A stretch of DNA of 32,000 bases, taken from contig NZ_CP047931.1 of NCBI RefSeq assembly GCF_014280175.1, forward strand, positions 1,710,001 through 1,742,000, in the 5' to 3' direction. Positions within the stretch are counted from its first letter, which is position 1. Each line of letters opens with the position of its first letter. Below are positions 1-32,000 of the stretch, piece after piece. The stretch is from Synechococcus sp. A15-28 (lineage in GTDB: Bacteria; Cyanobacteriota; Cyanobacteriia; PCC-6307; Cyanobiaceae). Below the pieces are notes generated by a model. It had not been told where the DNA came from. It saw nothing but the letters and a program-made list of their open reading frames with translations, and made no database searches. Made by a program: the position numbers and the translations under genes.

Positions 1-181
1 TGGTCGACGTTCCCCAGCGGTAGCCGTCCGTCAGCCCATCAATCCAGGCATTGCCTGACCGTGGCACTTCAATCGCAGTTTGGTAAGCCAAGAGTGAGCC
101 GAAGAACTTGGTGTCGATTTAGTGCCAGAGCCAACAGCAACCCGCACGACACGACATCATCTTGGCAATACACCTGCTGCC

Positions 182-976
182 ATGCAGACCCCCCGTTCAA
201 TCAACGACCCTTCCACTGGTTTGGTGAGTCTGGTCGCCATTCTGCTGAGCGTGCTGCTGCTTCTGGGTCAGTCCCTGTTCATTGTTCCCGCTGGGCAGGT
301 TGCGGTGGTCACCACCCTTGGCAAGGTGAGTGGAGGATCACGTCTGCCCGGCTTGAATTTGAAGATCCCCTTCGTGCAAGCGGTGTCTGGCTTCGATGTC
401 CGCACACAGGTGAGGCCTGAGGAATTCGCCACCCTGACGAAGGATCTCCAGGTGATCGAAGCCACGGCAACCGTGAAATACGCCGTTCGCCCCGACGAGG
501 CCGGTCGAATCTTTCGCACCATCGCCGGCAACGATCGTGAGATTTACCCCCGCATCATTCAGCCCTCGCTGCTGAAGGCTCTCAAGTCGGTGTTTTCGCA
601 GTACGAGCTGGTGACAATCGCCACGGAGTGGAACGACATCTCATCATTGGTCGAACGCACGGTGGCTGAGGAACTCGACAAGTTCGATTACGTGGACGTG
701 CGTGGCCTCGATCTCACGGGTCTGCAAATCGCCGAGGAATACAGAGCAGCCATCGAACAGAAGCAGATTGCCGAACAGCAGCTGCTGAGGGCTCAGACGG
801 AAGTGAAGATCGCTGAGCAGGAAGCCATCCGTTACGACACGCTGAATCGCAGCCTGGACGAGCAGGTGCTGTTCAAGCTCTTCCTGGACAAATGGGACGG
901 CCGTACGGAAGTGGTTCCGGCACTTCCCGGGACAACCGGAGGAATTCCTCCCGTCATCGTTGGTCGCAAGAGTTGA
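182..976 (+). CDS. SPFH/Band 7 (prohibitin/HflC-like) membrane protein
   Basis: ORF 122..976. N-terminal TM segment LVSLVAILLSVLLLLG, then a Band-7 core (FIVPAGQVAVVTTLGKV, LNLKIPFVQAV, TKDLQVIEATATVKYAV) and a coiled-coil tail (AEQQLLRAQTEVKIAEQEA). The track start at 122 is GTG; the first ATG is at 182 (MQTPRS). Confidence 0.8.
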   Translation: MQTPRSINDPSTGLVSLVAILLSVLLLLGQSLFIVPAGQVAVVTTLGKVSGGSRLPGLNLKIPFVQAVSGFDVRTQVRPEEFATLTKDLQVIEATATVKYAVRPDEAGRIFRTIAGNDREIYPRIIQPSLLKALKSVFSQYELVTIATEWNDISSLVERTVAEELDKFDYVDVRGLDLTGLQIAEEYRAAIEQKQIAEQQLLRAQTEVKIAEQEAIRYDTLNRSLDEQVLFKLFLDKWDGRTEVVPALPGTTGGIPPVIVGRKS

Positions 977-2065
977 AGATCTCTTAAATTTGACGGGCGA
1001 TCAACAACGTCTTTTAGAAGAATGCGATCGTCTTGACGAGCTTCATCGCAGTTACGACGGCGACGCCAGGCTGATCGCCACCCTCGGGCTGTTGGCTGAT
1101 AACGCCGCTGTGGTGATCGGAGCCATGGTGGTGGCACCCTGGATCCTCCCCCTCCGAGTCGCCGTCTTCGCCATCCTCGTCGGCGACTGGCGATTGCTTC
1201 CCCGTTCCGCCCTCACCCTGGTGGCAGTTGCCATCGTGACGGTGCTGCTGTCGATGTCACTTGGGCTGATCGCTCAGGCCAACGGCCTGTTGATCGTGGA
1301 TTCCTTCACGGGCGTGGATGACTTCACAGGGGAAATCCAAAGCCGATTAACGCCGACGCTCCTGGATCTCGGCATCGCCCTCGCCGCCGGCGCCATCGCC
1401 ACCTACGCGAAAGTCAACCCTGGTGCGGTGAGTTCCATGGCCGGAACGGCGATTGCCGTGGCCCTGGTTCCCCCGGTCTGCGTGATGGGGCTCATGCTGG
1501 CAGCGGGTGACTTCACAGACGCGCGGGGGGCCGGACTGCTCTATGCCGCCAACCTGCTGGGCATATTGATTGGGGGCATATTGATTGGGGGCATCTCGGT
1601 GCTGGCCATTCGGGAGCCCTATTTCCGAGACAAACTGCGCCGACAGCGACGTTCGCGGTTGCCGCTCCTGCTGGCCTTGGCTCTGGCCAGCTGGGTGGGT
1701 TCAAGCTCTATGGCCGCTATGAACAACACCTTTATGCCGTTAAACGGGACAACGCCAAGGTCAGGATCGAACAGGATATCAGCGCATATTTAAAGCAGCG
1801 AACCCAGATCTTCGGCAGCAATGACTCCCTGGAACTGGAAAACATTCTGTTTGACTGGCCGGATTACTGGAGCAGCAATCAAACGCCGAAAATTTTATTG
1901 GTCGTTCGCGTGACTAATCCGACCACCCCCAGTTACAAACAGGTTCAGATCATTCAAGACCGTATCAATAAAAGACTATGCGAGCAGTTTGACGGTCTGA
2001 AAATGCAAATGGAAGTACAGCGCATCAACGTCACAACGTCACCGTTGTTTCTGGCAGTGAAGTGA
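960..2065 (+). pseudogene. DUF389-family integral membrane protein, disrupted by an apparent 1-nt frameshift near 1695-1703
   Basis: ORF 960..1793 (TTG start) encodes multi-TM DUF389-like sequence (AVVIGAMVVAPWILPL, AGTAIAVALVPPVCVMGLMLA). After ...LALASWVG it becomes implausible (SSSMAAMNNTFMPLNGTTPRSGSNRISAHI). Another frame (codons starting at 1700) stays open to TGA 2063-2065. It reads FKLYGRYEQHLYAVKRDNAKVRIEQDISAYLKQRTQIFGSNDSLELENILFDWPDYW...QRINVTTSPLFLAVK, a plausible soluble C-terminal domain. Adding 1 nt makes 960..2065 a single 368-codon frame. Confidence 0.6.
1561..1594. repeat. Perfect 15-bp tandem duplication (gcatattgattgggg x2, then partial gcat) inside the DUF389 gene
   Basis: 1561-1575 and 1576-1590 are identical. 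The repeat is in frame and gives GILIG-GILIG in a TM segment. Confidence 0.95.
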
Positions 2066-2185
2066 TGGATAGCGTCAACATCAAGGACATCCTTGATCAA
2101 GTCGAATCTCCTGAGGAGACGCTTCAATCCAATCCGTCACCCCAAGATGCTGCAACAGAGTCAGAGATCAGCACCACCCCTTGAA

Positions 2186-3028
2186 TCAGTCGGTTTTGCG
2201 CAAACGCATCAAACCCCAGCTGAGACGTCCCTGCTGGCCACCCTCCACCCAGTGGCCAAGGCCCACATCCATCCGGTCCAGATAAGCGGAACTGATGCTC
2301 GCTTCCAGTTCTGCGCGGCGTGAACGGGTGTCCTGACGCACCCGGTCGTAGTGCCGCACCAGCATCTCGGTGCGTTCATCCCACACCTCCAGCGTCAGAC
2401 CAACCGCCTCACCCCAGGCCTTGTAACGGGCTGGAGAGGCAAGGTCCGGCAGGTGAATCCGGTCAAGGATCGGCTGAAGCAATCCCATCTCCACACCGTC
2501 CGCTGCCATCGGGTCGGTGAACACGAAACAGCCTCCAGGCTTGAGAAGACGGGACACCTCGGCCAAAACCTTGGCTCGATCACCGGCATGCAGGATCGCA
2601 TCCTGACTCCAGACCAAATCAGCACTGGCATCAGCCACGGGCACCTGCTCAAAGGAGGCATCGTGCACCGTGATCTGCTGATCCAAACCGGCGTCAATGT
2701 TCAGCTGCCGATGGCGATCGTTCTCCACTGAGGAAATGTTGATGGCATGAACCGATCGTTCACTCCAGCGGGCCAGGCGCCGTGATGCTCCACCATAACC
2801 AGCCCCGAGATCCACCACACATCCGCCCTGGGGCAGGGTGTCGGCCAGATCAAGCAGGGCATGCACAGTGCGGTCACTGGCCGTGGCGATGGCCTCATCG
2901 AACGTTGCATACAAACCGATATGAATGTCCTCACCACCCCAAACCAGTTCGTAGAACCGATCAGCGTCCTGACTGTCGTAGTAAGTCGCGGCGACGGAAT
3001 CCGCTGCTGAGCCGTTCGTTGTACTCAT
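2186..3028 (-). CDS. gbmt2: Sarcosine/dimethylglycine N-methyltransferase (second enzyme of glycine-to-betaine methylation)
   Basis: 280 aa, ATG start. By recall it resembles the Aphanothece halophytica / Synechococcus WH 8102 DMT along its length: YYDSQDADRFYELVWGGEDIHIGLY, SAM motif VVDLGAGYGGASRRLA, VWSQDAILHAGDR, GGCFVFTDPM, YLDRMDVGLGHWVEGG. It lies 5 nt downstream of gbmt1 on the same strand. Confidence 0.85.
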   Translation of the reverse strand: MSTTNGSAADSVAATYYDSQDADRFYELVWGGEDIHIGLYATFDEAIATASDRTVHALLDLADTLPQGGCVVDLGAGYGGASRRLARWSERSVHAINISSVENDRHRQLNIDAGLDQQITVHDASFEQVPVADASADLVWSQDAILHAGDRAKVLAEVSRLLKPGGCFVFTDPMAADGVEMGLLQPILDRIHLPDLASPARYKAWGEAVGLTLEVWDERTEMLVRHYDRVRQDTRSRRAELEASISSAYLDRMDVGLGHWVEGGQQGRLSWGLMRLRKTD

Positions 3029-3033
3029 CAGCC

Positions 3034-3882
3034 TCAGTGCATGGTGGCGTCAACGTCGAAGCGATATTCCTTCTCTGCGACGTGTACATAAAAATCGGGA
3101 TTTTCAAAGTCCCGCTGATAGTCACCGAAGCTGCTGATCTGCTGGAAGCCCACTTCAGACATCAGACGGCGTACATAGCCATAGCGCAACGGGAACATGT
3201 TGAGGTGATAAACCCCACCGTCACTGAAGGAGTAGCGGAAGCGCGCCAACCCTTCATCAATATGTTCCGGGCCAACTTCCACATCCTCACCGCAGTACAC
3301 ATTGCCTTTCCCCTGCCGGACCGCGGATCCGCCCTCGAGCAATCGGTCGTAATTACGGTGGTCGAGTATCAGAATGCCGTTGTGTTTGAGAACGGCGTAA
3401 TACTCTGCCAGGGCTTTGCGCCGATCCTTCTCCTTGAAGAGATGGGTGAATGAATTACCCAGACAGATCACGGCATCGTATTCACCGTGGATATCTCGGT
3501 TGAGGAAACGCCAGTCCGCCTGAGAGGTTCTCAGCAACTGATTGCGGTTTCGCGCATTGCGGAATGCTCGGGCCAGCATGTTGGGACTGCCATCAGCACT
3601 CACCACATCAAACCCTTCTTCCAGCAGTCGGATTGAGTGAAACCCGGTGCCCGTCGCCACATCCAACACCGAACGGGCACCGTGCTCCTTGAGCAGACGA
3701 ATAAAGAAGTCGCCCTCGGCCTTAGCCCGTGCATTCCAATCGATCAGCCGATCCCAGCGATCGGTGAAGTCTTCGATGTACTCCTGCTGGTAGTGATCCG
3801 TCTCGCGAACCGACTCAGGAGAATCTCCAAAACGCTGCTGATCGTCCTGGGCCTGCAAAGGATGGTTCTGCGTTGACGTCAT
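3034..3882 (-). CDS. gbmt1: Glycine/sarcosine N-methyltransferase (first enzyme of betaine synthesis)
   Basis: ORF 3034..3897. The track start is TTG; the first ATG is at 3882 (MTSTQNHP). GSMT-like strings: VRETDHYQQEYIEDF, SAM motif VLDVATGTGFHSIRLLEEGFDV, AVICLGNSFTHLF, GLARFRYSF, YHLNMFPLRYGYVRRL, DFYVHVAEK. Confidence 0.85.
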   Translation of the reverse strand: MTSTQNHPLQAQDDQQRFGDSPESVRETDHYQQEYIEDFTDRWDRLIDWNARAKAEGDFFIRLLKEHGARSVLDVATGTGFHSIRLLEEGFDVVSADGSPNMLARAFRNARNRNQLLRTSQADWRFLNRDIHGEYDAVICLGNSFTHLFKEKDRRKALAEYYAVLKHNGILILDHRNYDRLLEGGSAVRQGKGNVYCGEDVEVGPEHIDEGLARFRYSFSDGGVYHLNMFPLRYGYVRRLMSEVGFQQISSFGDYQRDFENPDFYVHVAEKEYRFDVDATMH

Positions 3883-4000
3883 TCCGAATCCATTCAAAGT
3901 TCAAACAGACTTCTTAAAATTCACCAGGGCAAGGTCTATTCCTACCCCAACAAACAAAATGAAGTCTTGGTGATCTGCAATCACATATTCCAATGATAGA

Positions 4001-4023
4001 CACTGACAGAGCAGTTGTCAGTG
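4001..4023. promoter_or_regulatory. Perfect 8-bp inverted repeat CACTGACA-N7-TGTCAGTG (candidate operator)
   Basis: Read directly: 4001-4008 cactgaca, 4016-4023 tgtcagtg (exact reverse complement). It sits centrally in the divergent region, 119 nt from the gbmt1 ATG and 179 nt from the proV ATG. Confidence 0.4.
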
Positions 4024-4121
4024 ATTGAGAAAACAATCTGCCATCAGCAGCACAGGACAAACCCCAAGATCCGCTGCCCCGCAGTCAGACCCAGAGAATA
4101 TTTCAACATTCAGAACCCCGC

Positions 4122-4166
4122 CTGGTCAGATCGCCACCCCGCAAGCGGTGGCGCCGCTCTGACCAG
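4122..4166 (+). promoter_or_regulatory. Long GC-rich stem-loop in the proV leader
   Basis: Outer stem ctggtcaga (4122-4130) pairs with tctgaccag (4158-4166), 9 bp. Inner stem cgccacc (4132-4138) pairs with ggtggcg (4147-4153), 7 bp. It ends 35 nt before the proV ATG and has no following U-run. Confidence 0.5.
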
Positions 4167-4201
4167 CATGCCTACCCTTTCAGAAGCGGAACAGGCCTGG
4201 C

Positions 4202-5206
4202 ATGGATGAGCCGATCCGCCTCCGGCAGGTGTGGAAATCCTTCGGTGGTCGACCGGGTGCTTCGCCATCCGAACTTCTCCGCTCCTCTGAAGCGCGAGTC
4301 GCCGTGCAGGACGTTTCCTTATCGGTCAGGACCGGAGAAATCTTCGTGGTGATGGGGCTGTCCGGATCCGGGAAGTCCACCCTGCTCCGCATGATCAATG
4401 GTTTGATCGCCCCCAGCCATGGGGTGGTCGACATTGAAGGCCGATCGCTGCAGCAGTTCAGCCGAAGCGAACTACAGGCCCTCAGACGCCGCAGCATGGC
4501 AATGGTGTTCCAATCCTTTGCTCTGTTCCCGCAGCGCAGTGCCCTCGAGAATGCGGCCTTTGGCCTTGAGGTAGCCGGTATTCCCCGCCGCCAACGCCTG
4601 GCCAGGGCCCAGCAGGCGCTGGAGCGGGTTGGCTTGGGTCAAGACCTGCACCGAAAGCCTGATCAGTTATCCGGCGGCATGCGTCAGCGGGTTGGCCTGG
4701 CGAGAGCTCTGGCGCTGGATCCACCTGTCCTTTTGATGGATGAAGCCTTTTCAGCGTTGGACCCGCTGATCCGGTCCGACATGCAGGATCTGTTGCTGGA
4801 TCTGCAACGGGAACACCGGCGAACGATCGTCTTCATTTCCCACGATCTGGATGAAGCTGTTCGGATCGGCGATCGCATCGCGTTGATGCAGGACGGACGC
4901 TTGCTGCAGTGCGATGCCGCGGAGACGCTGTTTCGCTCCCCAGCGGAACCGGCCGTGGCTGAATTTTTTCGTGGTGTTGATCCCGCTGGCGTCCTCACCG
5001 TCGGAGCCATCGCAGATCCATCGGCACCATCGGTGAAATGGGATCCAACGAATCCTGACCTCACCGTGCTCTCCTCAACGATGCTGATCAAGGAGGCAAT
5101 CCCGATCGTCACCGCAGCCAACGGACCTGTGGCAGTTGTCGGCCCCGATCACCATCTGATCGGGGCGGTGTCGCCGAACACCATCCTGCGGGCGCTGAGT
5201 CGATGA
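4202..5206 (+). CDS. proV: Glycine betaine/proline ABC transporter ATP-binding protein
   Basis: Walker A GLSGSGKST, signature LSGGMRQR, Walker B LLMDEAFSALD, H-loop ISHDL. CBS-like C-terminal tail. ATGA overlap with proW. Confidence 0.9.
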   Translation: MDEPIRLRQVWKSFGGRPGASPSELLRSSEARVAVQDVSLSVRTGEIFVVMGLSGSGKSTLLRMINGLIAPSHGVVDIEGRSLQQFSRSELQALRRRSMAMVFQSFALFPQRSALENAAFGLEVAGIPRRQRLARAQQALERVGLGQDLHRKPDQLSGGMRQRVGLARALALDPPVLLMDEAFSALDPLIRSDMQDLLLDLQREHRRTIVFISHDLDEAVRIGDRIALMQDGRLLQCDAAETLFRSPAEPAVAEFFRGVDPAGVLTVGAIADPSAPSVKWDPTNPDLTVLSSTMLIKEAIPIVTAANGPVAVVGPDHHLIGAVSPNTILRALSR

Positions 5207-6117
5207 ATTTTTTCTCAAGTCAACTTTGGCTGGCCCAAGCCAGCACGTCCGGAGCCGTAGGCGCAGCAGCGGACAGCACCGTCAGCTGGCTGCTGGGAAA
5301 CGGTGGTGCCCTGTTCAGCCTGGTTAACACCACAATCCTGACGCTGACGGGATTCTGCGAACAATTCCTCAACGCTCCATCCCCATGGCTACTGGCTCTG
5401 GTGGTGGCACTGCTGGGGCTCTGGCGGGTCAGTGCCAGCTTCGGCCTGCTCAGTCTCCTCGGTCTGAATCTGGTCAAGGCCATGGGCCTGTGGGAGCCGA
5501 TGGTCAGCACCCTCGCCCTCGTGCTGACCGCCTCCTTGTTGGCCCTCACCATCGGACTTCCCCTGGGGGTTCTGGCCGCCCGTCAACGCAGCATCTGGCA
5601 GCTCACCCGTCCGCTGCTTGATCTGATGCAGACCATGCCGGCCTTTGTGTACCTTATTCCCGCCGTGATGCTGTTCAGCACGGGCGCCGTGCCCTCAGTG
5701 ATCGCCACATTGATCTTCTCCATGCCACCGGTGGTGCGGCTCACTGTTCTGGGCATCCGCCAGGTGCCGGCGGATCTCATCGAAGCGGGGCGATCCTTCG
5801 GCTGTTCCGAGTGGCAGTTGCTCACCAAGGTGCAGCTGCCGAATGCCCTGCCAACACTGATGACCGGCGTGAATCAGACGATCATGCTGGCGCTGTCGAT
5901 GGTGGTGATCGCCTCGATGATCGGTGGAGGAGGACTTGGTGATGTGGTGCTTCGAGGCATCCAACAGTTGAACATCGGCCTCGGCTTCGAGGGCGGTCTG
6001 GCCGTGGTGATCCTCGCGGTGATCCTGGATCGGCTCAGCCAGAGCCTCAGCACGCCCCCCGCCACATCCGTACGTGTTCGTGTCCGCAGCCTGGTGAACC
6101 TCTGGAGACTCCCATGA
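5203..6117 (+). CDS. proW: Glycine betaine/proline ABC transporter permease
   Basis: Multi-TM protein with an EAA-type loop (LIEAGRSFGCSEWQLLTKVQLPNALPTLMTGVNQTIMLALSMVVIASMIG). Overlaps proV and proX by 4 nt each (ATGA). Confidence 0.9.
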   Translation: MNFFSSQLWLAQASTSGAVGAAADSTVSWLLGNGGALFSLVNTTILTLTGFCEQFLNAPSPWLLALVVALLGLWRVSASFGLLSLLGLNLVKAMGLWEPMVSTLALVLTASLLALTIGLPLGVLAARQRSIWQLTRPLLDLMQTMPAFVYLIPAVMLFSTGAVPSVIATLIFSMPPVVRLTVLGIRQVPADLIEAGRSFGCSEWQLLTKVQLPNALPTLMTGVNQTIMLALSMVVIASMIGGGGLGDVVLRGIQQLNIGLGFEGGLAVVILAVILDRLSQSLSTPPATSVRVRVRSLVNLWRLP

Positions 6118-7082
6118 ACAAGCTTCAGCTCTGGCGACGACGCAGTGTGCTTCTGGCGGGTCTTGGCTTGGCCGGTGCCTCCCTGCACAACCTGGCGCGC
6201 CGCCCCGATACCTCCCCATCCAACCTGGCGACGGACACCCCTCCATCAACGTCACAAGTCGAATCGCCTGACGACGACAGCTCTGCCGATCAACCTTTGA
6301 AACTGGGCTGGTCTGCCTGGGCCGATGCCGAGGTGGTGAGCCTGATGGCCGCCAAGCTGATCGAGTCCGAGCTCAATCAACCGGTGGAACGGGTGATGGC
6401 TGACATCGGCATCCAGTACCAATCCGTGGCTCGCGGTGATCTGGACCTGATGCTGATGGCCTGGCTGCCAGGCACCCACAGGGATTACTGGAGCAAGGTG
6501 CGTGACCGGGTGCTGGATCTCGGGCCGATGTACTCCGGCCGGCTGGGGTGGATCGTGCCCGACTATGTGCCGAGGGAGGCGATCTCCAGCATTGAGCAAC
6601 TCAAGGACCCAAAGCTGGCTGCTCGTTTTGATGGACGCGTTCAGGGCATTGACCCAGGGTCAGGGCTCAACCAGGCCTCTCTGGATGCCCTCAAGCAATA
6701 TGGATTATCCTCGATTCAGCTGGTGGCCTCCAGCAGCGCAGCCATGGCTGCTGTTTTGGCCCAGGCGATCGAAGAGCAACGCTGGCTGATTGCCACGAGC
6801 TGGACTCCTCACTGGATGTTTGCCCGCTACAAGCTGCGCTTCCTCGAGGATCCCAAAGGCAGTTTCGGAGGAACGGAACGCATCCATGCGGTGGCCCGAC
6901 AGGGTCTGGACCAGCGGCATCCTGCGGTGACAGCGTTCCTCAGCCGCTTTCATCTCCCCGATCGCGACCTGGATGGCTTGCTGCTGCAAGCGCAGGAGTC
7001 ATCAGCCGAGGCTGCGGTGGCGACCTACCTGGACCGCCACCCCAACCGGATCCGCTACTGGACAACGGGTGAGATCAGCTGA
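6114..7082 (+). CDS. proX: Glycine betaine-binding periplasmic protein (OpuAC/ProX family)
   Basis: Signal with a twin-arginine-like WRRRSVLLAGLGLAGA. OpuAC-like strings LKLGWSAWADAEVVSL, LMLMAWLPGTHRDYW, GIDPGSGL. Third gene of the coupled operon. Confidence 0.85.
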   Translation: MNKLQLWRRRSVLLAGLGLAGASLHNLARRPDTSPSNLATDTPPSTSQVESPDDDSSADQPLKLGWSAWADAEVVSLMAAKLIESELNQPVERVMADIGIQYQSVARGDLDLMLMAWLPGTHRDYWSKVRDRVLDLGPMYSGRLGWIVPDYVPREAISSIEQLKDPKLAARFDGRVQGIDPGSGLNQASLDALKQYGLSSIQLVASSSAAMAAVLAQAIEEQRWLIATSWTPHWMFARYKLRFLEDPKGSFGGTERIHAVARQGLDQRHPAVTAFLSRFHLPDRDLDGLLLQAQESSAEAAVATYLDRHPNRIRYWTTGEIS

Positions 7083-7092
7083 TGTGGGCCAT

Positions 7093-7299
7093 TCAGCGCC
7101 TCGTGAGGATCACAAACAAGGCATGAATCACCGCGGCTGGCCACATGCCGAACAACACCGGAAAACCAAGCCCTCCCACCGCAAAGAGGTAAATCACCAG
7201 ATTGATCCAGAAGGGTTTCGTTAAGCCCACCTGGGTGAACACCCCGAGGGGCGGGATGAACAGGGCGATGATGACGCGGAAGATATCGCCGCAGGTCAT
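7093..7299 (-). CDS. Pmp3/YqaE (UPF0057) small hydrophobic stress peptide
   Basis: ORF 7093..7314 (GTG); first ATG at 7299. Family signature IIALFIPPLGVF...FWINLVIYL...VIHALFVI. Two TM helices. Stop is 10 nt from the proX stop (convergent). Confidence 0.7.
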   Translation of the reverse strand: MTCGDIFRVIIALFIPPLGVFTQVGLTKPFWINLVIYLFAVGGLGFPVLFGMWPAAVIHALFVILTRR

Positions 7300-7345
7300 G
7301 GCTGTTTCGATCACAACTCCCGCTTGGTAGCAAGATCACCACGGA

Positions 7346-7804
7346 TTAGATGAGGCGTTCATCGATCCCCTTGGGCCATTCAGATCGCGCTCGGTCGCGC
7401 AGCATCTCGAAATCGTCAAAGCTGAACCCTGGACCGACACAACAGCTCACCAGACTGAAGTCTCCCTGACTGCGGGCTGCCATCCAGACCCCCGCCGGAA
7501 CCCAGGTCACCGGCTGATCAGCGCTCACCAACTGTTCACTGGATCGATCAGCACGATCGGAGTGCTGAAACAGGCTGAGGGGGGCACCACCGAGGAAGGT
7601 CCAGATCTCATCACCACCGTGAACGCAGTGCCAGCGACTTACATCGTCTGCGGCCAGCAGAAACAGCACGGTTGTGATCGCACTGCGTTGTTCACCATCG
7701 GGTCTTGTGACCTGAATGGAACTCCGCTGCATTTCCCGATACCAACCGCCTTCGGGATGAGGTTTCAGCCCCCAACGGGACACGAGTGCATCAACGGAAT
7801 CCAA
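7346..7804 (-). CDS. Cupin-fold protein (DUF985-like)
   Basis: N-terminus LVSRWGLKPHPEGGWYRE is typical of DUF985 cupins. The track start is TTG; an alternative GTG is at 7783, so the start is uncertain. Confidence 0.7.
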   Translation of the reverse strand: MDSVDALVSRWGLKPHPEGGWYREMQRSSIQVTRPDGEQRSAITTVLFLLAADDVSRWHCVHGGDEIWTFLGGAPLSLFQHSDRADRSSEQLVSADQPVTWVPAGVWMAARSQGDFSLVSCCVGPGFSFDDFEMLRDRARSEWPKGIDERLI

Positions 7805-7843
7805 CGCTGATCAGAACGCAACTTGGCAACACTTGCACAACAA

Positions 7844-7869
7844 AAAGCCCCCTCCTCGGAGGGGGCTTT
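7844..7869 (-). terminator. Rho-independent terminator of psbA
   Basis: aaagccccctcc (7844-7855) and ggagggggcttt (7858-7869) are exact reverse complements. On the minus strand the stem is followed by TTTTTGTTG. It lies 38 nt after the psbA stop. Confidence 0.85.
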
Positions 7870-7906
7870 CCGATTCAGTTGATCTGAATCGTTTGTTGAT
7901 TCCAGA

Positions 7907-8986
7907 TCAACCGATGGCAGGAGCTTGCAGAGCCACAGGAGTGGACTCAGCAGCAGCCAGGTCGAGGGGGAAGTTGTGAGCGTTGCGCTCGTGCATCACT
8001 TCCATACCGAGGCCGGCACGGTTCAACACGTCGGCCCAGGTGTTCAGGACGCGGCCCTGACCATCAAGGATGGACTGGTTGAAGTTGAAGCCGTTCAGGT
8101 TGAAGGCCATGGTTGACACGCCCAGGGCGGTGAACCAGATGCCGACAACAGGCCAGGCAGCCAGGAAGAAGTGAAGGCTACGGCTGTTGTTGAAGGAGGC
8201 GTATTGGAAGATCAGGCGACCGAAGTAACCGTGGGCAGCCACGATGTTGTAGGTCTCTTCCTCTTGGCCGAACTTGTAGCCGTAGTTCTGGGACTCGGTC
8301 TCGGTGGTTTCACGCACCAGGGAGGAGGTCACCAGGGAGCCGTGCATGGCGGAGAACAGGGAACCACCGAACACACCTGCAACACCCAGCATGTGGAAGG
8401 GGTGCATCAGGATGTTGTGCTCAGCCTGGAACACCAGCATGTAGTTGAACGTGCCGGAGATGCCCAGGGGCATGGCGTCAGAGAAGGAGCCCTGACCGAA
8501 GGGGTAGACCAGGAAGACTGCAGAGGCAGCAGCGACAGGTGCGCTGTAGGCGACGCAGATCCAGGGGCGCATGCCCAGGCGGTAGGAGAGTTCCCACTCA
8601 CGACCCATGTAGGCGTAGATGCCGATCAGGAAGTGGAAGACGACGAGCTGGAAAGGACCGCCGTTGTACAGCCACTCATCGAGAGAAGCGGCTTCCCAGA
8701 TGGGATAGAAGTGCAGGCCGATGGCGTTGCTGGAAGGAACAACAGCACCGGAGATGATGTTGTTGCCGTAGATCAGGGAGCCAGCGACAGGCTCGCGGAT
8801 GCCATCGATGTCAACCGGAGGAGCGGCGACGAAAGCGATGACGAAGCAGATGGTGGCAGCCAGCAGGGTGGGGATCATCAGCACACCGAACCAACCGACA
8901 TACAGACGGTTGTTGGTGGAGGTGACCCACTCGCAGAAGGCCTGCCAGCTGGAAGCGCCGGAGCGCTGCTGGAGGGTGGTGGTCAT
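7907..8986 (-). CDS. psbA: Photosystem II reaction-centre protein D1, D1:2-type isoform (Glu130)
   Basis: 359 aa, unmistakable D1 sequence ([26 protein letters not shown] ... [14 protein letters not shown]). Counting residues gives R129-E130-W131. E130 marks the D1:2 (stress/high-light) form; Q130 marks D1:1. Confidence 0.98.
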
Positions 8987-9058
8987 GAGAACGGAAAGAA
9001 GTGTTCCCGAAGGAACGGTTTAAGGAAGGGCAGGGACGCCCTGCCTCACACCAATGTA
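8987..9058 (-). promoter_or_regulatory. psbA 5' UTR with two small hairpins and a candidate -10 box
   Basis: On the minus strand: TACATT (plus 9053-9058) as a candidate -10. Hairpin ggcaggg-acg-ccctgcc (9029-9045) would sit at the 5' end of the transcript. Hairpin gttcc-cgaa-ggaac (9003-9016) lies near the start codon. No convincing -35. Confidence 0.35.
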
Positions 9059-9349
9059 ACGGAAGGTTGAGAGGTGTGTTCGGTTATTGCGCAATGCGTT
9101 TTCGACAGCCCTGCCAGGGACTGGGCAGCACAGAAAGACTTAAGATTCTGTTGCTGTCCGGAGCCCGTTTTGGTCCTGATCCGCTGGCTCCACGCTGGAC
9201 GTCGTCTCGAGGAAACGGTTCCTCTCGAGCACGCCCGTCACAGGCGCAACGAACTGGAGGCCCAGGGAGCCACTATCTACTGGAGCGAGAGACTGGTCTC
9301 GACCGGCCTCAGCTGAGACGCTGAAGGGAAGACAACGTCCCTGCGTCGG

Positions 9350-9682
9350 ATGAAACGCCATTTTTTCTCCTGGCCACTCATGGCAGTGGCTTGCCTGACC
9401 ATCAGCGGCTGCGGCGCACGGACGTCGCCCTCCAGCGGCGATCAGGCCAGCCAAGCGGCACTGGAGCGGCTGGAACTGCGGGTGAATCAACTGGAGCGAA
9501 AACTCAGCTCCAGAAATCCTGGCAACGCTGAACTCGATCAGAAAGTACCTGCCGGCCCACTTCAGTCCCTCACCCTGCGTCTGGGAACTGACGATGATCG
9601 ATTGCGGCTGTACTGGGCAGATGGTCAATCCAGCGATCTGCTCTGCAGTGAAGAAGGCAGGGGTGTCTGGGCCTGTGGCTAA
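9350..9682 (+). CDS. Hypothetical lipoprotein
   Basis: ATG start. Signal peptide plus lipobox (MAVACLTISGC), then a short coiled-coil segment (LERLELRVNQLERKL). No family recognised. Confidence 0.55.
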   Translation: MKRHFFSWPLMAVACLTISGCGARTSPSSGDQASQAALERLELRVNQLERKLSSRNPGNAELDQKVPAGPLQSLTLRLGTDDDRLRLYWADGQSSDLLCSEEGRGVWACG

Positions 9683-9728
9683 TCCCTTCTGCGCTGATCA
9701 GAGTGGAGTGGCACCCATTGCGATACCG

Positions 9729-10079
9729 ATGCGCCTGTTCAGCCTTCTGCTCACAGGGATGAGCCTGGCTGCCCCTCTGGCTCAGGCCCAAACCCCCTAC
9801 ACCCATGCCCAGACCAAAGCTGCCAACTTCGCCAGGATGCGAGCCGAGAAACTGAATGGAGGTCTGCGTCTATACCGGGCTGACCGTTGCATGTATGTCA
9901 CCCGGGGGGTGGACTGCCTCCTCTCAGCCGACGCCAACGGCTATCGGTTCCTGTTCAAGGGAGGCGCACCGGGCTGGCAACAGCAAACTCCTCCGGCCCC
10001 AACCGTCGAGACCGAAGTGCTGGTTTCCATCGACGGCGATGAGATCCTCGATGTTCCCTACAACGGGTCGCTGCGCTGA
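9729..10079 (+). CDS. Hypothetical secreted protein
   Basis: ORF 9594..10079. The internal ATG at 9729 gives a classical signal peptide MRLFSLLLTGMSLAAPLAQA-QT and avoids overlap with the previous gene. Confidence 0.55.
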   Translation: MRLFSLLLTGMSLAAPLAQAQTPYTHAQTKAANFARMRAEKLNGGLRLYRADRCMYVTRGVDCLLSADANGYRFLFKGGAPGWQQQTPPAPTVETEVLVSIDGDEILDVPYNGSLR

Positions 10080-10082
10080 AGC

Positions 10083-11072
10083 TCAGGTCATCAGCTGAGC
10101 CAGAGCTCGGCCCCAACTGGAATCGAACGGCCAGACCTCTCGGCGGGTCATCGAAAAGGCGATTCTCTTCTCGGCATAGGCCGCCTCGTTGATGAACACC
10201 GGCCAGGCCTCTCCTCGGTCCAGCGCAAAGGGCACCGTCTCTCCACAGGGCAGTTCAAACGCTGCGGCTCCACCACGCAAAGGCTGCCAGTCCTGTCCCT
10301 GCAGCTGAGGGTGAACCATGGCAGCCAGGCGATTGCGTTGATCACGCGGGAGATCCACACTGCCGATGTGACGATGCACCACAAGGCTGTGGGGATCACG
10401 GCCTCGCCCCGCCCTTGCCGCGGCCAATTGCTGAAGACAGGTTTCAAGGGCGATCCGGGTCTGACGCACCACCCGAGCGTCCAGAACGCCCTGCGGCACG
10501 GGCCCCACTTCGATCACCAGTCCGCAGGGCCATTGCTCCACCAGAAATCCGGTCTGGGCCGCATCGGCCTCATGGAGGTAGACCGGCAGTCCAAGGGCCC
10601 CTTGCACCCGTGCCGCCAAGGCCAGATCGGCGGGACGGCGGCCGTACACCACCAGACAGTTGCCCATCGCCGCTGTTGTGCTGTGCAGATCCAGGGCCAC
10701 CCGACAGGGGGTCGCGCTCTCAGGGCCATGCACCGCGAGAAGCTGACGGGCACGCTTCCGTTCCACCTCCTGCCCCCTCTGATTCAACAGATCCGGTGTG
10801 AAGCAGCGGTTGAGATCACGGTCGATGTAGCGACGGTTGACGGCGCGCGCTTCGGGATTGCCGATCTCCAGGGCAAGCGACAGTCCAGCGGTGTCCAGCA
10901 GAGCCGGCTGCTCACGCCACTGGTCGACCAGCCAGGCCCCATTGACTTCATTCCCATGGGTGCCACCCACCACCAGCACATCGCAGCCGGCCATCACGAC
11001 GCTTGGAAACCGAACTGACTGAAGCATGGGAACCCGCAAGACTGATGCCAACGGCAACTGAGCCATGGCCAT
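10083..11072 (-). CDS. Succinylglutamate desuccinylase/aspartoacylase-family zinc hydrolase
   Basis: [16 protein letters not shown] (His/Glu zinc motif) and [12 protein letters not shown]. The start is uncertain: internal ATGs at 11027 and 10994 ([16 protein letters not shown]) fit the family N-terminus better than 11072. Confidence 0.75.
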
Positions 11073-12036
11073 TCCCCCGGCTCTTGTGATCGCTGCCCGC
11101 CAGGGCTGGCGATGGCAATGGCAGCGCTTGATGGGAGGCCTTGGCCCGGCTGATGCGGAAGGGAATTACCGACGACCGAGCAGCGATCACCTCAGCGCCA
11201 CCCTTCCCCCCTCCATCGAAGCCACGCTTCCGGAGCAGCGCCGACCCTTGCTGATCCTTGGGAGAAGTTGTCCATGGGCCCATCGCACCTGGCTGGTGCA
11301 TCGACTGCGGCGGCTCGACAGCAGCCTCACCCCGCTGATGGCGACGGCTGACTATCATGCCGGCCGCTGGCAACTGAATCCTCCCTGGCAGGGATGCCAG
11401 ACCTTGCTGGAGCTCTACCGGCGCTGCGGTGCGCCCCCCTCGTACCGGGCCACCGTGCCGGTGCTGGTGGATCCCAGCGGGCCTCGGATCCTCGGCAATG
11501 AAAGCGCCCAGTTGGTGGAGCTACTGAACCAATGGCCCGCACCGGCTGAGGCACCGGATCTGGCACCAGAGCAGTTGAAGGATGACATCGACCGTTGGCA
11601 ATCACTGCTGCAACCGGCCGTCAATGACGGGGTGTACCGCTGCGGGTTCGCCCGAACACAGGCGGCCTACGACCGCGCCGAAACAGATCTCTTCAGTGCC
11701 CTTGAACAGGCGGAGCAAGCCCTTGAGGATGGGCGCTCCTGGTTCTGCGGCGATCAGCTCACCCTGGCGGATGTTCGCCTGTTCCCCACCTTGATCCGCT
11801 GGGAGCTCGTCTACGCCCCTCTGTTCGGTTGCAGCCGCCGCCCCCTTTGGCAGTACCCCAATCTTTGGCGTTGGCGGCAGCGCTTCCACACGCTTCCTGG
11901 AGTGAACGACACCTGTGATGCCGAAGCCTGGCGCCACGATTACTTCGGGGCTTTGTTCCCCCTGAATCCCGGCGGAATTGTTCCGGCCGGCCCTGAGCTG
12001 AGCACACTGGTCCATGCCGGCATTCCAAGGCCATGA
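11065..12036 (+). CDS. Xi-class glutathione S-transferase (glutathionyl-hydroquinone reductase, ECM4/YqjG-like)
   Basis: Hallmark [10 protein letters not shown] active-site motif and a GST C-terminal domain ([19 protein letters not shown]). The start may be the internal ATG at 11131 ([13 protein letters not shown]). Confidence 0.75.
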
Positions 12037-12671
12037 CAACGGCTGATCCGCAATTTGAAGGGGTCTACGGCCCTTACTCGATCACCGAAACCGACCGCCG
12101 GGAGGTGCAGCGCTACCGCCTGGCATTGCTGACCACCGGTCTGGCGCTGCTGGCGGGGGTCCTGCATTGCTGGCTGCTGGGCGCCCGCTGGGCCTGGCTC
12201 TGGATCCTGCCCATGAGCACCGGCCTTGGACTGGCCCTGCTCTGGATTCACATCTACCTCCGGCCTCTGCACCGGGCGCTTCAGCTGTTCTGGTTTGTGG
12301 GCTGCATCGGCTGGGGCATGCTGCTGATCAGTGCAGGGCCGACCCATGCCCTGATCACCGTGGCGGATCAACCGCTCTGGATCCTGGCGATCGGCCCCCT
12401 GTTCGCCGCCCTGGCAGGCATCGGCTTCAAGGAGTTCTTCTGCTTTCAGCGCCCTGAGGCGATCGGCCTCACCCTGCTGCTGCCACTGGCTCTTCTGGGG
12501 CAACTGCTCGGCCTGACCAATCCCCAGCTCTGCCTCACCTTGATGGCAGTGGCGGCTGCTCTGCTGGTGGTTCTCGCCCTGCGCAAGTTCGGGATGGAAG
12601 CCGCCGCCGATGTGGGCGATAAGACCGTGTTTGCTTATCTAGACGGTCAACGTCCCGAGCGCACCTCGTGA
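12033..12671 (+). CDS. Conserved integral membrane protein (possibly DUF2301 family)
   Basis: 212 aa with about 5-6 TM helices. ATGA overlap with the GST stop and GTGA overlap with the ABC-F start. The family assignment is from memory only. Confidence 0.65.
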   Translation: MTTADPQFEGVYGPYSITETDRREVQRYRLALLTTGLALLAGVLHCWLLGARWAWLWILPMSTGLGLALLWIHIYLRPLHRALQLFWFVGCIGWGMLLISAGPTHALITVADQPLWILAIGPLFAALAGIGFKEFFCFQRPEAIGLTLLLPLALLGQLLGLTNPQLCLTLMAVAAALLVVLALRKFGMEAAADVGDKTVFAYLDGQRPERTS

Positions 12672-14569
12672 GTCTGATCAGCCTTGTGGGTGCTGCCAAG
12701 GACTTCGGCATCCGCACCCTGTTTGCCGATCTTGAGCTGCACATCGGTGAGGGGGAACGGTTGGGGCTGATCGGCCCGAACGGGGCCGGCAAATCGACCC
12801 TGCTGAAGGTGCTGGCGGGCAGCGAACCTCTGGGGGCAGGAGAACGGCGCTGTTCTCCGCGGTTGCGGGTGGAGCTGGTGGGTCAGGAGAGTCGTGTCAC
12901 CCCTGGCCTCACCGTGCTGGAGCAGGTGCTTGAAGGATGCGGTGCCAAGAGGGATCTGCTGCTGCGCTTCAGCGCCCTCAGCGATGCGGTGGCGGCGGCC
13001 CCAGAGGACGAAACCCTGCTGGCCGAACTGGGCCAGCTGAGCCAGCGCATGGACGATGAGGAGGCCTGGAGCCTCGAGCAGCAATGCCGTGAAGTCCTGC
13101 AGAAGCTGGGCATCAGCGACCTCCAACGTCCGGTGGCGGATCTGTCTGGGGGCTATCGGAAGCGGGTTGGCTTGGCCTCCGCCCTGGTGGCCTGCCCGGA
13201 TGTGCTGCTGCTGGATGAGCCCACCAACCATCTGGATGCCGCCGCTGTGGAGTGGCTGCAGAGCTGGTTGGACCGCTACCCAGGGGCCCTGGTGCTGGTC
13301 ACCCACGACCGCTATGTGCTCGATCGGGTCACCACCCGCATGGTGGAAGTGGACCGCGGCCGGGCCCGCACTTACCAGGGGAACTACAGCACCTTTCTGC
13401 AGCACAAGGCAGATGAGGAGGCCTCGGAAGCGTCCTCCGCCGCCAAGTTCCGTGGTGTTCTGCGGCGGGAGCTGGCCTGGCTCCGGCAGGGACCCAAAGC
13501 CCGCAGCACCAAACAGAAAGCACGCATCCAGCGCATCGAGGCCATGCGCGAGGCACCCGTCCAACAGGGGCGCAAAACCCTGGAGATGGCCAGCGTCAGC
13601 CGCCGCATCGGCAAGCTCGTGATCGAGGCCGAAGCCGTGGGGGTGACCGCCGATGGTCATCCCGAAGGACGATCGCTTCTGCGGGACTTCAGCTACAGCT
13701 TCAGCCCGGAGGATCGCATCGGCATCATCGGGCCGAACGGCAGTGGCAAATCGACTCTGTTGGATCTGTTCGCCGGTCGGCGCCAGACCACCTCTGGGAT
13801 GTTGCGGCTCGGAGAGACCGTCCACATCGGCTACCTCGACCAGCACACCGAGGCTTTCACCGCGGGGAAGGGACTTCAACGCAAGGTGATCGAATTCGTT
13901 GAGGAAGCCGCCAGCCGCATCGAAGTTGGCGGTGAGCAGATCACCGCGTCCCAACTGCTGGAACGGTTCCTGTTCCCCCCGGCCCAGCAGCACAGCCCCC
14001 TGGCGAAGCTCTCCGGCGGTGAGCGTCGGCGTCTGACCCTGTGTCGGATGCTGATCCAGGCCCCGAATGTCCTGCTTCTGGATGAGCCGACCAACGACCT
14101 CGACGTTCGCACCCTGAGCGTTCTGGAGGACTTTCTCGAGGACTTCCGGGGCTGCGTGATCGTGGTGTCCCACGACCGTTACTTTCTCGACCGCACCGTC
14201 GACCGTCTGTTCTGTTTCGAGGAGGGTCGCCTCCAACGATTCGAAGGCAACTACAGCGCGTTCCTCGAACAGCAGCGTCAGCTGGAACGGCAACGAACGT
14301 CAGCGACGGCTCCAGCTGCCAGGGGAGACGCCCACCAAACCAAGGCAAAAGCAGCAGGTCCGAGACGTCGCAGCTTCAAGGAAACCAAGGAACTGCAGCA
14401 ACTGGATCAGCGCTTACCTCAACTGGAACAGCACAGAGCCGCTCTGGAGGAGAAGATAGCTTCCAATGGAACGGATCTCTCTGAGCTCAGTGTGGAACTG
14501 GCGGAGCTGATTGCCACCATTGAGGCCGCTGAAGAGCGATGGCTGGAACTCAGCGAGCTTCAAGACTGA
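12668..14569 (+). CDS. ABC-F family ATPase (Uup/YheS-like, no membrane domain)
   Basis: Two ABC cassettes: GPNGAGKST/LSGGYRKR/LLLDEPTNHLD and GPNGSGKST/LSGGERRR/LLLDEPTNDLD. Charged linker and C-terminal coiled coil. GTG start (VSLISLVGAAKDFG). Confidence 0.9.
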   Translation: MSLISLVGAAKDFGIRTLFADLELHIGEGERLGLIGPNGAGKSTLLKVLAGSEPLGAGERRCSPRLRVELVGQESRVTPGLTVLEQVLEGCGAKRDLLLRFSALSDAVAAAPEDETLLAELGQLSQRMDDEEAWSLEQQCREVLQKLGISDLQRPVADLSGGYRKRVGLASALVACPDVLLLDEPTNHLDAAAVEWLQSWLDRYPGALVLVTHDRYVLDRVTTRMVEVDRGRARTYQGNYSTFLQHKADEEASEASSAAKFRGVLRRELAWLRQGPKARSTKQKARIQRIEAMREAPVQQGRKTLEMASVSRRIGKLVIEAEAVGVTADGHPEGRSLLRDFSYSFSPEDRIGIIGPNGSGKSTLLDLFAGRRQTTSGMLRLGETVHIGYLDQHTEAFTAGKGLQRKVIEFVEEAASRIEVGGEQITASQLLERFLFPPAQQHSPLAKLSGGERRRLTLCRMLIQAPNVLLLDEPTNDLDVRTLSVLEDFLEDFRGCVIVVSHDRYFLDRTVDRLFCFEEGRLQRFEGNYSAFLEQQRQLERQRTSATAPAARGDAHQTKAKAAGPRRRSFKETKELQQLDQRLPQLEQHRAALEEKIASNGTDLSELSVELAELIATIEAAEERWLELSELQD

Positions 14570-14652
14570 TGTCAGCGAACGGTTGAAAAGGACGTCTCAG
14601 GAGCAGGAACTGGTTATCGGCCGTAAGGTGATGAAGGCAGAAAAGTGTTCCC

Positions 14653-14871
14653 ATGAAATCGATCGACGAGCACATCCAGAAGGACAAAACCGACATCGAA
14701 GCGGCCAAGGCAGCTGGCGATGAAGCCAAGGTCCGCCATCTCGAGGGTGAACTTCATTCGCTCGAGGAATACAAGGAGCACAACCCCGAGGACAAGCACG
14801 ACCCCACTCCCCTGGAGTTGTATTGCGATTCCAACCCAGAGGCTGACGAGTGTCGCGTTTACGACGACTGA
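14653..14871 (+). CDS. cp12: CP12-family protein (C-terminal Cys pair only)
   Basis: C-terminus LELYCDSNPEADECRVYDD matches the CP12 GAPDH-binding loop (C-x7-C ... YDD). 72 aa, acidic. No N-terminal Cys pair and no AWD_VEEL core. Confidence 0.8.
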   Translation: MKSIDEHIQKDKTDIEAAKAAGDEAKVRHLEGELHSLEEYKEHNPEDKHDPTPLELYCDSNPEADECRVYDD

Positions 14872-14882
14872 ACCCCACTGCG

Positions 14883-14909
14883 AGGGGGATGAGCCAACTC
14901 AGCCCCCCT
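14883..14909. terminator. Hairpin between convergent cp12 and the small ORF (weak bidirectional terminator candidate)
   Basis: aggggg (14883-14888) pairs with ccccct (14904-14909). An inner tgag/ctca pairing has loop ccaa. Only a TT follows, so intrinsic-terminator status is weak. Confidence 0.35.
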
Positions 14910-14919
14910 TATCCATGAC

Positions 14920-15177
14920 TCAATACTCCTCGTTGTAATCCGAGGGGCTGCCGGTGAGGCTGCAAACCACAGCTTCTTCGTTCTTCATGGCCTGCACCTT
15001 GGCGATGGGGCGGCCCATGCGTTTGAGCACAGCAACGTCCAGTTCGGTCTGACAGCGGGCGATGACAGATCCCTTGTCATCCAGGCAGGTGTAGAAGGTC
15101 ATCACAGGGTGGTGGATCACCATTCCGTTATGGCGATGTCTGGGGACATTCACAACCACCGATGTGGTTGCCGACAC
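14920..15177 (-). CDS. Small hypothetical protein downstream of obg
   Basis: ORF with a GTG start at 15177, 20 nt after the obg stop; alternative ATG at 15123 (MVIHHPVMTFYTCLDDKG). No family recognised. Confidence 0.45.
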   Translation of the reverse strand: MSATTSVVVNVPRHRHNGMVIHHPVMTFYTCLDDKGSVIARCQTELDVAVLKRMGRPIAKVQAMKNEEAVVCSLTGSPSDYNEEY

Positions 15178-15197
15178 GGATGAAATCCGATCAGTTC

Positions 15198-16211
15198 CTA
15201 AGGAATTCCGAGTTCCTTCCAGACCCGTTCCAGCAGATGATCAAGATTGGCCCCCATCGCCGCTGAAATGCAAAGTGGCGAGCGGCCACTGGTTTCTTCC
15301 AGCTCACGACTGAGTTCCTGTCGTTGCTCATCGAGCAGCAGTTCCTGTTTGTTCAGCACCAACAGCCGTGGACGATCCACCAGGCCATGGCCATAGGCCT
15401 CCAATTCCTTTTCCACGACACGCAGATCGCCGACGGGATCATCAGCTCCTGCATCGACAACGTGAATCAGGAGCCTGGTGCGCTCGATGTGACGTAGAAA
15501 ATCGTGCCCCAACCCGGCGCCCTGGGCAGCACCGGCAATCAACCCAGGGATGTCGGCAAAAACGGTGCCATCTCCACTGGGTCGTCGTACGACGCCGAGA
15601 TTGGGCACGAGGGTGGTGAAGGGATAGTCGGCGATTTTGGGGCGAGCTGCCGACAGCACAGCGATCAGGGTGCTCTTTCCGGCATTGGGCAAGCCGATGA
15701 TTCCCACCTCCGCCAAAAGCTTCAGTTCCAGCTGTAGGGGCCATTCCTCCCCATCCCGCCCTTCAGTGAATTTCTCGGGCGCACGGTTGCGATTGCTGAG
15801 GTAATGGGCATTGCCCAATCCGCCGCGGCCGCCGAACGCCACGGTCAAGCGTTCACCGGGCGCGGTCAGATCCCCCAGAAGGATGCCGGTGGTGAGATGT
15901 CGCACCTCGGTTCCGCACGGGACATTGATCACCAGATCCCGGCCGGAGGCTCCCGTGCACTTGTTCGGGCCACCTCGCCGGCCATCATCCGCAGCGAACA
16001 ACCGCTTGTATTTGAAGTCGAGCAGGGTCTGAAGGTTGCTGTCCGCCTCCAGCACCACCGGTCCGCCATGGCCACCGTCTCCTCCGGAGGGGCCACCAGC
16101 CGGGACGTATTTCTCCCGACGAAAGGCGGCGATGCCATCTCCACCACGCCCCCCGCGCACCGTGATCCGTGCCTGATCAATGAATTGCACGGCGCCACGC
16201 GTTGGATCCAA
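15198..16211 (-). CDS. obg: GTPase Obg/CgtA
   Basis: Obg fold: [42 protein letters not shown]-domain: [20 protein letters not shown]. The family N-terminus (MQFIDQA) suggests the GTG at 16190 may be the true start. Confidence 0.92.
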
Positions 16212-16248
16212 CGAACAACCCTAGGATTCGGCCGCTGCAGATCAGCCG

Positions 16249-17472
16249 TTGGCCGGCGTCCGTTTCGAAGCCCTCAGCAAGACCTACCCCGGACGTCGTG
16301 GATCGGCCCCTGTTCAGGTGATCCGCGATCTGGACCTCAGCATTGAGGACGGAGAGTTCCTGGTGCTAGTGGGACCGTCGGGTTGTGGGAAAAGCACCTT
16401 GTTGCGGCTGCTGGCGGGCTTGGAACGCCCCACGGCAGGCGAAATTGTCATCGGCGAGCGGTCCGTGAGCCAGGTGAGGCCTGGTCGCCGCGATGTGGCC
16501 ATGGTCTTCCAGAGCTACGCGCTCTACCCCCATCTCAGCGTGAGGGACAACCTCAGTTTCGGCCTGCGGCGCAGCCGCCATCGCAGCCTGCCCCAGCAGT
16601 TTCAGGATCAGCTCACTCAGTTCAGTCGTCGATTTCCCGCCTTCCTCAGGGTGCGATCTCCACGAGAGGACTTGATTGAGCAGCGTGTTCAATCGGTCGC
16701 CCAGGCTCTGGAACTGGAACCACTGCTGGACCGTCTGCCCAAGGAGCTCTCCGGCGGGCAGAAGCAACGGGTCGCCCTGGGTCGGGCCATGGCGCGCAAG
16801 CCGTCGGTGTTTCTGATGGATGAACCGCTCAGCAACCTGGATGCCAAGCTGCGCAACAGCACCCGAACCCGCATCGTCGATCTGCAGCGGGAGCTGGGCA
16901 CGACAACGGTCTACGTCACCCATGACCAGGTGGAAGCCATGACCATGGGGCACCGCATCGCTGTGCTCAATCAGGGGCGCCTGCAGCAGCTCGGCACCCC
17001 GATGGACCTTTACCAATGGCCGTCAAATCTGTTTGTGGCTCAGTTCATCGGCAGTCCACCGATGACGATGCTTCCTGTGGTGATCGGCCCTGGCTCCACT
17101 TTGCTTCTTGGTCCGAAACGCCTGTCGGTGGAGGGCCCTGTGGCGGCAGCCCTGCCCGCACTGGAAGGCCAGACGCTGACGGCGGGCCTGCGACCGGAGG
17201 GTTGGCGTGTGGCGCCGGCCACCAACCGCAACCTGCCGGCGACGGTGATCCACCGCGAAGTGCTGGGCAACGAGCAACTGATCAGCTGTCGCCTGCACGA
17301 TGGTGACCATCTGGTGCAGATTCGAGCCACCCCCGACGTCAAAGCCGTTCCCGACGATGTGCTGCATCTGGATCCAGAGCCCTGTGGCTGGCGGCTGTTC
17401 GACACCGATGGAGAGGCGATCACATGCCGGGATCCCCTGGCTGACGGTCCAAAGCTGCCCGAGCTGAATTGA
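16249..17472 (+). CDS. MalK/UgpC-type sugar ABC transporter ATPase, orphan (no adjacent permease or binding protein)
   Basis: TTG start. [35 protein letters not shown], plus a MalK-like C-terminal regulatory (TOBE) domain. Extra basic segment between FGLR and IEQRV. Confidence 0.85.
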
Positions 17473-17637
17473 TCAGCGCTCCATCAGGTTGTAGGCCCCG
17501 TTGGAGTCGTCGTCCTCCTTACAGACTTCCTGGCCGGACACCGTCTGATTGGTCTGGCACTCAGCACGGCTGAGCGGAGGGACACCCAGGGCAATGATCA
17601 GCAGGATCAAGGCCACCGACAGCGGGTTGTTCAACAC
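17473..17637 (-). CDS. Possible small exported Cys-containing peptide
   Basis: Tail of ORF 17473..17790. The GTG at 17637 lies 22 nt after the mutS2 stop. It gives MLNNPLSVALILLIIALGVPPLSRAECQTNQTVSGQEVCKEDDDSNGAYNLMER, signal-like with 2 Cys. No homology recognised. Confidence 0.3.
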   Translation of the reverse strand: MLNNPLSVALILLIIALGVPPLSRAECQTNQTVSGQEVCKEDDDSNGAYNLMER

Positions 17638-17659
17638 GGCTGCTCGACAGAAGTCGCCC

Positions 17660-20098
17660 TCAACGTACCCACACCACACTGCAACCGACTCCGCCATCCC
17701 CCTGCTCCGCGTCGGTGACACGCTCGACGTAGGGAACCGTCTCCAGCCAGGCCCGCAGACCCCGCTTGAGCTTGCCGGTTCCAATGCCATGGATCACCCA
17801 CACCGGTCCCGTGGCCCCTCGCAGCTGTACCTCCACAGCGGCCTCCGCCTCGTGCACACGCATGCCGCGCACATCGAGCGTGTTCCGGCTGGTGCGCACC
17901 TGGGCCCCGGATCCGGGATTGGTCCGAGCCTTCACCTTCACCACCGGTTGGGGCGGCGGCTCCGGTTTGCGGCCATCCAGGCTTTCCACTCCCGAGAGCT
18001 CCACCGTGCTGCGCATCACGCCGCAGCGCACGGTGAGCTGACTGCCGTCGTCCGAAATCGCCAGCACCTCCGCCGCCTTGCCAAGGGCCAGAAGCCTGAT
18101 TCGCTCCCCTGGCACAGGTCGCCATCCCGGCAGGGGCTGGCGGCGCTCTTGTTCGGGGCGGTAACGGTTCTCCAGCCTGCGCAGGCGCTGTCCTGCCTGA
18201 CGTGCTGTTTCGCCATCAGCGCGGTCATCCCTCAGGCGCCGGATCAGGGATCTCACCTCCTTCTGCCCATCCCGGATCGAGCGTTCCAGCCGTTGGCGCC
18301 CCTGCTCCTGTCGCTCGGCCGACTGCTGTTTCTGTTTCTGCCATCGCTGGAGCAGTTCGTCGTGGAGCAGCTCCGTGCGGGCCAGCAGAGCTGCGGCATC
18401 CTCCGCCGCCGCCTGCTGACGCTGCCGCTGTTCCTCCAGACCACGAATCACGCTGTTCACCTCACCATCGGCCGCGGGTGCCAGCAACTGGCGTGCCTCG
18501 TCCAGCACGGCGGCATCAAGACCGAGCCGGCTGGCAATCGCCAGGGCATTGCTGCGACCAGGGATTCCCCAGAGCAGCTCATAGGTGGGGGACAGGGTCT
18601 CAGGGTTGAAGGCCACCGAGGCGTTCTCAAAGCGGGGATCGTTGTATTTGAGCGCCTTGAGTTCGCCGAAATGCGTGGTGGCGATGGTGAGCCGAGCACG
18701 ATCGGCCAGAGCCTTGAGCAGAGAGCTCGCCAGGGCCGTGCCCTCACTGGGGTCGGTCCCGGCCCCCACCTCATCGAGCAGCACCAGGGCTGGCGCGGGA
18801 CCGGACTGCAGCGCCTCCAGAATCCGCCCGATCCGCTTGATGTGACCGCTGAAGGTGGACAGGCTCTGTTGCAAAGACTGTTCATCGCCGATGTCCGCCA
18901 GCACCTGGGCACACCAGGGAAGAGTCGGCATCCCGGCACAGGGCAGCAGCAACCCCGCCCGGGCCATCAAGGACGCCAGACCGATGCTTTTGAGGGTCAC
19001 CGTTTTGCCGCCGGTGTTCGGACCGGTGATCGCCACCACCCGCAGGTCAGCGGACACCTCCATGGAGATCGGCACCACCGCGGGCCCGCCTGAACGCTTG
19101 TGCTGCCAGACCAGCAACGGATGCCGCAGGGTCTCAAAACGGAAGGGTGCTTGTGGGGAGGCCTCCAGGCGTGGAGCGGTACCGCCGAGGAAGCGGCCGT
19201 AACGGCCTCGGGCCAGGGCCAGATCCAGCTGCAGAAGGATCCTCACCAGTTGTGTGAGCACCGGGTGGTCCTCCGCCACGAGTGCGCTGAGCTCGCTCAG
19301 CACCTTGCGCTCCTCCTCCCGTATCCGCCCCTCCAGATCGGTCAGTCGATTGCCGATGCTGAGCACGGAACGGGGTTCAACGAACACCGTGCTGCCTGAG
19401 GCCGAACTGTCATGGACCTGACCTGGCACCTGTGCGACGGCACCAGCTTTGACAGCCAGCACCGGGCGTCCATGGCGTTGGGCAATCACGCTGTCCTGCA
19501 GGAAGGGAGCCAGACGTCGCAGCAGCTCCTGCAGCTTGTCGCGGCGGTCCTGGCGCAGGCCCTGCCATTGCTGACGCAATCCCGCCAGGGGGGCACTGGC
19601 CCGGTCGGCAATGCGACCGCCCTCCTCGATCGCGAACTTCAGCCGCTGCTCCAGCTCCGGCAAGGTCACCATCGTGTCGATCAGCGCCGAGCAGACGGGC
19701 CTGATGTCAGGCTCATCGATCTGACGGCGCAGGCGACGGGCTGCGGCCAGGGTCTCAGCCACCGCCAGCAGTTCCTCTCCCGAGGCCACGCCTCCTTTGC
19801 TGCAGCGCAGCAGCATGGGCGTCAGATCTCGGACCCCGCGAAAACTAATGCCGCCTTCGGTCAGGTCATCGAGCACCGCCATCTCCACGGTCTCCGTTTG
19901 CCGCTGCTTGCTTGCTTCAAGGCTGTCAGGCAGCACAAGCGAGCGAGCCGCATCACGACCCATACCGGTGGAGGCGAAGCTCGCCAGGTGGTCACAGACC
20001 CTGGGCCACTCGAGCAGCTCCAGGGTTTCCTGAACAGCCTGTTCGTTCCCCGTCGTGGGGTCAGCGACAGTTGGAGGGAATGCCACCGGGGGGTTCAT
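17660..20098 (-). CDS. mutS2: Endonuclease MutS2 (MutS domain plus C-terminal Smr)
   Basis: ETLELLEWPRVCDHLASFA N-terminus, Walker A GPNTGGKT, DEVGAGTDP. Smr domain LDVRGMRVHEAEAAVE...VWVIHGIGTGKLKRGLRAWL. The ORF extends to 20182; the ATG at 20098 (MNPPVAF) fits family length. It overlaps the VOC gene 3' end by 38 nt. Confidence 0.88.
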   Translation of the reverse strand: MNPPVAFPPTVADPTTGNEQAVQETLELLEWPRVCDHLASFASTGMGRDAARSLVLPDSLEASKQRQTETVEMAVLDDLTEGGISFRGVRDLTPMLLRCSKGGVASGEELLAVAETLAAARRLRRQIDEPDIRPVCSALIDTMVTLPELEQRLKFAIEEGGRIADRASAPLAGLRQQWQGLRQDRRDKLQELLRRLAPFLQDSVIAQRHGRPVLAVKAGAVAQVPGQVHDSSASGSTVFVEPRSVLSIGNRLTDLEGRIREEERKVLSELSALVAEDHPVLTQLVRILLQLDLALARGRYGRFLGGTAPRLEASPQAPFRFETLRHPLLVWQHKRSGGPAVVPISMEVSADLRVVAITGPNTGGKTVTLKSIGLASLMARAGLLLPCAGMPTLPWCAQVLADIGDEQSLQQSLSTFSGHIKRIGRILEALQSGPAPALVLLDEVGAGTDPSEGTALASSLLKALADRARLTIATTHFGELKALKYNDPRFENASVAFNPETLSPTYELLWGIPGRSNALAIASRLGLDAAVLDEARQLLAPAADGEVNSVIRGLEEQRQRQQAAAEDAAALLARTELLHDELLQRWQKQKQQSAERQEQGRQRLERSIRDGQKEVRSLIRRLRDDRADGETARQAGQRLRRLENRYRPEQERRQPLPGWRPVPGERIRLLALGKAAEVLAISDDGSQLTVRCGVMRSTVELSGVESLDGRKPEPPPQPVVKVKARTNPGSGAQVRTSRNTLDVRGMRVHEAEAAVEVQLRGATGPVWVIHGIGTGKLKRGLRAWLETVPYVERVTDAEQGDGGVGCSVVWVR

Positions 20099-20441
20099 AG
20101 AGCATTTCCAGCCAATTGCCTTCGGGATCTTTGAGGTAAAAGGATGCGGTGCCGTCCCGGTGATCGTGCACAGCACCGACATGCACGCCCTCGGACTTCA
20201 AACGATCGTGCACGCGATCCACATCAGCACGGTCCTTGAAGTGAAAGGCGAAGTGGGGGCCGGCAGCCTTGTACCCCGGTCCGAGCAATGCCAGGCCGTC
20301 CCGGCCCTCACCAGCCTCCAGGTAGCACCAATCATCGGCTTTCCAGACGAGGTGCATCCCGAGGCCCTCGTAAAACGCGACGGCTCGGGCCACATCCTGG
20401 ACGCGGATGGCGACGTGACCAAGACGATCAACCGTTGTCAT
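20061..20441 (-). CDS. VOC (glyoxalase/bleomycin-resistance/dioxygenase) family protein
   Basis: LGHVAIRVQDVARAVAFYEGLGM ... FYLKDPEGNWLEM. The ATG at 20441 (MTTVDRLGHV) avoids overlap with hemB; the track ORF extends to 20522. Confidence 0.75.
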   Translation of the reverse strand: MTTVDRLGHVAIRVQDVARAVAFYEGLGMHLVWKADDWCYLEAGEGRDGLALLGPGYKAAGPHFAFHFKDRADVDRVHDRLKSEGVHVGAVHDHRDGTASFYLKDPEGNWLEMLYEPPGGIPSNCR

Positions 20442-20490
20442 CTGCAGCCGGCGACAGTGTGCATTCTGAAGTGTTGAACGGCCGGATCGC

Positions 20491-21492
20491 TCAGCCCTGG
20501 CGCAGCCATTCAGCAGCATCACAGGCGTGATACGTGAGGATCAGATCAGCACCAGCCCGCTTGAAGCTCAGCAGCGTTTCCAGCACCACGGCCCGCTCAT
20601 CGATCCAACCGCGTTCAGCAGCAGCTTTCACCATCGAATACTCACCACTCACGTTGTAAGCGGCGATCGGCAGCTCCGTCTCCTCGCGCAGACGATGAAT
20701 GATGTCCAGGTAGGCCAAACCTGGCTTCACCATCATGATGTCGGCGCCTTCCTGCTCATCCAGCTGGGCTTCGGTGATGGCTTCCCGGGCATTGGCGGGA
20801 TCCATCTGATAGGTGTCTTTGTTGGTGGGAATCGGCTTGCTGCCCGCCGCACGGGGGGCTGAATCCAAAGCTTCACGGAATGGCCCGTAGTAAGCCGAGG
20901 AGTACTTGGCGGTGTAACTGATGATGCCGACGTGCTCGAAGCCTTCGTCGTCCAGGGCTTCACGGATGGCCCCAACACGGCCGTCCATCATGTCGCTGGG
21001 GCCGATCAGATCGGCACCGGCTTCGGCCTGAACCACAGCCTGTTTGCAGAGCAACTCGATCGTTTCATCATTGAGCACGACTCCCTCAGAGCTGACGATG
21101 CCGTCGTGGCCATCACAGGAATAGGGGTCCAGCGCCACGTCGGTCATGATCGCCATCTCGGGGATGGCTTCCTTGATCTGGCGGATGGCTCTGGGAATCA
21201 GGCCATTGGGGTTGAAGCACTCAGCGCCATCCTCAGTTTTCAGGCCTTCAGCGACCTTGGGGAAAAGGACGATGCAACGCACCCCAAGGTCCCAGGCGCG
21301 CTGAACTTCCCCGGTCAGGGCCGCCAGGCTCCAGCGGCTTGCCCCTGGCATGGCACCAATGGGTTCCACATCCGCACCCTCCTGGACGAATAACGGATAG
21401 ATGAAATCAGCTGCAGACAGATGATGCTCACGCACCATGGCGCGTAGGGCGGGCGTACGCCGCAGACGTCGGGGGCGGTAGGTGAGCTCCAT
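20491..21492 (-). CDS. hemB: Porphobilinogen synthase (delta-aminolevulinate dehydratase), Mg-type
   Basis: RPRRLRRTPALRAMVRE, aspartate-rich metal site TDVALDPYSCDGHDGIV (not the Cys-rich Zn type), active-site lysine region MVKPGLAYLDI. Confidence 0.95.
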   Translation of the reverse strand: MELTYRPRRLRRTPALRAMVREHHLSAADFIYPLFVQEGADVEPIGAMPGASRWSLAALTGEVQRAWDLGVRCIVLFPKVAEGLKTEDGAECFNPNGLIPRAIRQIKEAIPEMAIMTDVALDPYSCDGHDGIVSSEGVVLNDETIELLCKQAVVQAEAGADLIGPSDMMDGRVGAIREALDDEGFEHVGIISYTAKYSSAYYGPFREALDSAPRAAGSKPIPTNKDTYQMDPANAREAITEAQLDEQEGADIMMVKPGLAYLDIIHRLREETELPIAAYNVSGEYSMVKAAAERGWIDERAVVLETLLSFKRAGADLILTYHACDAAEWLRQG

Positions 21493-21531
21493 CGGGATCT
21501 TGATCCAGGCGGAGATCGTACGGCTGAAGCC

Positions 21532-22503
21532 TCAGAAAGCTGCAGAGCGCAACCAGTCGTGACGTGGATTCTCGGAGCGTTGCTCACGCAACTTGTTGAG
21601 CAACGCTTGTTCCTCTGCACTCCAAGTGGAGGGCATCCTCAGGGCAAGCGTCAACAACAGATCCCCGCGCCGTCCTTTCAGCGGCCAGCCCTTTTCTTTC
21701 AGGCGCAGGCTGCGGCCGGGAGCCGTCCCAGCGGGAATGGCAACCTGTGCTTCGCCATCGGGGGTCATCACCGTGACGGTGGCCCCAAGGGCCAGCTCAT
21801 CAATGCTGACGGGAAGATCCGCCTGGAGTTGATCTCCATCCAGCCTCCAGACCGGATGCTCCTTCACGTTGAGGTTGAGATAGAGATCCCCTCGGCGGCC
21901 GGTTCCCGGCTGCAGATTGCCCTTCCCTTTCAGCCGCAGGCGCGAGCCGTTCTTCACCCCAGCAGGAATGCGCACCTGCACCCGTTCGTTGTTAACGGAG
22001 AGAGCACGTTCACCACCTCGGAACGCCTCAGCAAACGAAACGCTCACGGAGGCTTCCGCGTCCAGATTCACTGGGTTGCGGGGGGAGGCATTACCCCGTG
22101 GAAAGCCACTGCCTGCAAAACCACCACCGGGGAAACCACTGCCCTGAAAGCCGCCACCGGCGCCGGGTCCGCCGAAACGGCCGAGCAGATCATTAATGAA
22201 ATCGTCAAAATTTCCGTACCGACCGAAGTCCACATCCATACCAGGCCCCGCAGCCCCTGAAGCTCCGGCCTGGTTCCAGTACTGACCGAATTGTTCGTAA
22301 CGACGACGCTTTTCGGGATCAGACAACACCTCATAGGCCTCACTGATCTCTTTGAAGCGTGCTTCAGCGCTGGCATCTCCCGGGTTCACATCCGGGTGGT
22401 ACTGACGGGCAAGTTTGCGGAAGGCGCGCTTCACCGCGTCGCTATCGGCACTGCGGTCGACCCCCAGCACCTGGAAATAATCCTTGTAACCGCTTCCCGC
22501 CAT
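21532..22503 (-). CDS. DnaJ-family co-chaperone, type II/CbpA-like (no zinc finger)
   Basis: J-domain DYFQVLGVDRSADSDAVKRAFRKLARQYHPDVNPGD, a G/F-rich linker, two C-terminal beta domains, and no CxxCxGxG repeats. Confidence 0.88.
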   Translation of the reverse strand: MAGSGYKDYFQVLGVDRSADSDAVKRAFRKLARQYHPDVNPGDASAEARFKEISEAYEVLSDPEKRRRYEQFGQYWNQAGASGAAGPGMDVDFGRYGNFDDFINDLLGRFGGPGAGGGFQGSGFPGGGFAGSGFPRGNASPRNPVNLDAEASVSVSFAEAFRGGERALSVNNERVQVRIPAGVKNGSRLRLKGKGNLQPGTGRRGDLYLNLNVKEHPVWRLDGDQLQADLPVSIDELALGATVTVMTPDGEAQVAIPAGTAPGRSLRLKEKGWPLKGRRGDLLLTLALRMPSTWSAEEQALLNKLREQRSENPRHDWLRSAAF

Positions 22504-22619
22504 GGTTTTTGAGACCTAATGACCAGTCTCTCAAGCAACAGTTCATCCGTGTGGGTTCCCCATGGAGGGAAGCCCGAACGGGATGCCAGCACTAGCGTTT
22601 TCATAAGTCATCTCGAAGA

Positions 22620-23027
22620 ATGATGCGGTGGAGCCTGGCGGGCGGAGTTGCAGCTCTCGGACTCCATTTCGGTGTCCTCAGCTCACCGGTGATCGCCCAG
22701 CAATGGACCGGCAACATCAAGCAGCCGCAACAGGCTTCAACCACCCAGGCCCTCAACCTTTCTGAGCATCTGAGCAGAATCGGGGCCAGGTTTTACGGGG
22801 CCTGGACCTGCCCCGCCTGTGTTCGCCAGATGGAGCTCTTTGGCAAGCAAGCGGCTGTTCTGGTTCCTTATGTGGAGTGCAGGATGCCGGAACAACGTCC
22901 GAAGGAAGCAGCTGCCTGCCGCGAGGCGGAGGTACGGGCCTATCCCACCTGGTTGTTGCCCAGCGGACAACGGCGCGAGGGGGTTCAGTCGATCAGCGAA
23001 CTGAGCCGTTGGAGCGGTCTCGACTGA
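22620..23027 (+). CDS. Exported thioredoxin-like protein related to the Trx-like domain of cyanobacterial VKOR
   Basis: Signal/anchor segment, then LSRIGARFYGAWTCPACVRQMELFGKQ...VPYVECR...C...AYPTW. By recall this closely parallels the Trx-like C-terminal domain fused to cyanobacterial VKOR homologues (YGAYWCPHC..ELFG..YVEC..YPTW). Confidence 0.7.
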   Translation: MMRWSLAGGVAALGLHFGVLSSPVIAQQWTGNIKQPQQASTTQALNLSEHLSRIGARFYGAWTCPACVRQMELFGKQAAVLVPYVECRMPEQRPKEAAACREAEVRAYPTWLLPSGQRREGVQSISELSRWSGLD

Positions 23028-23030
23028 ACC

Positions 23031-24710
23031 ATGGCACTGATTCACGGCTTGCACACCCGCAATCTGCGAGGGGATTTACTGGGGGGACTGACCGCAGCCG
23101 TGGTGGCCTTGCCTCTGGCCCTCGCTTTCGGCAATGCGGCTCTAGGGCCAGGTGGAGCCATCTACGGCCTTTACGGTGCAATCGTCACGGGATTTGTGGC
23201 AGCCCTGCTCGGGGGGACGCCTGCCCAGGTGAGCGGGCCGACAGGTCCGATGAGCGTCACGGTGGCTGGGGTGGTCTCCAGCCTGGCCGCCGTTGGTGTT
23301 TCTTCAGACCTCTCGGCCGGAGAAATGTTGCCGTTGGTCATGGCTTCAGTCGCGATCGGCGGCATCTTCGAGGCACTGCTGGGAGTGCTTCGTCTGGGGC
23401 GCTTCATCACCCTGGTGCCCTATTCGGTGGTTTCGGGATTCATGTCCGGCATCGGCTTCATCATCCTGATCCTGCAAATCGGCCCCTTCATCGGTGTAAC
23501 CACAACAGGAGGAGTCGTCGGCTGTCTGACCACAATGGCTGAGTTGCCATTGCCAAACCTTGCGGCGTTGAGCATCGGCGTCATGACCCTTGCGGTGGTC
23601 TTCCTGACACCGGCACGGATCCGTCAATGGGTCCCATCCCCACTGTTGGCCCTGCTGATCGTGACTCCGTTGTCGCTGTTGCTGTTCAACGACGACCGGT
23701 TGCAGTCGTTGGGATTGGAACCGCTGAACCGCATCGGCGCCATTCCTGAAGGAGGGCTCCGATTCGTGATGCCGAACTTCAGTCAACATCTGCCGGAACT
23801 GATCAAGGCCGGTCTGGTGCTGGCATTGCTTGGAGCGATCGACTCGTTGTTGACTTCGCTGGTGGCCGACAACATCACCCAGACAAACCATGACTCCAAC
23901 CGAGAGCTGATCGGTCAGGGAATCGCGAACACCCTCTCAGGACTGCTTTCGGGCCTTCCCGGTGCTGGAGCCACGATGCGAACAGTCATCAACATCAAAT
24001 CAGGAGGAGCGACGCCTCTTTCCGGCATGACGCACTCCCTGGTGTTGTTGCTGGTGCTTCTTGGGGCAGGGGCATTCGCCGCCGAGATCCCGACAGCACT
24101 GCTGGCAGGAATTCTGATCAAGGTGGGGCTCGACATCATCGACTGGGGCTTTCTGCTCAGGGCCCATCGCCTTTCAGTCAAAACGGCTGCCCTGATGTAC
24201 GCCGTGATGTTGATGACCGTCTTCTGGGATCTGATCTGGGGGGTGTTGGTGGGAATGTTCGTCGCCAATCTGCTGACGGTGGATGCCATCACGCAGACCC
24301 AGCTGCAAGGGATGGACGAGGACAACCCTCACAAGGGGGACAAGCTCCAGATCGAAAACCTCAGTGAACAGGAGCGGAGGCTGATGGAGTGCTGTGGTGG
24401 GCAACTGATGTTGTTTCGGTTGCGAGGTCCACTGAGCTTTGGTGCCGCCAAGGGGATCAGCGCTCGCATGGGGCTTGTGAGCAACTATCAGGTACTCATC
24501 CTGGACATCACGGACGTGCCACGGATGGGCGTTACCGCAGCTCTGGCCATCGAACGGATGGTTCAGGAAGCCCAAATGCTCGGACGCGTGGCCTTTGTCG
24601 CGGGCGCAAACCAACGTCTGAAGAAACGCTTGGGGCGCTTTGGCGTCACCGGCGTAGTGACGGACAGGCTGGATGCACTTCAACGGGCCAGGGACCACCT
24701 GCAAGAGTAA
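23031..24710 (+). CDS. SulP-family anion transporter with C-terminal STAS domain (BicA-like)
   Basis: N-terminus RNLRGDLLGGLTAAVVALPLALAFG. SulP core SGFMSGIGFIILILQ and LTSLVADNITQTNHDSNRELIGQGIAN. STAS tail (LMLFRLRGPLSFGAAKG...ILDITDVPRMGVTAALAI). By recall it resembles the Synechococcus PCC 7002 BicA bicarbonate transporter. The substrate cannot be decided from sequence. Confidence 0.88.
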   Translation: MALIHGLHTRNLRGDLLGGLTAAVVALPLALAFGNAALGPGGAIYGLYGAIVTGFVAALLGGTPAQVSGPTGPMSVTVAGVVSSLAAVGVSSDLSAGEMLPLVMASVAIGGIFEALLGVLRLGRFITLVPYSVVSGFMSGIGFIILILQIGPFIGVTTTGGVVGCLTTMAELPLPNLAALSIGVMTLAVVFLTPARIRQWVPSPLLALLIVTPLSLLLFNDDRLQSLGLEPLNRIGAIPEGGLRFVMPNFSQHLPELIKAGLVLALLGAIDSLLTSLVADNITQTNHDSNRELIGQGIANTLSGLLSGLPGAGATMRTVINIKSGGATPLSGMTHSLVLLLVLLGAGAFAAEIPTALLAGILIKVGLDIIDWGFLLRAHRLSVKTAALMYAVMLMTVFWDLIWGVLVGMFVANLLTVDAITQTQLQGMDEDNPHKGDKLQIENLSEQERRLMECCGGQLMLFRLRGPLSFGAAKGISARMGLVSNYQVLILDITDVPRMGVTAALAIERMVQEAQMLGRVAFVAGANQRLKKRLGRFGVTGVVTDRLDALQRARDHLQE

Positions 24711-24892
24711 GCGATTCGCTACAGCCAAAGCAATTTTTGTCAAGCATTATCTGCAAGGGCTCACATCAAAAACCTGCTCGTCCTGAACACCCCAAACACT
24801 GCTAGAGAAGGAATGCTTGCGACGAACGCGTCGGCCAAGCCTTACGAAGTAAATCAATAATCCGCGGAACATTCTCTGCATCGATTCAACTC

Positions 24893-27066
24893 ATGACGAT
24901 CAGCGCACCTCCTGCACTCGCTTCACTACGAGGTAACCCGCTTGAGCCGCAAGGGACTCCCTTTCGTCGCTTCATAGGTTCTCCTCACCCCTTCGGGAGC
25001 ACAGTTGAATCTGAAGGAGTCAACTTCTCTCTTTACAGCAGCAGCGCAACAAGTGTTCAACTGCTGATCTTCACCAAACCAGACGATCTTGAGCCTTCAA
25101 AGGTCATCGATCTAGATAGAAACAATAATAGAAGCTTCAACATTTGGCATACCTTCATTGAGGGGGTGAAGCCGGGCATGGGTTATGCCTACCGCGTCGA
25201 CGGCCCTCGAGAGCCCTGGAACGGCAATCGTTTTGATCCCGACAAGGTTTTGGTGGATCCATATTCCAAGGGGAACAGTTTTGCGCGTTGGGATCGGGGA
25301 GCTGCCTGCACGCCCGGCGACAATCTGCACAAATCAATGCGCAGTGTTGTTATCGACACCAACAACTACGACTGGGAAGGGGACCAACCACTGAAAAAAC
25401 CAATGGCTGAGACCATTGTTTATGAGATGCACGTCGGTGGCTTCACAAAAAGCCCCACGAGTGGCGTTAAACATCCCGGAACTTATCTTGGCCTGATTGA
25501 GAAAATCCCCTATCTCAAGGAACTGGGAATAACGGCCGTTGAGCTGCTGCCTGTTTGCAGTTTCGACCACACCGATATCACCAAGGTCCACGAAGGACGC
25601 AAATTGGTGAATTACTGGGGCTACAGCACTATGGGATACTTTGCCCCCCATCAAGGATATTGCGTCAACCCAGACACAAGTCAACATATCAATGAATTCC
25701 GAGACATGGTAAAGGCCCTGCATCAAGCAGGAATCGAAGTCATCCTGGACGTTGTATACAACCACACAGACGAAGGCAATCATCAAGGTCCAACATTTAG
25801 CTTCAAAGGGATCGACAACTCTTCGTATTACTACCTCACTGGACCGGATGGATCTCGTGAGTTTTACTATGACTACACAGGTTGCGGAAACACCTTTAAC
25901 TGCAATCACCCTGTTGGAGAAAAACTGATCATCGACTCCCTTCGATTCTGGGTCGAAGAGATGCATGTTGACGGCTTCCGTTTTGATGAAGGGTCGGTGT
26001 TGAGTCGAGGGGAAGATGGAGTTCCACTGGAGCATCCTCCAGTCATCTGGGCGATTGAACTCGACGATTTGCTCGGTCAATCCAAAGTGATCGCTGAGGC
26101 TTGGGATGCTGCTGGCTTGTACCAAATCGGCTCCTTCCCTGGAGCTCGTTGGGCCGAGTGGAATGGAAAATACCGAGATTGCATCAGGAATTTCATCAAG
26201 GGGGAGCCAGGAATCATTGGAGAAGTTGCAGGACGAATCACAGGAAGTGCCGATCTGTATCAGGGTCGTCACCACGAACCAACGAACAGCGTCAACTTCG
26301 TTACTGCTCATGATGGCTTCACCTTGTATGACCTGACGGCGTACAAAGAAAAACACAACTGGGCAAACGGCGAGGGAAACAATGACGGAATTGACGACAA
26401 CGTCAGCTGGAATTGTGGCGCTGAGGGCGAAACAAACGATCAATGGATCAATGGATCAATGATCTTCGCAAACGCCAGGTCAAGAATTTCGCAACCATCC
26501 ACATGCTTTCAATCGGTGTTCCGATGATCGTTGCGGGAGATGAATTTATGCGCAGTCAGGGTGGCAATAACAACACTTATTGCCATGACAACGAAATCAA
26601 TTGGTTTGATTGGAACAAGATACAGCAGCCTGAACGACAAGAGATGATTCGATTCTGGTCCATGATCATGGACAAGAGAAGGAGATATATTGATCATTTC
26701 AAAGGTAAATATTTCGAAGGCAAGCAAAATCGGTTTGGCCTATATGACGTTTCTTGGCATGGCACCAAATTAAATAGTCCTGGCTGGGACGATCCCAATG
26801 CGCTGTGCCTTGGCATGACACTTGGAGATACAGCAGAAGACACAGACCAAACACTCAATATCCACGTCATGTTCAACATGTACTGGGACGGTGTCGAGTT
26901 CGAGATACCTCAGGCTTCTGACCTGAGGTGGTATCGAGCCATCGATACTGCCCTTCCAACACCAAATGACATCCAACCTCCTGAACAACAAGTTGCCATT
27001 GATGGCAACACATATCTCGTAACTGGAAGAAGTATTGTTGTTCTCGCTTCGCGAGAAACAAACTGA
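24893..27066 (+). pseudogene. glgX: Glycogen debranching enzyme / isoamylase (GH13, GlgX type) split by a +8-bp tandem repeat expansion
   Basis: ORFs 24893..26527 and 26443..27066 are the N- and C-terminal parts of one GlgX. GH13 regions are present: VILDVVYNHT, GFRFDEGSVL, AEAWD, FVTAHDGFTL, then LSIGVPMIVAGDEFMRSQGGNNNTYCHDN in the second ORF. Removing one 8-bp unit at 26438-26461 joins them (...ETNDQWINDLRKRQVKNF...) into 721 codons. Confidence 0.85.
26438..26461. repeat. Three perfect tandem copies of GATCAATG at the glgX frameshift site
   Basis: 26438-26445, 26446-26453 and 26454-26461 are all gatcaatg. Two copies would keep the frame; three shift it by +2. Confidence 0.95.
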
Positions 27067-27120
27067 ATTCCCTAGCAATTCTGCCACAATAACAATTCCA
27101 CAATTTCCACATTCCAAGTC

Positions 27121-29283
27121 ATGGCATCTAAAAATCAACTGAACTTCCCCTTCTCAGATCTCGTCGCTGGGTACATTCGCAGCGTCTCCTATCCGGAGAT
27201 CTTTGACTGCAAGGGCATGGTCGAACTGGAGACATCCGATGGACGGATGTACACCGTGAAAATCACAGATGCCTGTTACGCAGAGCTTGTACGCAACCTT
27301 GGTGAGCCCTTCCAGGTGGCACCTGATATGTCACAGATCCTTGTAGAGGATCGTTTTGTCCATGTGTATGGACTCTTCTACCCTGAAGCTGACAGCCTCA
27401 AGTTTGAGGCCAAGCACATGCTTCTCTTCGGCCGTGGAAAAGATGATCTGCGTTTCGAAGATCAGAACTGGTGGATTCATCAAATTCAGCAGTTGTTGAA
27501 TTTCTATCTTGAAGCTCAATTCAAGGTCGTCGAAGGCGAAGCTATTGACTTCAAAAAATTCCGCACTGATTTGAGTGCTGAGGGTAAGAAGCAGGATGGC
27601 GTTCAGAACCTCGATACTATCTCACGACTGGTGTATGGCTTTGCAACGGCCTACATGATCACTGGCGATGAACGTGCCCTCGAAGCTGCCACCAATGGCA
27701 CTGAGTACATGCAGCGCCACTTCCGCCATCAGAATAAGAGTGAAGGAATCTGTTACTGGTACAGCCAGATTGATATCCAAGACGATGGAAGTGTACGCAA
27801 ATACATGGGCTCCACTGCAGGTGGAGATGAAGGTGGTAATGCCATTCCTTGCTACGAGCAGATTTACGCTCTTGCTGGACCCACTCAAACCTGGCGTCTC
27901 ACCGGCGGTGAATCTATTAAGCATGATATCGACGATACAATCGCATTCTTGAATCGCTTCTACAAGGATCACGGTCCTTATGGAGGTTATTACTCTCATG
28001 TTGATCCAGTCACCTTCGACGCCAAAGCTGAATCCCTCGGGGTTAACAAGGCCAAGAAGAACTGGAACTCCGTTGGTGACCACGCACCCGCCTACTTGAT
28101 CAACCTTTATCTGGCCACAGGCGACGAGGGGTACGCGAAGTTCCTTGAGGATACGTTTGACACGATCTGCGAACACTTCCCTGACTACGGCTATAGCCCC
28201 TTCATGAACGAGAAGTTCTATGAGGACTGGACACACGATCTGAAGTGGGGCATTCACCAAGCCCGTTGTGTTGTGGGTCACAACCTGAAAGTGGCGTGGA
28301 ACCTCACCCGCATGCATAGCCTCAACCCCAAGGAGAGCTACAAAACCTTTGCTCACCAGATTGCCGATGCCATCCCCCCTGCCGGTTGCGACAACCAGCG
28401 CGGTGGTTGGTACGACATGATGGAGCGGACGCTGAAGGATGGTGAAGAGCACTATCGCCGCGTCTGGCACGACCGCAAGGCTTGGTGGCAGCAGGAACAG
28501 GGAATTCTTGCTTACTACATCATGGCTGGCGTTTACAACGACAAGCCTGAATATCTGCGTTACGCCAGAGAAGGCACGGCTTTCTACAACGGTTGGTTCC
28601 TGGACTATGAGTCCGGCGGCATCTATTTCAACGTTTTAGCCAACGGTCAGCCCTACTCTCTTGGATCCGAGCGTGGTAAAGGTAGCCACTCCATGGCGGG
28701 CTATCACTCATTTGAACTCTGTTTCCTTGCAGCGATTTACTCGAACCTGCTTGTCACCAAGCAGCCAATGGACTTCTACTTCCGTCCAGATCCTCAGGGA
28801 TGGCCCGACAACAAATTGCGAGTCGCACCTGACCTGCTTCCTGCTGGCAGTGTTGAACTGAGTGAAGTCTGGATTGACGACAAAACCTTCACCGATTTCG
28901 ATCGAAAGGAGATGATCGTCAACCTGCCCAATTCCGATAAACCACTCCGCGTTCGCGTTCGTATTGAACCAGCAGGAATGGGCTTCAGTGCTGATCTTAT
29001 GAGCTTTGAGAACGGAATTGGCAAGTTTGCACTTGATGGTGACCTCACGCGTTGTAAGCTCCCAACCCTGAAAAAAGAGCTGGAGAGACTCTCCGGGGTC
29101 AAGGGAATTGTCTTGGATATGACAAATCTCAAGACAGTTGACGACACAGGTTGGAACTACCTCCTGTTCACAAAACAACAGCGAGGAGCTGAATTTAGCG
29201 TTCAACTTTCCGGACTAAATCAAGTCATCAGTCAGTCTCTAAAAGACGCTGAACTCGATGAGGAGTTCGCTGTTATCGGCTAA
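27121..29283 (+). CDS. Multidomain protein: unknown N-terminal domain, AGE/cellobiose-2-epimerase-superfamily (alpha/alpha)6 core, beta-rich linker, C-terminal STAS domain
   Basis: 720 aa, ATG start. AGE-family-like strings: VVGHNLKVAWNL (His387, cf. GHxxExxW), RKAWWQQEQGILAY (cf. WWxQxEA), AGYHSFELCFLA (His529, cf. YHNGRA). The last 90 aa or so (about 29000-29280) look like STAS/anti-sigma antagonist: FALDGDLTRCKLPTLKKELERLSGVKGIVLDMTNLKTVDDTGWNYLLF. Followed by a strong terminator. Confidence 0.8.
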   Translation: MASKNQLNFPFSDLVAGYIRSVSYPEIFDCKGMVELETSDGRMYTVKITDACYAELVRNLGEPFQVAPDMSQILVEDRFVHVYGLFYPEADSLKFEAKHMLLFGRGKDDLRFEDQNWWIHQIQQLLNFYLEAQFKVVEGEAIDFKKFRTDLSAEGKKQDGVQNLDTISRLVYGFATAYMITGDERALEAATNGTEYMQRHFRHQNKSEGICYWYSQIDIQDDGSVRKYMGSTAGGDEGGNAIPCYEQIYALAGPTQTWRLTGGESIKHDIDDTIAFLNRFYKDHGPYGGYYSHVDPVTFDAKAESLGVNKAKKNWNSVGDHAPAYLINLYLATGDEGYAKFLEDTFDTICEHFPDYGYSPFMNEKFYEDWTHDLKWGIHQARCVVGHNLKVAWNLTRMHSLNPKESYKTFAHQIADAIPPAGCDNQRGGWYDMMERTLKDGEEHYRRVWHDRKAWWQQEQGILAYYIMAGVYNDKPEYLRYAREGTAFYNGWFLDYESGGIYFNVLANGQPYSLGSERGKGSHSMAGYHSFELCFLAAIYSNLLVTKQPMDFYFRPDPQGWPDNKLRVAPDLLPAGSVELSEVWIDDKTFTDFDRKEMIVNLPNSDKPLRVRVRIEPAGMGFSADLMSFENGIGKFALDGDLTRCKLPTLKKELERLSGVKGIVLDMTNLKTVDDTGWNYLLFTKQQRGAEFSVQLSGLNQVISQSLKDAELDEEFAVIG

Positions 29284-29320
29284 TTAAGCTGATTTCTAGC
29301 AATCATCCAAAACCCATCTG

Positions 29321-29346
29321 AAGGCGTGCGAAAGCACGCCTTTTTT
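29321..29346 (+). terminator. Rho-independent terminator after the AGE-STAS gene
   Basis: aaggcgtgc-gaaa-gcacgcctt stem-loop (9 bp, GNRA-type loop) running into tttttt. It lies 38 nt after the stop. Confidence 0.9.
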
Positions 29347-29359
29347 CTGGACTATTCCA

Positions 29360-30748
29360 ATGAGTAACTTCATAGCTATCAGCAAGCTGGGCGTTCAAGC
29401 GGCACAAAGTGGAGATTTGGCAACTGCTGAAAAGTATTTCCGCCAAGCGGCAGATATGAAGGGAGAGCCACCAGAAGCAATCTTTAATTTATGCAGACTG
29501 CTGAATATGCAAGGCAGACATAAGGATGTAGTCCAATCTTTTACCAAAAGGATAAAATCGCAAGACTACGTAACTATACATCCGCAACTTCTCTTAATCG
29601 CGAGCCAGTCTGCGCAAAGCTGCAGAAATCATTCACTGGCAATTGAGATCTTATCGTCTCTCCATTATAAGTATCCAGAAAATATTGAGACATCAGTTAT
29701 GCTAAGTACACTAGAGATCGAAGCAGGCAGGCTTAGCGCGGCAATGAATATTATCAACATTACTATTAAACAAAGTGGTCGCAGTCCGTCACTTCTAACA
29801 AACCTAGCCATTTGCGAATCAGAGATGGGGAACCTTCAAACTGCGGACAACATTCACAAGGAAATTATAAGCAAGAATCCCGAAAAATTCCTTGCTTACT
29901 TTAATTATGGAAAATATCTGGCAACAGTAGGCGAAACCTCATTAGCAAAGCAATCGTTCAAAAAATGCCTAGAAATCGTACCCAATGCGCCAGAGGCATT
30001 GGAAGCAATCAATCAAATCGAACCGCAAGACACATCGATCGCTAAATTCTATGCAAAAATTGAATTAGGCGACTATCATAGAGCAGCAGTAATTCTCAAG
30101 GAGCATTCGAACACTATCGGCACCAGCGATTACTTATCATGTATAAGTTACCTTAACGAAAAATACCGTTCTTGGTTTGGCGAGTCTAGACAATTCTCGC
30201 CCAAACAATTAGTTCATAAACACAATTTAAATGAGGATACAAGTATTGACCTTAATTCATTGTATACCTACGTCAAGAATAGCGAATCGTTAATCAAGGA
30301 CAGGCCTGGGAAACCGACAATAAACGGCTATCAAACCTACGAAGTCCTTAAAGGTTCGACAAATCAAACAGTAAAAATTCTATGTGAAAAGATTATATCG
30401 TTAGCAACCGATTACTACGACACCTTAGAACTCCCATACAAAATGGGTAACGGCAATAACAGATATGAGATTAGCGGATGGGGAGTTGCATTAAATGGGG
30501 GCGGGCATCAAAAGCTTCATACACATCCAGAAGCCAAAATAAGTGGAGTACTTTATCTGAAGACGTCGAAAGAAACCGAATCAATGGAAACCGACAAAGG
30601 AAATATACTTTTCCCTACAGTGGAATCTCTTTCAATAGCTCCGTACACAGGGCTTATGATTATATTTCCGAGCTATTTACCTCACTCAACAGTACCAACA
30701 ACTGAAGAGAATGAAAGAGTATGTATTGCATTTAATGTAAACTTTTAG
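29360..30748 (+). CDS. TPR-repeat protein fused to a 2OG-Fe(II)-oxygenase-like domain (TIGR02466 / 2OG-FeII_Oxy_5 type)
   Basis: The N-terminal 220 aa or so form TPR-like helical repeats (AEKYFRQAADMKGEPPEAIFNLCRLL..., AKQSFKKCLEIVPNAPEAL). C-terminus: GWGVALNGGGHQKLHTHPEAKISGVLYL...GLMIIFPSYLPHSTVP...RVCIAFNVNF. This matches the H-x-H ... FPS-x-x-x-H ... R-x-S/C-x-x-FN pattern of that family by recall. Confidence 0.75.
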   Translation: MSNFIAISKLGVQAAQSGDLATAEKYFRQAADMKGEPPEAIFNLCRLLNMQGRHKDVVQSFTKRIKSQDYVTIHPQLLLIASQSAQSCRNHSLAIEILSSLHYKYPENIETSVMLSTLEIEAGRLSAAMNIINITIKQSGRSPSLLTNLAICESEMGNLQTADNIHKEIISKNPEKFLAYFNYGKYLATVGETSLAKQSFKKCLEIVPNAPEALEAINQIEPQDTSIAKFYAKIELGDYHRAAVILKEHSNTIGTSDYLSCISYLNEKYRSWFGESRQFSPKQLVHKHNLNEDTSIDLNSLYTYVKNSESLIKDRPGKPTINGYQTYEVLKGSTNQTVKILCEKIISLATDYYDTLELPYKMGNGNNRYEISGWGVALNGGGHQKLHTHPEAKISGVLYLKTSKETESMETDKGNILFPTVESLSIAPYTGLMIIFPSYLPHSTVPTTEENERVCIAFNVNF

Positions 30749-30753
30749 CTCAA

Positions 30754-31917
30754 TCAATAGGGCAAGACTGAGTAGCCACCAATAATTAGATCTACATAGA
30801 ATCTATAGCAACCAGAATGAGTTGGCGTAAACTCGAGGGCTGGCGGATTCCCGTGAGACGTTAATTGGCCATAGTGTTTAAGTGAGCCTAAACTAGGATC
30901 TGCTGAATAAGGGTTAGAGCCACTAAAATTATATCCTTTGCAGTCTAGTTCATAGTCTGCATAAACAAGAGCCCATGGCGACGAATTAGCAACATATTTA
31001 TAGTTATAGGTTGTACCAGCCTCGAGTTGCAATACCTTTTCAAATCTTCCTGGACCCAGGGGATTCATGATGTTTAATTTTGATGTGGGGTCCCACGCAG
31101 CCATTGGTTGATCAAAAGAACCAACAAGTGACAATGCATCAATCGTATCAATAGGTAATAGAGTTGCATCACCTTCAACCACGTCAACAGTCAATCTGTC
31201 AGTAGAAGGATCAAACATGAATTCCAACATTGATTCATGATCAAGCTTGAAGCAAATATTGAGTTCGTGTGGCTTACCGTGCCAGGTTGTGCATTTAATT
31301 GATTTTTGAGACTTTACGTTTTCTAGATCAAGCCAACATCCAAGCCCCATTGTGTCCAGAAAAAGCTCTGAGCTAATTCCGATATTGACTACATGAAAAC
31401 CTGCTTTGACTTTAGTCACCATTCCAACATAGGGCGTGCCAGCTACTGGATGCATCTCACGAGCAGGATCAGTAGGATCGAATTGATTTTGATCAAAAAT
31501 ACTTCCCAATAACTGATAACTCTTTCTGTCGTTTAAAAGATCAGGACTTTTGCCGTCGTTTCTTTTATTATCCGCATAGTCAACAGTTATTGATGGAGAA
31601 GGCGACATTGGGTTATGCAGGCTAAAGCGATATATAGAATCCTCATAAACACGTACAGTACAACCTGAATGAAAAGATGTGCCGTGGCTACTGCCAAAAC
31701 CAGTTCCTTGAACAAGAGAACCTTGACCATCATTCAAGGATGAAAAGCCAAAATCTTCTTCATAATCAGCCGAAATCAGGAATTGATAAACGCCATCTGC
31801 CCTAAAATCTATGCCACCGTTTTTAAGCAGTGGAACATCAATCGTCCAAAGATCATCTGACTGGCGCTCAAAATCTCTACCTTTGAGGCGAGGATCAAAC
31901 TTTTCAAACATATTCAA
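30754..31917 (-). CDS. Hypothetical protein with repeated beta-sandwich (CBM/E-set-like) modules; possibly 5'-truncated by the window edge
   Basis: The track start at 31917 is TTG; the first ATG is at 31911. I translated the same frame upstream (IPSAGAATVEPITSFSSYQLNGFVWDSLNM...) and found no stop up to position 31998. Repeated pattern: LVGSF..W.P...M.....F...L.L.AG..Y.YKYV, as in LSLVGSFDQPMAAWDPTSKLNIMNPLGPGRFEKVLQLEAGTTYNYKYVANSSPW. Confidence 0.6.
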   Translation of the reverse strand: MNMFEKFDPRLKGRDFERQSDDLWTIDVPLLKNGGIDFRADGVYQFLISADYEEDFGFSSLNDGQGSLVQGTGFGSSHGTSFHSGCTVRVYEDSIYRFSLHNPMSPSPSITVDYADNKRNDGKSPDLLNDRKSYQLLGSIFDQNQFDPTDPAREMHPVAGTPYVGMVTKVKAGFHVVNIGISSELFLDTMGLGCWLDLENVKSQKSIKCTTWHGKPHELNICFKLDHESMLEFMFDPSTDRLTVDVVEGDATLLPIDTIDALSLVGSFDQPMAAWDPTSKLNIMNPLGPGRFEKVLQLEAGTTYNYKYVANSSPWALVYADYELDCKGYNFSGSNPYSADPSLGSLKHYGQLTSHGNPPALEFTPTHSGCYRFYVDLIIGGYSVLPY

Positions 31918-32000
31918 AGAGTCCCATACAAAGCCGTTAAGTTGGTAACTTGAGAACGAAGTGATCGGCTCAACTGTTGCAGCCCCGGCACTAGGTATCA

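Follow-up and report, generated by a model that had tools for sequence, protein, structure and literature searches.

The window analysed here, a 32,000-nucleotide stretch of the 2.34-Mb genome of Synechococcus sp. A15-28 (G000), ends inside a low-GC block of 12 kb and nine genes, which begins next to a BicA-type transporter gene and extends to miaE, 4.7 to 5.4 kb past the window edge. The features of the block and its flanks are listed below in window coordinates and, beyond the edge, in coordinates of L001, in which position 1 corresponds to genome position 1,734,001 and window position 24,001.

23031..24710, + strand: BicA-type SulP bicarbonate transporter with C-terminal STAS domain, core gene and left anchor (Pfam Sulfate_transp, 1.8e-80, and STAS)
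24711..24892, no strand: left junction spacer of 182 bp, from the BicA stop to the glgX2 start, where the GC switch begins
24893..27066, + strand: glgX2, a second, divergent isoamylase-type glycogen debranching gene (TIGR02100), in ORFs 24893-26527 and 26443-27066
26438..26461, + strand: GATCAATG x3, the +8-bp slippage breaking glgX2
27121..29283, + strand: AGE-type protein (N-acylglucosamine 2-epimerase superfamily) with fused C-terminal STAS domain, cassette marker
29205..29360, no strand: mosaic breakpoint and second GC step (end of the blastn alignment to the G137/G022-type island)
29360..30748, + strand: TPR and 2OG-Fe(II) oxygenase protein (PF13759/TIGR02466 type, by Pfam), hypervariable slot
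30754..32000, − strand: tandem X25-type protein, C-terminal 415 codons, gene running past the window
L001 8626-9558, + strand: ThiJ-like protein (PF17124, 3.7e-24)
L001 9630-11351, + strand: ThDP enzyme (TPP_enzyme N, M and C)
L001 11383-11808 and 11852-12247, + strand: two SnoaL-like genes (PF12680)
L001 12254-12664, + strand: VOC/glyoxalase-like protein (PF00903)
L001 12698-12724: terminator-like hairpin
L001 12757-13416, − strand: miaE, right anchor (PF06175, 4e-56)
L001 13422-13853, − strand: aroQ (PF01220)
L001 13939-14020: tRNA-Tyr
L001 14031-14102: tRNA-Thr

The left-anchor transporter also matches the NCBIfam BicA model (6.6e-166, under the curated cut-off), and each of the 24 relatives examined has it in synteny with MutS2-p333-DnaJ. 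The closest match of the ThDP enzyme is benzoylformate decarboxylase (5.7e-57), with a score under every NCBIfam cut-off, and terminator-like and promoter-like sites were detected in the island. The preliminary description of this DNA, made from the window sequence, had counted four genes in the block and placed its right boundary outside the window. The boundary does lie there, and the four genes are as described, except that glgX is split by a frameshift and that five more genes follow past the window.

GC content in 1-kb windows is 0.57 to 0.67 across 4 to 24.5 kb of the window, goes down to 0.53 at 24.5 to 25.5 kb, is 0.46 to 0.49 at 25 to 28 kb and 0.52 to 0.53 at 27.5 to 29 kb, and reaches 0.39 to 0.43 at 29 to 32 kb; it is back to at least 0.60 from L001 ~13,500. 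Across the island run GC averages 0.457, with a lowest value of 0.403 that is more than 2 SD under the genome mean (0.601 genome-wide; 2-kb windows, mean 0.601, SD 0.064, 10th percentile 0.508, 2.5th percentile 0.409). GC3 is 0.35 to 0.58 in the island genes versus 0.74 in BicA and 0.64 in aroQ. Tetranucleotide distance in 5-kb windows lies at the 2nd to 41st genome percentile in the upstream 20 kb. These profiles confirm the abrupt drop after the SulP gene that hand counts had suggested. At 500-bp resolution they also confirm its start at the SulP stop (window position 24710), and the further fall toward the right edge, which coincides with the breakpoint at about window 29,205. The genome has ~40 low-GC stretches, this block among them, which makes it significant yet not unusual for this organism.

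Islands of marine picocyanobacteria have been delimited as stretches of six or more genes whose tetranucleotide usage or composition departs from the genome mean by more than 1 SD, proximity to tRNA or mobility genes being an aid to border setting that is not obligatory (Dufresne et al. 2008, PMC2441476). The block has all of these features, with a tetranucleotide distance of 0.036 to 0.045 (94th to 97th genome percentile) over nine genes, accessory content that varies between blocks of core genes, and tRNA-Tyr and tRNA-Thr ~0.5 kb beyond miaE-aroQ.

The genome also has a core glgX in one piece at 518.8-520.8 kb, with which glgX2 shares 45% identity. TIGR02100 matches the two ORFs of glgX2 at positions 2-495 (1.5e-168; 561.9 bits) and 491-686 (1.5e-36; 125.7 bits). 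Both stay under the cut-off of 640.9 bits, so that neither qualifies as a full-length, one-frame debranching enzyme. The orthologs in relatives are a single unbroken frame. The 8-bp unit occurs three times in A15-28 versus two (imperfect) units, reading DQW(I/V)ND, in 10 of 10 marine relatives and in G137. The truncated product is recorded from A15-28 only, the listed cluster mates being mostly 715 to 722 amino acids long. As judged from these sequences, the +8-bp slippage is private to the assembled sequence of A15-28. Because it would inactivate glgX2, at least the debranching step is probably non-functional in this strain.

The AGE-STAS protein gives weak direct Pfam matches, and its AGE assignment is sub-threshold by Pfam and NCBIfam; among its more than 4500 homologs, many carry precomputed PF07221 and STAS matches and are named "AGE family epimerase/isomerase". 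The protein begins with an uncharacterised N-terminal domain. At the phospho-serine position of the STAS domain there is an aspartate, and this acidic residue suggests that the fused STAS may be a constitutive or kinase-independent interaction domain.

The full X25-type gene spans L001 6754-8400 and encodes 548 amino acids from a conserved ATG, the longest ORF reaching L001 8529. The AlphaFold2 model is all-beta (pLDDT 89.8, pTM 0.89), and Foldseek aligned it with the X25-2 domain of Sca5 from R. bromii (7rpy, E value 3.4e-9) and with SusF from B. thetaiotaomicron (4fe9, E value 1.2e-7), both at probability 1.00, and with the AmyP starch-binding domain at probability 0.99. The Pfam X25 match (PF22058, 8e-5) is sub-threshold, at 23.1 bits versus a cut-off of 27. 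The modelled fold confirms this protein as a tandem X25-type beta-sandwich and a putative alpha-glucan binder. It has the tandem fold in common with Sca5 and SusF but shares just 11 to 15% sequence identity with them. Neither a signal peptide nor a cohesin/dockerin or lipoprotein context was apparent by eye, and the protein is therefore probably cytoplasmic and not on the cell surface.

Comparison with relatives shows that the block is a flexible island, in support of the preliminary description. BicA and miaE are adjacent, 3 to 306 bp apart, in 18 relatives, which thus have an empty site (G001, G003, G004, G005, G006, G007, G008, G012, G018, G019, G024, G026, G027, G029, G032, G033, G034, and G035). 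The site is filled in about 13 relatives: the gap is 7.7 to 31 kb and holds the cassette in G021, G014, G022, G028, G030, G009, and G015, as in G000 itself, and BicA adjoins the cassette on contigs of G013, G016, G020, G031, and G023, and in G137. Several holders are incomplete metagenome-assembled genomes (MAGs), and in G023 an empty site coexists with a filled one; some of them may therefore be strain mixtures. At least 13 congeneric genomes, spread over several deep lineages, share the BicA-glgX2-AGE junction and its low GC. The block is therefore not a recent acquisition peculiar to A15-28. The pattern named there as contrary to acquisition, the same genes at the same locus with the same composition in all close relatives, is found in part, since there are many holders but also the 18 empty sites. 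The closest relative by flank genes, G007, has an empty site yet is nested among holders in the flank tree, which looks like a loss; its 306-bp spacer has no similarity to the 182-bp left spacer of A15-28.

The cassette also occupies a second site. In G003, the nine genes lie in the same order in an 18.3-kb low-GC insert that abuts tRNA-Ser(CGA), and G018 has the same tRNA-Ser right flank and the same nine-gene order there. These two genomes are among those empty at BicA-miaE, and the orthologous tRNA-Ser site is empty in A15-28.

The AGE tree disagrees with the flank tree (2038 columns), even for genomes that hardly differ in their flanks. This flank tree of four genes adjoining the island serves as a proxy for the species tree and may itself carry recombination. 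AU tests reject as clades the groups G013+G016+G009+G020 (p 9e-49), G014+G015 (p 3e-66), and G000+G021 (p 3e-38), which were picked after both trees had been viewed. In the right flank, miaE of A15-28 (GC 0.51) groups with G014/G009 and not with G007/G021. Within the island, the blastn alignment of G000 to G137 ends at genome position 1,739,205, where GC steps from about 0.50 to about 0.40; the left part of the G000 island is of the G137/G022 type and the right part of the G015/G003 type. The tree conflict and the presence of the same cassette at another locus in two genomes indicate lateral exchange and bear out the element of horizontal transfer in the preliminary description. As judged from these comparisons, the cassette is very probably a laterally exchanged, repeatedly lost, mosaic island cargo and not a recent foreign import.

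Other readings of the block were weighed against this one. An abrupt composition change could, taken alone, reflect an assembly or contamination artefact, but the block lies in a single 2.34-Mb contig (completeness 100%, contamination 0.05%) and more than 12 independent genomes show the BicA-glgX2 junction too, which leaves an artefact a negligible probability. Recent acquisition by A15-28 from a distant low-GC donor outside Synechococcus would agree with the strong composition deviation, with a closest relative by flanks that has no such block, and with the homologous clusters in other phyla. However, the same genes occur in congeners (77 to 96% identity) with an unchanged junction and GC, whereas homologs outside the family are only 50 to 57% identical. 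The congeneric copies effectively refute a recent distant donor, which we consider highly improbable. The block could instead be ancestral and purely vertical, kept AT-rich by fast evolution under relaxed selection and lost through many deletions with no transfer. The filled BicA-miaE sites of deep lineages (G028/G030, G014/G015, G000/G021/G031, and G009/G013/G016/G020), the nested position of the empty-site G007, and the same low cassette GC in every holder all fit such a history. The AGE tree contradicts it, as do the identical gene order beside tRNA-Ser in two genomes empty at BicA-miaE and the junction of two island types within G000, and purely vertical descent is thus unlikely.

An integrase-driven mobile element targeting tRNA genes, tycheposon-like or a remnant of an ICE or prophage, is suggested by the tRNA-Tyr/tRNA-Thr pair near the A15-28 island and by the direct contact of the G003 island with tRNA-Ser. 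Against it, the ORFs of the 12-kb island are all otherwise accounted for and include no integrase, transposase, or phage gene, and there is no PF00589 match near the islands of G000, G003, G015, G028, or G009, the matches in G000, G003, and G028 lying hundreds of kilobases away. The G000 island is not bounded by direct repeats, and the far end of the G003 island holds no partial tRNA copy. Neither a recombinase in or at the edge of the island nor attL/attR sites or a duplicated tRNA 3' end, as expected of an integrative element, was thus recovered, and in G000 two core genes, miaE and aroQ, separate the island from the tRNAs. Such an element is accordingly quite improbable. The left boundary is as first described, with no tRNA, integrase, transposase, or direct repeat, and the rightward extension proposed at that time reached the two tRNA genes but no integrase or repeat boundary.

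On the favoured reading of lateral exchange and repeated loss, the island occupies a conserved hotspot where the BicA-type gene and miaE converge with their 3' ends, beside aroQ and tRNA-Tyr/tRNA-Thr. The cassette is old within the genus but not cleanly inherited, and the G007 lineage is one that appears to have lost it. Its alleles have been swapped between lineages with near-identical flanks, and other strains carry it at a second hotspot, next to tRNA-Ser(CGA). The G000 island is a mosaic with its breakpoint at the 3' end of AGE-STAS. Since the island yielded neither an integrase nor a transposase nor an att repeat, exchange most likely involved uptake or transduction of DNA followed by homologous recombination in the conserved flanks.

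Low-GC islands are a textbook feature of marine Synechococcus, and the finding as first stated is therefore ordinary. The present case adds a clean comparison of empty and filled sites at one defined hotspot, a nine-gene cassette found at two alternative hotspots, and statistical support for recombinase-free exchange of cassette alleles between lineages. In marine Synechococcus, genomic islands are described as places where transferred genes accumulate (PMC2441476; Dore et al. 2020, PMC7522525; see also Coleman et al. 2006). Like those of marine Synechococcus and Prochlorococcus, the A15-28 island is a strain-variable accessory block of deviant composition between core genes and near tRNAs, and it carries carbohydrate genes. 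It differs in holding a conserved, co-linear cassette and not a grab-bag, one that also occurs outside the group, in having no mobility gene, and in the two alternative hotspots of its cassette. No description of this island or cassette was found in the searchable literature.

The cargo resembles the icfG operon (slr1852-slr1862) of Synechocystis sp. PCC 6803 (PMC12329169, PMC8670252, citing Beuf 1994 and Shi, Bischoff & Kennelly 1999), an operon to which a role in coordinating inorganic-carbon and glucose metabolism is ascribed. The Synechocystis proteins were likened by operon description and not by sequence, with G044 and G053 as proxies for the layout. In the left module, glgX2 would be the counterpart of slr1857, and AGE-STAS that of slr1855 and slr1856 in fused form; the right module comprises the ThiJ-like, ThDP, two SnoaL, and VOC genes. 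An AGE-type (Slr1855-like) gene adjoins a GlgX2-type isoamylase (Slr1857-like) gene, together with a STAS domain of the anti-sigma-antagonist type (Slr1856/Slr1859-like) and small SnoaL/VOC/DJ-1-type enzymes. The AGE-GlgX2 pairing is also found in G044, G053, and G011 at 48 to 55% identity, and the loci of the non-marine cyanobacteria G044 and G053 read SnoaL/DJ-1/VOC-AGE-STAS-GlgX-STAS-kinase-PP2C.

In contrast, the marine form has the order glgX-AGE, a STAS domain fused to the AGE C terminus, and aspartate for the phosphorylatable serine; it has no stand-alone phosphorylatable STAS, whereas those of G044 and G053 keep the SSAGL/ASAGL motif. No RsbW/SpoIIAB-like kinase (Slr1861) or PP2C/SpoIIE phosphatase (IcfG) is encoded in the 12-kb island. 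Their single copies in G000 lie elsewhere, at 979 kb and 15 kb, whereas in G044 and G053 they are in cis. The marine form also adds the ThiJ-like, ThDP, TPR-2OG oxygenase, and X25-repeat genes and is carried on a swappable island. Clusters of ThiJ-like, TPP, SnoaL, DJ-1, GlgX, and AGE-STAS genes occur on a Cylindrospermopsis contig and in Rhodospirillaceae and Planctomycetota MAGs, with the layout ThiJ-like - ThDP enzyme - (EthD) - SnoaL(-Ank) - DJ-1 - GlgX - AGE-STAS. They share the same families and a fused AGE-STAS of ~711 to 717 amino acids directly downstream of GlgX; the marine version is without EthD, Ank-fused SnoaL, a second DJ-1, and TMEM175, adds TPR-2OG and X25, and forms two divergent transcription units. 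On this analogy, the core of the cassette agrees with the icfG-type cluster; its genes are grouped again in three phyla, and the cargo can be regarded as a reduced relative of this carbon-regulation/glycogen cluster.

Domain and fold assignments and gene clustering point to a possible role in accessory cytoplasmic glycogen handling, in which an isoamylase, an AGE enzyme resembling sugar isomerases, and an X25 protein that tethers glycogen may be linked to enzymes acting on reactive carbonyl or 2-oxo products. We tentatively propose that the cargo is the marine, kinase-less, STAS-fused version of a multi-phylum module joining glycogen debranching, here with its own X25 protein, and an AGE isomerase to carbonyl/2-oxo enzymes (ThDP enzyme, ThiJ/DJ-1, VOC, and SnoaL), and that it serves an undescribed storage-glucan turnover or by-product detoxification, the unit being gained, lost, and swapped between marine Synechococcus lineages by niche; we hold this with somewhat less than even confidence. 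The earlier term "glycan-related" suits glgX2 and the genes of the AGE-type and X25-repeat proteins, three out of nine, whereas no evidence for it was found for the TPR-2OG oxygenase and the five-gene carbonyl-chemistry module. If the module does affect glycogen handling, its patchy distribution could add to carbon-storage differences among co-occurring Synechococcus ecotypes.

The TPR-2OG oxygenase and the tandem-X25 protein are marine add-ons between the two modules, the former in a hypervariable slot. The TPR-2OG gene has the lowest GC within the island (0.40), and its product is only 31 to 38% identical to that of the same-slot gene in other holders, versus 77 to 95% for its neighbours. 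Metagenomic alleles range from 99, 89, 86, and 65 down to 30% identity, and the cyanophage matches cover the oxygenase domain only, at 27 to 29%.

The sliding GC profile revealed a sharp compositional break at the right of the window. In 1-kb windows, GC is 0.57 to 0.67 between 4 and 24.5 kb, 0.46 to 0.53 between 24.5 and 29 kb, and 0.39 to 0.43 between 29 and 32 kb, and at 500-bp resolution the change starts where the BicA-type SulP gene ends (24710). The abrupt drop described earlier is thus real, as are its position at the SulP stop and the further fall toward the right edge. The other measures present the same picture: the GC3 of the island genes is 0.35 to 0.58, versus 0.74 for BicA, and the tetranucleotide distance of 5-kb windows reaches the 94th to 97th percentile in the island and the 2nd to 41st percentile in the 20 kb upstream. 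The genome of Synechococcus sp. A15-28 (G000) is a single contig of 2,341,586 bp with a GC of 0.601. Across its 2-kb windows (mean GC of 0.601, standard deviation of 0.064), the low-GC run (mean 0.457, minimum 0.403) falls in roughly the lowest 2 to 10%. About 40 such stretches occur in the genome, so that the block is statistically clear but typical of this organism. The largest and most AT-rich islands lie at 82 to 99 kb, 143 to 164 kb, and 2,286 to 2,302 kb, with a mean GC of 0.37 to 0.41.

Rightward extension through locus L001 (genome positions 1,734,001 to 1,754,000, starting at window position 24,001) showed that the block is 12 kb long and ends at miaE, placing its right boundary outside the window, as had been expected. 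Past miaE follow aroQ, tRNA-Tyr(GTA), and tRNA-Thr(GGT), and GC returns to 0.60 to 0.70. The nine genes of the block, referred to here as the cassette, are as follows.

glgX2, first island gene: domains CBM48, alpha-amylase, and isoamylase C-terminal; match to TIGR02100 split in two
AGE-STAS, second gene: 720 amino acids, AGE type with a C-terminal STAS domain
Window 29360-30748: TPR and 2OG-Fe(II) oxygenase (TPR-2OG), 462 amino acids
Opposite strand: repeat protein, 548-591 amino acids, with a sub-threshold X25 match
Remaining five genes, in this order: ThiJ-like, ThDP enzyme, two SnoaL-like, VOC/glyoxalase-like

A strong terminator-like hairpin closes the set from the ThiJ-like to the VOC gene. 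GlgX2 is the only island protein with a paralog elsewhere in the genome, and no integrase or transposase was found among the open reading frames of the 12-kb block. Just past the window edge, two divergent promoter-like sites, matching at 11/12 and 10/12 positions, lie in the 96 bp that separate the X25 gene from the ThiJ-like gene (L001 8530-8625). They are candidates only; such sites are no more frequent in the region than expected from shuffling. Immediately beyond the tRNA pair, a segment of normal high GC (L001 14104-19998, genome 1,748,104-1,753,998) carries a GH13 alpha-amylase-family gene, glpK-like and glpD-like open reading frames, and another GH13 gene, this one with a maltogenic-amylase C-terminal domain, which together form a conserved carbohydrate/glycerol neighbourhood beside the island.

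BicA, miaE, and the AGE-STAS gene were located in 60 relatives. In 18 congeneric genomes the site is empty, with BicA and miaE being convergent neighbours 3 to 306 bp apart. These include G007, the closest relative by flank genes, with a gap of 306 bp and a BicA 89 to 90% identical. The site is filled, with 7.7 to 31 kb, in seven genomes (G021, G014, G022, G028, G030, G009, and G015), where the inserts begin with glgX2, AGE-STAS, and TPR-2OG, and in the available sequence of six others (G013, G016, G020, G031, G023, and G137) the cassette adjoins BicA. In G003 and G018 the BicA-miaE site is empty, and all nine genes are found in the same order elsewhere, in G003 within an 18.3-kb low-GC insert directly abutting tRNA-Ser(CGA). 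The distal flank of this second site is common to both genomes, and in A15-28 the orthologous tRNA-Ser is immediately followed by the flank gene, showing that the second site is empty there. The cassette has a GC of 0.39 to 0.53 in every marine holder; the BicA-miaE locus and the low GC are thus shared with some relatives and not with all, given the 18 empty sites. Among 298 family genomes at least 90% complete, 29 contain an AGE homolog, about 15 of them fused; the homolog is absent from several large genera.

Three genomes show further variation. In G011 (L027, L028), about 5 kb without the cassette separates BicA from miaE, and an unfused AGE homolog (51% identical) is paired with a glgX (48%) about 22 kb away, at a GC of 0.42 to 0.44; this pair may represent a second, older module lineage in the genus. 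The metagenome-assembled genome (MAG) G023 has two BicA copies (contigs C31 and C67), one beside the cassette and the other beside miaE at an empty site. It is probably a strain mixture, which would show filled/empty polymorphism inside a single population. The G003 island carries extra cargo (joined L024 and L033, 19,700-25,060), namely, more SnoaL-like genes, an MBL-fold protein, and a 528-amino-acid porin-like protein that by eye has an SLH-like N terminus and a beta-barrel-like C terminus.

The preliminary description had proposed a horizontally acquired or fast-evolving island. In a tree of the flanking genes (MutS2, p333, DnaJ, and BicA; 2038 columns), holders of the BicA-miaE insert fall in several deep lineages, and G007 is nested inside (G031,(G000,(G007,G021))), which indicates loss in G007 and not gain in A15-28. 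The block is therefore not a recent foreign import, the cassette being old in the genus. The AGE-STAS tree conflicts with the flank tree. G013/G016 and G009/G020 have near-identical flanks but differ in cassette clade, both clades being well supported; G014 and G015 are sisters by flank but not by cassette; the copies at the second site are sister to the BicA-miaE copy of G015; and AGE-STAS of A15-28 clusters with those of G022 and G031 rather than with that of G021. The flank-derived groupings, picked after both trees had been seen, were rejected in approximately unbiased (AU) tests with P values of 9e-49, 3e-66, and 3e-38. Given this conflict and the second site, the block is with good probability a flexible island subject to lateral exchange. 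It occupies a conserved hotspot, and its cassette has been repeatedly lost and laterally exchanged.

DNA similarity between A15-28 and G137 (AGE 95% identical) ends at window position ~29,205, at the 3' end of AGE-STAS, and the second GC step down coincides exactly with this breakpoint. To its right, the gene content is of the G015/G003/G018 type, with 62 to 96% protein identity. Judged from these alignments, the island of A15-28 is a mosaic. The miaE gene of A15-28 has a GC of 0.51 and groups with G014/G009, not with G007/G021 (support of 96/97, in a small data set), which suggests that the exchanged tract extends into miaE; a tree of aroQ was uninformative. At the left anchor, BicA of G014 and G015 (L059, L060) is 67 to 70% identical to that of A15-28, versus 75 to 90% elsewhere, whereas MutS2, p333, and DnaJ of these genomes are not unusually divergent; recombination may thus reach BicA in this lineage.

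At the island ends, a search for flanking repeats, direct or inverted, retrieved short chance matches only, and searches near the islands found no integrase, in agreement with the earlier remark that neither marks the left boundary. The G003 island was found to have no partial tRNA-Ser copy (att) at its distal end, and the 306-bp empty-site spacer of G007 has no similarity to the A15-28 junctions outside coding parts. Exchange would most plausibly proceed by homologous recombination through the conserved flanks. Genomic islands of this kind are well known (PMC2441476, PMC7522525), and a literature search turned up no account of this particular island or its cassette.

More than 4500 homologs of the AGE-STAS fusion are spread over many phyla; many of these are annotated as AGE family with PF07221 and STAS, and the direct family matches of the A15-28 protein are weak. 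Comparing this protein and the X25 protein by sequence with solved structures was uninformative. The fusion gene directly follows a GlgX gene, with ThiJ-like, ThDP-enzyme, SnoaL, and DJ-1 genes as further neighbours, in a Cylindrospermopsis contig, a Rhodospirillaceae MAG, and a Planctomycetota MAG. This clustering in three loci of different phyla shows that the left module (glgX2 and AGE-STAS) and the right module (ThiJ-like to VOC) form a conserved multi-phylum set. A related arrangement is the icfG operon of Synechocystis (slr1852-1862), which encodes the AGE-type Slr1855, the STAS proteins Slr1856 and Slr1859, the isoamylase Slr1857 (GlgX2), the PP2C phosphatase IcfG, and the kinase/anti-SigC Slr1861, and is tied to inorganic-carbon and glucose regulation (PMC8670252, PMC12329169). 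The exact icfG layout is found in the non-marine cyanobacteria G044 and G053 around homologs 48 to 57% identical to the island proteins. In the marine form, in contrast, STAS is fused to AGE and neither kinase nor PP2C is present in cis; A15-28 has one of each elsewhere in the genome. In the STAS part (window 28951-29283), an Asp aligns with the phospho-serine of stand-alone STAS proteins, and the fused homologs of Cylindrospermopsis and a planctomycete have Asp or Glu at this position, which suggests that the fused STAS is kinase independent or phosphomimetic.

The proposed connection of the block to glycans is supported for glgX2 and the X25 protein, more loosely for AGE, and not supported for TPR-2OG. 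The repeat protein is one of ~208 unnamed members of a narrow marine family. Its AF2 model is all beta (pLDDT of 89.8), and starch-binding modules are the only structures it matches with confidence (X25-2 of Ruminococcus bromii Sca5, SusF, and the starch-binding domain of AmyP). The TPR-2OG slot is hypervariable, with 31 to 38% identity between holders and 77 to 95% for neighbouring genes, and its metagenomic alleles form a graded series from 99% down to 30% identity. A phage origin was discarded for this gene, as cyanophage matches are 27 to 29% identical and cover the oxygenase domain only. The five right-hand genes point to carbonyl or 2-oxo chemistry. Analogies of AGE and the ThDP enzyme with sulfoquinovose or anhydrofructose-type pathways found no supporting match and were dropped because the ThDP enzyme is nearest to benzoylformate decarboxylases and below every curated family cut-off, including Xsc. 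As a tentative proposal, on which we would place somewhat less than even confidence, the cassette may constitute an accessory cytoplasmic glycogen-handling module, in which the debranching enzyme, the X25 protein as a tether for glycogen, and the AGE-type isomerase would be coupled to enzymes processing reactive carbonyl products, with the fused, non-phosphorylatable STAS as a putative kinase-independent interaction domain.

A contiguous core glgX is found separately at ~519 to 521 kb and is 45% identical to the island copy, which makes glgX2 an extra paralog. In the A15-28 assembly, glgX2 is split by three copies of the 8-bp unit GATCAATG at window 26438-26461, where two GATCAATG units would restore the reading ...ETNDQWINDLRKRQ... 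In all 10 marine relatives compared and in G137, the unit occurs twice, imperfectly, and the frame is unbroken. By exact-sequence look-up the truncated product is recorded only from the A15-28 genome, and the cluster mates listed are mostly 715 to 722 amino acids. On this comparison, the triplication is private to this assembly, and because of the resulting frameshift the debranching step is probably dead in A15-28.

Follow-up and report, generated by a model that had tools for sequence, protein, structure and literature searches.

A divergent AGE-superfamily barrel with a C-terminal STAS domain encoded next to glgX: a candidate reducing-end isomerase or epimerase for α-glucan chains

Introduction

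Which sugar is converted by an enzyme that combines an epimerase-like barrel with a STAS domain, and does the STAS domain act as a switch? This question is raised by a gene at positions 27121-29283 (plus strand) of the window, by which the whole analyzed stretch of 32,000 nucleotides from Synechococcus sp. A15-28 is meant. The gene follows a gene for a GlgX-type debranching enzyme. According to textbooks, bacteria break down glycogen by means of GlgP, GlgX and MalQ/MalP. A reference review from 2024 on the α-glucan enzymes of prokaryotes mentions neither an epimerase nor STAS, DJ-1 or PfpI.

Results

Domain architecture and distribution of the family

The gene was found in the ORF list as an intact reading frame with an ATG start. 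It encodes a protein of 720 amino acids consisting of four domains, namely an OB-fold-like barrel, a divergent AGE-superfamily (α/α)6 barrel, a β-sandwich, and a STAS domain. The sequence strings from which an earlier note, made by reading the DNA, had derived an AGE core and a STAS domain are all present in this product, VVGHNLKVAWNL as residues 384-395, KAWWQQEQGILAY as residues 453-465, GYHSFELC as residues 527-534 and GIVLDMTNLKTVDDTGWNYLLF as residues 662-683. Homology searches yielded 4535 homologs at E<=1e-3, and the best 120 of them are nearly all 705-736 amino acids long, with identities of 52-94%. Due to this number of homologs and the near-uniform length among the top 120, the reading frame is not a chance one. 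The alignment with orthologs begins at the first Met, no signal peptide is evident by eye at the N-terminus, and the mean column identity of the family alignment across phyla is 68%.

Proteins of this architecture are encoded by at least 591 species genomes from more than 10 phyla, and public databases name them 'AGE family epimerase/isomerase', 'epimerase-like protein/anti-anti-sigma factor' or 'N-acyl-D-glucosamine 2-epimerase'. The earlier note knew of no characterized AGE-fold enzyme with a covalently attached STAS domain. Such an enzyme was indeed not found in the literature, nor was a functional study of the family, but the architecture itself is widespread and already labeled in databases. 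The novelty was also overstated with regard to All4160, a known STAS-bearing carbohydrate enzyme under phosphorylation-dependent partner switching (PMC13555669).

The N-terminal domain (residues 1-135; 27121-27525, plus strand) had been called unknown for the first 150 residues or so. In an AF2 model of residues 1-150 (pLDDT 83), it is recognizable as a five-stranded OB-fold-like β-barrel (strands 14-23, 32-37, 43-56, 79-88, and 93-102) followed by a long helix (117-134). The top 50 Foldseek matches of this model in the PDB are all OB-fold proteins, including RPA32/RPA14, Stn1/Ten1, RMI2, the LysRS N-domain, and OBody; as the structural similarity is modest (E 1.7e-4 to 7e-3, TM ~0.35-0.5), the assignment is a fold-level call only. 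A small β-sandwich (residues ~549-618; 28765-28974, plus strand) was assigned from AF2 strands (550-554, 565-567, 578-585, 588-590, 599-601, and 611-617; pLDDT ~88-95) and profile matches. It is kept in all relatives including the STAS-less ones, the profile matches of which reach position ~612.

The AGE-like barrel

The central domain (residues ~158-546; 27592-28758, plus strand) was assigned to the AGE superfamily by Foldseek and profile alignments. In the AF2 model of the protein (pTM 0.80) it forms an (α/α)6 barrel which can be superposed on solved AGE-superfamily members. The best match among the solved structures is the cellobiose 2-epimerase (CE) 3WKF (E 3.7e-13, target TM 0.75), followed by 8H1L, 5X32, 2RGK, 7AG4, 2GZ6, and 1FP3, and ranks 1-39 of the PDB search are all AGE, CE, YihS, mannose-isomerase or glucose-2-epimerase structures (E 3.7e-13 to 5.6e-8, target TM 0.64-0.76). 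The match to PF07221 that had been expected was obtained for 12 of 21 orthologs (best 3.4e-19) but not for the window protein at E<=1, for which Pfam and NCBIfam profile searches returned only weak GH127 and EpiA fragments instead. The match of the window protein to the NCBIfam cellobiose-epimerase equivalog NF041848 is confined to a 50-residue fragment and scores 18 bits (cutoff 800). Profiles of the family match the sequences of solved AGE and CE structures with E 3e-6 to 1e-7. By the profile and structure-model evidence, both domain calls, the AGE core and the STAS domain, were correct.

Arg, Tyr and two His form the established AGE/CE catalytic set, with His247/His377 of CsCE (corresponding to His259/His390 of RmCE) being the acid/base pair (PMC5726027). 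In the profile alignment, R169 of the AGE-STAS protein is aligned to R66 of RmCE, Y245 to Y114 of CsCE, G386-H387 to G246-H247 of CsCE and Y528-H529 to the 'YH' motif of StCE/CE. The assignment of H387/H529 as catalytic His is derived from the HMM alignment and not from a structure superposition. Even in relatives of 24-40% identity, R169 and Y245 do not vary, and H387 and H529 hardly do. Furthermore, H321 in the near-invariant 'NWNSVGDH' may be the counterpart of the third His (CsCE His188), which it matches by position and spacing only. Other invariant or near-invariant residues of the family are N388, K390, W456, E459, Q460, and E532.

Two canonical positions differ. The Glu of the 'GHxxE' motif (GHDIE in CsCE, GHAIE in PhAGE) is absent from the window protein, which reads GHNLK, and Lys390 and Asn388 are nearly invariant family-wide. 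In addition, the 'WWxxxE' Glu of the family aligns one residue off (E459-Q460). Due to the Lys390 in place of Glu and the shifted Glu, the chemistry may differ from that of a plain epimerase. The pocket could not be inspected in the AF2 model, since the most conserved stretches (362-383, 423-453, and 494-527) have a pLDDT <50.

The barrel could also belong to a glycoside hydrolase or lyase which acts directly on the α-glucan, with the invariant carboxylates being catalytic, and which cooperates with GlgX. The (α/α)6 barrel is a common glycoside-hydrolase scaffold, and in the eukaryotic debranching enzyme an (α/α)6 glucosidase domain cooperates with a GH13-like transferase domain. In the superfamily alignment E364, E459, and E532 are invariant and D320 is nearly so, the canonical GHxxE Glu is missing, and GH13 and GH77 enzymes as well as an X25-like module are close companions of the family (see below). 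Weak matches were obtained to GH127 (E 6e-3; 10 of 21 orthologs), GH47, and D-glucuronyl C5-epimerase, and GH76 and GH127 structures are found further down the Foldseek list (1e-6 to 1e-5). However, the E-values of the 39 top structural neighbors, all AGE-type, are 5-7 orders of magnitude better than that of any hydrolase, none of the GH family HMMs matches at threshold, and the counterparts of the AGE/CE Arg, Tyr and both His are kept throughout the superfamily alignment. A direct hydrolase or lyase is regarded as rather unlikely.

Neighboring genes in the window

From ~25 kb onward the GC content of the window is 0.39-0.53, compared to 0.57-0.66 upstream, and the low-GC block described before does cover the AGE-STAS gene. 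The neighbors had also been named correctly, with glgX upstream, a TPR/2OG-Fe(II) oxygenase gene downstream and, beyond it on the opposite strand, a CBM-like ORF. The strong terminator attributed to the gene was confirmed: reading of the sequence revealed an intrinsic terminator (29320-29347, plus strand) with a 10-bp stem (GAAGGCGUGC / GCACGCCUUU) and a GAAA loop, leading into a T-tract, and the segment 29305-29352 folds at -21.2 kcal/mol (z -5.53; 0 of 200 shuffles as good). This terminator was overlooked by a pattern scan.

The glgX gene (24893-27066, plus strand) encodes an isoamylase-type debranching enzyme (Pfam CBM_48, Alpha-amylase, ISOA1-3_C, and Isoamylase_C) and is separated from the AGE-STAS start by 54 nt. 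It is split into the ORFs 24893-26527 and 26443-27066 by an 8-bp tandem duplication near 26440-26463, as seen by comparison with locus L007, and matches an intact 721-aa ortholog in two frames with 81% and 64% identity (tblastn). This frameshift means that the pair is in decay in the window or that the enzyme can do without GlgX.

The downstream gene (29360-30748, plus strand; Pfam 2OG-FeII_Oxy_5 6e-17 and TPR repeats) recurs in the Cyanobium NAT70 loci L001-L003 and, among the genome loci, in L007-L013 and L052. Since it was seen only in loci of the picocyanobacterial type, it probably lies outside the core system. The CBM-like ORF (30754-31917, minus strand; 387 amino acids) is X25-like, with a match below threshold to Pfam X25_BaPul_like (7e-4), a pullulanase, α-glucan-binding type. 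Over its whole length it matches residues 843-1186 of the relative P0128 (BLASTP E 8e-53, 29% identity), where the homologous region is a C-terminal extension in place of the STAS domain. Further homologs of this ORF are present in loci L008, L010, L012, L013, and L052; in L041 and L043, a homolog follows AGE-STAS directly.

Coupling to GlgX and DJ-1/PfpI

The debranching-enzyme gene, treated as incidental before, turned out to be a near-obligate partner: in 53 of 57 loci, the AGE gene is flanked on its own strand by a GlgX-like gene, in most cases at a distance of <250 bp. By unbiased ORF clustering, GlgX was recovered from 74 loci and the AGE-like gene from 71. With 715.3 bits, the partner in L004 exceeds the cutoff (640.9) of the NCBIfam GlgX equivalog TIGR02100, and in Nostoc NIES-4103 the pair is present twice. 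The distance matrices of AGE and GlgX are correlated (Mantel r 0.45, with 0 of 999 permutations as high), which, like the adjacency, is partly expected due to shared ancestry. The coupling spans cyanobacteria, Planctomycetota, Proteobacteria, Chloroflexota, Actinomycetota, Chlorobi, and other phyla. This near-constant neighbor suggests a branch of bacterial glycogen metabolism not described so far.

Additionally, 45 of the 57 loci contain a DJ-1/PfpI gene. These partners are catalytically intact, with the Cys-His nucleophile motif being invariant in 37 of 37 DJ-1/PfpI proteins. TPP, ThiJ-like, and glyoxalase-type genes are frequent across the AGE-GlgX loci. Fusions of the core to DJ-1 were identified by Pfam in P0131, P0140, and P0143, and P0141 aligns likewise; the distant P0143 is surrounded by genes for a GlgB-like GH13 enzyme, the GH77 enzyme MalQ, TPP, and ThiJ-like proteins. 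The DJ-1, TPP, VOC, and GMC neighbors are not explained by a simple epimerase.

These neighbors bear on the possibility of a monosaccharide enzyme, i.e., an N-acyl-D-glucosamine 2-epimerase or an isomerase of free mannose, glucose or fructose, for which the proximity of glgX would reflect loose clustering of carbon metabolism. Such an activity is suggested by the public names 'N-acyl-D-glucosamine 2-epimerase' and 'AGE family epimerase/isomerase', by the PF07221 matches among orthologs and by the glucose 2-epimerase, mannose isomerase, and AGE structures among the structural neighbors. But the names are automatic, no specific model matches (the cellobiose-epimerase equivalog included), and sialic-acid, ManNAc, and amino-sugar genes are absent among the conserved neighbors in the unbiased clustering. 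The pairing with GlgX extends over more than 10 phyla, the fusion partners are an X25-like module and DJ-1, and neither the three extra domains nor the Lys-for-Glu change occurs in characterized monosaccharide enzymes. A monosaccharide substrate is judged unlikely, and the label 'N-acyl-D-glucosamine 2-epimerase' on thousands of database entries is probably misleading.

The STAS domain and partner switching

The C-terminal domain (residues ~620-720; 28978-29280, plus strand) was assigned from Pfam, from ortholog and SpoIIAA profile matches and from the model. The window sequence alone stays below the Pfam threshold (residues 631-716, E 3e-3, 17.7 bits, cutoff 22.6 bits), and the STAS call holds at family level: 12 of 21 orthologs pass Pfam (best 3e-10), the family profile matches SpoIIAA structures with E 2e-3 to 5e-3, and the modeled topology agrees (β622-630, β633-642, α644-655, β662-673, α675-688, β693-697, α701-709, β717-719; pLDDT 81-93).

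It had been suggested that the enzyme is gated by partner switching. This view finds indirect support in eight split loci, where a stand-alone STAS gene (STAS1) comes after the gene of an enzyme without STAS. A second STAS gene (STAS2) lies behind glgX in five of the eight; seven have an RsbW-like (HATPase_c_2) kinase gene and six a SpoIIE/PP2C phosphatase gene. At the position of the phospho-serine of SpoIIAA (Ser58, N-terminus of helix α2), the stand-alone STAS proteins of the split loci carry Ser in 14 of 14 cases. In the fused lineage the picture speaks against it: the window protein has Asp675 (codon 29143-29145) at this position, and 48 fused STAS domains show Asp (9), Ser (9), Pro (9), Thr (5), Ala (4), Gly (3), Lys (3), Asn (2), and others. 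A tblastn search for kinase and phosphatase genes gave no match in the window, nor in any of the fused-type loci. The STAS2 query detected the fused domain in 25 fused-type loci and the STAS1 query in none.

The fused STAS domain appears to derive from a partner-switching antagonist which is still separate and phosphorylatable in the sister lineage. Due to the loss of the phospho-site (Asp675), it is most likely a permanently tethered module for docking, oligomerization or allosteric control, and not a kinase-controlled switch. In other relatives STAS is swapped for DJ-1/PfpI or for a homolog of the window ORF 30754-31917. A pseudoenzyme scaffold, in which barrel and OB fold bind α-glucan ends and STAS recruits or controls GlgX and DJ-1/PfpI, would fit the interaction modules that STAS and OB folds typically are, the swapping of STAS by fusion and fission and the several changed canonical residues, but is very improbable, because both catalytic His are kept and the 68% mean column identity with (near-)invariant putative catalytic residues exceeds what a binding scaffold usually needs.

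Discussion

Proposed function and significance

From sequence, models and gene context, we tentatively propose, as a reading that is well possible, that the protein isomerizes or epimerizes the reducing end of α-glucan chains released by GlgX, while STAS serves as a tethered module for docking or regulation. The substrate would be the reducing end of linear α-1,4-glucan or malto-oligosaccharides from the co-encoded GlgX, and not a free N-acyl-hexosamine. The barrel would open the ring of the reducing-end glucose and then epimerize or isomerize it at C2 by two-His proton transfer according to the AGE/CE mechanism, involving H387/H529 together with R169, Y245, and probably H321. The resulting keto or rearranged sugar might then be subject to carbonyl processing by DJ-1/PfpI, ThiJ-like, VOC, and benzoylformate-decarboxylase-like TPP enzymes. 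Evidence against this proposal comes from the two altered canonical positions, the subthreshold Pfam results of the window protein, the neighbors that a simple epimerase leaves unexplained and the frameshifted glgX.

A bolder version, which seems improbable to us, is a 'peeling' of α-1,4-glucans by neither hydrolysis nor phosphorolysis, started by the AGE-like enzyme. The enzyme would convert the glucose at the reducing end of a chain released by GlgX to a 2-ketose, a step in which Lys390 in place of the Glu could possibly assist, and this isomerization would prime β-elimination of the 4-O-linked chain. The products would be a glucan one unit shorter and a 4-deoxy-2,3-hexodiulose-type α-dicarbonyl, which might be metabolized by the glyoxalase-like enzymes of the gene clusters (DJ-1/PfpI, ThiJ-like, VOC, and MBL), NTF2/EthD-type tautomerases and a benzoylformate-decarboxylase-like TPP enzyme. 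STAS would be the on/off switch, with kinase and phosphatase in some lineages. If true, this would be an undescribed pathway of glycogen catabolism across more than 10 bacterial phyla.

The AGE-GlgX(-DJ-1) loci are a testable candidate for a new step or control point of α-glucan metabolism, and the parts of the AGE-GlgX-DJ-1-STAS loci are independently tied together by gene fusions and fissions.

Comparison with known systems

Cellobiose 2-epimerase (EC 5.1.3.11; RmCE 3WKF/3WKG, CsCE 7D5G/8WBU) is the best structural match, and its aligned Arg, Tyr, and both acid/base His are conserved in the AGE-STAS protein. It acts on the reducing-end glucose of oligosaccharides, which resembles the substrate proposed here. 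However, the sequence identity is only 13-18%, and cellobiose 2-epimerase is a single-domain enzyme of ~400 amino acids for β-1,4 disaccharides, whereas the AGE-STAS protein adds the OB fold, the β-sandwich, and STAS, has GHNLK instead of GHDIE and is genomically tied to α-glucan enzymes.

The AGE, YihS, and sulfoquinovose/mannose isomerases (PF07221: 2GZ6, 1FP3, 8BRY, 2RGK, 7AG4, 5X32) have the superfamily fold in common with AGE-STAS; the family profile matches 8BRY at 1e-7, and orthologs pass PF07221. These enzymes are single-domain, act on monosaccharides and are encoded in sialic-acid, sulfoquinovose or mannose operons. Unlike the AGE-STAS family, they have neither STAS, OB or DJ-1 fusions nor a pairing with GlgX.

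In the trehalose system TreX-TreY-TreZ, the malto-oligosaccharides released by a GlgX-type debrancher are remodeled at their reducing-end glucose by an enzyme encoded together with it. TreY works as a GH13 intramolecular transglycosylase and not as an AGE-type proton-transfer enzyme. The likeness lies in the pairing of a GlgX-type gene with a reducing-end-modifying enzyme, as proposed for AGE-STAS. TreY/TreZ genes do not occur in the AGE-STAS loci, and the trehalose pathway has nothing that corresponds to the DJ-1, TPP, and VOC genes.

The modules SpoIIAA/RsbV - SpoIIAB/RsbW - SpoIIE/RsbU have the STAS fold in common with AGE-STAS and are most closely resembled by the eight sister loci, with their separate Ser-bearing STAS and, mostly, HATPase_c_2 and SpoIIE genes. 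In contrast to these modules, no sigma factor takes part in any of the loci, and the fused lineage is without a conserved phospho-Ser, kinase or phosphatase genes.

Finally, All4160 of Anabaena PCC 7120 is a STAS-domain glycosyltransferase with the phosphatase HenR and the kinase Alr3423 (PMC13555669). Its glycosyltransferase domain is unrelated to the AGE-like barrel, and it is regulated via a phosphorylatable STAS residue, whereas the STAS domain of the window has Asp and lacks kinase and phosphatase genes in its vicinity. Like the AGE-STAS protein, All4160 is a carbohydrate-active enzyme from a cyanobacterium to which a STAS domain is covalently attached, and in All4160 the partner-switching logic acts on an enzyme and not on a sigma factor. 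The AGE-STAS family provides a second case, next to All4160, in which carbohydrate enzymes bear STAS modules.

Domain Architecture of the AGE-STAS Protein

The ORF at 27121–29283 on the forward strand has an ATG start, encodes 720 amino acids and contains all strings quoted in the earlier note, which had read it as an AGE core with a C-terminal STAS domain and an N-terminus of unrecognized type. Searched alone against Pfam, NCBIfam and PDB sequences, the protein gave only sub-threshold pieces, namely small GH127 and cellobiose-epimerase fragments. In Pfam, no match of the single sequence to PF07221 was found, and STAS scored 17.7 bits, which is under the cutoff of 22.6 bits. Since these single-sequence searches were nearly silent, orthologs, profiles and structure were needed for the domain calls. 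PF07221 was matched by 12 of 21 orthologs (best 3.4e-19) and STAS likewise by 12 of 21 (best 3e-10). Profiles of the core detected solved AGE and cellobiose 2-epimerase (CE) sequences at 3e-6 and 1e-7, and the full-length family profile detected SpoIIAA at 2e-3.

The AlphaFold2 model (pLDDT 77.8, pTM 0.80) had the cellobiose 2-epimerase 3WKF as its best Foldseek match in the PDB (E 3.7e-13, target TM 0.75). Its C-terminal 100 residues form a canonical STAS β-α sandwich (pLDDT 81–93), which is separated from the barrel by a small β-sandwich at residues 549–618, approximately. Family profiles, orthologs and the structure model thus bear out both the AGE-core and the STAS call. The N-terminus is not featureless: its model (pLDDT 83) shows an OB-fold-like barrel of five strands, after which a helix follows, and its top 50 PDB matches were all OB-fold proteins, with modest scores (E 1.7e-4 to 7e-3, TM approximately 0.4).

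Distribution and Annotation of the Family

The family comprises 4535 matches (90% clustering) and is encoded in at least 591 species-level genomes. The taxa represented include Cyanobacteria, Planctomycetota, Alpha-, Beta- and Gammaproteobacteria, Desulfobacterota, Chloroflexota, Actinomycetota (Actinoplanes, Dactylosporangium), Chlorobi, Bacteroidota, Deinococcota, Nitrospinota, Armatimonadota and Verrucomicrobia, with an identity across phyla of approximately 50% over 715 residues. None of the curated NCBIfam models fits the family. A literature search on STAS with epimerase, GlgX with AGE, the gene-cluster members, partner-switching with glycogen, and "AGE family epimerase" yielded no description of it. 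The fusion itself, which had been put forward as novel, is common and already named automatically, so the claim of novelty went too far in this respect. Functionally, the family is uncharacterized, and current pathways do not explain its near-obligate association with GlgX and DJ-1/PfpI proteins, described below.

Conserved Genomic Neighborhood

In 53 of 57 loci, the AGE-like gene has a GlgX-type gene next to it on the same strand, usually at a distance of less than 250 bp. Three of the four remaining loci lie at contig ends or are short-flanked, and in the fourth (L041) the AGE-like gene is followed by an X25-like gene instead. The coupling was also observed by unbiased ORF clustering, in which GlgX was found in 74 loci and the AGE-like gene in 71, followed by DJ-1/PfpI (37 loci; 45 of 57 by tblastn), a benzoylformate-decarboxylase-like TPP enzyme (30), ThiJ-like proteins (23) and VOC/glyoxalase proteins (20). 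GMC oxidoreductases, NTF2/SnoaL-like, EthD, SDR and MBL-fold proteins are rarer neighbors. The GlgX partner scores above the GlgX equivalog cutoff, and the Cys-His nucleophile is kept in all 37 DJ-1/PfpI partner sequences. In Nostoc sp. NIES-4103, two separate pairs of GlgX and AGE-STAS genes are present in one genome, which indicates that the pair was duplicated as one unit. The distance matrices of AGE and GlgX are correlated (Mantel r 0.45, none of 999 permutations as high); shared phylogeny contributes to this correlation, which makes it weak evidence.

In the window, the isoamylase-type debranching-enzyme gene glgX (24893–27066) ends 54 nt upstream of the AGE-STAS gene. It carries an 8-bp tandem duplication at 26440–26463, where the window reads GATCAATGGATCAATGGATCAATGATC vs. 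GATCAATGGATCAATGATC in the 93% identical ortholog locus L007, and which divides the gene between two overlapping ORFs (544 and 207 amino acids). The resulting frameshift, downstream of the GH13 catalytic motifs, could reflect a true pseudogene, a slippage variant or an error in the assembly.

Downstream of the AGE-STAS gene, a TPR/2OG-Fe(II) oxygenase gene and then a CBM-like ORF on the opposite strand follow, in keeping with the oxygenase and CBM-like neighbors named in the earlier note. The strong terminator that it had proposed for the gene was recovered by direct folding as a hairpin with a T-tract at 29320–29347 (-21.2 kcal/mol, z -5.5). This GC-rich hairpin was not reported by a pattern/consensus terminator scan, and the negatives of that scan are therefore unreliable. 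The low-GC block was likewise found: from approximately 25 kb onward, the GC content falls from 0.57–0.66 to 0.39–0.53. The block (approximately 25000–32000) contains glgX, the AGE-STAS gene, the TPR/2OG oxygenase gene and an X25-like ORF, and it suggests a horizontally acquired island. Orthologs with 67–72% identity are present in Acaryochloris, Leptolyngbya and Cylindrospermopsis, and also in Opitutaceae and Hyphomicrobiales MAGs; the window, which stems from a marine picocyanobacterium, carries psbA, and its nearest relatives are Synechococcus/Parasynechococcus/Cyanobium genomes.

Elsewhere in the window, at 2186–7082 and 7907–8986, two neighboring SAM-dependent methyltransferase genes lie beside an ABC transporter with an OpuAC glycine-betaine-binding subunit, which looks like a locus for glycine-betaine synthesis and uptake. 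It is followed by the psbA (D1) gene.

In the Nostocales loci L024–L047, a conserved gene pair was found approximately 200–1300 bp downstream of the AGE-STAS gene. One gene (17 loci) encodes a response-regulator receiver joined to a Pyr_redox_2 domain that resembles thioredoxin reductase, the other (14 loci) a cNMP-binding histidine kinase; the pair may be a lineage-specific regulatory input.

Several further candidates were rejected. The TPR/2OG oxygenase is confined to picocyanobacterial-type loci and was dismissed as a core component. The neighboring SulP-STAS transporter, considered as the origin or a partner of the STAS domain, was found in picocyanobacterial loci only (3 of 57) and shows no link to the fused STAS. 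The genomic context gave no hint of a role in anti-phage defense.

Gene Fusions, Gene Fissions and the STAS Domain

A split type is seen in eight loci (L064, L074, L077, L081, L082, L084, L085, and L086), of which seven are cyanobacterial and one is verrucomicrobial. In this type, the enzyme of approximately 605 amino acids lacks STAS and is followed by a stand-alone STAS gene of 113 amino acids and a GlgX gene. The gene order is DJ-1/PfpI, sometimes VOC, the 605-residue AGE-like gene, STAS1 and GlgX. Downstream of glgX, a second STAS gene (STAS2) was found in five of the eight, an RsbW-like HATPase_c_2 kinase gene in seven, and SpoIIE/PP2C phosphatase genes in six, with one to three phosphatases per phosphatase-bearing locus. 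The Pfam scores were 4.7e-23 for STAS, 2.9e-22 for HATPase_c_2 and 1.5e-43 for SpoIIE. No sigma factor was seen in the eight loci.

With STAS2, the fused domain was recovered in 25 fused-type loci; with STAS1, it was recovered in none. The position equivalent to Ser58 of SpoIIAA is serine in all 14 stand-alone STAS proteins. Across 48 fused domains the same position is held by Asp (9), Ser (9), Pro (9), Thr (5), Ala (4), Gly (3), Lys (3), Asn (2) and others; it is Asp675 in the window. Neither the window nor any fused-type locus contains kinase or phosphatase genes. Given the variable phospho-serine position and the absence of these genes nearby, the proposed gating by partner-switching fits the split sister lineage and, probably, the domain's ancestry, but a kinase-driven switch in the AGE-STAS gene itself is not supported.

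Other fusions were observed in further relatives. Four more distant ones carry a C-terminal DJ-1/PfpI domain where STAS would be (P0131, P0140 and P0143 by Pfam, P0141 by alignment). The neighbors of P0143 (L090) encode a TPP enzyme, a GlgB-like GH13 protein of 1084 amino acids, a ThiJ-like protein, Memo and a MalQ GH77 protein. P0128 (L088/L089) is 1191 amino acids long and has the same OB/AGE-like/β-sandwich core, with a 350-residue extension in place of STAS. This extension is homologous (E 8e-53, 29% identity) to the X25-like ORF of the window (30754–31917, reverse strand, 387 amino acids), which has a weak pullulanase-X25 match in Pfam. Homologs of this ORF occur in picocyanobacterial loci, and in Xenococcaceae (L041, L043) they follow AGE-STAS directly. 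The N-terminus of P0128 resembles a signal peptide, and no α-glucan genes lie in its vicinity; the enzyme may therefore also exist in an exported form. Independent fusions and fissions thus tie the AGE-like core to STAS, DJ-1/PfpI and α-glucan-related proteins.

Active Site and Proposed Function

In HMM alignments, as distinct from structure superposition, R169 corresponds to Arg66 of RmCE, Y245 to Tyr114 of CsCE, G386-H387 to G246-His247 of CsCE, and Y528-H529 to the "YH" histidine of the CEs. The acid/base pair of the superfamily is formed by His247 and His377 in CsCE (His259 and His390 in RmCE), and Tyr114 of CsCE stabilizes the intermediate (PMC5726027). Even in relatives of only 24–40% identity, R169 and Y245 are invariant and H387 and H529 nearly so. 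H321 in the near-invariant motif "NWNSVGDH" is, by its spacing, the putative third histidine. Two departures are family-wide: Lys takes the place of the Glu in "GHxxE" (GHNLK), and the Glu of "WWQQEQ" sits one position ahead of the family Glu. The three most conserved stretches, residues 362–383, 423–453 and 494–527 (nt approximately 28204–28269, 28387–28479 and 28600–28701), are insertions that canonical AGE/CE enzymes lack, and they probably contribute to the shape of the active site; as AlphaFold2 modelled them with a pLDDT below 50, the pocket of the model is not assessable.

A plausible, though tentative, function is His/His chemistry on the chain ends that GlgX releases. The histidines would transfer a proton at C2 of the reducing-end glucose of linear α-1,4 chains freed by GlgX, the keto or rearranged product would pass to the carbonyl-handling enzymes of the cluster, and STAS would act as a tethered docking or allosteric module.

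Use of the AGE-like barrel as a hydrolase or lyase is rather unlikely: glycoside hydrolases of the same fold class were found by Foldseek at 1e-6 or worse, and matches 2–39 were exclusively AGE-superfamily isomerases/epimerases. Public records name the protein "N-acyl-D-glucosamine 2-epimerase", "AGE family epimerase/isomerase" or "epimerase-like/anti-anti-sigma factor"; an epimerase of monosaccharides or GlcNAc, as annotated, seems less probable still, next to the consistent pairing with GlgX. A sulfoquinovose (YihS/Xsc-like) pathway was rejected, as the TPP enzyme most closely resembles benzoylformate decarboxylase rather than Xsc, and the loci showed no conserved sulfoquinovosidase gene. 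An enzymatic "peeling" route, with one α-dicarbonyl released per glucose unit, is quite improbable. With the catalytic residues conserved as described, a pseudoenzyme scaffold is highly improbable.

Comparison With Known Systems

Epimerases, STAS, DJ-1 and PfpI all go unmentioned in a 2024 review of prokaryotic α-glucan enzymes. The closest known enzymes are the cellobiose 2-epimerases, which have the fold and the catalytic set in common with AGE-STAS. Unlike AGE-STAS, however, they are single-domain enzymes with β-linked substrates, and AGE-STAS fails the curated cellobiose-epimerase equivalog model by a wide margin. As a regulatory precedent, the glycosyltransferase All4160 of Anabaena comes closest; it bears a covalent STAS domain and is controlled by HenR and Alr3423 (PMC13555669).
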